A DNA stretch of 64,000 nt from Archangium sp. (lineage in GTDB: Bacteria; Myxococcota; Myxococcia; Myxococcales; Myxococcaceae). Positions 1 to 64,000 of the stretch are shown here, piece by piece (within the stretch, counting starts at the first letter, position 1; every line of letters begins with the position of its first letter). Location: positions 12,976 through 76,975 of the forward strand of contig JANLPS010000358.1 in assembly GCA_031367385.1 (NCBI GenBank), given 5' to 3'. Below the pieces are notes generated by a model. The model worked only from the letters and a program-made list of their open reading frames with translations. It had not been told where the DNA came from and ran no database searches. Made by a program: the position numbers and the translations under genes.

Positions 1-90
1 CACATTCAGCACATCGGTGACGCGGCGGTTCGGCACTACGACGGCTGGGTGCACGCCGAGCAGAAAAAGAAAAAAGCCTCGGGCGAGTAA
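1..90 (+). CDS. 3' end of a CDS entering from the left edge (HIQHIGDAAVRHYDGWVHAEQKKKKASGE*), product unknown
   Basis: Frame 1 is open from base 1 to TAA at 88-90 and converges on the stop of the next gene. Confidence 0.55.
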   Translation, partial: HIQHIGDAAVRHYDGWVHAEQKKKKASGE

Positions 91-96
91 CGCGCT

Positions 97-1221
97 TCAG
101 CCGTTCGAGATCGGGTCTTGCGGCAGCGAGAACTCGACCACCTGATCAGCGAAGGTCATCTCGACCACCCGGCGCCAGTAGGCCATGCCCAACCGCAGCG
201 CGTACGCCGAGCCGGTCGGCACTCGGCGAGTGACCGCATCGAGCCGCGAGACGATTCGGCGCAGCACCCTGGGCGCAAGCTCCCAGCCGGAGCGTGGAAA
301 GCCGAGCGCGTCGGCGTAGCGCGGGCCAATCAGATACCGCGACACCGCGTAGCCGATGCTCACCGCGGCCGGAGGCGAGACGCCGCGGCGCGCTCCATCG
401 AGGATCATCGCGTCGGCCAACCGCTTCGAGTCGGCGTCGGGCAACGCCTGCGTTTGCTCGAGCAGGCTCCACAGGCTGGCGCACTCGGCGGGCGTGGTGC
501 AGAGCAGCTCATCATCGACGCCCATCACCCGGCCCGTGTAGCGCCACAGGTGCACCACGCCGTCTTGCTCGGCTGGCGACGTCTCGACGCCGAGCGCCCC
601 GAGGCCCTCGACGAAGATCGACGAGAACAGCAGCACGGTGCCCGCCATGTCGTATTGATTGATCGGAGCGCCCCACGCCTCGGCCTTCCACTCCGGGCTG
701 CGATTGAGCGACTGGCGAATGCGCGAATGAATCAGCCGCACCCGCACCGCGGCTTGAAGGCCAGCGCCGCCCCACTGCATGCCGTTCGGGCTGCTGACCG
801 CTTCGACGAAGGCGGCGGTCTCTGAAAGCCTTCGCTGCACATCACTCTGCAGCCGCCCCGACATCGCGAGCGGCTTGTTGCCCGCCGGGCTGCAGTACCC
901 GAGCATCAGTGATTTGAAGCCGAGCACGAAGCCGCTGATCAGACCTCCGCGCAGCACGACCGCGCCGCCGCGATTGGCCCGCTCGGGCTCGAACCAGAAG
1001 GGTACCTCGCGCAGCGACTCAGAGAGCCGGGTGGCGGCGGCCGACAGCCCAGCCACCGAGGGCGCGAAGAGCGCAGCAATCGCGTGCTCCTGCGCCGGTC
1101 GCGAGAGCCCGTCGAGCTGGGCCACGAAGTCATCGGCCAGAGGGTCGACGCGCCCCAGAAAGTGGGCGAGGCGGGCGGCCCGGGGTGAGGCTTCGACTTG
1201 CAGAAATCGGGTGGGGGTCAC
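97..1221 (-). CDS. DUF2236 / MpaB-rubber-oxygenase-like heme-binding family protein
   Basis: Motifs DPLAD, Y..P...KPL..SGRL, RRLSET, VRVRLIHSRIR, W...WG.PINQYDMAGT, HLWRY.G.VMGV. Confidence 0.85.
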   Translation of the reverse strand: MTPTRFLQVEASPRAARLAHFLGRVDPLADDFVAQLDGLSRPAQEHAIAALFAPSVAGLSAAATRLSESLREVPFWFEPERANRGGAVVLRGGLISGFVLGFKSLMLGYCSPAGNKPLAMSGRLQSDVQRRLSETAAFVEAVSSPNGMQWGGAGLQAAVRVRLIHSRIRQSLNRSPEWKAEAWGAPINQYDMAGTVLLFSSIFVEGLGALGVETSPAEQDGVVHLWRYTGRVMGVDDELLCTTPAECASLWSLLEQTQALPDADSKRLADAMILDGARRGVSPPAAVSIGYAVSRYLIGPRYADALGFPRSGWELAPRVLRRIVSRLDAVTRRVPTGSAYALRLGMAYWRRVVEMTFADQVVEFSLPQDPISNG

Positions 1222-1285
1222 CCCGGCTTGCTAACCTTTGGCCCAGCGCGCTGCACGGCGTGCCCCGTCAGGGCGACAAGAAAGA

Positions 1286-2629
1286 CTACTGGCACTTCCC
1301 GGCGAGCCAGCTGCCGTCGTTCGAGTGCACGGTGGCCTTGGTGTAGATGTTCCAGAAGCCGAGCTGCACGCCGCCGGCGCAGGCATAGGCGAGCCAGCTG
1401 CCGCAACGAACGGCCTTGCCAGCGAGCACCAGGTTGTAGGTCGTGTCAGTCACTTCGACACACGCGCCGCCGTCGGGCTTGGTGCCCGCGTCGACCTGAC
1501 CCGCATCGACCTGGCCCGCGTCAGGCTTGCCCGCATCGACCTGCCCGGCATCGACCTGGCCGGCGTCGGGCTTGCCCGCGTCGACCTGCCCCGCGTCAGG
1601 CTTGCCCGCATCGACGGTGCCACCATCGGTCACCACGACACCGTTGGTCAGGCCGAAGAAGCGCGCGATGTAGAACGACGAGCAGACCCCGACGTTGAGC
1701 ACGTACTGCGCTGCGCTGCCGCAGCCGTTGGCGCTGTCGATGGCGGTGCCGTGGTCCATACCGGTGACGCCCCAGGTCTCGACCAACGCGCGGCCGGCTG
1801 CGTCTTGGTACACGCGGCGAGTGGTCTTCGCGACGGCGGTGTCAGTCAGGTCGGCCGTCTCATCGATGCCTTGAACGTTCGCCCACTGGTGCAGGAGCTG
1901 CGTGGTGTTGTTCGGGTCGACCACGCTGTCGGCGGTGCCCTGCCAGATCGCCAGGCGGGGGTAGGTGCCGGTGTAGCCGGGGTTGGCCGCGCGAACGCGA
2001 TCGCCCCACTCCTGCGCGCTCAAGCTCTTGCCCGGCTTCAGGCAGCCCGAGACTTCGTTGTACGTCGTGGTGCAGTTGTAGGGGATGCCGGCGACCGTCG
2101 CGCCAGCCGCGAAGACGTCGGGCCAGACCGCCAGCATCAACGAGGTCTGCGCGCCGCCACCCGAGAAGCCGGTGGCGAAGATGCGCGATGCATCGACCGA
2201 GTAGTCGGCCTTCATCTGGTCGACCATCTCTTTGATCGACTCGTTCTCGCCCTGGCCGCGCTTGATGTTGGTCGGGTCGCCGTACTCGCCGCCCCAGTTG
2301 AAGCAGCGCAGCGAATTGTTGGTCGTCGTCTGCTCAGGGTAGATGACGTAGAACTTGTACTTCTCGGCCAGCTCGTTCCACCCGATTTTGGTGAAGTCGG
2401 CGGCGGTCTGGGTGCAGCCGTGCATTGCCACCACGATCGCCGCGTTGGGCGGCATGTTCGCCGGCACGTACTTGAACATGTTCAACCCACCCGGGTTCGA
2501 ACCGAACGAAGTGACCGCGGTCAGGCTCGAGGTGCTCGACGTGGTGGCCTCATCGAGCCCACCCAGATCGGCGCCAGGGCCGCACGCCACCAGCACCACC
2601 AGACAAGCCATCAGTGAAATGCGCTTCAT
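1286..2629 (-). CDS. phaZ: Secreted lipoprotein, PHB depolymerase / LpqC-type esterase with DAG linker and C-terminal substrate-binding-like domain
   Basis: Lipobox LVAC; SFGSNPGGL.M..YVP; oxyanion MHGCTQ; CFNW; lipase box GFSGG; WQGTADSVV; GMDHG. The C-terminal C...T..NY.LV.AGKA...LGFWNIYT..T...GKC resembles the PHB depolymerase substrate-binding domain. ATG 2629 has GGAG upstream. Confidence 0.85.
   Translation of the reverse strand: MKRISLMACLVVLVACGPGADLGGLDEATTSSTSSLTAVTSFGSNPGGLNMFKYVPANMPPNAAIVVAMHGCTQTAADFTKIGWNELAEKYKFYVIYPEQTTTNNSLRCFNWGGEYGDPTNIKRGQGENESIKEMVDQMKADYSVDASRIFATGFSGGGAQTSLMLAVWPDVFAAGATVAGIPYNCTTTYNEVSGCLKPGKSLSAQEWGDRVRAANPGYTGTYPRLAIWQGTADSVVDPNNTTQLLHQWANVQGIDETADLTDTAVAKTTRRVYQDAAGRALVETWGVTGMDHGTAIDSANGCGSAAQYVLNVGVCSSFYIARFFGLTNGVVVTDGGTVDAGKPDAGQVDAGKPDAGQVDAGQVDAGKPDAGQVDAGQVDAGTKPDGGACVEVTDTTYNLVLAGKAVRCGSWLAYACAGGVQLGFWNIYTKATVHSNDGSWLAGKCQ
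1485..1615 (-). repeat. 15-bp tandem repeat encoding (DAGKP/DAGQV)n linker, nine DAG units
   Basis: Directly visible units such as tcgacctggcccgcg / tcaggcttgcccgca. Confidence 0.95.
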
Positions 2630-2735
2630 GAGGGTCACTCCAAAAGTGAGAGATAGGCGCACAGCGACCTGCGAGCCGCCCGCCTAACCCACTTCTGAAG
2701 AAATATGAATAGCCCCTCATGATGCGCTGCGTTGA

Positions 2736-3731
2736 TTACCAGAATCGGTATCTTCCCCAGCGAGGTCCACGGGTTGGAGTGCCCCCGGGCGGCTCTCTGG
2801 AGCGGAGAAATGCCCCCAGCGAACCCCAGGTCGCGTGCTCGGCGGCGTAGGTGTCGAAGCGCTCGCCGGTGATCTTGGTCGCTTCGAAGTGCACCTGCAG
2901 CTGGGGCCGGGTGAGCAGCTCACGCCAGCGCAAGGAGATCGGCACTTCGCCTTGCAGGGAGTCGACGGTGAGCTCGCGCAGCGCCGGCGCGTTCAACAGC
3001 GCCTCGAAATCGCCATCGCCCCAGACGGTTGCGGGCAGCCTGAGGCGTTCGAGGTGCTCGAGCCCCGCGGCGCTGCGCTCGAGCACGCCGACGCGCAGGA
3101 CCTGGTGGGTGAGAATGAGCTGGCGCAGCTGGGTCGGGCCGGCGCTCTTGACCTCTGAACCTGCGCCCATGCCGGTACCGCCCTGAAGCTCGAGGGCGCG
3201 AACGGTGCTGGCCCAAGGCAACGAGAGAATCAACGCCGGGTCGAACAGCTCGGCGTCGGTGACGAGGAGGGAGCTCACGGGGCTGCGCGGGCGCTCGGTG
3301 TGGTCGAGCAATGCACGGGCGGTGACCGTGACGCCGGTGGGAAAACCGCGCTGCCAATGAACTTCGGTCGCTCCAGGCACGAGCTCGGCGGCCCACTGGG
3401 AGCGCTGGCCCTCGAGCTCGAGCAGACGCTTGCGGTGAGCGATGATCTCGAGGTCGACACCGTTGGCGCTGCGGGTGCCGGCGAGCACGTCGTCAAGCAG
3501 CGCATGCAAGGGTGTTTCACGAAGGCCTCGGGCCCCACCGGCGAGGTTCCACGCCCAGGTCTCCCAGTTGACCTTGGCTTGCGAGACCTTGATCTCGAGG
3601 GCGATGTATTCACCGAAAGGCTCACCGCGGGCCTGCAGCGCATCAGAGAGCACCAGCCGCGGCCCGTCGTCATCGGGGCTCGTCACCACCGCCTCGAGCA
3701 GCCGGCGCTCTTCGTCTGAGCTGATCAGCAT
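2736..3731 (-). CDS. TIGR02996 domain protein with LRR-like C-terminal region
   Basis: LLEAVVTSPDDDGPRLVLSDALQARGEPFGEYIALEI is the TIGR02996 signature; W.RGFP and LxxLxL repeats follow. ATG 3731. Confidence 0.8.
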   Translation of the reverse strand: MLISSDEERRLLEAVVTSPDDDGPRLVLSDALQARGEPFGEYIALEIKVSQAKVNWETWAWNLAGGARGLRETPLHALLDDVLAGTRSANGVDLEIIAHRKRLLELEGQRSQWAAELVPGATEVHWQRGFPTGVTVTARALLDHTERPRSPVSSLLVTDAELFDPALILSLPWASTVRALELQGGTGMGAGSEVKSAGPTQLRQLILTHQVLRVGVLERSAAGLEHLERLRLPATVWGDGDFEALLNAPALRELTVDSLQGEVPISLRWRELLTRPQLQVHFEATKITGERFDTYAAEHATWGSLGAFLRSREPPGGTPTRGPRWGRYRFW

Positions 3732-3784
3732 GCGGGGCAGGCCAGTTCGTTGCCTTTTGCACGAGGCTGCCCGAACATATCGCA

Positions 3785-4537
3785 ATGGCCATGGCCCCCT
3801 CGCCTCAACCCCAAGATAAAAAGATCAGACACGGAAGAAAGTTTCGCAACTATCTGCTCAACGCACCGGTGCAGATGCGGTTCGCAAGCCGGCTGGTGGC
3901 GGTGACGGTGCTGGTCGCTGGGGCCCTGCTCGTCGGGCTGGCCTTCACCTCTCAGGCGCTCTTCAAGCAGATCTCCGCGAGCCTCGATGCCCAATCGATC
4001 ACCGTGCTCACCAATCAAGAGCTCGAGATCTGCCGAACCAATGCCCAGCTCGCGCAGCCTTCGGCCCAAGCAAACCCCGACGAGTTGGTTCGCATTCAGC
4101 GCGAGTCGTACGAGCGGCACGCGATCTTGGTCAAAGAGCAAGAGGCGACGATCGAGTTCGGCAAGAACGTGGGCCACGACCAGCAAATGTTGATCATCGA
4201 GATGATCACTTTGGTGGTCTGCTTCGTGGTCATCGTCACCCTGCTGAGCATCGTGTGGACGCACCGCATCGTCGGCCCGCTGTACCGGCTCAAACAGTTG
4301 ATGCGCGACATCACCGAAGGCCACCCCCCGACCGGCCCGACAACATTGAGAGCAGGCGACGATTTGAAAGATGTGTTCGAGCAGTTCACCACGATGATGA
4401 AGGCGCTCGACGAGCGCAGCCGCGGTGATTTGCTCGAGTTGGAGGCCGCCAAGAAGGGCGACGCCGCCGCCTTGAGCCGAATCGAGGCTGGCCTGAAGCG
4501 ACGTCTTGGGCTGCCCACCGGAGACCACAGCGCGTGA
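3785..4537 (+). CDS. Two-TM HAMP-domain protein without an output domain
   Basis: RNYLL...Q.RF, TM1, periplasmic region, TM2, then THRIVGPLYRL...LRAGDDL..VFEQF. Confidence 0.75.
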   Translation: MAMAPSPQPQDKKIRHGRKFRNYLLNAPVQMRFASRLVAVTVLVAGALLVGLAFTSQALFKQISASLDAQSITVLTNQELEICRTNAQLAQPSAQANPDELVRIQRESYERHAILVKEQEATIEFGKNVGHDQQMLIIEMITLVVCFVVIVTLLSIVWTHRIVGPLYRLKQLMRDITEGHPPTGPTTLRAGDDLKDVFEQFTTMMKALDERSRGDLLELEAAKKGDAAALSRIEAGLKRRLGLPTGDHSA

Positions 4538-5436
4538 GCGAGTGCCGCCGTCTCCCCGGGCGTCGCGCCCGATATTGGGTGGCGCTGGTTTGGGCCTGTG
4601 CTGGGTGTCTCAAACCCGACCCGGCCGCGGCCACAGCGAGCGACGCGGCGATCGAGGCACCCGCACCCGCCGCCTCAACCGTTGCGTTCGGCGCACAGCC
4701 GCCCCTTCGCACTTACCGCGAGCGGTGGGAGTCGCGGTTGACGCTCCCGGTGAGCAACACCCAAAGCGTGCTGACGCTCGAGCGAGGCTCGGCCCTCATC
4801 GACATCACCTTGGAGCCTCGCTCGGCCACCGTGCACTTCGAGCGGGTGGAGAAAGCCGAGGGCCCCCCTGACCGGGCCGTCACCGGAGTCGACCCGATCA
4901 GCGACCAGCGCTTCTCCATTTCTGGGGCTCAAGGTTTGCTCGCGACCACCGTGCTGCAGGGCAAGACTGTAGCGCCCGAGGCACCAGCCCGCCGCGCGCG
5001 CGAGCGGGTCTTCGACGCCTTTGAGCCTGACCCGTTCAGCCAAGGGCTCCACCAGGGGCCTGTCGCCGGGGGCCGCCCACGACCTGACCTCGCCACGGCC
5101 TTCGTTCATGGCTTCGCCGCTCGCGATGCCGTGCGAGGAGGCCCCCCGTTACGCGCCCAGAGCGCCGCCCTGAGCCTGAAGGCTTTCAATGGCGACGTGG
5201 CCGTCTTCGACGTGAGCGCGGTCTTCACCAGCGCCGACCCCGCGATGACCATGCGCGCGACGCTCGAGGGAGAGCTCGTCGTCGACCAACGCTCAGGTCA
5301 ACTGCTCCGCCAGAAGCTCTCGGGGCCCATCGAGCTTTCGGCCGCCGGCCAGACCAGCACGACCAGCGGCCAGTGGGCTGAAACCCTCAGCCGCGAACCC
5401 CTTGCCGAATCAGACCCGCATTCACCCACACGATAA
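4534..5436 (+). CDS. Hypothetical lipoprotein
   Basis: GTG overlaps the upstream stop (GTGA); hydrophobic stretch ending CAGC; 300-aa ORF. Confidence 0.6.
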   Translation: MSECRRLPGRRARYWVALVWACAGCLKPDPAAATASDAAIEAPAPAASTVAFGAQPPLRTYRERWESRLTLPVSNTQSVLTLERGSALIDITLEPRSATVHFERVEKAEGPPDRAVTGVDPISDQRFSISGAQGLLATTVLQGKTVAPEAPARRARERVFDAFEPDPFSQGLHQGPVAGGRPRPDLATAFVHGFAARDAVRGGPPLRAQSAALSLKAFNGDVAVFDVSAVFTSADPAMTMRATLEGELVVDQRSGQLLRQKLSGPIELSAAGQTSTTSGQWAETLSREPLAESDPHSPTR

Positions 5437-5580
5437 TCGTATGCAAAAGATGCGTGGCTCAGTGGAGCATGCCTACTCCACTTTACTGCCGTCAAACCCT
5501 TGAATCTCGCTACTTCCACTGTGGGCTGAGTTTTGCCAAGGAGTGGGAAAGTGTGCACCAAAGTCTCCACTCGAGGTCTT

Positions 5581-8500
5581 ATGAACGCGTCGAAGCTGGT
5601 GCATTGCCAAGCGAAGATGTTGCTCTTGCTGACAGGCGTGATCGCCGGTTCGGCGTGGGGCCAACTCAACAACGCGAGCCAGATTCCGGGCCTGGGGGCC
5701 GGCATTCAGCCCAAGGTCATGATCATCTTCGACACCTCGCGCTCGATGCAGCACATGCCGCAGAGCAATTTGAACGACCCGTCGGTGCTCTACAACTGGC
5801 CAGCCATCGACTACTTCAATGACGCGGGCAACTACCGCTATCTGAACAACGACTTCGACCCGGTGGCGCCGAGCAGCGAATGTCTAAATCGCTTCTGCAT
5901 CGCCAAGCGCGTGCTCTACACCCTGTTGCCGGCCTACTCGAACGACGTGCAGTTGGGCCTGGCGGGCTACTACCAGTACCGCACCGCCTACACCGTGCCG
6001 GCTGGTACGAGCGCATGCGTGTACGACGTGTTGGCAGCCCCCGGTGAGTCGGTGACCTTCAGCTCGAGCGTCGCTGGGCTCAACGGCTCGTTCTACACGC
6101 CCCCGGGCGTCGCCCAAAGCTGCCGCACCGTGTTCTCTGACGGCGGCGTCGACCCACTGGCCCAGTACCGAATCACCAGCGTGACCAACATGGGCGGCAC
6201 CGTGGTCAATTGCTCAGTGTACTCGAACATCGGCGCTGGGCCCTACGCACCCGGGGTCAAAACGGAGCTGACCGCGGCCGGCTGCAACAACAGCGCTGTC
6301 GTGACCTATTCGCCCAGCGGGCCGCCGAGCGCGACCTACGGTTCAGGGGTGAGCGCGATGACCAGCACGATGTGGGTCGCCACGAGCAACCCGGCCTATT
6401 GCACGACTCCTGGCAACCCGTTTCGGTACGCCCCGCGGGCAGGCTTCTTCACTGACTTCACCGTCGGCCCGACGGCGTTTAGTTCTCCCGGCGTGCCCAA
6501 CATGTTCTTAGGTACCTCACCGACCGTTGCCAGCCCCGCGGCCGGCGGCGTGATCTGGTCGGGCCAGGCACCGGGCTGCAGCTTCGCTGCGCCATGCGAC
6601 CTCGAGACCACCGGCGCCGCGGCGCTGCCAGACGCTCGCCGTTCGGTGCGGGTGTTCTATACTGATGCGGGCTCAGGCGACATCACGGTCGGCACCATCG
6701 TGTACTCGCCCGATGGCGGCGCGACCTTCGAGCTTCATGGCCAGACCGGCGCGCTTGCCGACGGCGGCTGCGAGTACGCACCGGGCATCGCAGCGACGCT
6801 GGGCACCGACTACTACAAGAACACCGGGACCATGGCCGACTGGGGTTTTCCCAGGTACTCATGCGCCTACGGAGGCGTCGGGTGTCGCGTACGGTTTGCC
6901 GGCACGACCTCGCTCGGCCCAGTGACCTACTTCGGCGCCACCACCGATGGCAACCGGTACACCTGGGCGTCACCCGGGGGCGCACCGCGGTACCCGTGCG
7001 ACGTCACCGGCTCTCTGGTCAACGGCAGCTGGGCCCGCGGGTCGTCGTATGCCCCCGACGTTGACGCGAGAGGCCCCGGCGTCACCTGCCCAGACGTGAA
7101 CGGGCTCACCTCGGCCGCTATCGGCGGCCAACCGGTCAACGGCACTGCCGGCTACTGCACGCCCGGCACGCCGTGCGACCTGCAAGCTGGCCGCCCCTAC
7201 TTGAAGCCTGACCCGGCCTTGCACCTCTCGCCCCTGGCTGCGCCGGGCGCGCTGCGAGACGCCGGCTTCGGGCCTTATGACCACCCGACCATTCAGCTGA
7301 CCAGCTATGTGCAGACCTGCCCCGGCCCCGCCGTGGCGGGCTCCTGGTTCGATGATGACGGCACCATTTTCGCGAGCGGCAACGCGGGGTGGGTCTCACC
7401 GGAGGGCCACAACGGCAACGGGTGTGAGCTGAGCGGCCACTGCCACATGACCTTTGACAACCGAGACAACGCGGCAGGCGGCGGGCCCCCGGCCCAGCGG
7501 CACCGGTCTGGTTCGATCCCCAACTATTCCGCAAACGGCGGTACGTACTCGTATAGCGGCGCCTCAGTCTTGACGAGCGACAAGTGGGAGGTCGCCCTGC
7601 TGGCAGGCAGGTGCGCCGCCAGCCTGACGCTGAACAGCAATGAAGTCTTGCCCAGCGGCTTCGTCTGCTCGGCCACCGAGCCTTGCGAGTTGGGCAACGC
7701 GACCGAAGTGTGCAGAGACCCAGACGGCTTTGGGCTCATGACGTGCCCTTCCGGGTCAGACGTCGCGGCGCTGCACCGCTGCCAGTACACCTCGTCAGAC
7801 TTCCTCTACACCGCTCCAAACTTCGGAGTCTGCAAGTACACCCGCTACCAATCTCAGTACGGCACCGATTGGTGCGCCTACGAGCTCCACTCGTGGACCC
7901 CCGTGGCACCGCCGTCGGGCTGCGATCACTACCGCACGTTCTGCAACTACGACGCGACGGCCTACCCCTACTCGTACGATGACCCGGTCTCGTATTGCCA
8001 AGTCACCGGGTCTTCTCGGCCCTGGAGCGGCACCACGCCCCGGACGTACCTGTACTCGTACCTCACCAAGGGCGGCGAATACATTGGCCGCAAAGACCTG
8101 ACCCAAGACGTCCGCTTCGCGGCGACTGCCCCCCTGGCCACGCGCAACTGGTGCGACGCGGCTTCTCCTTTTCCGTACTCGGCATTTTCGAGCGCCTGCC
8201 CCGCGGCAATCACCGCGACCAACAACAGCTCGTACTGGGGTGATGCCACCTGCGCCGGTGGCCGGGAGTGCCTCTTGCGGGTACGCGGCAACGCAGGCCC
8301 CGACTTCCCCACGGCGCGCGCGAGTTATTTCAAGCCGTCTGCCATCGTGCCTGAGGTGCTCAACCCTGCTGCACCTCTCTGCCTCGCCCCTGACCGGCCG
8401 GGTGGCGAGACCACGCAATTCGACCCTGCGCCCTTCATGCCCAACGCCGACGGCGGCAGCGCTGATTCGCTGCCCCCGACCACGCTGGCCTGCCCGCTGA

Positions 8501-11500
8501 ACCTCTACTCCGGTTGGTGGCAACAGTGCCCGACCAACTTCACAGGGCTGGTGCCAGGCAATTACACCTTGACGGTGTCGGCGTACCAAGACGCCGCCGG
8601 GCCAGCCGACGCCACGATGGCGTTGTACGTCGCGCCCGCTGGCAGCCCCGACTGGGCCTATGTCAACGTTGGCACCTACGCCGTCAGCAACGGGGCTCCC
8701 GATCAGCCCCTCTACACCGCCAACATCACTGTGACTGGCACCTCTCTCTCGGTGCGGCCTGCCTTCACGAACGACTGGTACTGCGGCAGTTGCACGCCGG
8801 CCGACCGCAACCTCTTCGTGCGCAAGGTGAGCCTGTCGAGGGCGCCAACCAACTTCTGCGCGGGCTTCGGCAGACTCTCGCCCACGCGCGTCAACTTGCG
8901 CTCCGACTGGTACGACCCGGGCCAGCCAAGCAATGTGCCCCCGTATGTCGACTTCAGCACCCAGCAGACGGTGCGCAACAGCGGGTGGTCGTATGCCGAC
9001 GGCGGCTCTGACATTTTCGTGCCGATGGCCTCCAACAACCTGGGCCCGGTGCAGCAAGCGTTGGGCAGGTGTGCGAGACCGACCAACCTGACCTCGCCGG
9101 CCGCCGGCGGCCTGTGTCTGTCAGATTTGTCGACTTGCGGCACGGGTTCGCAGCCCTGCCAGTCGAATGATGCGGGGTTGCCTGACTTCACGCCTCTCTA
9201 CGGCAGCCTCGACAACGCCCTGAGCTACATGCGCGATCAGCTGAGCACAGATGACGGCTCGTACGCATGCCGCGACTACTACGTCTTGCTGGTCACCGAC
9301 GGCCTCGAGTCGACGCCGAAGCACTACAGCCAGTCAGACCTCAACACCCTGGTGACGTCGCTGCGCACGACGACCACGAGCGTGCCGGCGCCTCGCACCA
9401 AAGACGTGAAGACCTACGTAATTGGCTTCGGCGCCGGTCTGACCGGTGACGGCGGTCTCACCGACGTCGACATCATCGCTCGCGCAGGTGGCACGGCCCT
9501 CAAAGTCAACCCCAACCCCACCTCGCTCTACGACGCCTTCTTGTTCGACAACGTGAACGGCAAAGCACTGGCCGCTACCGACCAGGCCCAGCTCGGCCAA
9601 GCTCTCAATTGGGTCTTCTCGACGATTTCGGCTGGCCGCTTCGCTCGCAGCCGCCCGGTGCTGTCTTCGAGCGGCGGGCGCCTCTATCAAGGCTACTTCG
9701 AGCGCGGCGTCACCGACGGCGGTACGTCGCCCGAGCTCAAGGGCAACGTGGTGGCCTTCGAGCTCTCGGTCACCGGTGCGCTGACCCGCAAGTGGGACTA
9801 CCAGACCAAGCTCGACAACCAGGCCACTCGCGATGTGCGGGCAGCGCTCTCGACTGGAGACGGCGGCGTTCGGTTGGTCAACTTCGTGGCGGCGAACAAC
9901 GACGTCACCGCGACGATGGACTCATTGTGGGGCACGACCGACGCCGGCGTCGGGGTGGTGGCCTTCATTCGCAACGACTCCCTGGGCACCGGGGCCGATG
10001 AGACCTATGCCCCGGTGGTCGTGCCACGCCGAACCCGCGCAGGCCCGGTCATGTTCTCGGCGCCCACCATCGTCGGGCCCGGTCGCACCGAGTGGCGCTC
10101 GGGCTACGGCGGCAACGCGACTGAAGCCTCACAGACCTCGTACCAAGGCTTCTTTGATGCCTGGGTCGGCCGGCCGCAGCGTGTGCTCTTCGGCAGCGGC
10201 GACGGCCTGTGGCGTGGCGTGGCCGAAGGCAACACCTGTGCCGACGAGTCTTCACTGGCCTGTGCAAACGGCCGTGAGGCCTGGGGCCTGGTGCCTCCAG
10301 AGGCCCTGCGTTCGCTTCAGACGATTCGCCAAGGTGGCGCCTTGCCGGTGGTCGACGGCACGACCACCGCAGCTGACGTGTGCTGGCCCTCGGTGGGCAG
10401 CAACGCGGCTGACTGCGGAGCCGGAGATTGGCGCACCATCGCCATCAGCGCGATGCGCGGTGGCGGTCGCGGCATCTTGGCGGCCGACGTCACCGACGGC
10501 GGCTACCCCACCCCGATGTGGACGTTCAGCGGCAACAGCGATGACGACCACTTGGGCTACACCTACAGCAGCCCCGCCATCGGCCGAATCACCATCGATG
10601 GCTCGGGTACTAAGCGCTGGGTAGCGTTCATGGCTGGTGGTCTCAATGACGACGGCGCCGGCCACGATGGCAACTCGTTCTTCATCTTCGACCTGCAAAA
10701 GGGCAAGCCCAAGATCGGCGTGTCGGCGGGCCACAACGACACGTCATGGTCGGTCAGCGGCGACGGTACGTCGTTTACCGGCAAGACCGCGCTCTTCAGG
10801 CCGGTGAACCCCCCAAGCGTCGACGTGCGGGCGGCCTACTTCGGCGGCACCGACGGCTATCTCTACGACGTTCGGTTGAAGCTCGACTCGTTTGAGCCAG
10901 ACCGCGACTGGAAGCCCGAGGTCTTCTTCGCGCCACGCTGCACCGCCGGCACCTGCGGCGGTGCTGACCGCGCGCGAGACGACGCCAAGCAGTACCCAGG
11001 GCTCTCGGCCAACACCCCGTTGTGGACCATCAACAAGACCACCGGTCTGCAGGGCACGACGGGCTGCACGCTGCCGCTGGGCGACCTCTCTGCCTTGTGT
11101 ACCCGCTACAACGTCAGCCCGAAGTTCATGAACCGCCCGACCTTGGCCACGGCGAGCGACCCCAGCTTGCAGCGCCCCGACGTCTACATCGGTACCGGCG
11201 ACGCCATCGATGTGAGCTCGGTGGCTCCCAGCGAGCAGAACTTTCTCTTCGCCATTCACGACACGGCGCGCCCTGACGCGACCCGAAACACGTCAAGCTC
11301 GGTCAACCCGTCGAAGCGCTCGAGAAACGACCACTACGGCCAGGCGATGTGGGCATACGCGCTCGATGTTGGAGAGAAAGTGCTCGGTGAGCCCGCGCTC
11401 ATCGGCGGCTCGGTCATCTTCGCGACCTATGTGCCGGTGGGCAACGGCTGCACCGTCTTGGGCGACTCGTATCTCTACGCGTTCGACCCGGTGACCGGCG

Positions 11501-11706
11501 CTCCTCGCGCTGCGCTGTTCAACCCCGCGACCGGCAGCTACGTCTCGGTGCTCAAGCTCGAAGGGGCGGGCCCCTTGAGCGACCTGGTGGTGGCCGCCAA
11601 CAAGCTGTGGTTCGCACCGACCAGGTCGACGGGCGCCCCGGAGTCGGTCGATGTTCGCGGCGCAAACTATCGCGGCGTCATTCACGGGTGGAGGCGGGTG
11701 CGATGA
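5581..11706 (+). CDS. pilY1: PilY1-like type IV pilus tip adhesin (split vWA domain, Cys-rich insertion, CBM-like module, C-terminal PilC beta-propeller)
   Basis: Signal peptide; MIDAS IIFDTSRS; TPLYGSL, VLLVTDG, VKTYVIGFG; propeller motifs GREAWGLVP, VDG, DWRT, MRGGG..I.A.DVTD, LGYTYSSP.IG, YIGTG, GEKV...P.L..G.V.FATYVP, SYLYAFDP.TG. Directly upstream of the minor pilins. ATG 5581 follows GAGG. Confidence 0.88.
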   Translation: MNASKLVHCQAKMLLLLTGVIAGSAWGQLNNASQIPGLGAGIQPKVMIIFDTSRSMQHMPQSNLNDPSVLYNWPAIDYFNDAGNYRYLNNDFDPVAPSSECLNRFCIAKRVLYTLLPAYSNDVQLGLAGYYQYRTAYTVPAGTSACVYDVLAAPGESVTFSSSVAGLNGSFYTPPGVAQSCRTVFSDGGVDPLAQYRITSVTNMGGTVVNCSVYSNIGAGPYAPGVKTELTAAGCNNSAVVTYSPSGPPSATYGSGVSAMTSTMWVATSNPAYCTTPGNPFRYAPRAGFFTDFTVGPTAFSSPGVPNMFLGTSPTVASPAAGGVIWSGQAPGCSFAAPCDLETTGAAALPDARRSVRVFYTDAGSGDITVGTIVYSPDGGATFELHGQTGALADGGCEYAPGIAATLGTDYYKNTGTMADWGFPRYSCAYGGVGCRVRFAGTTSLGPVTYFGATTDGNRYTWASPGGAPRYPCDVTGSLVNGSWARGSSYAPDVDARGPGVTCPDVNGLTSAAIGGQPVNGTAGYCTPGTPCDLQAGRPYLKPDPALHLSPLAAPGALRDAGFGPYDHPTIQLTSYVQTCPGPAVAGSWFDDDGTIFASGNAGWVSPEGHNGNGCELSGHCHMTFDNRDNAAGGGPPAQRHRSGSIPNYSANGGTYSYSGASVLTSDKWEVALLAGRCAASLTLNSNEVLPSGFVCSATEPCELGNATEVCRDPDGFGLMTCPSGSDVAALHRCQYTSSDFLYTAPNFGVCKYTRYQSQYGTDWCAYELHSWTPVAPPSGCDHYRTFCNYDATAYPYSYDDPVSYCQVTGSSRPWSGTTPRTYLYSYLTKGGEYIGRKDLTQDVRFAATAPLATRNWCDAASPFPYSAFSSACPAAITATNNSSYWGDATCAGGRECLLRVRGNAGPDFPTARASYFKPSAIVPEVLNPAAPLCLAPDRPGGETTQFDPAPFMPNADGGSADSLPPTTLACPLNLYSGWWQQCPTNFTGLVPGNYTLTVSAYQDAAGPADATMALYVAPAGSPDWAYVNVGTYAVSNGAPDQPLYTANITVTGTSLSVRPAFTNDWYCGSCTPADRNLFVRKVSLSRAPTNFCAGFGRLSPTRVNLRSDWYDPGQPSNVPPYVDFSTQQTVRNSGWSYADGGSDIFVPMASNNLGPVQQALGRCARPTNLTSPAAGGLCLSDLSTCGTGSQPCQSNDAGLPDFTPLYGSLDNALSYMRDQLSTDDGSYACRDYYVLLVTDGLESTPKHYSQSDLNTLVTSLRTTTTSVPAPRTKDVKTYVIGFGAGLTGDGGLTDVDIIARAGGTALKVNPNPTSLYDAFLFDNVNGKALAATDQAQLGQALNWVFSTISAGRFARSRPVLSSSGGRLYQGYFERGVTDGGTSPELKGNVVAFELSVTGALTRKWDYQTKLDNQATRDVRAALSTGDGGVRLVNFVAANNDVTATMDSLWGTTDAGVGVVAFIRNDSLGTGADETYAPVVVPRRTRAGPVMFSAPTIVGPGRTEWRSGYGGNATEASQTSYQGFFDAWVGRPQRVLFGSGDGLWRGVAEGNTCADESSLACANGREAWGLVPPEALRSLQTIRQGGALPVVDGTTTAADVCWPSVGSNAADCGAGDWRTIAISAMRGGGRGILAADVTDGGYPTPMWTFSGNSDDDHLGYTYSSPAIGRITIDGSGTKRWVAFMAGGLNDDGAGHDGNSFFIFDLQKGKPKIGVSAGHNDTSWSVSGDGTSFTGKTALFRPVNPPSVDVRAAYFGGTDGYLYDVRLKLDSFEPDRDWKPEVFFAPRCTAGTCGGADRARDDAKQYPGLSANTPLWTINKTTGLQGTTGCTLPLGDLSALCTRYNVSPKFMNRPTLATASDPSLQRPDVYIGTGDAIDVSSVAPSEQNFLFAIHDTARPDATRNTSSSVNPSKRSRNDHYGQAMWAYALDVGEKVLGEPALIGGSVIFATYVPVGNGCTVLGDSYLYAFDPVTGAPRAALFNPATGSYVSVLKLEGAGPLSDLVVAANKLWFAPTRSTGAPESVDVRGANYRGVIHGWRRVR

Positions 11707-12257
11707 GCCAGCCTGCCCGCCACCACCGTGCGGGCTTCACGATGCTCGAGATGATGGTGGTCATTGCCATCATCGGCGTCTTGGCGGGGCTGGCCATCGT
11801 GAACCTGACCAGCCTCAATGGCACCGCCAAGGCCAACGGCGAGGCCGAGGTCATCGCTCAGATGATTCGGGTGACGCGCATGCAGGCGATTTCAACCGGC
11901 TGCGGTCATGTCTTTCGGTACCGGGGTCTCGAGTACGCTGGTGCTGACAAGGGCACGCTCACCGTGTACCGAAAGAAGACCGTGTCATGCGTGCTCGGAG
12001 CGCCCACAGACTTGGTCTTCGGTGCCGGCGACCTCGTGGTGAATAGCCACCAACTCAGCACGGGCATGGTGGTGGTGGCCGGGGCTGACTTGAAAGACAA
12101 GAGCGTCGAGCTTGGCTTCAACGCCAATGGCACCACGGTCTCGGGGGCCGATGGCAGCGCCTGGGCGTTAGTGCCCTTCGTGGTGAGCAGCCTTCAGAAT
12201 GACCGCTACACCCGCACCGTCGCGTTTCTTGGGGGCTCGAATGTCACGCTTCAATAG
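11703..12257 (+). CDS. fimU: FimU/FimT (GspH-like) minor pilin
   Basis: Prepilin site G/FTMLEMMVVIAII; R..AI motif; ATGA overlap with the pilY1 stop. Confidence 0.8.
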   Translation: MSQPARHHRAGFTMLEMMVVIAIIGVLAGLAIVNLTSLNGTAKANGEAEVIAQMIRVTRMQAISTGCGHVFRYRGLEYAGADKGTLTVYRKKTVSCVLGAPTDLVFGAGDLVVNSHQLSTGMVVVAGADLKDKSVELGFNANGTTVSGADGSAWALVPFVVSSLQNDRYTRTVAFLGGSNVTLQ

Positions 12258-12657
12258 GGGCGCGACGCTCGTCGAGGTGCTGGTCGCGGCGGCGGTACTG
12301 GCGATCGGCCTCTCGGCCATCGCGGCGGTGCTGACCCAGACCTCGCTCAGCTCGCGAACGGGGTTGCGCAAGGGCGAAGTCGCGTTGGCCGGAGCCAGCA
12401 CGCTCGACGACTGGTCATGCCGCGGGTACGCCAACTTGAGCGAGGGCCTCTACGACGCCGGCACCGTCTTTTCGGCGCAAGGCGTACCCCTCTACGAGCA
12501 AACGATGACGGTCACCTCCTTGGCCGATGCTGGTGTGTCAGGGTACCGGCTGCAGCTCGACGTCTCGTGGAATGACGTGACCTTTGGCGCCAGCCAGGCA
12601 GTCAAGCAGTGGCAGCGCTACGAGACCATCGTCACCGGAGGCTTCGATGGCGGGTAA
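12241..12657 (+). CDS. pilV: PilV-like minor pilin
   Basis: RG/ATLVEVLVAAAVLAIG; short length; V.W near the C-terminus; position in the cluster. Confidence 0.75.
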   Translation: MSRFNRGATLVEVLVAAAVLAIGLSAIAAVLTQTSLSSRTGLRKGEVALAGASTLDDWSCRGYANLSEGLYDAGTVFSAQGVPLYEQTMTVTSLADAGVSGYRLQLDVSWNDVTFGASQAVKQWQRYETIVTGGFDGG

Positions 12658-13753
12658 GCGACGCGGAGCTCGGGGCTTGACGCTCATCGAGTTGTTGGTG
12701 GTGGCGGCCATCTCGAGCATCTTGGTCGTCGCAGCGGCGGCGATGCTTGCCACCGCGCTCGAGCAACGCACAGGCCTTCGCAAACGAATGGACCGCCTGA
12801 CCGACGCGTTCTCGACCTTGACGCTGCTCGAGGGCAGCGCGGCGAACGTGGGAGACCACTTCCCTTCGTCGCGCTTCGGGTTTCGACTCTTCAACAATGT
12901 GCAAGCGGGCGACTCGTACGGGGGCCTGGGGGTCGGCGCGGGCTGTTCGACCGGCTACTGCGTGGTGCCGCAAACCGATGTCATCGAGACCGTTCAAGGC
13001 ACGCCCGGCCCCTTTTGGACCGTGGCGGTCGACTCTGGGCCCGACGGCGGCGTGCTCGAGGCGCCGCTGGTCAGCGGAGCGGGCGGCTTGCCGACGGGAG
13101 ACGTGAGCCCGCATGTGTTCTTGGCGACAGACGCGTTCGGTCACAGCTGCCTTGGGAGCGGCGAGCTCAACCTCACCGGCAACATCATCTATTGGGTGCC
13201 GATGGACCGTGATTGGGTCACGCAGTCACTGTCGTATTACGAGCCGACTGCGTCTGCTCCGCGAAACTACCGTTGCCCCGCCAAAGACATGATCGTGGCC
13301 GTCGCCCAAAGACGCAGACACTACCTGGTGCTGACCCAAGCAGATGGCGGCTCGATGGGCCTCTATACGCACGACGCCGACCCCGACGGGGTGTTCTCGG
13401 CCAGCGCGGGGGTGTCTGTGCTGGGCCTCAACGTCGACAATATGCAGGTCGCGCCCATCGTTCGAAACGACGACGCTGGTTTCACGGCCAGGTGCAGCAT
13501 GGGGGCGTGCGTGTGCAACCGCGGCGGCAGCTGCGTGCTTGACGGGGGCAACACCGACGACGAATTCGTGGTGTCAGACTTCGTGGTGGGCGCCCAGGTG
13601 AGCATCAGCGTTCAAGGCGATCACGCACAGCGGGTGAGCGCTCCGGTCACCCGGCCAGCGTTGGGCGACGAGAGCCTGGGCGCCGACGACATCGTGAGGT
13701 TGAGCGAAACGCAGTCGTTCATGTTTCGAAATTTCTCTCAGGTGATGAAATGA
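12647..13753 (+). CDS. pilW: PilW-like minor pilin
   Basis: RG/LTLIELLVV; ~368 aa; NVDNMQV near the C-terminus; GGAGG RBS. Confidence 0.75.
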   Translation: MAGKRRGARGLTLIELLVVAAISSILVVAAAAMLATALEQRTGLRKRMDRLTDAFSTLTLLEGSAANVGDHFPSSRFGFRLFNNVQAGDSYGGLGVGAGCSTGYCVVPQTDVIETVQGTPGPFWTVAVDSGPDGGVLEAPLVSGAGGLPTGDVSPHVFLATDAFGHSCLGSGELNLTGNIIYWVPMDRDWVTQSLSYYEPTASAPRNYRCPAKDMIVAVAQRRRHYLVLTQADGGSMGLYTHDADPDGVFSASAGVSVLGLNVDNMQVAPIVRNDDAGFTARCSMGACVCNRGGSCVLDGGNTDDEFVVSDFVVGAQVSISVQGDHAQRVSAPVTRPALGDESLGADDIVRLSETQSFMFRNFSQVMK

Positions 13754-14334
13754 ACTCAGAGCGTCGGCGCCGCGGGTATGTGCTGCTGTTCGTGCTGTTG
13801 GTCTTGATGGTGCTGACCGTGGCAGTCGCTGCGTTGTACTCGTCGACCAGCAACACGCTCTATGCCACGCAGGCGATGACCCGTCAGAAGTTGGCCTCGA
13901 CGCGGGCCGACCTGGGCGCCCAAGTGGCCATTTCGTACCTTAAGCGAGGGTCGACCGCGGCGGGCTCGGTGATTGACCCGGTGGCCAACTTTCAGAACGT
14001 CTGCACGGGCCCGGTCGACTCGGTGCTGCACCCTGGCAACTGCGCGGCCACCGACATTCTGGTCGGCAGCGCAGAGGGCGGCGTCGGTAACAATTACGCC
14101 GCCGGTGACGGTTGGCGGTACCGCTACTGGGTGTACCGCCGAAAGCCGCTGCTGCCTGACGGCGGCGAGTCGAGCGAAGTCGCTGCGCGCAACCTGCTCA
14201 CCGTCTACGCGGAGGGGTACTTCGGGCGTGGAGACGCTGGCAGCGTCAGCTTCGGCGTCGCGGCAGTCGAAGCCGACGTGATGATGGGCATGGGTGGTGC
14301 CGGTGCCGGGTCGGGCGTCAGGTACGAGTACTGA
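13750..14334 (+). CDS. pilX: PilX-like minor pilin
   Basis: RRRG/YVLLFVLLVL lacks Glu5, as is typical of PilX/GspK; A...A..G...A helix; ATGA overlap. Confidence 0.75.
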   Translation: MNSERRRRGYVLLFVLLVLMVLTVAVAALYSSTSNTLYATQAMTRQKLASTRADLGAQVAISYLKRGSTAAGSVIDPVANFQNVCTGPVDSVLHPGNCAATDILVGSAEGGVGNNYAAGDGWRYRYWVYRRKPLLPDGGESSEVAARNLLTVYAEGYFGRGDAGSVSFGVAAVEADVMMGMGGAGAGSGVRYEY

Positions 14335-14378
14335 AGGCTCTCTCGCAACACCCGTGACCCGTGGTAACCCAGTGCGCC

Positions 14379-16328
14379 ATGCGGCTCCGGGCGATTGGCA
14401 TGGTGTGGTGTCTCGTCGTATCAGCCTGCGCCGCCACGAGCTCGAGCGCCATCTGTGACCCCGCGAAGTGCGCCGGCTGCTGCAGCGGCAACGCCTGCGT
14501 GCTCTTCGCTTCGCAGACCAACGAGCTGTGCGGCTCGACCGCCGAGTGCACCAGCTGCGCGAGCGACCTCTCGTGCCAACAGGGCCTGTGCACGCCCGCC
14601 AACACCTGCGCCACCAACAACGGCGATTGCGACGCGCACGCCACCTGTTCGCCACCCCCCGCGGCCGTGAAGTGCGCCTGCACCACCGGCTTCGTCGGAG
14701 ACGGCCAGCACTGCGCCCCCGTGGTCAGCACCCTGCGCGCCAGCCCCGGCGTGCTCTCGCCCGCGTTTCGCCCCGACCTCACGACCTACCTCGTCATCGT
14801 GCCGCCCGACACGACGACGGTGCAGCTCGCCGCCAGCAGCGTCACGCCAGGCGCCACCATGGCTTTCAACGGCACCGGCAACCCGATGGTGACGCTCGCC
14901 CCCACTGGCGTGACCAGCGTCACCGTCACCGCGCTGGTCGGCACCACCCGCAGCGTGCCGTACCAGGTGCAGGTTCACCGCTCGACCACCAGCCTGGCCG
15001 AGCGCGCCTTCGTCAAGGCGTCGAACACCCACGCCGACCTGCGCTTCGGCCGATCAATCGCGCTCTCGGCTGACGGCCTGGTGCTCGCGGTCGGCGCGAG
15101 CGGTGACTCCAGCAATGCCACTGGCATCAACGGCTCGACCACTGACACCAGCGCGCCTCGCAGCGGCGCGGTCGCCATCTACCGCCGCGCCAGCAATACC
15201 GGCGCCTGGTCACAAGAAGCCTTCGTGAAGTCGTCGAACACCGAGACCGCCGATGCATTCGGCTGGGCCGTCGCTTTGTCGAGCGACGGGTCAACGCTCG
15301 CCGTCAGCGCTCCAGGAGAAGACGGGCCCACCAACGGCGCCACCGACTCGGGAGCGGTCTACGTCTTTCGCCACGGCACCAGCTGGGCGCAAGAAGCGCT
15401 GCTGCGCTCGTCGAATGCAGAGACGGGTGATGGCTTCGGCTGGGGTCTCGCGCTCTCGGCCGACGGAGCCACCCTGGTCGCCAGCGCTCCCTTCGAAGAC
15501 GGCGCGGGCAATGCCCTCGAGTCGAGTGGCGCGGCGTTCGTGTTCACTCGCGCTGGCACCGCGTGGTCAGAGCAGGCGCTGTTGCGGGCGATGACTCCCG
15601 CGCGCAACCTGCTCTTTGGCCGCGCTGTGGCGATCAGCGCCGATGCGTTGACGATCGCCGTCGCGTCGCCCACCGAGGCGCTCGGCGGGGTGGTGACGCT
15701 GTTCAAAGGCCCCGCGAGAGTGCCTGATGGCCAGGTGCGCGGCGCCAACACCCTCGAAGACGACCACTTCGGTGCCTCGCTGGCGCTCTCTGGCGATGGG
15801 TTGCTGTTGGCGGTCGGAGCCCCCACCGAATCAACCTTGGCGGTTGGCGTGAACCCGGCTGCGACGACGGTCACCGCGTCAGCGAGCGGCGCGGTGTACC
15901 TGCTGCGACGGGGCGCCTCGGGCTGGGCGCAAGAAGCCTTCGTCAAGGCCACCAACACCCATGACGGTGACGTCTTCGGCACCAGCGTCGCGCTCTCGGC
16001 TGACGGAGCGGTGTTGGCCGTTGGCGCTCCGGGAGAAGACTCCGAATCGCGCGGCATCGAGGGCAACCAATCGACCTTGCTCGCGGCCGACAGTGGCGCG
16101 GTGTTTCTGTACCGAGGTCAAGGCGGCGTCTGGGTTCGCAGCGCGTACGTGAAGGCCAGCAACGCCGACGCCGCCGACGTGTTCGGCACTTCTGTCGCGC
16201 TGTCGTCGAACGGCGCACGGCTTGTCGCAACTTCACCGGGCGATGATTCGTCGGCGAACGGCCTCGACGGTGACGCGGCGAACAATGACGCGGCCGAGAG
16301 CGGCGCGTGCTTCGTGTTCGACGAGTAG
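14379..16328 (+). CDS. Lipoprotein with Cys-rich/EGF-like, cadherin-like beta-sandwich and FG-GAP (integrin-alpha-like) repeats
   Basis: Lipobox VSAC; EGF-like C...NGDCDAHATC...CACTTGFVGDGQHC; LSPAF.P..T.Y; repeated VKASNT...D.FG.SVALS.DG..LAVGAP.E...SGAVY. Confidence 0.88.
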   Translation: MRLRAIGMVWCLVVSACAATSSSAICDPAKCAGCCSGNACVLFASQTNELCGSTAECTSCASDLSCQQGLCTPANTCATNNGDCDAHATCSPPPAAVKCACTTGFVGDGQHCAPVVSTLRASPGVLSPAFRPDLTTYLVIVPPDTTTVQLAASSVTPGATMAFNGTGNPMVTLAPTGVTSVTVTALVGTTRSVPYQVQVHRSTTSLAERAFVKASNTHADLRFGRSIALSADGLVLAVGASGDSSNATGINGSTTDTSAPRSGAVAIYRRASNTGAWSQEAFVKSSNTETADAFGWAVALSSDGSTLAVSAPGEDGPTNGATDSGAVYVFRHGTSWAQEALLRSSNAETGDGFGWGLALSADGATLVASAPFEDGAGNALESSGAAFVFTRAGTAWSEQALLRAMTPARNLLFGRAVAISADALTIAVASPTEALGGVVTLFKGPARVPDGQVRGANTLEDDHFGASLALSGDGLLLAVGAPTESTLAVGVNPAATTVTASASGAVYLLRRGASGWAQEAFVKATNTHDGDVFGTSVALSADGAVLAVGAPGEDSESRGIEGNQSTLLAADSGAVFLYRGQGGVWVRSAYVKASNADAADVFGTSVALSSNGARLVATSPGDDSSANGLDGDAANNDAAESGACFVFDE

Positions 16329-16421
16329 TCGCGCTGTCGTCAAATGTCGCGCGACGTGTCGCACTCTCGGGGCGACGACGCGGCGATAGAGAGGGCGCCC
16401 GCGTGTTTCGTGTTCGACGTG
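16328..16421 (+). repeat. Degenerate duplicate of the 3' end (16194-16323) of the FG-GAP gene
   Basis: gtcgcgctgtcgtc...gtcgca...gacgcggc...gcgtg(c/t)ttcgtgttcgacg occurs in both copies, with indels. Confidence 0.75.
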
Positions 16422-16442
16422 CAAATCGGGTATGCCGCGCCG

Positions 16443-17780
16443 ATGCGTTTCTTTCTTCTGTGTTTGGGGCTGTGTGCCCTCGTGCTGGTGAGCTGCGGCC
16501 CCACGTCGACCCTCTGCGCCGACACCTGTCTTGGCTGCTGCGATGTCACCGGGCAGTGCCAGTTCGGCAACACCGTCAGCGCCTGCGGCCTCAAGGGCTC
16601 GACCTGCTCGGCGTGCACGGGCTCGCAATCGTGCTCGGTGGGGGCTTGCCTGTCACCGGGCGCTGGTTCGAACGACGCCGGCAGAGTGACGACTGACAGC
16701 GGTGTGCTGCCCTCGGTCGATGCCGGTGGCTCGTCGGGCGCCGATTCGGGCACGAGCGAATCCGCTGACTCGGGCGCGCAGGGCCATGACTCCGGCGTGC
16801 CGCTCACCGACTCCGGCGTGCAGACACGCGACTCGGGCGTGCCGCCCAATGACTCCGGAGTGCCGATGGACTCGGGCGTGCAAGTCGACTCCGGCGTCGC
16901 GACTGACGCAGGCCGCGCCGATGCTGGAGTGCCCAGCGACATCGCCAGCGCACGAGCGGCCGATTTCCCCGCGTATGTCTCGCTCAAGGGCGTGGTGGTC
17001 AGCGCGGTGTACTTCGCGGCGCCCTCGCAATCGACGGGCGACGACTGTGCCGACACGGGCACCAAGGGCGTCAACGCGAGCTTCTGGGTCGTCGACCCGA
17101 GCCACCCGAAAGACGGCCTGTTCGTGACCAAATTTCGCTGCGACGTGCCCTCTGACTACTCGCCAACGGTCGGAGACGTGCTCGACCTCACCGGCTACGT
17201 CGGCCGAGAGGTGCCGTACGCCGACCGCGAGGCGTACCGGGTCGAGCTCAAAGACCAGTACGACTTTCTCGTGACGAAGCCGGCGACGTGCACGCTCCAA
17301 TCGACTCCGCCGTGTACGCCGTTGGCCATCGTGAAACAGGGCACGGCGTCTCCACCGACTGGGTACCCGGCCTTTTCGGTGCTGGGCGAGCTGCAAGCGC
17401 GGCCCGACCTGCTCGGTGCGCGAATTACGCTCTCGGGTGCGCTGTACATCTCTTCGGCGACGCCCCTGGCGCTCAAGCGCACCTCGGCGCTCCCGAATGA
17501 TCAGCACTATTACGGCTTTCAATTGCCGACCGGAGCACTGATCAACGACTCCCATACGCGCGCCCTGGGCTGCGACTACCGTGCGCAGGCCCTCGACGGC
17601 GGGGGCCTGGTCACCTTCACCAGCATCACCGGCGTGTGGGACACCTACTCGAATGCGCCCTGCGCCGATGGCGGCGTGGCGGGTATCTGCTTTCGAAACG
17701 CAGGCTTCGTGCCTGGCACCGACGCCGGGTACACCCACGTGCTCTACCCAATCACCTGCGCCGACTACGTCTCACCGTGA
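16443..17780 (+). CDS. Cys-rich lipoprotein with DSG/DAG linker and OB-fold-like C-terminal domain
   Basis: Lipobox LVSC; C.GCC...GQC..G.T..ACG..G..C module; V.L.GVVV...FWV.D...GLFV...PTVGDVLDLTG. Confidence 0.75.
   Translation: MRFFLLCLGLCALVLVSCGPTSTLCADTCLGCCDVTGQCQFGNTVSACGLKGSTCSACTGSQSCSVGACLSPGAGSNDAGRVTTDSGVLPSVDAGGSSGADSGTSESADSGAQGHDSGVPLTDSGVQTRDSGVPPNDSGVPMDSGVQVDSGVATDAGRADAGVPSDIASARAADFPAYVSLKGVVVSAVYFAAPSQSTGDDCADTGTKGVNASFWVVDPSHPKDGLFVTKFRCDVPSDYSPTVGDVLDLTGYVGREVPYADREAYRVELKDQYDFLVTKPATCTLQSTPPCTPLAIVKQGTASPPTGYPAFSVLGELQARPDLLGARITLSGALYISSATPLALKRTSALPNDQHYYGFQLPTGALINDSHTRALGCDYRAQALDGGGLVTFTSITGVWDTYSNAPCADGGVAGICFRNAGFVPGTDAGYTHVLYPITCADYVSP
16672..16935 (+). repeat. 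Imperfect coding repeat (DSGV/DAG units)
   Basis: Repeated gactc(c/g)ggcgtg encoding DSGV. Confidence 0.85.
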
Positions 17781-19171
17781 GCACCGGCTTCACCCTCAGT
17801 GGGTTGTCGGTGCGGTTTCTCGAGCCCGATGCGCTGCCCAAAGGCCTCGGCGCCGGCACGCTCACCCCGGGCAAAGCCTTCTTGCGGCACTTCGACGCGG
17901 CGCAGTTCGGCCCCGCGCTGGCGGCGACGGCGCAGACGGGTGCGCTGAGCGAGGTCTCGGCATGTGCGCTGGGTGATGCGGTGCTGCAGCTGGGAGCCCC
18001 AGGCGGGTTTCTCGACGCGAGCGGGCTCGAGGTGCAGGCGCTGCGTGAGTCGTTCATCGCGGTGGCGACCCAGGCGTTGCGTGACCGGGCGCTGGCCGAA
18101 AAGTTGTTCGAAGGTGGCGTCATCGATCGCCTCGGCTCGCCTCGACACTTTCTGGGTGCCCTGCCGGTACGGGTGATTTCGCGGCAGGTGACGCGTGAAT
18201 CGCTCGCCGCGGCGAGGTCGATGATCTCCGGCGGGTGGGACGCGGACTTGCTGCACGTGCTCGAGAGCGCGGGGCTGCGGGCCGCGGCCGATCACGCCGA
18301 GGACTTGCTCGTTCTGGTGCCCGTGTGGGAGCGCGCGCTTGAGGCGCCGACGCCGGCCGAGCCGCGTGCCCCAAGTGAGCTCAGCGCGCGGCTGCGTGAG
18401 GCGATCGCACAGGGAGTGACCGACATCGTCATCGACGACGGAGCCGATGACATCGCTCGCCAGTGGCTGACCGAGCAGCAGCTGACCGAGCTCAACGCGA
18501 CCCGGTTGTTGGTGACCAGCTTCACGCTGGGCGAGCTTGGGCGGGTGCGGCTCACGGCGACGATCGAGCGCGGGCAGTTGCGCCTCACGCTGCGGCCGGG
18601 TGGGCACATGACCCCGAAGTTGAACCGGCTGCCACTCGAAGTGGCGAGCGCGCTGACTGACGTGAAGTCGGGGCTGGTGGTGCTGGCCGGTGCGCCTGCC
18701 TCGGGTCGATCGAGCACCTTCGCGGCGGTGATGGAGCACTTCGCGCGCAGCGGGCGAACCTGTCTGACGCTCGAGCAACCAGCGTTTTTTTCACTCCTCG
18801 GGGTGCGGCAGGTCGAGCTCGAGGTTGATCAATCACTGGCGGTGTTTCGGCAAAGCGCGCGGTTGTTGCCGGTCGAGGTGATTGGCATCGACCTGGTCGA
18901 CGACGAGGCCGGAGTCGACGCAGCGCTCGAAGCGGCGGCCGATGGGCGGTTGGTGGTGGTCGTGATGCGGGCGATGTCTCTCGCCGCGACGGTGCTTCGT
19001 CTGACCGAACTCGATGCGAAATGGCACCGGCGGCGGCTCGCTGAGCACTTGTCGCTCGTGGTCTGTCAGTCGCGTGGCGAGGCCACCTCGCTCGTACCAA
19101 GCCAGGCCCTGCGCCGGCATCTCCGCTCTCAATCGACACCGCCGCCGCCGATACTGCTCGAGCCGGAGTGA
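17777..19171 (+). CDS. Degenerate PilT/PilU-like (T2SS/T4P) ATPase-fold protein with an unknown N-terminal domain
   Basis: GLVVLAGAPASGRSST (Walker A variant), TLEQP (cf. TIEDP), EVIGIDLVDD (cf. DVILVGEMRD), ALEAAADGRLV, L..VVCQ; GTGA overlap with the upstream stop. Confidence 0.7.
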   Translation: MSTGFTLSGLSVRFLEPDALPKGLGAGTLTPGKAFLRHFDAAQFGPALAATAQTGALSEVSACALGDAVLQLGAPGGFLDASGLEVQALRESFIAVATQALRDRALAEKLFEGGVIDRLGSPRHFLGALPVRVISRQVTRESLAAARSMISGGWDADLLHVLESAGLRAAADHAEDLLVLVPVWERALEAPTPAEPRAPSELSARLREAIAQGVTDIVIDDGADDIARQWLTEQQLTELNATRLLVTSFTLGELGRVRLTATIERGQLRLTLRPGGHMTPKLNRLPLEVASALTDVKSGLVVLAGAPASGRSSTFAAVMEHFARSGRTCLTLEQPAFFSLLGVRQVELEVDQSLAVFRQSARLLPVEVIGIDLVDDEAGVDAALEAAADGRLVVVVMRAMSLAATVLRLTELDAKWHRRRLAEHLSLVVCQSRGEATSLVPSQALRRHLRSQSTPPPPILLEPE

Positions 19172-19186
19172 TCAGAGCCCGGCTGA

Positions 19187-19547
19187 TCATCCACAACTGC
19201 AAACAATTCGGTACCCGCACGCGGCGAACGCCGCACCGTTGCCCAGCCGAGCGCGAGAATGCTCCGGAGCGAACACGATACAGCCTGACTGACCGTGCTG
19301 ATCTTCCAGCTCAAACTCGCAACCGCCCTCGGCCGCCGTCCGAATCACCCCTTCACAGTGGCCGCCGTCCCGTTCAACGATTGCGAACTGGCGAGCCGTT
19401 CAGCGGCAGCAGCAACGCCTTTGGCGCCTCGGGTTCGACAAGTCGCTCATCACGTTGAGCCCCTGTCAGAGCGACGATTTGCGAATTGGCGCATGAAACC
19501 AAGACAAAGCAAGCCAACATCCAAGTCATATCGCGGTGCGTGTTCAT
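19187..19547 (-). pseudogene. Small Cys-rich lipoprotein gene with an apparent frameshift near 19390
   Basis: ATG 19547 after GAGG encodes the signal MNTHRDMTWMLACFVLVSC and stops at 19374. Another frame continues QFAIVERDGGHCEG...ACGYRIVCSCG* to 19187. Confidence 0.4.
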
Positions 19548-19697
19548 GCAGGCTTCCTCGCGAAAGTGAACGCTTGGCGCGCGGCGACATACCGGCCGGG
19601 GCAGGCCCCAATGAGCTATTGGCTGTGCTGTAAGCTTCTGTACGAGAGACCCCCTCATCAACTCACGGGGCCAGGAGTACCTTTGCAAACCCCGCCA

Positions 19698-22600
19698 ATG
19701 ATCACCCTTCGAACCGCCATGGCGATGATCTTTCTCGGGGCATGCGCTCGCACTGATCACCCAGCGGAGGATCAGCCGGTCGCAGCCAAGGTCGACTCGC
19801 TTCGTCGCATTCACGCATCGCTTCGGACCGAACGTGAACGCCCTCTGGTCACCAACGGCTCAATCGAGCACACCATCGCCGAGGGCTTCACCGGTCCTTC
19901 CAGTCACTCGTACGTGCTGGTCACCGACGCGGGAGAGCGCCTCGAGTTGCACCCCACCACCGAGCTGCCGACCCTCCTCACCGGTACCCACGTTCGGCTC
20001 AACGGCGTTCGTCTCGGCGACCACCTCGTCGTGCGCCAGCTCGACGCGATGACCTCGCCCGCCCCGCCGCCACCTCCCGCGCCAACGGTTCGAACGCTCG
20101 CGGTCGTGCTCTACCACTATCAAACGCAAACCCCGCCGTGGACGGTGGCCTTCGCGCGCGGCACCGCCTTCACCGACGCGTTCAGCATTCGCAACTACTA
20201 CCAAGCCGTCTCCTTCGGTCAGATCACCCTCGAGGGTCAGGTGAATGGCGCGAACGGTGACGTGTACGGCTGGTACGTGTTGCCGGGCCCTCCACCCGTC
20301 TGCGGAGAGATCGGCTCATCGGCGGCCGCCACGCTCGCTGCAGCCGACGGGTTCAACGAAGCCAATTACCAGCATGTCGTCTACGCCTTCGCGGGCACCA
20401 GCTGCGGGTACGTCGGCAAGGCCGATGTCGGCGGTCGGCGCGTCTGGTTCAACGATGGCGCATTCAACATGGGCGCGGTGGCCCATGAGATCGGCCACAA
20501 CCTGGGCCTCGCCCACGCAGGCAGCTTGCGGTGCACCACCGCCGGCGTCCCCGTCGCGTTTGGCTTGTCGTGCGTGAACAACGAATACGGAGACCCCTTC
20601 GACATCATGGGCGATGCCTGGAGTCACCGGCAGCTCAAACCCGAAAACAGAAATCAGCTCGGGTGGTTGACCGGCGCGGGCATTCAGCAGGTCACCCTCG
20701 ATGGCACCTTCGTTCTCGCGCCGTTGGAGTCGACGCCGGCCGGCGTTCACATGCTGCGAATCGGAGAGGTCGGTACCCCCGCCTTCAACGTCGAGTTTCG
20801 CCAGCCAACCGGCGTGTTCGATGACTTCACCGCGGCCGACCCCACGGTGAATGGAGTCATCATTCGCACCACGGGCGTGCTCGACATGACGCCCAGCACG
20901 CCCAGCTTTCTCGATGCTGCGTTGGCGGTGGGCAAGACGTTCACCGACCCACTCACCGGCCTGTCGATCACCACCAAGAGCGTCGCCGCCACCGGGGCCG
21001 AAGTCACCGTGGCCTTCGGGCCGTGCGTGCGCCGCGCGCCTTCGATGACGACTGGCACGACCTTTCAAACGACTCCAGCGGGAGGTCAGACGCTCACCTA
21101 CTCCGTGACCCTCACCAATCAGGACTACACCAAGTGCGGAGCCTCGACGTTCACCGTGACCGCCACCCTGCCGGGAGCGGGGTGGGTTCAAGCGCCAGCC
21201 GCGGCCGCGTCAATCGAGCCCGGCCAGTCACATACGTTTGATCTCGCGATCACCGGGCCAGTCGGTGCGCCCGAGGCGACCTACACGGTCGATGAGACGT
21301 TCACCAACGCCACCAGCAGCCTCAGCAACACGCTCACGCTCGAGTACGAAATCAAAACACCCGACACGATGCCGCCGGCGGTGGTGAACATCACCGCTCC
21401 CCTCGAGGGCACCATCTTCAGCGCCGCGCAATTGGTGTGGATCACCGTCGACACATCGCCCGACGTCGACCACGTCGACTTCTTCGACGGAGCGTTCGGC
21501 ATGGGGAGCTCGCGCTCCGCGCCTTTTCAGAAAATGTGGCCCGTCGACACGTACAACAATGGGCCGCACACACTCACCGCCAAGGGCTTCGACGCAGCGG
21601 GCAACTTTCTCGCGTCGACCGTGCACATCATCGTTCGCATTGGCGTCGACTTGGTGCTCGCGGCCCTCGCGACGAACGAGACCACCGTGACGCCCGGTGG
21701 CGTCATCACCGCGACCGCCAGCATCAAGAACCAGGGCATCACCGAATCGGGGGCTTGGGAAATGCGCTTCGTGCTCTCGACCGATGCGGTGTTCGGTGGG
21801 GCCGACGACATCGCCTTCGTCACAGCGCCAGTCGTCGATTCAGTTGATGCGGGAGTGACCTTCACCACCGACACAGCGCTCACCGTGCCCGCCGCAACGC
21901 CCTTCGGCGCCTACTACCTCTGCGCGGCCGCCGACAGCGCGGCGACCGTCGTCGAGACCGATGAGACCAACAACACCTCGTGCACAGCGTTCAAGGTGCA
22001 AGTGGTCTCGGGAATACCGGTGGTGGTGACCCCGGCTCACGCCACGCCGAACCCGGTGGTCGGCGTGAGCACCTCCCTCTCCACGCTCGCGAGTGACGAC
22101 CAGGGTGAGGCCGCGCTCACCTACACCTGGTCGGGCCCCGCGGGAGTCTCCTTCGCGCCGAACGGCACCAATGCCGCGTCGAACAGCGTGGCCACCTTCA
22201 CCCACGCGGGCGACTTCACGGTGCTGGTGACCATCACCGATCGCGCCAACAATCAGGTCGTCAGCTCGACCCAAATCACCGTCACAGCGACGCCGACCGC
22301 GCTCTCGGTGAGCCCCACCGTGGCTACGGTCGAGAGCGCCAACCGCCAGCAGTTCACCGCGGTCGTGACTGATCAATTTGGCGCCGCGCTCCCCGCGCAA
22401 CCCACGCTCACCTGGGTCATCAGTGGCGGCGGAGTGCTCGATGCGCAAGGCCTGTTCACCGCGGGCCCGGTCGCAGGAGGCCCCTTCGTGCTGACCGTCT
22501 CCTCGGGGTCGCTGAGCGCGACGGCGCAAGTCAGCGTATCGAGCGAACCCGATACCGCCGCGCCGACGGTGGCGATTACCGAGCCTGCCGCCGACACCCG

Positions 22601-23258
22601 ACTGGTGGGCTCGACTCGCGTGCTGGCGGTCGCGACCGACGACTTCGCCGTGGTGAAGGTGCAGCTCTTCGTCGATTCGACGCAGCTCGCCGAGCTGTCG
22701 GTGCCGCCCTTCGCCGTGATGCTCGACCCATCGTCACTGACCGCTGGTGACCACCTGCTCACCGCGAAGGCCTTCGACGCGGCAGGGCATTCCACGCTGA
22801 GCGCGCCCGTCAAAGTGGTGGTCGGCCCGGCGGGCGGCCTTGATCAATCGCCGCCGTCGGTGCGCATCACCGCTCCCGCCCAGAATGAATCGACTCGCCT
22901 CGCGCTCGATGTCAGCGCCACCGCGACTGACGACGTTGGCGTGACCCGCGTCGAATTCGAGCTCGACGGCACCCTCGCCGCCACCGTCGACGCAGCGCCG
23001 TTTGCGGCTCGTCTCACGGTCTCCGCCGGCCCGCACACCCTCGTCGCCACCGCTTGGGACGCAGTGGGGCACCGCACCCGATCGGCGACAGTCGCCTTTC
23101 GCGCTGAAGATGCGACGGTTTTCGACGGTGGCGTGACCGCGTCTCCGACTCCAGCGGGTGGCGTGAAAGGCACCTGTGGGTGCGACGCCAGCGGAGGATC
23201 GCTCCTCGTCGGCCTATTGGCCCTGCTCAGGAGGCGGCCCAGAGCAAAGGGAGACTGA
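19698..23258 (+). CDS. M11/gametolysin-like zinc metalloprotease with NEW3-like, Ig-like, CARDB-like and PKD-like domains and MYXO-CTERM
   Basis: HEIGHNLGLAH, EYGDPFDIMG, NYY..VSFGQ; D..PP.V.ITAP Ig repeats; ETDETNN; C-terminal GCGC.ASGG-hydrophobic-RRR. Confidence 0.85.
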   Translation: MITLRTAMAMIFLGACARTDHPAEDQPVAAKVDSLRRIHASLRTERERPLVTNGSIEHTIAEGFTGPSSHSYVLVTDAGERLELHPTTELPTLLTGTHVRLNGVRLGDHLVVRQLDAMTSPAPPPPPAPTVRTLAVVLYHYQTQTPPWTVAFARGTAFTDAFSIRNYYQAVSFGQITLEGQVNGANGDVYGWYVLPGPPPVCGEIGSSAAATLAAADGFNEANYQHVVYAFAGTSCGYVGKADVGGRRVWFNDGAFNMGAVAHEIGHNLGLAHAGSLRCTTAGVPVAFGLSCVNNEYGDPFDIMGDAWSHRQLKPENRNQLGWLTGAGIQQVTLDGTFVLAPLESTPAGVHMLRIGEVGTPAFNVEFRQPTGVFDDFTAADPTVNGVIIRTTGVLDMTPSTPSFLDAALAVGKTFTDPLTGLSITTKSVAATGAEVTVAFGPCVRRAPSMTTGTTFQTTPAGGQTLTYSVTLTNQDYTKCGASTFTVTATLPGAGWVQAPAAAASIEPGQSHTFDLAITGPVGAPEATYTVDETFTNATSSLSNTLTLEYEIKTPDTMPPAVVNITAPLEGTIFSAAQLVWITVDTSPDVDHVDFFDGAFGMGSSRSAPFQKMWPVDTYNNGPHTLTAKGFDAAGNFLASTVHIIVRIGVDLVLAALATNETTVTPGGVITATASIKNQGITESGAWEMRFVLSTDAVFGGADDIAFVTAPVVDSVDAGVTFTTDTALTVPAATPFGAYYLCAAADSAATVVETDETNNTSCTAFKVQVVSGIPVVVTPAHATPNPVVGVSTSLSTLASDDQGEAALTYTWSGPAGVSFAPNGTNAASNSVATFTHAGDFTVLVTITDRANNQVVSSTQITVTATPTALSVSPTVATVESANRQQFTAVVTDQFGAALPAQPTLTWVISGGGVLDAQGLFTAGPVAGGPFVLTVSSGSLSATAQVSVSSEPDTAAPTVAITEPAADTRLVGSTRVLAVATDDFAVVKVQLFVDSTQLAELSVPPFAVMLDPSSLTAGDHLLTAKAFDAAGHSTLSAPVKVVVGPAGGLDQSPPSVRITAPAQNESTRLALDVSATATDDVGVTRVEFELDGTLAATVDAAPFAARLTVSAGPHTLVATAWDAVGHRTRSATVAFRAEDATVFDGGVTASPTPAGGVKGTCGCDASGGSLLVGLLALLRRRPRAKGD

Positions 23259-23426
23259 TTCAATGCCAACGATTCTCGAGACGAAACAGTCGCGGTCGAG
23301 CGAAGCGCTTGCCGTGCTCAAGCAGTGACTCGCCGGCACCGGGGTTTTCGATGGTTGCCGCCTTCAAAGTGCGCCTAAGTCAGCCCACGCCGCCGCGCAC
23401 GTCAGTCTTTGGAGCCGCCCTCCCTC

Positions 23427-26264
23427 ATGAAGAAATCGAAAAAATCAGCCACCGCGCAGTCGGGTGACGGCCTCGCCACGCTGGTCGAACGCGACCTGAC
23501 CGCCCTCGCCACTTCGGGCACGCTGCCCATCGGCCACGGCCTCGAACAAGCGGCCGCCGAGCTGGTCACCCTGCTCACCCGCGGGGGCAAGTCGCCGCTG
23601 CTGGCCGGAGACCAGGGCGTCGGCAAGAGCGCCATCGTTCAAGAGGTCGCGCGACGCATCGCGCAGGGCAACGTGCCCGAGGGGCTCAAGGGCGCCCGCG
23701 TGCTCGAGCTCACCGCCGCTGGCATCTTCGCCCGAACCAACACGCCCAAAGGCGCCGCCGAGCTGTTCGAGGAGCTGCTCGAGACCCTGGGCGCCGTGCC
23801 CGGCACGCTGGTCTTCATGCGCGATGTTGGCCTGGTCACCGGCAGCTCACTGGTGCCGGTCTTGATTCGCGCGCTCCGCTCGGCCCGCCTGCGCTTCATC
23901 TTCGAGAGCGACCTGCGCCGTGGCAACGAGCTGCTGCGCAGTGACGAGACGCTCGCTGAGAAGCTGCACCTGGTGGTCGTCAACGAGCCGACCATCGAGC
24001 GCGCACGGTGGATTGTCGGCCGCGCCGCCGAAGACCTGGAGCTCGAAGCCGGGTTGCCCATCGACCCCTCGGCCTGCGACCTGGCCCTGCGGCTCTCGGT
24101 GAAGTTCTTGCTCGCCCAGCGGCTGCCGCGAAAGGCCCTCGAGCTGTTGCGCGAAACCGTCGCCGAGGCCTCGGGCGCCTCGAGAGACCGCGTCACCGGT
24201 GAAGACGTGCTCGCCCGCTTCTGCGCCGCCACCCGCCTGCCCCGCTTCATGGCCGACGACGCCTTGCCGCTCGACTTCGATGAGGTCGCACGCTTCTTCG
24301 GCAGCCGCCTGCTGGGCCAGACCGACGCGGTTCAGGCGGTGTTGCGCTCGGTCGCGCTGCTCAAGGCCGGCCTCAACAACCCGCGACGGCCGCTGGGTGT
24401 GTTTCTCTTCGCGGGGCCCACCGGCGTCGGCAAGACCCACCTGGCCAAGCTGCTCGCGGAGTACCTGTTCGGCTCGCATGACCGGTTGGTGCGGCTCAAC
24501 ATGGCCGACTACCCCGACTTCGGCGATGAGCAGGTGCTCTTCGGCAACCCGTGGGCCCAGGGCGCCGACGGCAAGCGCGGCGAGCTCACCCGGCTGCTCG
24601 ATTCGCGGGTCTTCACCGTGTTGCTGCTCGACGAGTTCGAGAAGGCGCACGCCAAGTGCCACGACCGGTTTCTGCAGCTCTTCGACGAAGGGCAGTTCAT
24701 CAACGCCGCCGGTGAGACGGTGCCGTGCAACAACACGCTCATCGTCTGCACCTCGAACGTAGGGGCCGAGGTGTACCGCGAGGGCTCGATTGGTTTCGCC
24801 GCCAGCCGCACCGACGACGAGCTGCTCGCCGAGGTCGACCGCCGCATCGCGACCACCTTCAGGCCTGAATTTCTCAATCGTTTCGATGCGATGTGCCACT
24901 TTCGCCCGCTGGGCAGGGTCGAGATTCGCCGCATCGCGCAGCGCGAGGTGGGCCGGGTGCTCGAGCGAGAAGGCATTCGGGCGCGGCAGCTCGATGTCGA
25001 AATCGCTCCCGAGGTGGTCGAGCTGTTGGTCGAGCGCGGGTACTCGCCGACGCATGGCGCGCGGTACCTGCAACGTGAAATCGAGAAAACCCTCACCGCG
25101 GCATTGGCGGTCGAGATTGCGCGGCAGCCGCTGCCCGCGGGCACTCCGGTGAAGGTGGTGGCGCACAAGGGCGGCGTGCATGCGATTGCCGAGCCCAAGG
25201 TACGCAGGGTGCGCGAGGCCACGGCGCAGGCGCAGCTGCCGAGCGGAGGCGCTCAAGTTCAACGGCGCAAGCTCGACGCGCGCTCGCTGCTGGCCGAGGC
25301 AGAGGCGTTGATTGGCCGGGCCGCCGGAGTCTCATCGGCCACCAAACGCACCGAGCTCGAAGCGCGACGCCGAGAGCTGCTCGCCGCCTCGCAGGCCCCC
25401 GGCTTTTGGGACGACGCGGAGCGTGCGGCGTCGGTCTTGCGCGCCTTTCGAACCGCCGAGGTGCAGCTCGCCGAGCTCGATCGACTGCGCGAGCTGTGCC
25501 AGGTGGCGCGGCGGCGAGCACGTGAAGCGAAGGGCGACATGCAGCTGGCCGCAGCGGTGCGGGCGGTTGAAGAGGCCGCGCGCGAAGTGCAGCTGGCCGA
25601 GGCCCGGGTGGCGTCGGGCACGGCGGGCACCGTCGATGACGCGTGGCTCGACGTCTCGGCCGCCCTCGAAGGAGAAGCGGGCGAAGCGTGGGTGCGCGAG
25701 CTGGTCTCGATGTACCTGGGCTGGGCCGAGCGGCGTGGGTACGAGGCGAAGGTGGTGGCTGAATCAGAGACGCCGCGCAGGGCGGTGCTGCACCTGCATG
25801 GGCCTGGCGTGTTCGGGTTTCTCTCGGGTGAGCGCGGGTTGCACCGGCGCATCGACGATGGCTCGCGGCAGGCGGCCTACGTGAGGTTGTCGAAGCCGTC
25901 GAACGCACCGATTGAGTTGCCCGAGACGCTCGAGGTGGTCGGGCGCGAAGTCAAGCGGCGCGCCGGGCGGTTCGTCGAGCGGGTGGCGAGTGAGGCACAG
26001 GCCCGAGATGAGCGCACGGGCCGCGAGCTGCAGCTGTCGGGCGCGGGGTCGGTGACGGAGTTGCGCGCGTTGACTGCGGTGGTGCTCGAGCTGCAGGGTG
26101 AAGGCGGGCTCGAGGTGCGGCGGTACTTCGTGGGGCGCAGCGCGAGAGTCGAAGACCCGAGAACCGGCGAGGCGACCCCGCGGGTCAAAGACGTGCTGCG
26201 AGGCGAAATCGACCTGTTCATCGCCGGGTGGATTACGCGGCCCCCCGACACGCTTCAGGCATGA
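23427..26264 (+). CDS. ClpA/B-type double AAA+ ATPase fused to a release-factor-2-like (PCRF) module lacking GGQ
   Basis: GDQGVGKS; LP.KA.ELL; LLGQTDAV; RPLGVFLFAGPTGVGKT; LLLDEFEKAH; FRPEFLNRFD; GAR.LQR.IE. C-terminus PGFWDD, MYLGWAERRG, G.GVFGFLSGERGLHR, VRRY..V.DPRTG..V.DVL.GEIDLFI. Confidence 0.85.
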   Translation: MKKSKKSATAQSGDGLATLVERDLTALATSGTLPIGHGLEQAAAELVTLLTRGGKSPLLAGDQGVGKSAIVQEVARRIAQGNVPEGLKGARVLELTAAGIFARTNTPKGAAELFEELLETLGAVPGTLVFMRDVGLVTGSSLVPVLIRALRSARLRFIFESDLRRGNELLRSDETLAEKLHLVVVNEPTIERARWIVGRAAEDLELEAGLPIDPSACDLALRLSVKFLLAQRLPRKALELLRETVAEASGASRDRVTGEDVLARFCAATRLPRFMADDALPLDFDEVARFFGSRLLGQTDAVQAVLRSVALLKAGLNNPRRPLGVFLFAGPTGVGKTHLAKLLAEYLFGSHDRLVRLNMADYPDFGDEQVLFGNPWAQGADGKRGELTRLLDSRVFTVLLLDEFEKAHAKCHDRFLQLFDEGQFINAAGETVPCNNTLIVCTSNVGAEVYREGSIGFAASRTDDELLAEVDRRIATTFRPEFLNRFDAMCHFRPLGRVEIRRIAQREVGRVLEREGIRARQLDVEIAPEVVELLVERGYSPTHGARYLQREIEKTLTAALAVEIARQPLPAGTPVKVVAHKGGVHAIAEPKVRRVREATAQAQLPSGGAQVQRRKLDARSLLAEAEALIGRAAGVSSATKRTELEARRRELLAASQAPGFWDDAERAASVLRAFRTAEVQLAELDRLRELCQVARRRAREAKGDMQLAAAVRAVEEAAREVQLAEARVASGTAGTVDDAWLDVSAALEGEAGEAWVRELVSMYLGWAERRGYEAKVVAESETPRRAVLHLHGPGVFGFLSGERGLHRRIDDGSRQAAYVRLSKPSNAPIELPETLEVVGREVKRRAGRFVERVASEAQARDERTGRELQLSGAGSVTELRALTAVVLELQGEGGLEVRRYFVGRSARVEDPRTGEATPRVKDVLRGEIDLFIAGWITRPPDTLQA

Positions 26265-26266
26265 CC

Positions 26267-26296
26267 CCGTTCGTCGTGAGCGAAGTCGAAGGACCC
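26267..26296 (+). repeat. REP-like palindromic element (CCGTTCGTCGTGAGCGAAGTCGAAGGACCC)
   Basis: 29 of 30 bases match the copy at 57202-57231. Confidence 0.85.
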
Positions 26297-26314
26297 CCGC
26301 TCACGCTTCCAACA

Positions 26315-26536
26315 GCTCAACTCGCGCGCCCCTGGGAGCAGGAACACATTCTGCTGCACCTCGGCGAAGTACCGCGCGTGCAAGCGGCAAAAACTGATCA
26401 GACCCCTTGCCGATGTGCCGGTGAATCGCCGATCGCGGCACGATCACATCGAGCGCACGCAGCGCCCTCGCCCACGCGTCGACGGGCAGAGAGTTGGGTC
26501 GACCAACCTGCCATCGATGTCGAGCAAGACGAGCAT
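26315..26536 (-). pseudogene. HAD-family hydrolase remnant (frameshifted, 3'-truncated)
   Basis: Three successive frames give MLVLLDIDGRLVD / VDAWARALRALDVIVPRSAIHRHIGKGSDQFLP / HARYFAEVQQNVFLLPGAREL, matching HAD motif I, the cap region and the PG..ELL motif. Confidence 0.75.
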
Positions 26537-26578
26537 CGCGCTTCTACCCCGGCGGCCAACCCGCTATTCCTCCTCCGC

Positions 26579-27085
26579 ATGCCGACTCCGACCATCGTTC
26601 ACACACTCGACGTTCAAGACCCGGACAACTCGACCTACCCGGGTCAAACCGAGCTGCTCTCGATTGGAGCGCCCTTCGCGCAGCTGATGGGCCTGCACCA
26701 CTTGGCGGTGCACCACGAGCTGCTGCCTCCGGGCCGGCGCACCAGCTGCGCGCACGCGCACGAATCAGAAGACGAGTTCGTCTACGTCATCGAGGGCACG
26801 CCCGACTTGTTTCTCGACGGAGTGCTCCACCGGCTCAAGCCCGGCTCGGCGGCCGGGTTTCCCGCCGGCACGGGGCACTCACACACGATGATCAACAACA
26901 CCACCGAGCCGGTGCGCCTGCTGGTCGTCGGAGAACCTGCCCGGGTGCGCGCCCGTATTCACTACCCGCTCGACCCAATGCGAAACGAAGCGGCCACCAA
27001 GAACAACCGCCACTGGCACGATGCGCCCGTGCTGCCCATGGGGCCCCACGATGGCCTGCCCGACGCGCTGCGAAAGAAGCCGTGA
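26579..27085 (+). CDS. Cupin domain protein
   Basis: LPPGRRTS.AHAHESEDEFVYVIEG...L.PG...GFPAGTG.SH.MIN...LLVVG...HYP. Confidence 0.88.
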   Translation: MPTPTIVHTLDVQDPDNSTYPGQTELLSIGAPFAQLMGLHHLAVHHELLPPGRRTSCAHAHESEDEFVYVIEGTPDLFLDGVLHRLKPGSAAGFPAGTGHSHTMINNTTEPVRLLVVGEPARVRARIHYPLDPMRNEAATKNNRHWHDAPVLPMGPHDGLPDALRKKP

Positions 27086-27230
27086 ACGCTCGCGCCAGCC
27101 AAGTCCTACATCCTCGCACTTCCTACAAAGAGGCCCGCGCCGATATGCCCCCAGGGGGCTGTACGTTCTGCTGCCGCACAGCTTGTTTTGACTCCGGGTG
27201 CCGGCGACCGCGAAAGCGATTCGTCGTCAG

Positions 27231-27281
27231 CCACCGACGCCGCGTTGGTGCATTCGCGGCGTCGGTGGGCAGTTTTTTTTT
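27231..27281 (+). terminator. Rho-independent terminator
   Basis: 14-bp stem CCACCGACGCCGCG / CGCGGCGTCGGTGG, then GCAG and a T9 tract; between convergent genes. Confidence 0.8.
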
Positions 27282-27292
27282 GGAAGCGCCCT

Positions 27293-27754
27293 TTAGAACG
27301 GCGCGTCTTCATCGCCCGGAGGCGGAATCTGCGACATGTCGTGACCCCCGCTCCCACCGCCACCGCCTTGACGCGCAATCTCGGCCTCGATGGCCGCCAG
27401 CAACACGCGCTCTTTGTCGTGAAACCGGGCCTTGGTCGGGTCTGAGAGCGAGCGGCGCGAGCCATTCGCGTAGAAATCGAGGTCTTGCATCGTGGCGCCC
27501 GAAATCGGCATGCCCTTCGAGCGGCCGTAGGGAGGAAACACCATTCCACCATCTCCGCCGCCGCCGCCGCTGGGCACCGAGCGGAGCCCGGGGCCTCGTG
27601 ACGCCGCGCTCGCGACAGGCTGCGAGCCGATGCTGAGCTCTCCCAGCTTCAGGCTGAAGCCCTCGCCGGTTTTGGTGGCCGTGCCGACCCGAACCTCTTC
27701 GACCGACCCGTCTTGGCGCTGCACGCTGACTGTGACTGCGTAGGTTTCGCTCAT
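27293..27754 (-). CDS. Conserved hypothetical protein with SSB-like acidic C-terminal tip (PPPGDEDAPF)
   Basis: 153-aa ORF with typical codon use: beta-rich N-domain, Gly linker, FPPYGRSKG helical domain, acidic tail ending in PF. Confidence 0.75.
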   Translation of the reverse strand: MSETYAVTVSVQRQDGSVEEVRVGTATKTGEGFSLKLGELSIGSQPVASAASRGPGLRSVPSGGGGGDGGMVFPPYGRSKGMPISGATMQDLDFYANGSRRSLSDPTKARFHDKERVLLAAIEAEIARQGGGGGSGGHDMSQIPPPGDEDAPF

Positions 27755-27786
27755 GGGCTTTCAAAAATCAGTCGCCCCGCGCGAAG

Positions 27787-27999
27787 TCAATGCCCGATGG
27801 AAATCGTCTGCCCGCATTTCGGGCATCGGGGCTTGTACTTGCTGACGCTCCCCGCCCACCCGCAGCTCGAGCACTGCACGTCAGCGTGATGCGGGTCGGC
27901 CTTCGGAGCCGCCAGCATTCGCCGCACGATGTACGCCCCCACCACCAGCGCCACCACGAAGCCGACCTTGGCTCCGTAGTGCGAGAGGAGCTCAGCCAT
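27787..27999 (-). CDS. Small membrane protein with Zn-ribbon
   Basis: TM segment, then CSSCGW...CPKCG; start overlaps the stop of the OmpA gene. Confidence 0.7.
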   Translation of the reverse strand: MAELLSHYGAKVGFVVALVVGAYIVRRMLAAPKADPHHADVQCSSCGWAGSVSKYKPRCPKCGQTISIGH

Positions 28000-29711
28000 C
28001 ACTGCACGACGATGTTGAACTCGACGCGGCGGTTGTTCTCACGGCCCGCCGGGGTGTCATTCGTATCGGCTGGCTTCTCTTGCCCAAACCCGACCGGCAC
28101 CAGGCGCTTGTCGTCGACGCCCTTCTTCACCAGGTAGGCCTTCACCGAGTTGGCCCGGTCTTGGCTGAGCGTCTTGTTGTGCTCGGCGGTGCCCACGCTG
28201 TCGGTGTGGCCTTCGACCTGCACCAGGGCAATCTCCGGGTGCTCGGTCATCACTGACGCGACCTGGTCGAGCAAGCCATTCGACTTCTTCAAGATGGTCG
28301 CCTTGTTGGTATCGAAGAAGACCTTCTCTTTGATGATCAGCTTCTCTTTGGTGATGATCACCAGCTGCTTCTTCGCCGCCGGGCACCCCTGGTTCTCTTT
28401 GACGCCGGCCTCTTTGGGGCAGTTGTCGAGGTAATCGGGCACGCCGTCGCCGTCTTGGTCGGGCCACGGGCAGCCCTTGTTCTCGACCGGGCCGGCCTGG
28501 TCGACGCAGCCATCGAGGCGGTCGACAATGGTGTCGCCGTCTTGGTCGGTGTCGGGGCAGCCCTTGTTCAAGGCCGGGCCTGCGAGGGTCGGGCACGAGT
28601 CATTCGGGTCGATCAACCCGTCTTTGTCGGTGTCGGGCCATGGGCAGCCCTTGTTGCCAGGAGCGCCCGGCGTGTCGATGCACGCGTCTAATCGGTCGAC
28701 CACCGAGTCTTGGTCTTTGTCGGTGTCGGGGCAGCCCTTGTTCTCAGCGGGGCCCTTCATGTTCGGGCACGCATCGAGAAAGTTCGACACGTTGTCTTCA
28801 TCGATGTCGAGGTCTGGGCAGTCGGCCAACTCGTACGGCTGCCCCTCGATGCACGGAGGCTTGGTCATGCTCACGTTGGCGAAGGCGATGCCGCCGTAGG
28901 CGCGCAGGTACGGGGTCGAGGGCTCTCCGAAGTAGCCGGGGCCGACCGAGGCGAAGAGCTCGAGGGCACCCACCGGGTAACGAACGCCGATCTGCCCTTC
29001 GACACCAGCGCGGCCGCCACCGGCGAGCGAGACGAAGCCGCGCACGCTGAACTCGGTGCGCAGGCCGGGCCCGACCGAGCCGATCATGCCGCCGATGCCG
29101 ATTTGCGAGCCGACCTTGTCAGCGCGGCTGAAGGTCACCGGGGTGTAGTCGACCACCTGGCGAATCAGGCCTTCGAGCTGCAGGCCGAGCTGAAAGGTCG
29201 AGTAGACCTTGCCCAGGTTCAAGCGGGGCAGCACTTCGACGCCGCCGTTGCCCTGCGCCGCCGCCGAACCCACGGGTATGCCGAGGCCCAAGCCGAACGA
29301 GAGGCTGACCGGGTGCGTGCTGTCGAGAATCATGATCTTGCCGTGCACCATCGGGTTGCCCAACCCCGCGCTCGCCGCGTTGATCGGCGCGATGCTGGTC
29401 TGGCTGAGCAGCACCGGCACGTTGGCGCCGAACTCGAGCCAGTCGGTCACGCCGAGCGCGCCGAACACCTGCAAGCCGAAGCGGTCAGAGATCGAGCCCG
29501 CGGCGCGGTCATTGAGCGAACGAAACTGCGAAAAGGCGTAGGTCAGCGAGGCGCCGGCCCGAAACTCGAGCGCGCCCAGCGTCTGGCCGTTGCCCACCCA
29601 CATCGAGCCACGCGCCGCCGGGTCGAGCCACACCTGCTCGTGGTCGGCAGTCGGAGTTGTCTGCGCCAGCGCCACCGAAGAGACCAAAGCCATCAGGATA
29701 GACGTACGCAC
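27999..29711 (-). CDS. OmpA-family outer-membrane protein with beta-barrel, five thrombospondin type-3 repeats and OmpA domain (TraB-like architecture)
   Basis: Signal peptide; DxDxD...D.C....G...NKGCP x5; VFFDTNKA, VEGHTD, LSQDRANSV, NRRVEF; GGAGG RBS before GTG. Confidence 0.9.
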   Translation of the reverse strand: MRTSILMALVSSVALAQTTPTADHEQVWLDPAARGSMWVGNGQTLGALEFRAGASLTYAFSQFRSLNDRAAGSISDRFGLQVFGALGVTDWLEFGANVPVLLSQTSIAPINAASAGLGNPMVHGKIMILDSTHPVSLSFGLGLGIPVGSAAAQGNGGVEVLPRLNLGKVYSTFQLGLQLEGLIRQVVDYTPVTFSRADKVGSQIGIGGMIGSVGPGLRTEFSVRGFVSLAGGGRAGVEGQIGVRYPVGALELFASVGPGYFGEPSTPYLRAYGGIAFANVSMTKPPCIEGQPYELADCPDLDIDEDNVSNFLDACPNMKGPAENKGCPDTDKDQDSVVDRLDACIDTPGAPGNKGCPWPDTDKDGLIDPNDSCPTLAGPALNKGCPDTDQDGDTIVDRLDGCVDQAGPVENKGCPWPDQDGDGVPDYLDNCPKEAGVKENQGCPAAKKQLVIITKEKLIIKEKVFFDTNKATILKKSNGLLDQVASVMTEHPEIALVQVEGHTDSVGTAEHNKTLSQDRANSVKAYLVKKGVDDKRLVPVGFGQEKPADTNDTPAGRENNRRVEFNIVVQ

Positions 29712-29817
29712 GAGACCTCCCGCTCAAAAGAAAACGAACGGTTCGCCGTAACAAACGGTACCGGTCGCATCTAGGAGAATCATCGGCCGGCCCGCGCACG
29801 CCGAGCGATTTACTGAA

Positions 29818-29845
29818 AATAACCATAATTATAATCATGGTTATT
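29818..29845. promoter_or_regulatory. AT-rich 28-bp near-perfect palindrome in a divergent promoter region (Fur-box-like operator)
   Basis: AATAACCATAATTATAATCATGGTTATT has one mismatched pair and lies between divergently transcribed OM protein genes. Confidence 0.6.
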
Positions 29846-29945
29846 ATGCCGCGAGTGTGGGTGCGTGCCCGGTATGGCTCAAGGTGGGCCGAGTGCGTAC
29901 CCGATGCCTCGAGCCTGCTGTGGCATCATGGCCGCAGGGGGTCTC

Positions 29946-31157
29946 ATGCTGTGGCTTTCGTTGTCAGTGGCGCTGGGCGCCGCTCTGGTCGCCCCGACGC
30001 GGGTCGACGCGGTTCGAGTCGAGGGGCTCTGGTTTTCGACCGAGGCGACGGTGCTGCGAGAGCTGCCCTTCGGGGTCGGCGAGCAGGTCACCCCCGCGCA
30101 GTGGCAGCTCTTCGAGACCCGGCTGTGGAACCTGGGCATCTTCAGCCAGGTCGAGCTGCGGCTGAGCCCCGAGAACGGCCAGATGGTCGCGGTGGTGAAA
30201 ATCGAAGACCGCTTCCCCGTCAGCCCGATTCTTCGCGCCAACTTCGGAGGCGGGCAGTTTTTTCTATGGGCCGGTGTGACCGAGGTGAACTTGTTCGGGC
30301 GGGCCATCGAAGGGCGCGCATTTTACGAGCGCTTCGGGTCGCAGAACGGGTTTCACGTGCACCTGCTCGACCCCAGGCTCTTCAACCGGCGCATCGCAGG
30401 CACCATCGAGGTCGAGTCGCTCGCCCAGCCTTTGCCCGAGCTGACCGTTCGCCGTGGGGCGGTGAGGCTCGCGTTCGAGACCAACGCGCCCGGCGTGACC
30501 GACGACCTGTTTCGCATCGGCGTCAAGCTCGAGGGCAACAGCGATGAGATCACCGCAGTGTCACCGCACGCGGTGAGCCTCAGCTCGAAGGCAATCGTCA
30601 TCGGCCCCTACGTGCGCGTGGGCCGCATCGACACCGACCGGCTGCGGCTGCGCAATGGCTTCATCGAGGTACACGCTGACTCGGCCTCGAGCTCCGACCC
30701 GTTGTACCCCTTCGCAGAACGGCTGACCCTCGAGGCTCAATGGTTTTGGGAGCTGGGCGCTCGCTTCAACCTCGGTACGCGGGTGCTCAGTGGGCTCGAA
30801 GTTGGAGCCAGGCCGCAAGACCGGTTCTACATCGGAGGTTTGGACAAGGTGCGCGGCTACGTCTACTCCGAGATTCGGGCGCAGAAGTACGCCACCGCCA
30901 ACCTCGAGCTGCGCTTCATCGCGTTCGATTCGATGTGGTTCGCGGCGATGCCCATCGCGTTCGTCGATGGCGGCATGGCCCAGCGAGACACCGGTGAAGG
31001 CCAACCCCTCGCGAGTGTCGGCGCCGGGCTGCGGCTGATGGTGCCGCGCTTGCCCCGGTTCGGCATTCGCTTCGAGGTGGCGTTTCCCCTCGTCGGAACC
31101 CGGCAGACCGATGTCGGCCGGCCGGGCATCAACTTTGGGGCCTGGCACTACTTTTAA
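29946..31157 (+). CDS. Omp85 (BamA/TamA-family) outer-membrane protein with one POTRA domain
   Basis: V.VEG...TE.TVLREL, RLWNLGIFSQV, E.NLFGR, FYIGGLDKVRGY, FVDGG, GAGLR, C-terminal YF. Confidence 0.85.
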   Translation: MLWLSLSVALGAALVAPTRVDAVRVEGLWFSTEATVLRELPFGVGEQVTPAQWQLFETRLWNLGIFSQVELRLSPENGQMVAVVKIEDRFPVSPILRANFGGGQFFLWAGVTEVNLFGRAIEGRAFYERFGSQNGFHVHLLDPRLFNRRIAGTIEVESLAQPLPELTVRRGAVRLAFETNAPGVTDDLFRIGVKLEGNSDEITAVSPHAVSLSSKAIVIGPYVRVGRIDTDRLRLRNGFIEVHADSASSSDPLYPFAERLTLEAQWFWELGARFNLGTRVLSGLEVGARPQDRFYIGGLDKVRGYVYSEIRAQKYATANLELRFIAFDSMWFAAMPIAFVDGGMAQRDTGEGQPLASVGAGLRLMVPRLPRFGIRFEVAFPLVGTRQTDVGRPGINFGAWHYF

Positions 31158-31167
31158 AGCGAGAAGC

Positions 31168-32109
31168 CTACGGCTTGACGATCAACCCGGTGGCCGGGTC
31201 GATGCGCGGCGTACCCTTCGAGGTGTTCGAGAAGCTGGTGGTGACGCCGTCTGCGATGTCGATGCCCCAAGCTTTGATCAGCGCGACCGGGTCGATGAAC
31301 TTCGCCGAGCCCTTGCCGGCGAGCTTCGAGATGACGCCCGACATTTCGACCCCGGTGACCTTGCCGTCATTCACGTCGAGGTGGCCGGTGAACATCACCT
31401 TCTTGCCGCGACCCAGGTCGGGGTTGGTGAGAATGGTGCCTTCGCCAGGCAAGCGCCGCGTCGCCGGCAAGCAGTGCAGCGAGCCGTCTTCGAGCACCGC
31501 GAAATTCGCCGACCACTTCTGGCCTTCGCTGCCGCGCGCGTACAGGTTCGCGTCGTGGTCGCCGTGGTCGTAGTTCTCGGTGACGAGGCCGCGCCCACCG
31601 GTGCTCTGAATGTAATCGACCGTGTCTTCTTCGGGGTCGGCGGTGCCCTTGACGTCGATTTGCGTCAGCGGCTGATCAATCGCCTTGTCGGCGGCCAGCG
31701 ACTCCGGAGTGATCTCGGTGTAGCGAAAGCCCATCACGCCCTTCGCGTCGTTCGCGCCAGCGGTCACGCCATAGGTGTTGTACTTCGGGTTGTCGGCCGC
31801 ATAGACAGCCGCGCCGTCGAGCTTCGCCTTGGCCAGCAACGCCCTGACCGCCGGAGGCACCTCGGTGCCGCCAAAAGTGGTCTTCGATGCAACGTACTTG
31901 GGTTGATCTGAACGAATGAAGACGTCGGCACCCGACTCGAGCACCACGCCCGGGTCGCTCTTGAGCGCCACCAGCGCGCCGAGCTCCTCGGCGTCGATCT
32001 GCCCGTCGTTGTTCTTGGCGATGTACCGCGCGGTCTCCATCTCGCGAGGCGTGATCTTGCCGTCGGCGGCCGCAGCAGTGAGGTAGCTCTTGAACCCAGT
32101 GATCGACAT
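31168..32109 (-). CDS. Hypothetical protein (EF-hand-like N-terminus, possible toxin-like C-terminal domain)
   Basis: ATG 32109 with GGAG upstream; DGKIT..E and NNDGQIDAEE; strong coding bias. Confidence 0.65.
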   Translation of the reverse strand: MSITGFKSYLTAAAADGKITPREMETARYIAKNNDGQIDAEELGALVALKSDPGVVLESGADVFIRSDQPKYVASKTTFGGTEVPPAVRALLAKAKLDGAAVYAADNPKYNTYGVTAGANDAKGVMGFRYTEITPESLAADKAIDQPLTQIDVKGTADPEEDTVDYIQSTGGRGLVTENYDHGDHDANLYARGSEGQKWSANFAVLEDGSLHCLPATRRLPGEGTILTNPDLGRGKKVMFTGHLDVNDGKVTGVEMSGVISKLAGKGSAKFIDPVALIKAWGIDIADGVTTSFSNTSKGTPRIDPATGLIVKP

Positions 32110-32215
32110 GTGTGCCCGTCTCCCATTTTTGCCTACACTTCGGTTATCGAGCGGCCCACCGCAGAGTTCCTTCAAACGGTCACAATTCGCCCCGAAAGCA
32201 AAACGACGAGCGAAA

Positions 32216-33778
32216 TCAGGCCTTTCGACGAAAGGCGCGGGCATCAGGCAACCCGCTGCCCGAGGTGTCGACCGACAAGGCGTGCAGAATGCCGGCGAAC
32301 AGGTCGCGATCATTCGAGAGGGTCTTGGTGGTGTCGGGCGCGCCCGTCTCGGGGTCGAAGCCGGAGCTGAGCAGGGTGGTCGGGCTGACGCTGCCGAGCA
32401 CGGTGTTGCCCTTGACCAGCGGCGAGACGAGCAGGTGCCCGTTGTTGAAATCGTGACCGGTGCCGAACTGCATCGCGCCGCTCGGCCGCTGCTTGGTGCG
32501 CCCGAAGTCGGTCGCCACGTAGAGCAAGGTGTGGTCCCACAGGCTGGTGCCCGCCACTTCGGGAAAAGGCTCGCCCTTGAGCAAGGTGATCAGCCGATCA
32601 GCGACGCCGAGAATTCGGTTCCACATGAAAGCTTGGGTGCCGCGGTGATCATTGTGCGAAAAATCGAAGGCCAGCGGAGGGTTGCCCAGCGTGCCCGCGT
32701 TGAGCAGCACGTTGAAGTTGGGGCCGATGGTGACCGCGACCGAGACCCGATTCTTCAGCAGCAAGTACGCCGCGGCAGCCTGGCCCTCGAATTGATCAGT
32801 GAAGAAGTTGGGAAACGCGGCGCGCACCTTGGCCGCGTCGGGCGATTCGGCCAGCCCGTACTCGGTCAGCGGTATCGACGGAGGTTGGTTGGGCAGCACG
32901 TTGAGCTTGGTGATCAAATCCATCGCTTCGAGGCCGTGTTGCGAGGGGCCGCGTTGGTCGTACCAGCGCTTGAGCCGGTCACTGCTGCTGAAGGTGCGCG
33001 CAAAGGTCGATTCGGGGTCGAGCTGCTCGTTGCGAACCTTGCGGGCCAGCTCAACCAACGAGCGGTCGGGCAGGTTCTTGATGCCCCGCATGCCGTCGAG
33101 GCCGAGCGGCCAAAGCGACGGGTTGGCCACCGATTCGGCGTAGCAATACGCCGGTAAGCTCGAGTCGCTGCCGTTCTCGAGGTAGCCCCCGGTGCCCATG
33201 TTCACGTGAGGTATGGGAAACGCGGCGCCGTACTCCAGCGCGACGCACTCTTGCAGGGTGCGACCGTTCCACGCGCCGTTGCCGGTGAGGCTGCGCTTCT
33301 GCGCGATGACGTGGTTGACGCTGGTGCCGATGAACGAGCTGACCAACATATCGCTCTGGTGCTTGTTCACGAACGACGACTGGCTGGCCACCACTGGCAA
33401 CTTGAGCGAGCCCAGCGTGAGCTCTCCGTTGAAGTCGACCGCGCGCAGCGGCGAGCCGGCGAAGCTCTTCACCAACGAGTCGGGGAAGGTGTTCAGCGTC
33501 GCGCCGTTCGCAGACTCCGATTGGCGCAGCGCCATGAAGCTGTCGACGATTGACGCCCCGCCGGTGGCGGCGATGACGATGATGAACTTGGGGGTCTTGC
33601 CCAGCGCGTCTTTGCGCGTCGCGACGCTGCCCAGCTGCTCTCGCCGCTCGGGCGTGAGCTGATCATCGCGGCAGCCTTGCAGCATCACCGACATCGCGGC
33701 CGACCCGCCGGTCGCGGCGACCGACAGGGCCTTCATCATCTCTCTGCGACTCAACCGACCGTCTTTTTTCAGGCTCAT
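32216..33778 (-). CDS. DUF1501-family Tat-exported protein
   Basis: Tat motif SRREMMK; I...A.GG.S..D.F; FDFSH..H; SLWD.T.L.V.TDFGRT; GTGH; GG/GN..LG. Confidence 0.75.
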   Translation of the reverse strand: MSLKKDGRLSRREMMKALSVAATGGSAAMSVMLQGCRDDQLTPERREQLGSVATRKDALGKTPKFIIVIAATGGASIVDSFMALRQSESANGATLNTFPDSLVKSFAGSPLRAVDFNGELTLGSLKLPVVASQSSFVNKHQSDMLVSSFIGTSVNHVIAQKRSLTGNGAWNGRTLQECVALEYGAAFPIPHVNMGTGGYLENGSDSSLPAYCYAESVANPSLWPLGLDGMRGIKNLPDRSLVELARKVRNEQLDPESTFARTFSSSDRLKRWYDQRGPSQHGLEAMDLITKLNVLPNQPPSIPLTEYGLAESPDAAKVRAAFPNFFTDQFEGQAAAAYLLLKNRVSVAVTIGPNFNVLLNAGTLGNPPLAFDFSHNDHRGTQAFMWNRILGVADRLITLLKGEPFPEVAGTSLWDHTLLYVATDFGRTKQRPSGAMQFGTGHDFNNGHLLVSPLVKGNTVLGSVSPTTLLSSGFDPETGAPDTTKTLSNDRDLFAGILHALSVDTSGSGLPDARAFRRKA

Positions 33779-33796
33779 TGGGCAGCTCTTTGAAGG

Positions 33797-34456
33797 TCAG
33801 TAGAAAATCGATTCAACCGAGGTCAGCACCGCGAAGCACGACAAGGTCAACCAGGCCTTGCCGGGGTCTGGCTTGCCCGAGGCGACGATGTCGGCGTTCA
33901 GCTGCGCCAGGTGCGCAAGCTCGCTCGCCGTCGGAGGCCGCTGCATCACCCGCTTGTAGAGCGCGTCGAGTGCCGCGGTCGCCTCGACCGAGCCCGGGTC
34001 GACCTTGCCACCCACGATGGCGATGTTCTTGAAGATCACCGCGTTGAGTGGAGAGCTCAGATCAGTCTCGACCCGCTGCGAGCACCCAGCGAGCGCGATG
34101 CGGTCGACCACCAACGGCGAAGTGACACCGGTGAACGGGAGCGGCTCGTACAGCCCGCTGCCGTACGGGTCGACGCCGCCCAACGCCAGCGGGTGCACGA
34201 AGAGCGAGCACGAATACTGGCCGAGCTCTTTGCACAAGGTGTCGTACGGCAGCCCGAGCGCGTTGCCGAAGTCGAAGGTGATGCGCTCGTTGCGTTTGAA
34301 GCGCACGTTGCCCTTGGCTGAAATACCGAATGCCGGGCCCGCATCAAACGACCCATCTCCGCCACCGGTACCGCCACCGTCGGTCGAGCCTGCGCCCGGG
34401 CCAGGGCACCCGAGGGCCACCACCACCAACACCGCGAGAAGGAGCTTAAGGCGCAC
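33797..34456 (-). CDS. Hypothetical lipoprotein in the DUF1501 operon
   Basis: Lipobox ALGC; DGG/DAG linker; LYKR.MQRPPT..E and C..VL.S.E..FY helical C-terminus. Confidence 0.75.
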   Translation of the reverse strand: MRLKLLLAVLVVVALGCPGPGAGSTDGGGTGGGDGSFDAGPAFGISAKGNVRFKRNERITFDFGNALGLPYDTLCKELGQYSCSLFVHPLALGGVDPYGSGLYEPLPFTGVTSPLVVDRIALAGCSQRVETDLSSPLNAVIFKNIAIVGGKVDPGSVEATAALDALYKRVMQRPPTASELAHLAQLNADIVASGKPDPGKAWLTLSCFAVLTSVESIFY

Positions 34457-35864
34457 CGTAGGCCTCCGTGCGCACCAGCGCGTGCAGCATCTTTTTCACG
34501 CTGTAATTTTGCGTGGTCTTGAGGTCTTTCCACAGCGTGACGAACTCGGCGTTCTGCTCGGCGGTGGGCGGGCCCCCCATCAGCAGCTTCCAATAATCCA
34601 TCACGGTGGCGACCGCGAAGGCGTCGCTGTTGGCGGCGACCTGGGCCCACTGCTTCAGGTCGTTGACCTTCTGCCCGAAGATGTACCCCTGTTCGGGTAT
34701 CTGCGTGATGGTGCTCGCCTGCGCCGAGAAGAACGTCTCGATGCGACTGGGCACGTAGCGCAAGACCTGCTGATCACTGCCGGTGATGCCGTTGTAGTTG
34801 CGAAACGGGTAGCTGAGCGGGTCGAGCGTGGCGTGGCACTGCGTGCACAACGGCTGGGTCACGCCCTTCGCGTCGAAGTCTCGAGGCTCGTTCGCGATGG
34901 GGTAGAGGCCCTCTTGCTTGGCGATGTCGAGGCCCAGGTACCCGCGGTAGGCCTGCGACGCGGCGTTGCGCGGCAGCGCGGTGAACATCGTGAAGTACCC
35001 GAGCGCCCAGGCGGTGGTCAGGTTGCCCGCGCGGTGGTCGACGTCGACCGCTTGAAACGAGATGAACGGCGCCTTGGTGTAGGTGGTCACCGGCGTCGCG
35101 CTTCGCACGACGAAGTAATTCGCGGTGAGCACGTCGCGGGCGTCGTGATCATCGAGCTGCGAGTACACGAACAGCGCGTAGTCGTCGTAGTAGTCGCCGA
35201 GCTGCACGATGCCGGTGTCTTCAGGGCCGCCCTTGAGCGTGCCGACCGGGCGAACCTTGCGGTGCGCGAGCTGCCACACTTGCCCGTTCTTCGCGCGCCA
35301 GTATTCGGCGCCCATGCAGGAGTCGAGCACCACGTCGATTCTCGCGGTCTGCTGCGCCGAGGTCATCGCGCTGAAGGCCTCGAGGTCGGCGTAGGCCGGA
35401 GAGCCACCGCAGAAGTCGATGATCATCTTTCGGTACACGTAGCGGTTGTCGTACTTGCACACGGTGTACGACGGGTTGATGCCCGCGCCGCAGGGTACGT
35501 CGCGCGGCAAGCTCGCCGCTTCGGCCGGCAGGGTGCCCTTTTGAATTTCGACCAGGTTGGTGACGCCGTCGCCGTCGCTGTCGAGGCCTTCGACCGCGCT
35601 CAACGCGGCGGGCAGCGCCATCTGAAAATCACCGTCGCTCAGCGGCCGCATCGCGCCTGGCAACAGCTTGCTCTCGACCGACAACCCGAACGCGTTTCGG
35701 GTCGGCGGAGAGCTGTGACAGTAGGTGCACGCCGGCTGGCCTCCGGTGCAGGTCGGAGCCGTCGGGTACTTCGCACAGAACGTCGAAGGCGCGGGCGGCT
35801 TGGCCCACGTCGACATTGCGATGATCAGCGAAACCGCCGCTGTACTTCGAAATCGAGCTGTCAT
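34446..35864 (-). CDS. Secreted protein with two CxxCH motifs (DUF1585/DUF1588-like)
   Basis: Signal peptide; CTYCH and CTQCHATLDPL..PF; DSDGDGVTNLVEI; Y..K.ML..LV..EAY C-terminus. Confidence 0.75.
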   Translation of the reverse strand: MTARFRSTAAVSLIIAMSTWAKPPAPSTFCAKYPTAPTCTGGQPACTYCHSSPPTRNAFGLSVESKLLPGAMRPLSDGDFQMALPAALSAVEGLDSDGDGVTNLVEIQKGTLPAEAASLPRDVPCGAGINPSYTVCKYDNRYVYRKMIIDFCGGSPAYADLEAFSAMTSAQQTARIDVVLDSCMGAEYWRAKNGQVWQLAHRKVRPVGTLKGGPEDTGIVQLGDYYDDYALFVYSQLDDHDARDVLTANYFVVRSATPVTTYTKAPFISFQAVDVDHRAGNLTTAWALGYFTMFTALPRNAASQAYRGYLGLDIAKQEGLYPIANEPRDFDAKGVTQPLCTQCHATLDPLSYPFRNYNGITGSDQQVLRYVPSRIETFFSAQASTITQIPEQGYIFGQKVNDLKQWAQVAANSDAFAVATVMDYWKLLMGGPPTAEQNAEFVTLWKDLKTTQNYSVKKMLHALVRTEAYGAP

Positions 35865-35964
35865 TGGGGCCTGAAGACAATGACACAGCAGGCAGCCCAG
35901 AACAGAAATCGGGGCTTCGAAAACCTCGGTGTGCGCAACTCGCTCACACCGTGCCGCGGGGGGC

Positions 35965-37059
35965 TTAGAAGAGGTGCTCTTTGGGGTCGTGCGCGAAGCT
36001 CTTCTCGATGACCTTGTACGGGGTCTTCACGATGGGCAGCTCGTTCGGGTCGAGCTTGTCGTAGCTCAATTGCAGGCGGCTGTTCTCGCCGTGCATCTCC
36101 ATTGCGCCCGAGTACTTGCGAGCGTCGGTGCCCAGACCCTGCACGGTCATCGTGCCGCCGTAGACCGTGGCGCGGGCCAGGTAGATGACGGGGTCGTGGG
36201 CCGACATCTGATTCACGGTGATGCTGGCGGTGGCGTGGCCGACGCCGCGCTCATCGAGCTCGGTGGTCAGCGCCTTCGCGGTGTTCAACATGCCCTGAAT
36301 CGCCACGATGGCCGCGCCGACGGCGGCGGTGATGTCGGTCTTGCCGTCGGTGGTCATCACCTTGTTCTTCGACAGGTACTCGAAGTTCGCCTCGCCCAGG
36401 TCAGCGCGAATGCGGCGGTGCACCGCGTTGTCGGCGTTGAAGCTGCTCAGGGTGCCTACCAAAGCGCCACAGGCGCTGCGCGGTTGACGCCAAGGCGACT
36501 CGCGGGTCTTGCCGTATGTATGCGCCTCACCATTCTCATCGAGGCGGCCGACGTGGGTCTTCAAATCGATCGCCACCATCACGAACGACTGGGCGTGGCC
36601 CTGATAGAGCTTGCGGCGCAACGGCTCATCGAGCTGGTGCGCCACGGTGACGTGGGCGAGGGTGGCGCCGTCGTCGGTGCCGCCGCCGGTCGGAGAAAAC
36701 GCCTCGAGCTTGAGCTCACCGATTTCTGAGAGCGTGCCGAAGCGCGCGGCCACGGTCTGCTCATAGGCCTTGGTGGCCTCGCCCTGGTGAATGCGGTCTC
36801 CGCAGTTGGTGTGCGCGACGGTGGTGACCACGGTGGGCACCGACAAATCTGCCCCACATGCGACCAGATCAGACTCGGTCTGCGCGTCGGCCAGCTGCAG
36901 CTCGTCTCGCATCAGCTGCATGCCGTTGACCAGGGTGTACCGGTCACTGACGATTTCGTTCAGATAGCAGGCATACGCGCTGCCCTCCGCGCCGAACTTC
37001 GCCTTGAGGTTCCACAATCGATTGACTCTGAGGGTCGCTGCGGTTGGGTCGAATTTCAT
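35965..37059 (-). CDS. Hypothetical protein, probable LCIB/LCIC-like beta-carbonic anhydrase fold
   Basis: Ordered motifs NCGD, F..TGG, THVG...G...YG..R, SACGAL (Cys/His/Cys Zn ligands). ATG 37059. Confidence 0.6.
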   Translation of the reverse strand: MKFDPTAATLRVNRLWNLKAKFGAEGSAYACYLNEIVSDRYTLVNGMQLMRDELQLADAQTESDLVACGADLSVPTVVTTVAHTNCGDRIHQGEATKAYEQTVAARFGTLSEIGELKLEAFSPTGGGTDDGATLAHVTVAHQLDEPLRRKLYQGHAQSFVMVAIDLKTHVGRLDENGEAHTYGKTRESPWRQPRSACGALVGTLSSFNADNAVHRRIRADLGEANFEYLSKNKVMTTDGKTDITAAVGAAIVAIQGMLNTAKALTTELDERGVGHATASITVNQMSAHDPVIYLARATVYGGTMTVQGLGTDARKYSGAMEMHGENSRLQLSYDKLDPNELPIVKTPYKVIEKSFAHDPKEHLF

Positions 37060-37143
37060 GGGCCCAAACCCTACCCGAAAGTCAGCCAGACGCTCTTCGA
37101 TTCGAGCTGGGCCTCGCCGATTTAAACCGGTTAGAAGCCCCCG

Positions 37144-39300
37144 GTGCACCCGAGGGCAGCTCAGCTGGTGTTGCTCATGGCGCTGCTCTGCGCCGGCTGT
37201 GCAACCACGCCTCCCACACCCGATTCGCTCAAGGTCGACGACATCGATCTCGAGGGCACCAAGGCGCTGTCGAAGGGCAAGATCAAGGGCAAGATCATCA
37301 CCAACGAAGCGCTCTTCTTCATACCCTGGTTTCTGCTCGACATCGGCATTGGCCACATCGGCTGGTACGACCCGACCTCGTGGCAGGCTGATCTGCGCCG
37401 CATCACGCGGTACTACGAGGCCAACGGGTATTACCAGGCGCACATTCTCGAAGACCAGGTCACTCCGACCCGGCATGGGCACGTGAAGCTGCTGGTGCGA
37501 CTGCGCGAAGGCGAGCCGACCCACATCACCAAGTTCAAGATTGAAGGGCTGCCCGAAGGCCAGCCGAAGCTGCTCGACTCGTTGCCCACCCGCGAAGGCG
37601 ACATCTTTCTCGAAGACGCGTGGCTCGAGACCAAGACCACGCTCGCCTCGCGCCTGCGAGAGGTCGGGTACGCCGAGGCCGAGCTGACTGGCGAGGCGCT
37701 GGTCGACCCCGACGCCGCCAAGGCCGAGCTGCGCATCGAGGTCGACTCAGGGCCCCGCTACAAGTTCGGAGACATTCTGGTCGGCACCGACCCCGGCGCG
37801 AAAGTACCGGCGAAGTTCATCGCTGATCAGGTGCGCGACGACCTGCCACGCGGAGAGTTCTATTCCGACTCCGCGCTCCGAGAAGCACAGAGCACCATCT
37901 TTCAGCTCGGCGTCTTCTCTGGTGCCAAGGTCAACCGCGGCGCTCCCGAACGAGAAGCGGCCGAGGTGCCCATCGTCATCGACGTGCGCGAGGCGCCCTT
38001 TCGCAGCATTCGCGCGGGTGGTGGCATCGGCGGTGATCTGATTCGGCAAGAAGCGCACGTGATGCTCGAGTACACCGACCGAAACCTGGGCTTCTCGCGG
38101 TTGATCAGCAAGAACGCGCTGCTCGACAAGCTGTCGATCAAAACCAAGCTCGGGTGGGCCTTCTTACCGACCATCTTGAGCGTGATTCAGCGCACCCCCG
38201 ACTCGAAGAACGGGCCGATCGGCCGCGTGCTCACCGAGTACGAAGTGCCCCGCTTCTTGGGCCTCAAGCGGGTCGCCTTTCGCAGCTCGCTCGACCTGAG
38301 CCGGGTGCTCGACACCGCCTTCGACTACTTCGGTGGCGAGCTCAAGTTGGGCGTCATCTGGCGCCCGCGCAGCGACTTCTCGATTTTTCCTTCGATCAAC
38401 GTCGACACGTATTTTCTTCGCGCGCCGGTCAACCTCAGCACCGCTGCCGCGACGGCCGCGGTCGGGTGCCCCACCATTCCCCAAGCGTGCATCGTCACGT
38501 ACCTCGACGTCTTCACCGAGTACGACAAACGCGACAACCGACTCGAGCCGACTCAGGGCATCTACGCCGCGCTCGACGTGCAAGGCGGTATTTTTCAGGC
38601 CACTGGCATCACCCCGTTCATGAAGTTCGTGCCCGAGATTCGCGGCTACTACAGCCCCGACAAGCACCACAAAGTCACCATCGCCGGCAAGCTGCGCGCA
38701 GGCACGTTGATCGCGTTCGGTGGAGAGCCTCCCATCATCGCGAAGTTCTTCTCGGGCGGCGCGCTGATGCGCGGGTTCAATCAACGGCGGCTCTCTCCGC
38801 TGCAGGCGGTGCCGACCATTTCGACCACCGCCAACCGGTCGTGCGTCATCGCCGGCATCGCGACCTGCCAGGGCTACAACAACGGCATCACCCTGCCCAT
38901 CGGCGGCCAGGGCTTGCTCGAGTTCTCGCTCGAAGCCCGGTGGAATTTCTGGGGAGACCTCATCGTCGCCCTCTTCACCGACTGGGGCATGGTCACCACG
39001 GCTCCGCTGGGAGCACAGACCAACTTCAAGAACGATCTCTATGGCGCGGTGGGCTTCGGCTTTCGCTACAAGCTGCCCATCGGGCCCGTTCGCCTCGACC
39101 TGGCGATGCGCATACCTGGCGTGGGCGGGCCCCGCGACGTAAAGCAAGTCACTGACCCAAGAACGAAATTTCCGAGCAACGGTGGGTGTTTCGGCGTCGG
39201 CAATACGTACGCCGGCATCAACTCATCTGAAGCAGCTCAGTACGCTGGCGCTCCCGATGATCAGTGCAGTTTTCAGCTGAGCATCGGAGAAGCCTTTTGA
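37144..39300 (+). CDS. tamA: TamA/BamA-family Omp85 lipoprotein
   Basis: Lipobox CAGC; three POTRA-like segments (DLRRI.RYY...GYY; L.E.GY; IFQLGVFS); FFSGG..MRGF..R.L.P; LPIGPVRLD; SIGEAF; adjacent to tamB. Confidence 0.85.
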   Translation: MHPRAAQLVLLMALLCAGCATTPPTPDSLKVDDIDLEGTKALSKGKIKGKIITNEALFFIPWFLLDIGIGHIGWYDPTSWQADLRRITRYYEANGYYQAHILEDQVTPTRHGHVKLLVRLREGEPTHITKFKIEGLPEGQPKLLDSLPTREGDIFLEDAWLETKTTLASRLREVGYAEAELTGEALVDPDAAKAELRIEVDSGPRYKFGDILVGTDPGAKVPAKFIADQVRDDLPRGEFYSDSALREAQSTIFQLGVFSGAKVNRGAPEREAAEVPIVIDVREAPFRSIRAGGGIGGDLIRQEAHVMLEYTDRNLGFSRLISKNALLDKLSIKTKLGWAFLPTILSVIQRTPDSKNGPIGRVLTEYEVPRFLGLKRVAFRSSLDLSRVLDTAFDYFGGELKLGVIWRPRSDFSIFPSINVDTYFLRAPVNLSTAAATAAVGCPTIPQACIVTYLDVFTEYDKRDNRLEPTQGIYAALDVQGGIFQATGITPFMKFVPEIRGYYSPDKHHKVTIAGKLRAGTLIAFGGEPPIIAKFFSGGALMRGFNQRRLSPLQAVPTISTTANRSCVIAGIATCQGYNNGITLPIGGQGLLEFSLEARWNFWGDLIVALFTDWGMVTTAPLGAQTNFKNDLYGAVGFGFRYKLPIGPVRLDLAMRIPGVGGPRDVKQVTDPRTKFPSNGGCFGVGNTYAGINSSEAAQYAGAPDDQCSFQLSIGEAF

Positions 39301-42300
39301 AGCGAAAACTCCTCATCGCCCTGGGCATCGTCTTCGCGCTGCTGGTGCTGGTGGTGGGGGCTGCCTGGTGGTGGGTGCACTCCGAGGCGGGTGGCCGGTT
39401 TCTTCGCGACAAGGTGCTCTCGGCGACCAAAGACGCGCTGGCGGGGCGCATCGAGGTGGGCACGCTCGAGCTGACCGGCTCGACGCTGCACCTGCGCGAT
39501 CTCAAACTGTACACGCCCGAGGGCGAGCTGGTGGCCGAGATCGCCGCCATCACCGCCGAGATTTCGCTGCCGGCGTTGATCAAGAAGACCGTGGCCCTTC
39601 GCTCGGTCACCATCGAAGGCCCCAAGCTGCACCTGGCCTCCGACGAGCGTGGGCTCAACCTGACCCGGGCGATCGCCTCGAAGCTCCCACCAGCCCCTGC
39701 CGCGAAGCCGGGCCCCGGGCTGCGCATCGAGCTCGAGCAGCTCGAGCTCACCGACGGGTTCGTCTCGTTCGACGCCGATGAGCAGCACCTGGTCTTCGAC
39801 GCCCTCGAGATCAAAGGCCACGCGACCGTGGTGACTTCTCCGCTGCACCTCGACGGCAAGCTCGCGGTGGCTTCGAAAATGACCAAGCCGCTGTCGGCCC
39901 CGCTGTCGATTGCGCTGACCGCCACGAGCCCGCTCTTGGGCGACGCGATCAAAGCCTCGGTGGTGCTCTCGCTGGGCGATGATCACCTCGAGGCCAGCGG
40001 CAGTTGGCCAGACTTGACGCTGCAGGTGAAGAACACCTCGTTTCGAAGTCAGACCATCGCGGTGTTCGTACCGGCCTGGCCGCTCAAGCCAACCATCGGG
40101 CTGAGCGCCGACCTCACCAACGGCACCGGGCTGATTCACGTCGAAGCGGGCAAAGCCAAGGTCGACCTCGACGCCGCGTGGACGAAAGACTTCTCGGCCG
40201 TCTCGAAGATGGTGCTGATCGCCAAAGACGTCGACCTCTCTGAGCTGCTCGGCAAGGGCAAACCGTCGAACATCGACTTGACCGCGAAAGGCAACCTGAC
40301 CGACGTGAAGTCGCTCACTGGGCACCTGACGCTCGAGGGCGAATGGGCCACCGCGGCGAACAAGAAATTGGCGAGCGTGTCGGCCGAGGTGAAGGCAGAT
40401 CACGGCGAGTACTTCGTGCCCAAGCTCTCGGCCGTGGTGCCGGGCGTCTCGGTCGCGGCCAATGGCAAGCTCACGCTCAAGAAGCTGAACGTGTCGGGCG
40501 TCGTCGACGTGACCGACCTCTCGAAGCTGAAAGCCACCGCCCGTGAATTTGCCGGCATCGAGCTGCCCGCGATGACTGGCACCGGTCACCTCAACGTCAA
40601 CGCCCAGGGCACCCTGACCTCCCCCTCAGTCAACGCCACCGGCACGCTCTCGGGCGTCAGCGTCGCGGGAGTCTCGGCCCAGACCCTCGAGGTCGATGTG
40701 CACTTGCCCAACGTGCTCGCGCCCTTCGAATCAGACGGCGCGGTGCTCGCCAAGCAGCTCAAAGTCGGCGACACCTTGCTCGACGAGGTCAAAGTCTCGC
40801 TCGGCACCCGCGGCCGAATGGTCGATGTCGAGCTGTCGACCAAGGGCCTCGGCGACCTGGTACTTCAGGCCAACGGCAAGCTCGACGAAGACCAGAACGG
40901 CATGAGCCTCGACGCCGTGGTGCTCACCAGCAGCCAGGGCGATTGGGCGATGGCGGCTCCGACCCGGCTCACCTGGGCTCCGACGCTGTCGTTGCAGCCG
41001 ATGACGATTCAATCGGGGCCGCAGCGCATCGACCTGAGCGGCAGCAAGAAGGGCCAGAAGGTCGAGGCGGCCATCGCACTCGTCGCGCTCGACTTGGCGA
41101 AGGTGCCGCGGGCGCTGGCTTCAGAAAAATTGGGGCTGGCTGGCGTGCTCGACGCCACCGTTCGAGTCGACGGCGCCCTGCCCCGCCCCGGCATCGAGGC
41201 GAAGGTGAGCCTCAAAGACGGAGCCGTGCGCGGCTTCGACAAAGTGCAGCTCGACGCCCAAGGCGCGTGGCGTGACAAGCGGGCGGCGGGGCAGTTCACC
41301 ATCAGCACCGCGCTGGCGAGCGCCAAGGGCGAGGTCAACGTCGACGTCGACGCGGTGATCAACGAACGCCCCGAGCCAGTGTCAGCGCACATCGAAGTCA
41401 CCGGCGTCGACGTCACCCGCGTCGCGACCTTCTTCAAGCAAGAGCTGCCAGTCACCGCGAAGCTCGAGGCGCACCTCGACGTGAGCGGTACCGCCGACAA
41501 GCCGCAGGTGAAGCTGGTGATCGACTCGCCCGAGGTCGCGGTGCAGCTCGGAGCGCAGGCCGCGCCGCTGGTGCTGACATCGGTCTCGTTCGAGGTGCTC
41601 ACCCGCGACACCGGGCACATCGCCGCGACGGTGAGCGCGAACAGCTTCGGAGGCGTCGCCCACGTCGAGCTCGACACGCCACTGACCATCAACGGGCTGC
41701 GCGAGAAGCTGCCGACCGTCGCCAGTCTGAACACGCTGCCGCTGACCGTCGATGCCGAAGTCAATGGCGTGGCGATCGGCCAACTGCGCGACTCGGGGCT
41801 GCTGGCCATCAACACTTCGGCTGAGGGCAACCTGGGCCTGCGGGGTCACCTGACCGGCACCATCAAAGACCCCGAGGGTGCGGTGACCCTGACGGCGAAC
41901 AAGGTCGTCTACCCGCCGCTGAGCGCGGTCGAAGCCTCGGCCACGGTGACTGCCGGGCCCAAGAAAATCGACCTGGTCGCGATGATCACCGAGAAGGCCG
42001 CGCCGCTGCTGAAGGTCGACGGCTCACTCGATGCGACGGTGGCGCACCTTCAACACCTCGACGCGCTCGGCCCCGAGGCGGTGAAGCTGGTCGCCACGCT
42101 CTACCCGCTCGACTTGAAGACGCTGGTGCCCTCCGACTCGACGCTCACCGGCTTCGCCGGCGCGACGCTGAACGTCGATGGCACCCTCGACGCGCCTCGC
42201 ATCGACTTGACCGGTTCGGTTGATCAGCTCGCCTTCGCCAAGGCCGCCATTGGCGAGGCCCACTTCGATTTCAAGGGCAGCGCTGGCCACAACATCGCCA

Positions 42301-43760
42301 ACCTCACCATCGGCCCGAAGGGCAAAGACGACCTCACCGCGCACGGCACCGTCGACGCCGAGATCGGCCTCGCCGCGATACGGCGCGGGTTGACCCCCAG
42401 CAAGTACCCCCTCGACGTCACCGTGGCCTCGAACGACTTCGACCTCGCGTTCTTCTCGGGCATCTCGTCGGTGGTGCGGGTCATCGGCGGCAAGCTCACC
42501 ATGAACGCGACCGTGCAAGGCACCATCGGCGCGCCCAAGCTCGACGGCGCCGCGCACTGGGTGAATGGCCGCTTGAACTTGACCGGGTTCGGCAACTACC
42601 GAGACATCGAGCTCGAGGCGAAGGCCAGCAATTCGTTGATCTCGTTGTCGAAATTGAAGGCCTACTCCGGCTCGGGGTGGGCCTCGCTGACCGCCGAAGC
42701 GACCCGCAATGCCGCGAGCGCCTGGCACCTGACCGCTAATGGCGAGGCCAACAAGTTTCCCATCGTGGTCGATGATCAGCCGGTGGTCATCGCCACGCTT
42801 CGCCTCGATTTGAATGGTGAGCTGGTTGATCAATTCTTGAACATCAAGCAGCTCTCGCTGCCGAAAGTGTTGATCGAGCTGCCCGACATTCGCAGAAAAG
42901 ATCTGCAGAACCTCGATCGCCCGGCCGACATCATCATTCTGCGCGGCGGCCGTGGAGATCTGGCCAAGCGCGCGCGCGCCCTCGAGCTCAAGAAGGCCAA
43001 GGCGAAGGCCAAAGAAGCGACCTTCACCGCCCGCGCGGTGATCAACGCCCAGCGCAGAATTCAAATCAAAGGCTCCGACGTCGACCTCGAGCTGGGGCTC
43101 TCTGACGGCTTTCGGCTCGAGTACGCCAACAACGTGCAGCTGTACGGAGAAGCCTCGGTGCTCCGCGGCAAGCTCTCGGTGCTCGGGCGTGACTTCGTGG
43201 TGCAGCCGGGCTCGCAAGCGCGCTTCGCCGGCGTGGCCACCGAGCCGTACGTCAACGTGACCGCCGTCTATACGAACAACAAAACCGACGACAAAACCAA
43301 GGTCACCGTCAATGTGGTTGGCCGCGGCACTGACATCGCGCTCAAGGTCTCTTCGGAGCCGCCGCTCAGCGAATCTGAGATCTACACCCTGCTCGCCACT
43401 GGCCGCCCTGCCCTCGCGCGTGGGGGTGGTTCGAGCGTCACGCCGACCCAGGCCGCCTCGGTCGTCGGCAGCGCGCTCATCTCGCAAGCCAAGACCGCCA
43501 TCGCCAAGAACGTGCCGATCGACGTGCTCGACTTCGAGTCAGGCGAGAACTTCAGCGGCGTGAAGCTCAACGTCGGCAAGTACCTCACTGACACCGTCTT
43601 CGTCGGCTACTCGCTCAACCCTGGCGCTGACGTGACCCGCGGCGAGAACCCGCACACCGTTCGCCTCGAATACCAGATGACGCACAGCTGGAGCCTCGAG
43701 GCCTCCGCCGGCACGGCCCCAGCAGCCGCCGCCGACGTCGTGTGGTCGCGAGACTTCTAA
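39297..43760 (+). CDS. tamB: Translocation/assembly module TamB
   Basis: N-terminal TM, long beta-taco repeats, C-terminal DUF490-like region (SEPPLSESEI.TLL.TG; VGKYLTD.VFV.Y; LEY; W.RDF). TTG overlaps the tamA stop. Confidence 0.88.
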   Translation: MKRKLLIALGIVFALLVLVVGAAWWWVHSEAGGRFLRDKVLSATKDALAGRIEVGTLELTGSTLHLRDLKLYTPEGELVAEIAAITAEISLPALIKKTVALRSVTIEGPKLHLASDERGLNLTRAIASKLPPAPAAKPGPGLRIELEQLELTDGFVSFDADEQHLVFDALEIKGHATVVTSPLHLDGKLAVASKMTKPLSAPLSIALTATSPLLGDAIKASVVLSLGDDHLEASGSWPDLTLQVKNTSFRSQTIAVFVPAWPLKPTIGLSADLTNGTGLIHVEAGKAKVDLDAAWTKDFSAVSKMVLIAKDVDLSELLGKGKPSNIDLTAKGNLTDVKSLTGHLTLEGEWATAANKKLASVSAEVKADHGEYFVPKLSAVVPGVSVAANGKLTLKKLNVSGVVDVTDLSKLKATAREFAGIELPAMTGTGHLNVNAQGTLTSPSVNATGTLSGVSVAGVSAQTLEVDVHLPNVLAPFESDGAVLAKQLKVGDTLLDEVKVSLGTRGRMVDVELSTKGLGDLVLQANGKLDEDQNGMSLDAVVLTSSQGDWAMAAPTRLTWAPTLSLQPMTIQSGPQRIDLSGSKKGQKVEAAIALVALDLAKVPRALASEKLGLAGVLDATVRVDGALPRPGIEAKVSLKDGAVRGFDKVQLDAQGAWRDKRAAGQFTISTALASAKGEVNVDVDAVINERPEPVSAHIEVTGVDVTRVATFFKQELPVTAKLEAHLDVSGTADKPQVKLVIDSPEVAVQLGAQAAPLVLTSVSFEVLTRDTGHIAATVSANSFGGVAHVELDTPLTINGLREKLPTVASLNTLPLTVDAEVNGVAIGQLRDSGLLAINTSAEGNLGLRGHLTGTIKDPEGAVTLTANKVVYPPLSAVEASATVTAGPKKIDLVAMITEKAAPLLKVDGSLDATVAHLQHLDALGPEAVKLVATLYPLDLKTLVPSDSTLTGFAGATLNVDGTLDAPRIDLTGSVDQLAFAKAAIGEAHFDFKGSAGHNIANLTIGPKGKDDLTAHGTVDAEIGLAAIRRGLTPSKYPLDVTVASNDFDLAFFSGISSVVRVIGGKLTMNATVQGTIGAPKLDGAAHWVNGRLNLTGFGNYRDIELEAKASNSLISLSKLKAYSGSGWASLTAEATRNAASAWHLTANGEANKFPIVVDDQPVVIATLRLDLNGELVDQFLNIKQLSLPKVLIELPDIRRKDLQNLDRPADIIILRGGRGDLAKRARALELKKAKAKAKEATFTARAVINAQRRIQIKGSDVDLELGLSDGFRLEYANNVQLYGEASVLRGKLSVLGRDFVVQPGSQARFAGVATEPYVNVTAVYTNNKTDDKTKVTVNVVGRGTDIALKVSSEPPLSESEIYTLLATGRPALARGGGSSVTPTQAASVVGSALISQAKTAIAKNVPIDVLDFESGENFSGVKLNVGKYLTDTVFVGYSLNPGADVTRGENPHTVRLEYQMTHSWSLEASAGTAPAAAADVVWSRDF

Positions 43761-43764
43761 GCTC

Positions 43765-43819
43765 AATAAAGGGGACAGGCTGGTTTAAGCGGCAATCAAA
43801 GTAGCCTGTCCCCTTTATT
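43765..43819. terminator. 17-bp perfect inverted repeat between convergent genes (bidirectional terminator or REP-like hairpin)
   Basis: AATAAAGGGGACAGGCT (43765-43781) pairs with AGCCTGTCCCCTTTATT (43803-43819). Confidence 0.8.
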
Positions 43820-44276
43820 TGCCGAGCTCGGCGACGAGCTTCTTGGTGTCGACGTGCTTCGACTTCTCTTCGTCGATGCTGACGCGCAGGCTCTTGCTGT
43901 TCAGGTAGACCTCCCACGACGAATTTCGCAAGGTCATGCGCACGTAATCGGCGCCGTTCATCTGGGTGACGATGTCCATACCCGTGCCGCCTGCGCCTGC
44001 CGGCCGCGCGGTGTACTGAATCACCTTGCCGTTGATGCCGTCGTTGAACGCCTCGGCGCCGCTGATGCGCATGATGACGTCGTTCACGCCCGCCGCGTTC
44101 TTCTGCGCGAGCATGGCCATCTCGATGGTGATGCCGTCGCCTTCGTAGAGCTTGCCGTAGGGGTTGACCTCGAGCGCGCTGGCCGCCGTCTCGCTCGGCC
44201 CCGCGGGCGGCGTATTCGAGGTGGTGGCGCAGGCGATGAACGACACGGCGAGAGCACAGAGCATCAGGTGGCGCAT
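43815..44276 (-). CDS. Hypothetical lipoprotein
   Basis: MRHLMLCALAVSFIAC lipobox; 153 aa; strong coding bias. Confidence 0.75.
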   Translation of the reverse strand: MRHLMLCALAVSFIACATTSNTPPAGPSETAASALEVNPYGKLYEGDGITIEMAMLAQKNAAGVNDVIMRISGAEAFNDGINGKVIQYTARPAGAGGTGMDIVTQMNGADYVRMTLRNSSWEVYLNSKSLRVSIDEEKSKHVDTKKLVAELGK

Positions 44277-44366
44277 GAGAGACCTTTTTGGTTGGCTTTG
44301 AACGACAGAGCGCGCAACTTTTTGCGAACCGGCCAGAAACACAAGCTCAAACCTCAGGCATACTGA

Positions 44367-45272
44367 ATGGCGGTGAGCATTCTGCGCTTCACGCAGCCGG
44401 TGTTGGTCGCACGCAAGCTGGGGCGAAAACCGGTCGCGGTGAAGATAGGCGAGCACGGCCTGACCATCGCCCGCGCATCGAACGGCGTCTTCGCCTACCC
44501 CGAGCGCTGCCCCCATCGCGGCACGCGGCTCGTTCACGCCAGCAACGACGACGGCCGGCTGGTCTGCCCGTACCACGGCTGGAGCGTCGATTCGCAAGGC
44601 CAGGCGCGCAAACCCAACCAGACGCAGCCCGAGTGCCAGCTGACGGTGCACACGCTTCAGCTCGCCTTCGGCTCGTACTGGTTGGTCGAGCCAGAGCGGC
44701 CGGTACCCATCGTCGCTCCGCCCGAGCACACGTTCTGCGGCTCGATGCAGTTCGACCTCTCGGCGCCGTACCATGTGGTGCTCGACAACTTCAACGAGGG
44801 CTCACACACCCCGTTCGTTCACAGCTTGCTCGGCCCGCACCCCAAAGACCTGCCCCGCGCGCACTTCGAGTGGAAGAACGAAGCCGACCACGTGCTCACG
44901 CACTACGACGCTCCGCAGCGCCGCAACCTGATGTTCTTTGCGATGGCGCCCTTTCGCGAGCTGCACTGGTCAATCTCGTGGAAGACGTACTTCGCGCCGA
45001 CCTACATGCAATACGACTCGAAGTGGTACCACCCGAAGACCGGCCGGGTGTTGACCGAAAATCGCGTCTACTACTACATCGTGCCCAAGGGCGAAGGCCG
45101 CACCTCGCTGCACGCCTTCATCTTCGTCAAGGCCCCGTGGTGGGCGGCCTGGTTCAGCCCGGCGGTACGGCTCGCCTCGCGGTTGATCACCGCCAACCAG
45201 GTGCTCGAAGACGAGCGTTTTTACCCGAAAATTGCCGACTTACCTGAGTCGTTCAAGGGCCTGCGCCTCTAG
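44367..45272 (+). CDS. Rieske non-heme iron oxygenase alpha subunit (possibly truncated by an in-frame TAG; frame continues to 45335)
   Basis: CPHRG...CPYHGW Rieske ligands; DNFNEGSH.PFVH and ED mononuclear-iron ligands. Confidence 0.85.
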   Translation: MAVSILRFTQPVLVARKLGRKPVAVKIGEHGLTIARASNGVFAYPERCPHRGTRLVHASNDDGRLVCPYHGWSVDSQGQARKPNQTQPECQLTVHTLQLAFGSYWLVEPERPVPIVAPPEHTFCGSMQFDLSAPYHVVLDNFNEGSHTPFVHSLLGPHPKDLPRAHFEWKNEADHVLTHYDAPQRRNLMFFAMAPFRELHWSISWKTYFAPTYMQYDSKWYHPKTGRVLTENRVYYYIVPKGEGRTSLHAFIFVKAPWWAAWFSPAVRLASRLITANQVLEDERFYPKIADLPESFKGLRL

Positions 45273-45358
45273 GCGACCGACCACCCCGTGGTGGCGATTC
45301 GCAAGCGGGCCGAGGCCGAGTACCTCGGCCGCTGAGTCGGTGCTATCAGCGCGCCCCT

Positions 45359-46447
45359 ATGCGGTGGAGCCTCTGGTGCGTCGTGCTGTTGGCTGGGTGC
45401 GGCGTCGAGCTCGGCCCTGATGCGGGCGTGCTGGTGGGCCCCGCCTCCGATTCGGGTGTCGCCCTGCACGACTCGGGCGTCACCAGGCTCGATGCCGGCA
45501 CCGAGGCTCCCGACGCGGCGACGGTGCTGGTCATCGATGCCGGCCCGGTGCTCGATGCAGGCTCGCTGAACGACGCGGGCACCTCGTTCGATGCGGGCGT
45601 CTGCGGCCGCTGCGCGTTCGGCTACGGCTCGGTGGTGAACGCCGGCATCGTGATGAACCCCGCGCTGACCGAGATTTCCGGCCTGGCCGCGAGTCGCGCG
45701 CACCCCGGCGTGCTGTACGCGCACAACGACTCTGGCGGGCGCGCGGTGATCTACGTGATGAGCACTACCGGCGCAGACTTGGGCGAGCTCGTGCTCGACG
45801 GAGGCACCAACGCCGACTGGGAGGACATCGCCCTCGGCCCCTGCCCCAGCGGCACCTGCCTGTACCTGGGTGAAATCGGCGACAACAGCCTGGTGAACCC
45901 CGGGCCGTACGCGGTCTACCGCGTCGCCGAGCCGAGCCTCGCCAGCCCCGCGGTCTCGCTGGGCAGCGTCAGCGTGCCCTTCGAACGCTTCGCCCTGCGC
46001 TACCCCAACGATGAGCACTTCAACGCCGAGACGCTGATGGTTCACCCCGTCACTGGCGACCTCTACGTGGTCACCAAGCCCGACCCGTTCAAGAAGGCCT
46101 CGGCCTACAAGGCGAGCGCGCCGCTGAGCACGACCAGCATCAACACCCTGATCAAGCTCACCGGCCTCAAGGTGCCTGATCAGCTCGACCTGCAGCTCAC
46201 CGCTGGGGCCATCGATGTCTGCGGCGGGGCGATGCTCATTCGCAGCTACAGCGCGATGTACCAATTCACCGTCGAGCCGACGGCGCCGTTCGATTCGATC
46301 TTCTCGAACCCCTTCACCCGCGTGCCGGCGCCGGTCTTCAAGGTGCAAGAGACTCAAGGAGAATCAGTCACTTGGGCCGCGGGCGGCGGGTACTACACGG
46401 TGGCCGAGGGTGTCACCCCGACGATTCATTTCGTAGGCTGCAAATAG
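45359..46447 (+). CDS. Lipoprotein with DAG/DSG linker and beta-propeller-like domain
   Basis: Lipobox LAGC; EISGLAASR, HNDSG, DWEDIA.GPC, GEIGDN, NAETL.V.P..G.LYVVTK, QGES. Confidence 0.8.
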   Translation: MRWSLWCVVLLAGCGVELGPDAGVLVGPASDSGVALHDSGVTRLDAGTEAPDAATVLVIDAGPVLDAGSLNDAGTSFDAGVCGRCAFGYGSVVNAGIVMNPALTEISGLAASRAHPGVLYAHNDSGGRAVIYVMSTTGADLGELVLDGGTNADWEDIALGPCPSGTCLYLGEIGDNSLVNPGPYAVYRVAEPSLASPAVSLGSVSVPFERFALRYPNDEHFNAETLMVHPVTGDLYVVTKPDPFKKASAYKASAPLSTTSINTLIKLTGLKVPDQLDLQLTAGAIDVCGGAMLIRSYSAMYQFTVEPTAPFDSIFSNPFTRVPAPVFKVQETQGESVTWAAGGGYYTVAEGVTPTIHFVGCK

Positions 46448-48048
46448 TGGCCGTCACCCCCACAGGTCCGAAATTCACGGTGCCGAGCGTGGTTCGCATC
46501 GACGCGCCTGAAGCGAAGACGACGCCGCTGCTCGATGAACCCATGACCGACCTCGCGTGGGTGGCTCGCGCGGGCACGCTCCCGCCACCACGCCCCGCGC
46601 CCATCGCTGGCGTCGCGGCGCCGATCGACGCCGAGTTTCCACAGCTCCAGCCGGGCTCGCCGCAGATGGGTACGCTGCGCGAGACGTTGACGAACGACCT
46701 CTTCAGGGCGACCGGCGGAGACCCGGCCAAGCTCGTCGAGGTGCAGCAGGCGGTTGACCGGCTGGCCCCCGCGCTCGCTCAGAGCACCAGCGCCGAAGCG
46801 CAGAAGCTGATCGCCGCGGAGATCAAACGCCTCGTGCCCGACCCCGAGGCACTCAAGGTGACGCTCAAGGTGCAGGGCTACAGCGGCGCCGGCCCGGTGA
46901 TGTCGAAGGGCAACCCGACGGCCGAGGCGTTCTCGGGTGAAGTCGCCAAGCACGTCAGTGGGTCGATTCGCATCGCGCAGTTTGCCATCGGCAATGCGGT
47001 CGTCACTGCCGCCAAAACGGCGCTGGAGGGCGGCGTCACGCCAGACGAGCTCAAGGGTGCGTTTCGCCGCGCGATGAGCATCGAGACGCTCGGGCAGAGC
47101 GCGCGCGGGTTTCGCTCGAGGGCGACGATGGAGGCGAACCTCGCCACCGAGATGCGCCGCACCTTGCGTGCCCAGGGCGTGGCCACCGAACCGCTCGAGG
47201 AGTCGATCTCCAAGCTCTCGGCGAAGGCGGCCGATGCGGTGCTCGAGACCAATGTCAAAAGCCTCGTCGCCAAAGGATTCACCGAGGCGTCGGCGCGCGC
47301 GTACACCTTTGCTCCGAGCGTCGAACACGCGGGAGCTGAGGTCGGCAAGGCCATCTTCCAGGCGATGGGCGACGCCATTCCGGTCGCCGGCTCGAAGATG
47401 CATGCACCGGCAGAGGTCGAAGCGTTCTTCGCGCGTCAGGCCCGAGAAGGGTTCGAGAACCTCGGCAAGAATCTGATCAGTGAGCTGAACGTCACTCCCG
47501 CCGACGCCGAGAAGATCGTGAAACGGGCGATGCCCCTGTTCGCGAAAGAGCTCGCCGCACAGAATGTGCCTCGGGGCGTGGTCGCTTCGATGGCGGCGCT
47601 GGCAAGCGGGCCGAAGCCGGTGCTCAGCAACGCCGATGGAGCCGCCAAGGTCGCGAGCTGGGGTGAGCGGGTCATGGCGCAGCTGCCAACGCCGGTCACG
47701 AATGCGGCCAAGGTCACCGGCGAAGCGGCCCAGAAGCTGCTCACCGCGAACCCCACCTTGGCCAAGGCTTTGCCCTATGTGGGGCGCGTGGTGCCGTATG
47801 TGAACACCCCCATCGCAGGGCTGACGATCGCGCACGCGGTCGACGTGCACAACGACCCCGCCTCGTGGAAGGTGGAGGCCTTGTTGGCCGACGGCGCCGC
47901 GGGTTTGAACCTGATGGCCGCGGGCTCGGCGTATGCGCCGGTGCCGGTGCTCGACTGGGCCGCGAGCTTCACCGGAGGCGCCCTGTCGCTGGGCGTGAGC
48001 GGCCTCGAGTGGGGTACCAGCTCGGTGCGCAAGGCCCTGACGAAGTGA
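46447..48048 (+). CDS. Hypothetical alpha-helical protein with hydrophobic Gly/Ala-rich C-terminus
   Basis: Long ORF with strong codon bias; GTG overlaps the upstream TAG; no signal peptide. Confidence 0.7.
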   Translation: MAVTPTGPKFTVPSVVRIDAPEAKTTPLLDEPMTDLAWVARAGTLPPPRPAPIAGVAAPIDAEFPQLQPGSPQMGTLRETLTNDLFRATGGDPAKLVEVQQAVDRLAPALAQSTSAEAQKLIAAEIKRLVPDPEALKVTLKVQGYSGAGPVMSKGNPTAEAFSGEVAKHVSGSIRIAQFAIGNAVVTAAKTALEGGVTPDELKGAFRRAMSIETLGQSARGFRSRATMEANLATEMRRTLRAQGVATEPLEESISKLSAKAADAVLETNVKSLVAKGFTEASARAYTFAPSVEHAGAEVGKAIFQAMGDAIPVAGSKMHAPAEVEAFFARQAREGFENLGKNLISELNVTPADAEKIVKRAMPLFAKELAAQNVPRGVVASMAALASGPKPVLSNADGAAKVASWGERVMAQLPTPVTNAAKVTGEAAQKLLTANPTLAKALPYVGRVVPYVNTPIAGLTIAHAVDVHNDPASWKVEALLADGAAGLNLMAAGSAYAPVPVLDWAASFTGGALSLGVSGLEWGTSSVRKALTK

Positions 48049-48959
48049 ACCTGCCGGCGCGTGAGGCAGTTCGCGAGCGAATCGAAGTCAGCTCCGGGGT
48101 CGCTCCGCTCTCGGCGGCGAGCCTGGGCGTGCGGCTGGGGTTGCTTCGAATCGCCAATGCCAAGCGGGTCGCGCTGGCCAGCACAGAAGCCATCGGCAAG
48201 GGCTGCGAGGTCGCGTTGAGCTCGGTCTGCGTCTCGGCTGGCGGCGCCGTGCCCTTGAGCGCGCTCGTCGACGCGCAGGTGGTGGTCGGCGAGCTGCCTG
48301 ACAATGATCTGCTGTCGTTCGAGCTGGCGGGCAAGCGGGCTCCCGCGACCTTCAGCTTTGCCTCGAAGGTGCCAGTGCTGTTCGCGTTGCCCGCGTTGCG
48401 TGGGCAGTCGGTCACCCAGCAGCTGTGGGTGAAGTCGGCGATGCGGTTGGTGTTGTCACCGGTGGGCGAGGCGAATGACGCGCTCTCGAAGGAGCTCGCG
48501 GCGGAGCGGGCACAGGCCGTCGCGGCGAGCGCTTCAGAGCGGGTCATCGAGGTGCTCGCGGGCCGGCTGGGGTTCGTGCCAACCCAGGCCTCCCTTCACG
48601 CGCGCGCGCTGGAGATGTGGACCGCCATCGACAAGCCGCGGCTCTCGGCGCTCGGCTTCGATGAGGCGTTTCTTCGTCGGTCGCAAGGCGTGTGGGTGGC
48701 GACTCCCGACATTCTCGACTGGGCGCGTCGGCAGCTGATGGCGAAGGCCGTGCTCTTCGCGCTCTTCGAAGCGGGAGTGCTCGACGCCGATTCAGCCGCC
48801 GCCGAGGCCGCGACGACCCTTCGCAGCGTTGGGTTTGGGTCGGAGGTCTTGGCCGCGGCCGGTGACGCGCGGGCCGAGGCGCTCTACGCGCAGAGCGTTC
48901 TCATCGTGGCACGTCGACATCTGATGCGGCTGCCCTGCGTGGCGATTTTCGACGAGTGA
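48045..48959 (+). CDS. Hypothetical protein
   Basis: GTGA overlap with the previous gene; ~304 aa. Confidence 0.6.
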   Translation: MNLPAREAVRERIEVSSGVAPLSAASLGVRLGLLRIANAKRVALASTEAIGKGCEVALSSVCVSAGGAVPLSALVDAQVVVGELPDNDLLSFELAGKRAPATFSFASKVPVLFALPALRGQSVTQQLWVKSAMRLVLSPVGEANDALSKELAAERAQAVAASASERVIEVLAGRLGFVPTQASLHARALEMWTAIDKPRLSALGFDEAFLRRSQGVWVATPDILDWARRQLMAKAVLFALFEAGVLDADSAAAEAATTLRSVGFGSEVLAAAGDARAEALYAQSVLIVARRHLMRLPCVAIFDE

Positions 48960-49374
48960 GCGAGGCGCCGAGCCACACGGCGAAGACTGACCAGGCAATG
49001 AAGGCGATCATCGGCAGGTGCCTGAGCGCGGGGTGCGCCTCGTGCCCGAGCCCGAGCAGAAACGCGGCGGCGGTGAAGTACCCGAGCCGCTTCAACCACG
49101 CTGAAGCGATGACGCTGCTGATCAGGCCGGTCCACACGGCGAGGGTGAGCTGGCCCACGAACTCTCCGAGCATGGCTCCGAACAAACGGTGTTGAACGAT
49201 GTAGGCAATCGAGATCATCGGCCGTGCTTCCGGCGAGTCGACATACACCTCGCTCGCCTCGCGCTCGAGAATGGCCGGGTAGTCGAACGTCGCCGTGAGC
49301 ATCGTGAACGGCACCTGCAGCAACAGCGGGAAGGAGATCAACCCCAGCCCGACCCAGCGTCTGTGTGTATTCAT
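48901..49374 (-). CDS. DUF4386-like membrane protein, probably internally deleted
   Basis: PF..L...FDYP.IL...A.EV, G..LGE..G...L..W and F..WS.W motifs; the middle TM segments appear to be missing. Confidence 0.55.
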   Translation of the reverse strand: MNTHRRWVGLGLISFPLLLQVPFTMLTATFDYPAILEREASEVYVDSPEARPMISIAYIVQHRLFGAMLGEFVGQLTLAVWTGLISSVIASAWLKRLGYFTAAAFLLGLGHEAHPALRHLPMIAFIAWSVFAVWLGASLTRRKSPRRAAASDVDVPR

Positions 49375-49391
49375 GGGTGCGCTCTTTTCGC

Positions 49392-49868
49392 TCAGTAGGG
49401 AATGGCCCAGCCGATGCCTGGCGTCGGGGCGAACCTCAGCCGGCCATCGAACCCGAGCAGCGCTGAAGCCCCGAGCCGAATGTCCAACCCGCGCCAGGCC
49501 GCCCAGCGAAAGCCGAGCTCCAGGCTCACTCCTGCGCCGTGGGTCACTGACTTCGAGACGTCCCAGTCGTTGTTGAGCCCTTGCACCAGCGAGAGCGCCG
49601 CGTACGGGCTCGACTTGCGGCCCGAGCCGGTGTCGAACCCGAGCGGGTACGCCGAGACACCGAACTTCAAGAACCGGGTGGTGCGTGAGCTGCCATCGGG
49701 GCCGTTGTCGACGATGCCCGGGTACACGCCGACGTGAACGCCGAAGAAGCCCTCGCGAAATTCGACTCCAGTTGATGGCGTGCGGAACAGATTGATGATC
49801 ACCTCACGGTCGCTTTGGGCGCGTGCGGTGGGGGTGAGAAGCAACAGGCCGAGAATGAGTGTCTTCAT
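49392..49868 (-). CDS. Small secreted / outer-membrane beta-barrel-like protein
   Basis: Signal peptide (ARA/Q); alternating hydrophobic strands; C-terminal aromatic residue. Confidence 0.65.
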   Translation of the reverse strand: MKTLILGLLLLTPTARAQSDREVIINLFRTPSTGVEFREGFFGVHVGVYPGIVDNGPDGSSRTTRFLKFGVSAYPLGFDTGSGRKSSPYAALSLVQGLNNDWDVSKSVTHGAGVSLELGFRWAAWRGLDIRLGASALLGFDGRLRFAPTPGIGWAIPY

Positions 49869-49921
49869 CTCGCGCACCCTGCGTCATCGACGGCTTCTGG
49901 CCGTTGACCGGGAGCGACAAA

Positions 49922-50962
49922 CTATCGGCGCTTCGCGACAGCTCGGGCGCGTTGCTCGGCGGGGGTGCGGCCCGTCCACCGCTTGAAGGCTCGGTGAAAG
50001 GCGCTGGTCTCGGCGTACCCGAGCAAGAACGCGACTTCTCCGATGGCGAGTCGGTTCTCGGCGAGCAACCGCTCGGCCAACGTGCGTCGCGCTTCTTCGA
50101 GCAGGCCCGTCACCGAGACGTTTTCTTCAAAGAGCCGGCGTTGCAGGGTGCGCGGGTGCATGCCCAGCTTCGCAGCGACGTGGTCTGCCGTCGGGGCGCC
50201 CTGCTCGAGGCCGACCACCAACAAGCGACGCACGTCGGCGACCAGCCCGTCGTCGGCGGCGGGCAATTTCGCGAGCGATTGCTGCGCGTACCGGTCGAGG
50301 TACGCGGCGACGCCGGAGTGCTTCTCGGCGATCGGCAACTCGAGCACTCTCGCTTCGAGCGTGACCACGGTTTCGACCGCGTCGAAGGTCGGCTCGACTC
50401 CGAAGAACTTCTTGAGGCGCTTGGTCGACGCAGGCGCAGGGTGCCGAAACGCGACCGCTTCGACGCGAATGTTCGCGCGGGTCGCCAGGCGCGCGACTCC
50501 GAGCACGAGCGCCGCCGAGTACTCAGAGACGTGACGAGGCACCGGGTGCAACAACCCCCGACACCCGGGAAAAACGAGCAGCTCGTGGCCGCGCACTTCG
50601 TATTCGACCCGGCCCGCGTCGTGGAGAATTCGGTTGTAGCGAACGACCCGGTCGAGCAGCTCGCGGAGGTTGACGCTGTTGACGGCCAGGTGGCCCAGCA
50701 CGTCGAGGCCTTCGAGGTCGAGGTGCTCGGCGACATCGAGCCCCAAGTGCGGGGCCTGCAGCGCGGTGGCCAGCGCGTCCCACTGGGTGTGGCTCACGGG
50801 TTGAGAGACTCGCGCGTCAGGTGCCGCGAGCCCACGCCGGTCGAGGCCGAGCTGCCTTTCGAGGGCGTCGAGCTTCAGGCCGTGGGCGTCGCCAAAACGC
50901 AAGAGCGAGAGAATCGCGCTGCCCGCGACGGTGTACCGGGGCTGTCGCGCGGGCGCTGACAT
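49922..50962 (-). CDS. AraC-family transcriptional regulator (N-terminal Arabinose_bd_2-like domain)
   Basis: PDARV, P.LGL, V.F.HP.P, FFG..P.F; VA.KLGMHPRTLQRRL; EVAFLLGY.E.SAFHRAFKRWTG.TP. Confidence 0.93.
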   Translation of the reverse strand: MSAPARQPRYTVAGSAILSLLRFGDAHGLKLDALERQLGLDRRGLAAPDARVSQPVSHTQWDALATALQAPHLGLDVAEHLDLEGLDVLGHLAVNSVNLRELLDRVVRYNRILHDAGRVEYEVRGHELLVFPGCRGLLHPVPRHVSEYSAALVLGVARLATRANIRVEAVAFRHPAPASTKRLKKFFGVEPTFDAVETVVTLEARVLELPIAEKHSGVAAYLDRYAQQSLAKLPAADDGLVADVRRLLVVGLEQGAPTADHVAAKLGMHPRTLQRRLFEENVSVTGLLEEARRTLAERLLAENRLAIGEVAFLLGYAETSAFHRAFKRWTGRTPAEQRARAVAKRR

Positions 50963-51095
50963 GCTGAGGTGGTCTTACACGACGAGGCCGATGTCTGCCG
51001 ACGTGAGGGCGGCATGAGCAGCAACCGCGACGGCCCATCGCGCCGGTATGAATCGGCGCTTCGGCCGCGCACTCTTTGGCGGCGCAAACTGCCTG

Positions 51096-51135
51096 CTGAA
51101 TGCACTGCATTCAGAAATCTGAATGCATGCATTCA
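51096..51135. promoter_or_regulatory. Two tandem palindromes TGAATGCA-N(1/0)-TGCATTCA
   Basis: CTGAATGCACTGCATTCAG (51096-51114) and TGAATGCATGCATTCA (51120-51135), upstream of the AraC gene and downstream of pomX. Confidence 0.55.
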
Positions 51136-51220
51136 TCGAAATCTGTAGTGAAATCGAGATCTTGGCTCTGCGCCGCCTTGAGACCGTTGAGCACTGACGA
51201 TTGCCAGGTCAACCCGGAGG

Positions 51221-52345
51221 CTACTTGAGCGCGGCTTGGCTCAGCGCGCGGTGCACGGCTTCGAGCGCCTTGCGGGCCTCGAGCAGCTCGGCACGTTCGC
51301 GGGTCAAGTCTGAGACCTGGCGAGCCAAGGTGTCGCGCTCACCCTTCAACGCATCGGCGGCGCGGCGAAGACCGCTCATCGATTCTTGAGCGCTCTCGAG
51401 CTCAGAGGCCAGCCGCTCTTCTTCGGCGAGCGACTCGTTCAAATCGGCGTCGCGCTTGAGCAGCTCATTGTGCAGCTCGAGCTTCTCGCTCGCGCCAGCC
51501 TCGAGCGCCTGCCGCGACTCCTGCAACGCGAGCAGCGCTTCGTTGCGCTCCGACTCGAGTGACTCGAGCTCGCGCTCCAGGTCGGAGAGCAGCTTGACCC
51601 GGCCCTCCATCTCGCTCGACAGGCGACGCGCCTCGTCCATTCGCAGGCGGGCCTCTTCGGTCGCCCGCTCAGCCTGGCGTCGCGCGGCCTCGAGGTCTTG
51701 CGCCAGCGCCAAGTTCATCGCGCGCGACTTGGTCAGCTCGCTCTGCAGCGCTGAGATGCGCTCGACGGCGAGCACTCCGGCCTCGGCCACCGTCTCGGGC
51801 AACGGCTCGGGCCGCGGGTTCTCACGAACGGCGCGCAGCCGCTCACGCAGCCGCTCGCGGCGCTCACCCTGGTCAGCCTCGGCGGGCGCGCTGGGCGCCT
51901 GCACTTCGGTGACCGTCGCGGGCGCTTCAGCATGGGCTCGGGTGTGCATCACAGGCGGGGCCTCCACGGGTTTCTTCACGGCTTCAATTGGCATCACAGC
52001 GACGGGCGCGGGCGCACTGACCTCGGCCCTCGCTTCGTACACCGTGGTCAACTCTTCGACGACGCGCGCGCTCATCAGCGGCGAGGCCACCGCGCTGGGC
52101 GCCTCGATGGCCTGCTGCAGGGCCTCGCTCGCGGTCACCCGGGTGGTGCGCGCGACCTGCCTCGAGCGAAGGGCCGAGGTGAGATCAGGGTTGTTCTCAC
52201 TGCGCGCGACCTGCTCGGCGATCGCCTCGACCGCTGCGTCGAGCGCCGCTGATTCGTGCGCGACCGATTCACCCCCGCCGCCGAAAGCGCCCAATCGAAC
52301 CCGCGGTTTCGCCCGCGAGACGTTTGCGTCAAATGCCTTTTTCAT
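51221..52345 (-). CDS. pomX: PomX, cell-division positioning scaffold
   Basis: N-terminal MKKAFDANVSRAKPRVRLG matches the PomX activating peptide; Ala/Pro-rich linker; long C-terminal coiled coil; follows the ParA-like gene. Confidence 0.88.
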   Translation of the reverse strand: MKKAFDANVSRAKPRVRLGAFGGGGESVAHESAALDAAVEAIAEQVARSENNPDLTSALRSRQVARTTRVTASEALQQAIEAPSAVASPLMSARVVEELTTVYEARAEVSAPAPVAVMPIEAVKKPVEAPPVMHTRAHAEAPATVTEVQAPSAPAEADQGERRERLRERLRAVRENPRPEPLPETVAEAGVLAVERISALQSELTKSRAMNLALAQDLEAARRQAERATEEARLRMDEARRLSSEMEGRVKLLSDLERELESLESERNEALLALQESRQALEAGASEKLELHNELLKRDADLNESLAEEERLASELESAQESMSGLRRAADALKGERDTLARQVSDLTRERAELLEARKALEAVHRALSQAALK

Positions 52346-52365
52346 GGTGACCTTTCGAAGTGGCG

Positions 52366-53313
52366 CTAGGCCGATTTCGCGTGCGCTTCGGGTTTCTTGG
52401 CTGCCAACCGCTTCAAGATTTCGGTGATCAACGCTTGAATATCGCTCGCGCCCTTCGAGTAGCGGTCGAAGCGAAAAATCGGAGTGCCCTCGCTCGAGGC
52501 CTGCGCGAACCGCGTGCACTGGCGAACGACCTGCGGCATCAAGAATTCGGGGTAGTGCGTCTTGAGCGCCTCGAGCGCCTCTTTCGAGAGCTTGAAGGTG
52601 GCGTTGAACGAGTTGACCACGATGAAGACGTGATCGAGCACGTGACCTAGATCGTCTTCGAGGCTCTGCACGGTCTCGAAGAGCAGCTTGAGGCCGTGAA
52701 ACGAGAGAAAGTCGGCCAGCACCGGCACGATCAAATCGTCGGCCGCCATCAGCGCGTTCAGGTTGAGCAGCCCGAACGAAGGAGGCGCGTCGAAGATGAT
52801 GAAGTCGTAGTGGGCCTCGACCTCTTTGAGCGCGTTTCGAAGCTTGAACTCGCGGCCGGCCATCGGCATCAACGCCAGGTCGACGGTCGACATCGACAGG
52901 TTCGACGGCACGAAGTCGAGGTTGGGCAGCTGGGTCTTTTGAATCACCTGCGAGATCGGCGCCTTCTTCACCAGCACGTCGAGCAAGGTGGCCTTGAAGT
53001 CTTCGCCTTCGAAGCCGAGGCACTTGGTGGCGTGGCCCTGCGAGTCGAGGTCGACCAACAGCACGCCGTAGCCCATTTCGGCCATGCGGTAGGCGTAGCT
53101 GGTCGAGAGCGAGGTCTTGCCGGTGCCGCCCTTGAAGTTCAAGAACAGCTGCTTGCGGGTGCCGAGGGCGGGCGGCTCGAGCTGAAGCTTGCCGCGGAGC
53201 TCCCACACGTCTTCTGGGGTGTATCGCTCTTTCTTGAGCGCGGTACCCAGCGACTTGGTCGCGATGCCGAGAATCTCGGCGGTCTCTTTGGGCGTGTAGA
53301 AGAGCGTGTCCAT
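52366..53313 (-). CDS. pomZ: PomZ, ParA/MinD-family ATPase
   Basis: Deviant Walker A FKGGTGKTS, VDLDSQGH, FD.PPS.G; N-terminal HTH-like extension; lies between pomY and pomX. Confidence 0.9.
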   Translation of the reverse strand: MDTLFYTPKETAEILGIATKSLGTALKKERYTPEDVWELRGKLQLEPPALGTRKQLFLNFKGGTGKTSLSTSYAYRMAEMGYGVLLVDLDSQGHATKCLGFEGEDFKATLLDVLVKKAPISQVIQKTQLPNLDFVPSNLSMSTVDLALMPMAGREFKLRNALKEVEAHYDFIIFDAPPSFGLLNLNALMAADDLIVPVLADFLSFHGLKLLFETVQSLEDDLGHVLDHVFIVVNSFNATFKLSKEALEALKTHYPEFLMPQVVRQCTRFAQASSEGTPIFRFDRYSKGASDIQALITEILKRLAAKKPEAHAKSA

Positions 53314-53323
53314 GCTTTCACCT

Positions 53324-55387
53324 TCAGGCAACGAAATATTTGTGACCGCGACGAACGACCTGGCCTTGCGCGAGCAACGCCGACAATGCGTGGAGCGTCT
53401 GGGGGCCCGACGCGTTGATGCCTGTTGAAAGCTCGTCGACCGGGCGCCCGCGTATCGAGGCACGCAGCTCGCGCATCACGCCCTCGAGCAGCTCGGGGCT
53501 GACAGCGGGGGTCGCTTCGGCGACTTCTTCGACTTCGAGCACCGCGACACGAGATTTGAGCGAGGCGGTCGCCGCGGCGGCGGGGCTGGTGGCCGCGCGC
53601 ATCGGCTGCGCAGAGGTGCGCTGGGCCGCGCTGGAGTGCGGGGAGGTCTGTGTGAATTCTGACGCTCCTGCGGAGGGGTCAGGTGCCTGCGTGGTCGGAG
53701 CTGGCTGTGACGACGCTGCGGTGGTCGATGCGATACCTGCTTGAGACGATGTGCCAGCGGCGTGCTCGAGCTGCGAATGCCCGACCCGCGGTGCGGGAGC
53801 CTCTACTTGCTGCGAACTGGCCGCGACGCGATTGCCCTGCGCAGCCTGCGACGCCGAAACGACTTCCGCCTGCTGCGAAGCGCGCGCTGGTCGCGGCCCC
53901 TGCGACTCAGAGACCTGCGCGAACTCGACGTCTGCGTGCTGCGAGCTGGCCGCGACGCGATTGCCTTGCGCACCCGGCGACGATGCAGCGAGCGGCTGTG
54001 CAAGCTGCGAAATCTGAGCCTGCGCCGAAGTGCTGAACGCCTGCGCGACCGGCGACTGCGAGGCGTGCGCCGGGTTGACGCCTGAGCGCGACGTCACTGA
54101 ACCTGCGACGGCCTGTGCAGCGGTTGCCGCCGCGCACATCGCCGACCCGAGGGCCTTCGCCGAGGGCGTGAAGCTCTGAACCGGCCGCGCCGGCTCGTTC
54201 ACCAACCGCCGAACCTCACGCCGCCGTTGCGCCGCGTCGAGAGAAACCAGCCCGGTCACGTCACGACCCAGCAGCCGTGACATCGCCTGGCTCGCCGAGC
54301 GTCGCACGCGCAGATCAGGGTCTCGCATCGCATCGAGCAACGCACCGCGCGCCGACTCTGCGCCGCTGGCTCCGAGCACCAACGCCGCGAGCGAGCGAAC
54401 ATCGGCCACCGGGTCACGAATCGCCTGCTCACCCAGCGACAGCGCCGCCGTGCCAGTCAACCCGAGCGCCAACAACGACGCGCGCCGCCGAACCGCGGAG
54501 TCATGGTCTTTCATCGCCGCGGCCAGGTGGGGGCCCGCTTGCGCCGCGTCGAGCACCAGCAACGCCTTGAGCGCCGCGATGCGAACGTCGGGCGACGGCG
54601 AGGTCAAATGCGGCTGCACGACCGGCACCGCTTCTTCATGCGCCAGCCCCGACAGCGCTCCCAAGAAAGCCACCAACGCCGCGGGCTCGCTCTCGCAGTT
54701 GAGCGCCGTCGCCAACGCCGGAGCCGCCGCCGGGTGCGCGAGGGCCTTGAGCCGCTCCGCCGCACGAACCCGCGCCTGCACGTCGACCGCCGAAAGCTCG
54801 CGCACCGAGAACCCGAACAACGTCTCTTCAGACCGCCCGGGAAACGACTGCGCCCCGCCAAGCTCGGCCAGCTGCTCGGCCGAGACGTTCAACCGGCCCT
54901 GCGCGCGAAGCTCGTTCGCGACCGCGGTCACCCCCGGTGACATCTGCGGCGCGACGCTCGGGCTCACCGCTGACGGCGCCACCGCGACCGGCACCAGCTG
55001 CCCGTTTTCTCGCTTCAAAATCACTTCACTGCGCAGCTCGGCGATGAACTGCGCCAAGTCGAAGTCTTCGAGCTCCTGGCCAGAGCGTTGAATGCGCGAG
55101 GCCTCGAGCATCTTGCCAATCAGCTCGGCGCGCTCCCGGCGCAGGGCCTCGGTCACTCTCGCCGAGTCTTCTCGCTCGGCGTGTGCGCGCGTCGACCGAA
55201 CCTCGAGCTCGGCGATGACCCGCCGCAGCTCGATCTCCCGCTGGGCCGCGGCGCCCAAGTCGGCCTTCAGGCGCTCGACCTCAGCCCGGGTATGACCGAG
55301 ATCATTCGACAACTGAGTCGAGCGGGCTTCGAAATAAACGATCTTTTCGAGCGCGCTCTTCAACAAGGCTTCGGGCGTGTCACTCAC
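53324..55387 (-). CDS. pomY: PomY (coiled coil, HEAT repeats, disordered linker, short C-terminal domain)
   Basis: LLKSALEKIVYFE coiled coil; HEAT repeats D....VR..A; S/Q/A-rich low-complexity region; synteny with pomZ and pomX. Confidence 0.85.
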   Translation of the reverse strand: MSDTPEALLKSALEKIVYFEARSTQLSNDLGHTRAEVERLKADLGAAAQREIELRRVIAELEVRSTRAHAEREDSARVTEALRRERAELIGKMLEASRIQRSGQELEDFDLAQFIAELRSEVILKRENGQLVPVAVAPSAVSPSVAPQMSPGVTAVANELRAQGRLNVSAEQLAELGGAQSFPGRSEETLFGFSVRELSAVDVQARVRAAERLKALAHPAAAPALATALNCESEPAALVAFLGALSGLAHEEAVPVVQPHLTSPSPDVRIAALKALLVLDAAQAGPHLAAAMKDHDSAVRRRASLLALGLTGTAALSLGEQAIRDPVADVRSLAALVLGASGAESARGALLDAMRDPDLRVRRSASQAMSRLLGRDVTGLVSLDAAQRRREVRRLVNEPARPVQSFTPSAKALGSAMCAAATAAQAVAGSVTSRSGVNPAHASQSPVAQAFSTSAQAQISQLAQPLAASSPGAQGNRVAASSQHADVEFAQVSESQGPRPARASQQAEVVSASQAAQGNRVAASSQQVEAPAPRVGHSQLEHAAGTSSQAGIASTTAASSQPAPTTQAPDPSAGASEFTQTSPHSSAAQRTSAQPMRAATSPAAAATASLKSRVAVLEVEEVAEATPAVSPELLEGVMRELRASIRGRPVDELSTGINASGPQTLHALSALLAQGQVVRRGHKYFVA
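53808..53972 (-). repeat. 36-bp direct repeat within the pomY disordered region (AQGNRVAASSQ x2)
   Basis: 53808-53843 vs 53937-53972, two mismatches. Confidence 0.85.
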
Positions 55388-55656
55388 CGTGGGTTCGCCC
55401 TCCAATCGATCAACGTAAGGTACAGGCCTGTAGCGCCGTGTCTTCTTTTTGACCGGCGCAAGCCTCTGCGTCAGGCTTAGAGGCCAGCGCCTGGCGCACC
55501 CTATGATGCGTGATCTTCAATGTAAACCACTGGAAACAATGGGTTTTTACGCAGCACCCACACCATGCGCATTTGAGGCCGGTAAATCGGCCCTCGGAGC
55601 GTTTGTTCAGTACCCTCGTCATTCTTCTTCGAAGTGACCGCGCAGGAGCGCCTCTC

Positions 55657-56631
55657 GTGCCCACCGACCAACAGCTCGATGCCCTGCGGCTGTTGCTGCT
55701 CAACGAGCCGCCCGACTACGAGAAGGCGCGCGCGCAGTTCGCGGCTTCTGATGGGAGCGCGACGGTGTTGCCTCAGCTGGTGCTGGCCAAGAACGAGACG
55801 ATGTTCGTCACTGGCGACCTTCAGGTGAATGGGCCGGTGGTGCTCGAGCTGGGCGCACAGCTGTGGGTCGCGGGCAACTGCGAGGTCGCTGGCGTGGTGT
55901 ACTCGGTGGGCTTGCAGTACTCGCTGCTCGTCGTCGGTGGCGAGCTGCGAGCGACGACCCTGCGTTCTGCTGGTGAGATCTTCGCGCTGGCCGGGCTGAC
56001 CGCCACCACGCTCATCGGCGTGTACAATGATCACTCGACGTATGCGCCGAAGGCACGCTGCGCGACCTACATTGCCTACGACCGGGTCGACTTCATCTCG
56101 GAGCTGAGCGCCGAGACTCGGCTGACCGAGCGCGACACCATCGAGTATGGGCTGGGGCTCCTGTTTCCCGGGTTGTACCCGCGGCTGCCGGGCGAAGACG
56201 ACAACGCGTTCGATCGCCGTGAGCGTGCGTTCTTCACCGAGGGCCTGGCGCACCCCAGCCCCGAGCCGGTGTCGAGCGCCGAGCTCGAGGCCCTGCAGGC
56301 TCAGCTGGAGTCACCTGATGATCGGCAACGCCACGCCGCGCACCATGTGATTCGCAGAAAGCACCTGCTGCAGTTGGCCCCCGGCCTGGCCAGCGCCATT
56401 CGCGCGGCACCTGAGCGCTCGGCCGAGGCGCTCGACCTGTTGGCGGCGCTGGGCGAGGTCGAGGTGTTGACCTCGCTGCTCGACGGCTCGGTGACCTTCG
56501 GCCGGGTCGCGAGCGCGGTGGCCCGGGCCTTCGCCACCGCGGGGTGGCTGACGCAGGCCGAAAACCTCGGCGGGCAGTGGGTCTTCTCGGTGCGCGCAAG
56601 TGTGAATGACCCCTGGCGTCGAGTGCCCTGA
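55657..56631 (+). CDS. Hypothetical protein with beta-helix-like repeats and HEAT-like C-terminus
   Basis: GTG after CAGGAG; FVTGDLQVNG, LWVAGNCEVAG, LVVGGELRA repeats. Confidence 0.65.
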   Translation: MPTDQQLDALRLLLLNEPPDYEKARAQFAASDGSATVLPQLVLAKNETMFVTGDLQVNGPVVLELGAQLWVAGNCEVAGVVYSVGLQYSLLVVGGELRATTLRSAGEIFALAGLTATTLIGVYNDHSTYAPKARCATYIAYDRVDFISELSAETRLTERDTIEYGLGLLFPGLYPRLPGEDDNAFDRRERAFFTEGLAHPSPEPVSSAELEALQAQLESPDDRQRHAAHHVIRRKHLLQLAPGLASAIRAAPERSAEALDLLAALGEVEVLTSLLDGSVTFGRVASAVARAFATAGWLTQAENLGGQWVFSVRASVNDPWRRVP

Positions 56632-57158
56632 TGGCGGTGCGCTCACGCCAGTTCTTTGCGCGTCAGGCGCTCCACGTCGCCCGTGCGATGTTGGGTGACG
56701 TGCTCGTTCGACGATTGCCTGATGGAGACGTGCTCCGCGGCCGCATCATCGAGACCGAGGCGTACCTGGGCCCGCATGACCTGGCGAGCCATTCGTCGAA
56801 GGGGAGAACGGCGCGCACCGAGGTGATGTTCGGCGCTCCGGGGCTGGCGTACGTGTATTTCATTTACGGCATGCACTACTGCGTGAACGCGGTCACCGGC
56901 CGCGGGGCGGCGGTGCTGATTCGCGCGCTCGAGCCGTTGGGCGGGCTGCAGGCCAGGCTCGACGGGCCGGCGAGGTTGACCCGAGCGTTTGGCATCGACA
57001 AGGTGCTCAATGGCGTGGCGTTGACCGAGGCAGCGTCGCCGCTGACCGTCGAGGCGGGCGTGGCGGTGCCGAGTCGTAACGTGCTCCGCGGGCCGCGCGT
57101 GGGCTTGGGGCCGTGCGGGGTGTGGGCCGACAAGCCGTACCGATTTCGCCTCCGTTGA
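56631..57158 (+). CDS. mpg: DNA-3-methyladenine glycosylase (MPG/AAG family)
   Basis: FF.R.A..VAR.MLG, GRIIETEAYLG..D.ASHS, MFG.PG.AYVYFIYGMH.C.N, AVLIRALEP, GP.RLT.A, GPRVG, PYRF. Confidence 0.95.
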   Translation: MAVRSRQFFARQALHVARAMLGDVLVRRLPDGDVLRGRIIETEAYLGPHDLASHSSKGRTARTEVMFGAPGLAYVYFIYGMHYCVNAVTGRGAAVLIRALEPLGGLQARLDGPARLTRAFGIDKVLNGVALTEAASPLTVEAGVAVPSRNVLRGPRVGLGPCGVWADKPYRFRLR

Positions 57159-57161
57159 TCA

Positions 57162-57312
57162 TCTTCGAGGGTGATCAGGGCACTTCGATTCACTCAGGAC
57201 GCCGTTCGTCCTGAGCGAAGTCGAAGGACCCGCCCTGAGCCGTGTGACATGTGACCCATGTGGTGAGTCTTCGAGGGTGATCAGGGTCCTTCGAGTCCCT
57301 CAGGACGAACGG
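57162..57312. repeat. Cluster of REP-like elements (inverted-direct-inverted) with a 19-bp direct repeat
   Basis: Core at 57202-57231, inverted copy at 57284-57312, degenerate inverted copy at 57178-57201; TCTTCGAGGGTGATCAGGG at 57162 and 57268. Confidence 0.85.
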
Positions 57313-57357
57313 AGGTGGCTGCGAGCGCTCTCTCGTCTCCCAAAGGGAGCGGGAGAC

Positions 57358-58074
57358 TCATTTCCCGTTGATCAACGTGAGGGGGTCGGGGTCGAGCGCC
57401 GCCGCACGCTCGGCGATCTGCGCGGCCCGCGCGGTCATCGCCGGAGTGAGTGCGGTGGCATTTCGCCGTCGCGGCGCCGGCAAGACGGTCGCGAGCTGCG
57501 AAGCCTCGACCGCACTCAGCGCCCCCGGCGCTTTGTGAAACAACAGCCTCGCCGCAGCGTCTGCGCCGTACACCCCATCGGCATACTCAGCGAGGTTCAA
57601 GTGCATCTCGAGAATGCGCTTCTTGGGCCAGAACAGCTCGATGAGCCCCGTGAGATACGCCTCGATGCCCTTGCGAATGAACGAGCGCGCGGGCCACAGA
57701 AACAGGTTCTTCGCCACCTGCTGCGTCAACGTACTCGCGCCCCGAGACCCCCGGTGCTCGAGGCGGTCGTCGAGCGCGGCTGAAATCGAGTCGAAGTCGA
57801 ACCCATGGTGGGAGGGAAACTTCTGATCTTCGGCCGCGATGACCGCTCGCTGCAATTCGGGCGAAATCGAACGCAGCGGTACCCAGTGGTAGTGAATGAT
57901 CAGCGGCTTCTTTTCATCGCGAGCCTCCCACCGGCGCTCGAGCATGAACGCGCTCGTGGGCGGGTCGATGAAGCGGAGCGCACCGATGATCAACAGCGAG
58001 AGCGCCACCCACGCCCCGACGATGCGCACCGACCAGATCAGCAGCCGCCGCAGCCGGCTCGGGCCTTGAGGCAT
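57358..58074 (-). CDS. mtgA: Monofunctional biosynthetic peptidoglycan transglycosylase
   Basis: PPTSAFM, WVPL..IS..L..AVIAAEDQKF..HHGFD, RGASTLTQQVAKNLFLW, RKG.EA, KKRILE.HLN.AE. Confidence 0.95.
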   Translation of the reverse strand: MPQGPSRLRRLLIWSVRIVGAWVALSLLIIGALRFIDPPTSAFMLERRWEARDEKKPLIIHYHWVPLRSISPELQRAVIAAEDQKFPSHHGFDFDSISAALDDRLEHRGSRGASTLTQQVAKNLFLWPARSFIRKGIEAYLTGLIELFWPKKRILEMHLNLAEYADGVYGADAAARLLFHKAPGALSAVEASQLATVLPAPRRRNATALTPAMTARAAQIAERAAALDPDPLTLINGK

Positions 58075-58079
58075 GCGCT

Positions 58080-58436
58080 TCAGCGCTCGGTCTTCAAGCC
58101 CGCCGCGTTCCACGCCAGCATGCCGCCGGTCAGGTTCATCACTTTCGTGAACCCCATTCGAAGCATCGCCTGCGCCGACATGCCCGACCGCCCACCTGAC
58201 TTGCAGATGATCAGGTACTCGGCGTTTCGATCCCACCCGGCGGCGGCCAATGGCAGGCCTCCCATCGGTACCAACTGTGCGCCCGGCACGTGCCCGAGCT
58301 CACCAGTGAATTCAGCCGGTTCGCGCACATCGACCAACACCAGGTCGGCAGGCAGCGATGTGGGCAGTGCGGCCGGTGCGACATCTCTGTAGCCAGCGGG
58401 GTTCGGCTTGGCGGCGGCGGAGTCGTGGAGGGACAT
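58080..58436 (-). CDS. Rhodanese-like domain protein
   Basis: LVDVREPAEF..ELGHVPGA, ICKSGGRS, NL.GGMLAW. Confidence 0.92.
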   Translation of the reverse strand: MSLHDSAAAKPNPAGYRDVAPAALPTSLPADLVLVDVREPAEFTGELGHVPGAQLVPMGGLPLAAAGWDRNAEYLIICKSGGRSGMSAQAMLRMGFTKVMNLTGGMLAWNAAGLKTER

Positions 58437-58511
58437 GAATCGGTACCTGCCGCCATCTGAGGCGAAAGACAAGTTCGACAGCGGGCCTTCTCCCTGTATG
58501 GTCCTGCGCCC

Positions 58512-59264
58512 ATGTCTGATTCACAGCCGGTGTCGCTCCCCAGCCACTTGTGGGAAGCGCTGGATCTGATGTCGCAGGAAATCGGAGTCGGCCGAGATGC
58601 GCTCGTCGCACAGGCCGTCTTCACCCTGGCTCGTCTCAACGGTTATGTCGTTACCGGTAAAGTCGAGCGCGGTGCTGCTGCCGCCAAGCCGTATAGCTCC
58701 TCACCGTCGTCGAGCGCGTTACCCGCCAAGCCCGCGGCCGCTGCGAAGCCCGTGTCGAGGCCTCCTCCGGCGGCGCCCAGACGCGCCCCTGAGCCAGAGC
58801 CCGAACCGGAGCCTGAACCAGAGCCCGAGCAAGACCCGGTTGATGAAGAGGGCAACCCCTTCGAAGGCCAAGACAACAGCAGCGGCAATGGCAGCGACTA
58901 CCAGCAAGACCCCGAGCCAGAACCCGAGCCAGAGCCAGAACCCGCGCCGCCCCCGCCCGCCAAAGGTGGCGGCAAGCCTGCGCTAACGCTGGTCATGGCC
59001 GGCCGCGACCCGCTCAAGATGAACGGCGACGTATTCACCATCGGCCGTGGCAAGACCTGCGACTTCGTCATCGATTCAAACCGGGTCAGCCGCGAGCACG
59101 CTCGAATTCTGCGCGAGGGCGGCGGCTTCGCCCTCGAAGACCTGAACTCATCGAACGGCACCTTCTTCGGCCCCAACAAAGACAAGGTCACCCGCCGCCC
59201 CATTCGCGACGGAGACGAGTTCACCTTCGGCACCGAGAAGGTGAAGTTCTTGATTCGCAAGTAG
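58512..59264 (+). CDS. FHA-domain protein with N-terminal ribbon-helix-helix-like segment and Pro/Glu-rich linker
   Basis: IGRGKTCD, VSREHA.I, LEDLNSSNGT, I.DGD; (PE)n repeats at about 58788-58945. Confidence 0.9.
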   Translation: MSDSQPVSLPSHLWEALDLMSQEIGVGRDALVAQAVFTLARLNGYVVTGKVERGAAAAKPYSSSPSSSALPAKPAAAAKPVSRPPPAAPRRAPEPEPEPEPEPEPEQDPVDEEGNPFEGQDNSSGNGSDYQQDPEPEPEPEPEPAPPPPAKGGGKPALTLVMAGRDPLKMNGDVFTIGRGKTCDFVIDSNRVSREHARILREGGGFALEDLNSSNGTFFGPNKDKVTRRPIRDGDEFTFGTEKVKFLIRK

Positions 59265-59282
59265 TCGTCGGCCTTTGGTGCT

Positions 59283-60419
59283 TTAGCGTCTGAGCGCACC
59301 CGACCGTGCGCCGCGCGGGCCCTTGCTTGCCGAGCGCTTGAAGGCCTCGAGCACCGTGAGCTGATGCGCGAGCTCGGCGTCGGTGATGAGGCCCAAGAAA
59401 ATGTCGCGCTCGAACACGGCGACACAGGTGCAGCCGCTCATGCGCTGCCGGGCCACCTCGAGCGACTCGTGGGCTTCGACCCTCGGCACGGCCTTTTGAG
59501 TCAACGCCGCGATGTACCCGTTGCCGCCGTCGCTGCGCAGGGCATCGAGCATGGCGTGCCGCGTGACCACTCCGACGAAGCGACCGAAGTGCTCGACCGC
59601 GAAGGCGGTGGCCGGCCAGAAGATCATCGCCTGCATCGCCTCGCTGAGCACCGTGCTGGGAGCGAAGCGGGGCAGCTGCGAATTCACCGCGTCGCCCGAG
59701 CGCACGCCGTCGAGCATGCGCTGGTACTCGGTGTCTCTCACCTCGGCGCCTGCACCGAAGAAGACGAAGAGGGCAATCACCGGCAAGACGAAGTTGCCGG
59801 TCATCGCGCCAATGACGAACAGCCCAGCGGCGAGCACCCGGCCAATCACCGCCGCGGCACGGGTCGCTGTGGCTTGGCCCAGCACCCAGGCGAGACAGGC
59901 GCGGAGCACCCGCCCCCCATCCATCGGCAGCGCGGGGATGAGGTTGAACGCCGCCAACAACGCGTTGCTGGCCGCGAGCCAGGCCCAAAGCGTCAAGCCG
60001 GTGGGTGGGTGCTCGTGGCTTCGTTGCAGCGCCGCGAAGAAGGCGTCGGCACCGAACGCCCACAGGCCGCTGGCCACCAGCGCGCTGGCGATGACCACGT
60101 TGACCGCGGGGCCGGCGATCGCGATGAGCAATTCTTGCCCCGGCGTGCGGGGGCGGCTGCCGAGGCTGGCCACGCCTCCGATGGGGTAGAGGGTGATGTC
60201 GGTGACCGAGATGCCGAAGGCTTTGGCCACCAGCGAGTGCCCCAGCTCGTGCAAGACCACGCAGACGAAGACGAAGCTCGAGAGCACCGCGCCGAAGAGG
60301 GCCCCGCGGGCGCCGAACTCGCTCCACTGCCAGGCGTTGAGGGCCAGAATCAGCACGAACGAGACGTGCACGCGTATCGCGATGCCTGACACGGTGGTGA
60401 CTGTGAGCGCGCCTCGCAT
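59283..60419 (-). CDS. Site-2 protease (M50) with CBS domains
   Basis: HELGH, ITLYPIGGVA, IAIAGPAVN, FNLIPALPMDGGR; degenerate CBS pair at the C-terminus. Confidence 0.92.
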   Translation of the reverse strand: MRGALTVTTVSGIAIRVHVSFVLILALNAWQWSEFGARGALFGAVLSSFVFVCVVLHELGHSLVAKAFGISVTDITLYPIGGVASLGSRPRTPGQELLIAIAGPAVNVVIASALVASGLWAFGADAFFAALQRSHEHPPTGLTLWAWLAASNALLAAFNLIPALPMDGGRVLRACLAWVLGQATATRAAAVIGRVLAAGLFVIGAMTGNFVLPVIALFVFFGAGAEVRDTEYQRMLDGVRSGDAVNSQLPRFAPSTVLSEAMQAMIFWPATAFAVEHFGRFVGVVTRHAMLDALRSDGGNGYIAALTQKAVPRVEAHESLEVARQRMSGCTCVAVFERDIFLGLITDAELAHQLTVLEAFKRSASKGPRGARSGALRR

Positions 60420-60451
60420 TTGGAGTCGCTGAAGCGTAACGCGGCGGCACG

Positions 60452-61177
60452 GTGGTTGCGATGTGGCCGGCCGTGACTGCCCCTGCGCGTACATTTCGTG
60501 GCGCGGTGCCCACCCGCGCGGGTGGGTGGCCGCAAGAACGGCTGATCTTCTGCGGCGCGTTGGCCTCGGGCCTGTGCCTGGCGATGCTTTTGGCCCGGAG
60601 CTGGTTCGTCGGCCACTCGGCGCTCGCCTTTCTGACCTGGAACCTGTTTCTCGCCTGGGTACCGTTGGCGTTGAACGCGCTCCGCGCCCTGGGAGACCTC
60701 GGCCTGAGCGCGGTGTCGATGCCCCGCGCCACCCGCTGGGCTTTGCTCTGGCCCCTCGACCTGGGCTGGCTGGTGTTCTTGCCCAACGCGCCGTACCTGG
60801 TCACCGACCTCGTGCATCTGAGCGACCGGCCGCCGATGCCGTACTGGCTCGACCTGCTGATGTTTTGCGCGTTCGCGGGCACCGGGTGTTGGCTGGGCGT
60901 CGGCTCGCTCGACGCGGTGCTCTCGCGGCTGGCCTCGAAGCGGCTGCAGGCCGTGGTCTCGGTGCTCACCTGCCTGGGGTGTGGGTACGGCGTGTACCTG
61001 GGCCGGGTGCTGCGCCTCAACTCGTGGGACGTGGTCGACCTGCCAAGCTCGCTTTTGACCCCGCTGGCCCGGCCCGGAGCGGCGGTGTTCACCCTCGCCT
61101 TTGCGGGCTTCTTCGGTTTGGTGATGTGGGTTTTTCGCGCCGCTCAGGGCTCCAATGTCTCCACTGGAGACTCTTAG
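60452..61177 (+). CDS. DUF1361 membrane protein (start uncertain)
   Basis: FL.WNLFLAWVP, WL.FLPNAPY.VTD.VHL, G.YLGR.LR.NSWD. Confidence 0.85.
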   Translation: MVAMWPAVTAPARTFRGAVPTRAGGWPQERLIFCGALASGLCLAMLLARSWFVGHSALAFLTWNLFLAWVPLALNALRALGDLGLSAVSMPRATRWALLWPLDLGWLVFLPNAPYLVTDLVHLSDRPPMPYWLDLLMFCAFAGTGCWLGVGSLDAVLSRLASKRLQAVVSVLTCLGCGYGVYLGRVLRLNSWDVVDLPSSLLTPLARPGAAVFTLAFAGFFGLVMWVFRAAQGSNVSTGDS

Positions 61178-61316
61178 ATTTGCCAGAGCTCGTTGAAACG
61201 ACAGAAGAAATCGCCGAGCGGTTGATTCTGAGGTCAAGCTCGCGCGACTGCGCTATGAAACGGCGGTCGTTCAACCTTCCCGAACCACCGACATTTCGAA
61301 ACACGAAAGCGACCTC

Positions 61317-63710
61317 ATGAGCTTCCGGATCCGCAAGGCAGCCGTTCTCGGCGCGGGCGTGATGGGCAGCGGCATCGCCGCGCACCTCGCGAACGCAGGC
61401 ATCCCCGTTCTGCTTCTCGACATCGTGCCTCCGAAGCCCGAGCCCACCGATAAGGTCGAGTCGAAGGCCTTTCGCAACAAGTTCGCGACCGCAGCGGTGG
61501 CCAACCTGCGAAAGCAGAAGCCCGCCCCGTTGATGAGTGAAAGAGCGCTCGGGTTGATCGAGGTCGGCAACTTCGATGACGACCTGAAGCGCTTGGCCGA
61601 CTGCGACTGGGTGGTCGAGGTGATCAAAGAAGACCTGAAGCTCAAGAACGATTTGTTCGCCAAGCTCGAGGCGGTGGTCTCGAAGAGCGCCATCGTCAGC
61701 TCGAACACCTCGGGCATGAGCATCAAGGGCATGATCGAGGGTCGCAGCGAGGCCTTCAAGAAGCGGTTCTTGGTGACCCACTTCTTCAACCCGGTTCGGT
61801 ACATGAAGCTGCTCGAGCTGGTCGCGGGCGAGAAGACCGATGCCAAGGTGATGGCCGACTTCGCCACCTGGGGCGAGCGGGTGCTCGGCAAGGGCATCGT
61901 CTACGGCAAAGACACCACCAACTTCGTGGCCAACCGCATCGGCACCTACGGCATGATGCGAACCCTCAAGACGATGGACGAGGCCGGCCTCACCATCGAA
62001 GAGGTCGACAAGATCTTCGGCCCCGCGATGGCGCGCCCGAAGTCGGCGGTCTTTCGCACCGCTGACCTGGTCGGGCTCGACACGTTCTACCATGTGACCA
62101 AGAACTGCTACGACTCGCTGACCGCTGACGAGGCGCGCGAGACGTTCAAGCCTCCCGCTTTTCTTGAAGCCATGGTCGAGAAGAAGATGCTCGGCGACAA
62201 GACCGGCGGCGGTTTCTACAAGAAGAACAAGGGCGGCTCGGGCGAGAAAGAAGTGCTCGTACTCGACCTGAAGACCATGGAGTACCGCGCCCAAAACAAG
62301 GTGCGCTACGACTCCCTCGGCGCGGCGAAAGACATCGAGGCGCTGCCCGAGCGGGTGCGCACGGTGATGACCGGCACCGACAAAGCCGCCAAGTTCGCCG
62401 AGGCGGTGACCCTCGACACCCTGGCCTACGCCAGCCGGCGCTTGGGTGAAATCGCCGACGACTACGTGAACATCGACCGCGCCATGCGCTGGGGCTTCGC
62501 GTGGGACCTCGGGGCCTTCGAGACCTGGGACGCGTACGGCGTCGAGAAGGGCGTCAAGCGCATGAAGGAGCTCGGCTTCACCGTCGCCCCGTGGGTCGAA
62601 GAGATGCTCAAGAGCGGCCGCACCAGCTTCTATGCGGTCGATGGGCTCAACGACACGTATTGGGACGTGAAGTCGAAGTCGGTCAAGCGGGTGCCGGTCA
62701 CCGAGCGCCAGGTCACCGTCGAGGTGCTCAAGCGCGGCAACAAGAAGATCGACGGCAACGACTCCGCCACCGTGTGGGACATGGGCGATGGCATCGTGCA
62801 GCTCGAGTTTCATTCGAAGATGAACTCGGTCGACACGATGAACACCGAGATGATTTCGAAGGCCGTCGAGATCGCTGAGAAAGACTTTCGCGGCCTGGTG
62901 GTCGGCAATGACGGGCAGAACTTCTCGGCCGGCGCCAACATCGCGATGCTGCTCTGGGCCTGCAAAGAAGGCCAGTGGGACGACATCAAGAAGCTCGTCG
63001 CCGACTTTCAGAACGCCAATCAGCGCCTGCGGTATTCGTCGATACCTGTCGTGACTGCGCCGTTCGGCCTGGCGCTGGGCGGCGGCTGCGAGCTCACCAT
63101 GGGCGGCAACGCCCAGCAGGCCGCGGCCGAGACCTACATCGGCCTGGTCGAGGTCGGCGTCGGCCTGATACCCGGCGGCGGCGGCAACATGATGCTGCTG
63201 CGCAACCTCTTTGGCATGCACGCCGGCAGCAAAGACTTCGACGCCCTGCCCTTCATCAAGAAGGCGTTCTTCAACATCGGGCTCGCCAAGGTGGCCACCA
63301 GCGCCGAAGAAGGCAAAGAGGCCGGCTACCTGGGCTTCGACGCAGGCATTTCGATGAACAAAGACCACCTCCTGGCCGACGCCAAAGCCCGCTGCATCGG
63401 CATGGCTGACGCCGGTTTCTTGCCGCCTCGGCCGACGACGTTCTTGCTGCCCGGCCGCTCGGGCGCCGCGACCATCGACATGGCCCTCTACGACATGGTG
63501 CAAAACCACCAGGTGAGCGAGTACGACCGCCACATCGGCAAGAAGCTGGCGAGCGTCATCACGGGTGGTGACACGTCGGCGAGCGCCCTCATCAGCGAGC
63601 AGCACCTGCTCGACCTCGAGCGCGAGGCCTTCGTTTCGCTCTGCGGCGAAGCCAAGACCCAAGACCGCATCGAGTTCATGCTCAGCAAGGGCAAGCCGCT
63701 CCGTAACTAA
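61317..63710 (+). CDS. fadN: 3-hydroxyacyl-CoA dehydrogenase / enoyl-CoA hydratase (FadN-type)
   Basis: GAGVMGSGIAAHLANAG, SSNTSG, THFFNPVRYMKLLE, FVANRIG, FSAGAN, LGGGCE, GLVEVGVGLIPGGGG, GKPLRN. Confidence 0.95.
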   Translation: MSFRIRKAAVLGAGVMGSGIAAHLANAGIPVLLLDIVPPKPEPTDKVESKAFRNKFATAAVANLRKQKPAPLMSERALGLIEVGNFDDDLKRLADCDWVVEVIKEDLKLKNDLFAKLEAVVSKSAIVSSNTSGMSIKGMIEGRSEAFKKRFLVTHFFNPVRYMKLLELVAGEKTDAKVMADFATWGERVLGKGIVYGKDTTNFVANRIGTYGMMRTLKTMDEAGLTIEEVDKIFGPAMARPKSAVFRTADLVGLDTFYHVTKNCYDSLTADEARETFKPPAFLEAMVEKKMLGDKTGGGFYKKNKGGSGEKEVLVLDLKTMEYRAQNKVRYDSLGAAKDIEALPERVRTVMTGTDKAAKFAEAVTLDTLAYASRRLGEIADDYVNIDRAMRWGFAWDLGAFETWDAYGVEKGVKRMKELGFTVAPWVEEMLKSGRTSFYAVDGLNDTYWDVKSKSVKRVPVTERQVTVEVLKRGNKKIDGNDSATVWDMGDGIVQLEFHSKMNSVDTMNTEMISKAVEIAEKDFRGLVVGNDGQNFSAGANIAMLLWACKEGQWDDIKKLVADFQNANQRLRYSSIPVVTAPFGLALGGGCELTMGGNAQQAAAETYIGLVEVGVGLIPGGGGNMMLLRNLFGMHAGSKDFDALPFIKKAFFNIGLAKVATSAEEGKEAGYLGFDAGISMNKDHLLADAKARCIGMADAGFLPPRPTTFLLPGRSGAATIDMALYDMVQNHQVSEYDRHIGKKLASVITGGDTSASALISEQHLLDLEREAFVSLCGEAKTQDRIEFMLSKGKPLRN

Positions 63711-63750
63711 CCTGAACGTTCTTCACGAAGTCGACGAAGGAGACATCACC

Positions 63751-64000
63751 ATGGCTGAACGAGTCGTCATCGCGAGCACTGCCCGCACTCCGTTTACCCG
63801 CGCCAACAAGGGCGAGCTCAAAGACACCCGCCCTGACACGATGGCGGCGCACGCCATCAAGCAGGCCATCGCCCGCGTGCCGGGCCTCAAGAACGAAGAA
63901 ATCGGAGACGTGGTGCTGGGGTGCGCCATGCCCGAGGCCGAGCAAGGCATGAATATCGCGCGCATTGCCGTATTGCTCGCAGGGCTGCCGAATGTGGTTG
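63751..64000 (+). CDS. fadA: Acetyl-CoA C-acyltransferase (thiolase), runs off the right edge
   Basis: MAERVVIASTARTPF...KG.L..TRPD...IGDVVLGCAMPEAEQGMNIARIA; AAGGAG RBS. Confidence 0.93.
   Translation, partial: MAERVVIASTARTPFTRANKGELKDTRPDTMAAHAIKQAIARVPGLKNEEIGDVVLGCAMPEAEQGMNIARIAVLLAGLPNVV

Follow-up and report, generated by a model that had tools for sequence, protein, structure and literature searches.

Known ribosome rescue in bacteria relies on tmRNA, ArfA/ArfB/BrfA, PrfH and Ala-tailing, with proteases acting after release. Eukaryotes couple a release-factor-like domain to an AAA+ ATPase in the Vms1–Cdc48 pathway of ribosome rescue, and employ Dom34 as a non-catalytic release factor paralogue in the same process, as covered in the main text of a release factor survey (PMC6514570). 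Both are analogous to the locus analysed here, but they are built on an aeRF1 fold unrelated to that of RF2 and act as separate polypeptides, and Vms1 retains its catalytic Gln. A closer relative in fold is chloroplast PrfB3, an RF2 paralogue that, like the module described below, lacks SPF and GGQ (PMC5897788). According to the article text, PrfB3 works in plants as a stand-alone protein bound to the petB 3′ UTR and carries no ATPase, whereas the present module is joined to one, and the two probably have independent origins. The survey lists RF1, RF2, ArfB and PrfH as the bacterial versions, and the string "clp" is absent from its main text, although its supplement could list such proteins; neither "clp" nor "release factor" appears in the available text of PMC10272220. 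Likewise, a literature search over titles and abstract openings returned no description of a Clp–release factor fusion or of the Myxococcus gene MXAN_1484, and the subfamily reported here is apparently undescribed in print.

The gene occupies positions 23427..26264 on the + strand of the window, the 64,000-nucleotide stretch of Archangium sp. contig JANLPS010000358.1 that was analysed. It encodes a 945-residue protein, in which the open reading frame together with Pfam and NCBIfam profiles delineates a Clp-type double AAA+ ATPase followed by a pseudo-RF2 module; homologues of approximately 925–950 residues share the same domain set. The initial annotation had suggested a scan for four Pfam families, of which AAA_2 (residues 321–488), ClpB_D2-small (495–577) and PCRF (645–807; 58.3 bits, cut-off 24) were matched, while the Pfam scan returned no RF-1 match. 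The NCBIfam scores for ClpA (266 bits, cut-off 993) and ClpB (282 bits, cut-off 1232) fall far below both thresholds. The genome also encodes RF1 and RF2, both with intact GGQ, three ordinary Clp ATPases judged by sequence reading to be ClpA, ClpB and ClpC-like, ClpP, and a short RF-1-domain protein that is probably ArfB. Consequently, the fusion is an addition to a standard complement of these proteins. As judged from sequence, it represents a real and conserved Clp subfamily with a pseudo-RF2 module, for which a function is inferred below; the protein is not a release factor.

The N-terminal part had been described as a two-ring Clp ATPase devoid of an N-domain, with a GDQGVGKS Walker A and a degenerate FMRD Walker B motif in ring 1 and an intact ring 2, and each of these assignments was borne out. 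Residues 23–578 align in one colinear stretch with E. coli ClpA 175–734, and hence the fusion contains neither an N-domain nor an M-domain. Ring 1 (D1; residues 22–280, 23490..24266, +) aligns to the D1 of ClpA and ClpB, and 110 of 113 homologues have 10–29 residues ahead of the D1 start motif. Its Walker A motif (23607..23630, +) is kept in all 73 close homologues and in 49 of 58 distant ones. The Walker B motif (LVFMRD; 23808..23825, +) carries RD in place of DE, FMRD being aligned against FIDE, and DE is found at this position in 0/113 close and 1/58 distant homologues. The pore loop of ring 1 is degenerate as well. Ring 1 is probably hydrolysis-dead; its dN/dS ranges from 0.03 to 0.31 across nine pairs. 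Ring 2 and its small domain (D2; residues 281–583, 24267..25175, +) retain the catalytic motifs according to Pfam and motif counts. Walker A (GPTGVGKT; 24414..24437, +) and the LLDEFEK stretch overlapping Walker B (LLLDE; 24621..24635, +) are each present in 113/113 homologues, and Arg-finger and sensor-2 motifs complete the set. The pore loop reads FGNPW (24540..24554, +) instead of a GYVG-type sequence, and Trp376 of this FGxxW loop, found in all 113 close homologues and variable in distant ones, is the probable gripping aromatic.

An IGF loop (24789..24797, +), missed in the initial annotation, lies at the position where ClpA, ClpC and ClpX dock on ClpP. The pattern [ILVMF]GF is found there in 112/113 close homologues, and [ILVMF]G[FL] in 51/58 distant ones. 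This conservation suggests degradation, beyond remodelling alone, and the motor is likely to be a ring-2-driven unfoldase feeding ClpP. In combination, the protein shares with ClpA and ClpC the colinear AAA+ pair, the lack of an M-domain, the intact ring 2 and the IGF loop, but differs from them in its missing N-domain, its decayed ring-1 Walker B and pore loop, its FGNPW loop, its placement in a separate clade of a quick D2 tree and its C-terminal release factor module.

The proposal that this C-terminal part follows RF2 was upheld, except that the module, thought to start at 25345, begins slightly earlier, with helix 1 near 25278. Besides the PCRF match, TIGR00020 (prfB) scores 76 bits against 20–23 bits for prfA, favouring RF2 over RF1, profile–profile comparison with 64 RF2 sequences gives a probability of 100 over 320 columns, and a PDB search returns RF2 chains (E 2e-15) matching both ends of the tail. 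All four RF2 domains are present in the RF2 order. Domain 1 (25278..25613, +; placed from model helices) is a helical coiled coil with PGFWDD and a charge of approximately +1, as compared to about −15 in RF2. Domain 2 (25632..25892, +) shows in alignment the loss or shortening of the alpha5-tip GAGGT, the GEEAG loop, SPF and RHTSF; in agreement with the earlier reading, the SPF loop is shortened and its motif lost, with SPF/SPY in 0/113 modules. Domain 3 (25929..26093, +), comprising three strands and a helix, is retained in profile alignment and model, and aligns gap-free with RF2 through the GGQ loop. Thus the GGQ loop, reported earlier as absent, is present: profile–profile alignment places AGR (residues 846–848; 25962..25970, +), within a Lys/Arg-rich loop, at the position of GGQ. 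At that position GGQ occurs in 0/113 homologues, and the middle Gly (G847) is kept in 110/113. The following alpha7/switch-loop link (26094..26114, +) is shortened, RF2 positions 287–308 remaining unaligned, and the segment measures 29 residues as compared to 51 in RF2, a difference of ~22. Domain 4 (RRY..EDPRTG..KDVLRGEIDLFI; 26112..26237, +; assigned from conservation and alignment) reaches a conservation of 0.85, equal to that of D2, and carries extra conserved Arg and Lys residues.

New conserved Arg and Lys residues are found throughout domains 2–4. The charge shift of ~+20 relative to RF2 leaves the module near neutral, not strongly basic. Its predicted fold is closest to the closed form of E. 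coli RF2, 1gqe, in a model made without an RF2 control, which agrees with the RF2-like fold anticipated at the outset; AlphaFold may favour the crystal form. Among 90 strongly conserved, aligned RF2 positions 32 are kept, many of which look structural, and none of the decoding-site loops remains. Alignment and model together indicate that the tail is capable of neither stop-codon reading nor peptidyl-tRNA hydrolysis. The module evolves under purifying selection, with dN/dS of 0.05–0.29 in 9/9 pairs. Relative to RF2, the fusion thus lacks GGQ, SPF, the alpha5-tip, RHTSF and the Pfam RF-1 match, and has a shorter switch loop, a near-neutral charge and an attached ATPase.

The fusion is widespread beyond the source assembly. 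A search with the module gave matches with E ≤ 8e-35 in 144/171 other genomes of the same family (G196, one of these, is an unpublished genome on which no claim depends by itself), as compared to 1/229 genomes outside the family at the same level. The 27 same-family genomes devoid of the module are all smaller than 7 Mb, every sampled genome of at least 7 Mb has a match, and the gene is apparently single-copy. Named sources of homologues are Myxococcus xanthus, Archangium, Stigmatella, Hyalangium and Pyxidicoccus, where the gene carries generic annotation labels throughout. A contig scan gave 13 fusion loci (L001–L012 and L016), the other 67 being taken as RF2 on the basis of size and identity, with 64 frames carrying both GGQ and SPF recovered (L013–L080 and the source genome). 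An assembly chimera or a decaying pseudogene tail was dismissed as an origin of the fusion, since full-length homologues exist in many genomes, complete ones included, and dN/dS is far below 1.

In a wider profile search, 99 of 149 new best representatives also carried a Clp ring 2; many of the remainder are fragment-like and four are true RF2. Neither GGQ nor SPF survives at its position in any of the 74 long distant fusions, 73 of which have a switch segment shorter than that of RF2. The phylum is named for three of the ten clusters looked up (Hydrogenedentota, Gemmatimonadota and Planctomycetota), and a second phylum sample contained fusion-length frames in at least 8 of 121 genomes, the calls for L214 and L216 resting on open-frame lengths. 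Some distant members carry HEAT or TPR repeats N-terminal to the fusion. A metagenome scan was dominated by ordinary Clp genes, its 80 loci yielding one weak trio-type module (see below) and four ordinary RF-sized genes, and the neighbourhoods of distant members are correspondingly thinly sampled. The quick D2 tree (midpoint root, P0318 left out) places 42 fusion or trio-type rows on one side of a support-100 branch and 26 canonical Clp rows apart.

In the window, the neighbouring genes encode a secreted metallopeptidase-like protein and a cupin, and no neighbourhood is conserved family-wide. Among 60 hand-picked relatives, 29 have a co-oriented HNH gene no more than 2 kb upstream, and tRNA genes are found in that interval in 28, with three or more in 21 and a maximum of 27; the tRNA counts were obtained with ARAGORN at default settings, relaxed settings yielding many false tRNAs. 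This tRNA/HNH cassette occurs in 8 of the 20 genera of the sample. It is absent from the locus in the source genome, where tRNA clusters and HNH genes lie on other contigs, and from the closest genera. Long tRNA arrays with a linked HNH gene have been described as horizontally spread and as induced 100–1000-fold by ribosome-targeting antibiotics (PMC8421152), and the association of array and fusion may reflect one insertion of a mobile array. A conserved TAGAGT element is located upstream of the fusion, with or without the array. No Rfam match was found in the whole window, and no sigma-70 promoter or terminator at 23200–23500. In one distant lineage an RtcB gene lies 4 kb upstream of the fusion. 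At another locus, L135, an intact prfB follows a clp gene at a distance of 2 nt.

Table S1 of PMC11423568 gives eight ClpA/B/C genes for M. xanthus DK1622. From elimination, size and the HNH gene MXAN_1486 two numbers away, rather than from sequence comparison, MXAN_1484 (966 aa) is the probable orthologue of the fusion. Three further genes, MXAN_4823–4825, listed solely as ClpA/B family in that table and in PMC6617876, belong to the same D2 clade. They differ in forming a three-gene operon with N-terminal extensions, whereas the fusion is a solo gene with a whole RF2 fold, and the RF-like tails of the long members are more decayed. Trios of matching size were found in four of five genomes searched. 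When ten sequences were tested against the module profile, four of the six long members from three genomes matched with E 5e-8 or better, and no match was obtained for the short third members; the source genome search found no such trio. Under chloramphenicol, the trio genes show log2 rises of 3.57, 2.67 and 2.61 and MXAN_1486 a log2 rise of 8.09, and tRNAs are strongly induced in the adapted culture (PMC6617876). MXAN_1484 does not occur in the text of that article, and this speaks mildly against co-induction.

The preferred reading, to which we assign a probability of about 0.5, is that of an unfoldase coupled to ClpP, for which a closed RF2 mimic that does not read codons provides the targeting to stalled ribosomes. 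By analogy to ClpA and ClpC, the protein would hexamerise, thread substrate with ring 2 and feed ClpP. The short switch loop would hold the release factor module closed, in the conformation that RF2 adopts on first entering the A site, and the closed module could then dock, irrespective of codon, on ribosomes with a vacant A site, where the basic loop replacing GGQ could touch the P-site tRNA. Compact release factors have indeed been described as binding the A site whatever the state of the decoding centre, compact RF1 as presenting its GGQ loop towards the P-site tRNA, and a shortened switch loop as slowing release (PMC6561943). The loss of codon reading and of extension, together with the closed shape and the basic loop at the GGQ site, consequently fits a codon-blind A-site dock. 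In the weakest step, docking would substitute for the missing N-domain as targeting device and bring the motor to its substrate, be it a nascent chain, a ribosomal protein or a stuck factor, which would be extracted and degraded. The geometry speaks against this reading, as six release factor arms carried by a large ring would have to reach a single A site via a linker of ~30 residues. Docking at the peptidyl-transferase centre of 50S–peptidyl-tRNA, which would call for the extended form, is unlikely in view of the shortened switch loop. The fuller statement, that a multi-phylum clade of ClpP-coupled AAA+ proteins docks, by means of a closed, codon-blind RF2 mimic, in the empty A site of stalled ribosomes and there extracts or degrades either nascent chains or components of the ribosome, is put forward tentatively, at somewhat less than even odds.

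Ribosome targeting is supported indirectly, by the retention of the whole RF2 fold, by the chloramphenicol induction of the sister trio and by the tRNA array and HNH gene upstream in many relatives. The surface lost among the RF2 positions is however the one facing the decoding centre, which counts against an A-site dock, and the absence of the cassette here and in the closest genera, together with the fusion's own TAGAGT element, counts against the stress link. As all decoding-site loops are gone, a non-ribosomal role fits as well. The module might serve outside translation altogether, as an adaptor for protein binding or as a regulatory arm, recognising a specific substrate or partner ATPase, its RF2 ancestry being incidental and perhaps due to fusion of adjacent clp and prfB genes. 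Such an arm would explain why functional loops vanish while core-like residues stay, why decay is further advanced in the trio type and why no neighbourhood is conserved, and the tandem in L135 provides a natural precedent for the gene order; the Clp of L135 does not group with the fusions in the D2 tree, however, and both the chloramphenicol response of the trio and the retention of the four-domain shape in members of several phyla argue otherwise, leaving a rather improbable account. We consider it unlikely, too, that the module is an off-ribosome RNA-binding domain bringing the Clp motor to tRNA– or mRNA–protein complexes, for instance in tRNA damage and repair, and stripping or degrading their proteins. 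The charge shift, the new Arg and Lys residues, the tRNA-array neighbourhood and the RtcB gene of the distant lineage would suit this role, and PrfB3 provides the precedent of an RF2 without GGQ and SPF acting as an mRNA-binding protein (PMC5897788); its cluster also ranks among the closest look-alikes in ESM comparison, with a score of 0.89 that is taken as no more than a lead. Conversely, the module is close to neutral, the array link is missing in 31/60 relatives, and four retained domains, including the long domain-1 arm, would exceed what RNA binding needs.

The initial annotation had also offered a defence effector as an alternative, which here would shut down translation by an A-site block when triggered. 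A codon-blind A-site binder could inhibit translation, and both the patchy spread outside the family and the HEAT and TPR variants are in line with this idea. It fared poorly against the remaining data, since an apparently single-copy gene present throughout the larger genomes of the family is not what a defence system would suggest, PADLOC matches span only partial AAA stretches of the protein, and no match above RF2-level identity was seen among the 15 of 21 plasmid records listed or in 12/12 phage records. A defence role is accordingly regarded as very improbable.

If the preferred reading of a ribosome-targeted unfoldase is true, a ClpP-type unfoldase and a release factor body in one polypeptide would tie proteolysis directly to the ribosome. 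It would then correspond in bacteria to ribosome quality control of the Cdc48 type, assembled from bacterial components and linked to the response to translation stress. Even acting off the ribosome, the proteins would still make up a conserved Clp subfamily, so far uncharacterised, in which a translation factor has been repurposed as the targeting domain. As the probable orthologue MXAN_1484 resides in the genetically tractable M. xanthus DK1622, direct testing is possible. In the text of the chloramphenicol study on M. xanthus, MXAN_4832 is also named as an induced Clp gene (PMC6617876).

In several relatives (L112, L240, L242, L245 and L246), an array of 24–27 tRNA genes with an embedded HNH gene was found to terminate immediately upstream of the fusion gene, which encodes the Clp-type double AAA+ ATPase joined to the pseudo-RF2 module. 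In other genera the upstream array has shrunk to 1–20 tRNAs, with a similar order of the genes. In the Archangium sp. genome itself, tRNA clusters of 10, 5 and 4 genes are located on contigs C4, C63 and C232, respectively, and two HNH genes on contig C525; no linkage of these clusters or HNH genes to the fusion gene was observed within the assembly. The three clusters are possibly fragments of a long array.

Within the window, the fusion gene (23427–26264, + strand) is preceded by a gene (19536–23258, + strand) whose 1240-residue product is metallopeptidase-like and contains CARDB, PKD and Ig-like domains. It is followed by a cupin gene (26228–27085, + strand), the frame of which has an ATG overlapping the fusion stop codon; this neighbour is not conserved among the relatives. 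Further downstream, a 153-residue ORF on the opposite strand (27293–27754, − strand) has a Gly-rich and acidic tail and gave no Pfam match. In several relatives (L112:4015–8696 and related loci), genes for RNase J, a DUF520 (YajQ-like) protein and a RimO/MiaB-type radical SAM protein were found downstream of the fusion gene. In a single lineage only, a distant fusion gene is preceded, at a distance of approximately 4 kb, by an RtcB RNA ligase gene (L012:1163–2233).

At locus L135 (7419–10795), an ordinary Clp ATPase gene has its stop codon 2 nt ahead of an intact prfB. An adjacency of this kind could give rise to a Clp–RF2 fusion; the L135 Clp falls outside the fusion group in a quick D2 tree. 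Separately, Prevotella Lak phages yielded matches of release-factor size at 23% identity (H16–H21, unannotated records), which are probably phage release factors.

Some distant fusions (P0291, P0317) apparently lack domain 3, the RF2-fold domain with the GGQ loop (AGR in the window protein), entirely, whereas additional HEAT, TPR or beta-helix elements are present in others. The nearest relative of the L010 fusion is that of L011, from a Deltaproteobacteria MAG, although the L010 record is titled as an Enterobacteriaceae MAG; this label may be wrong.
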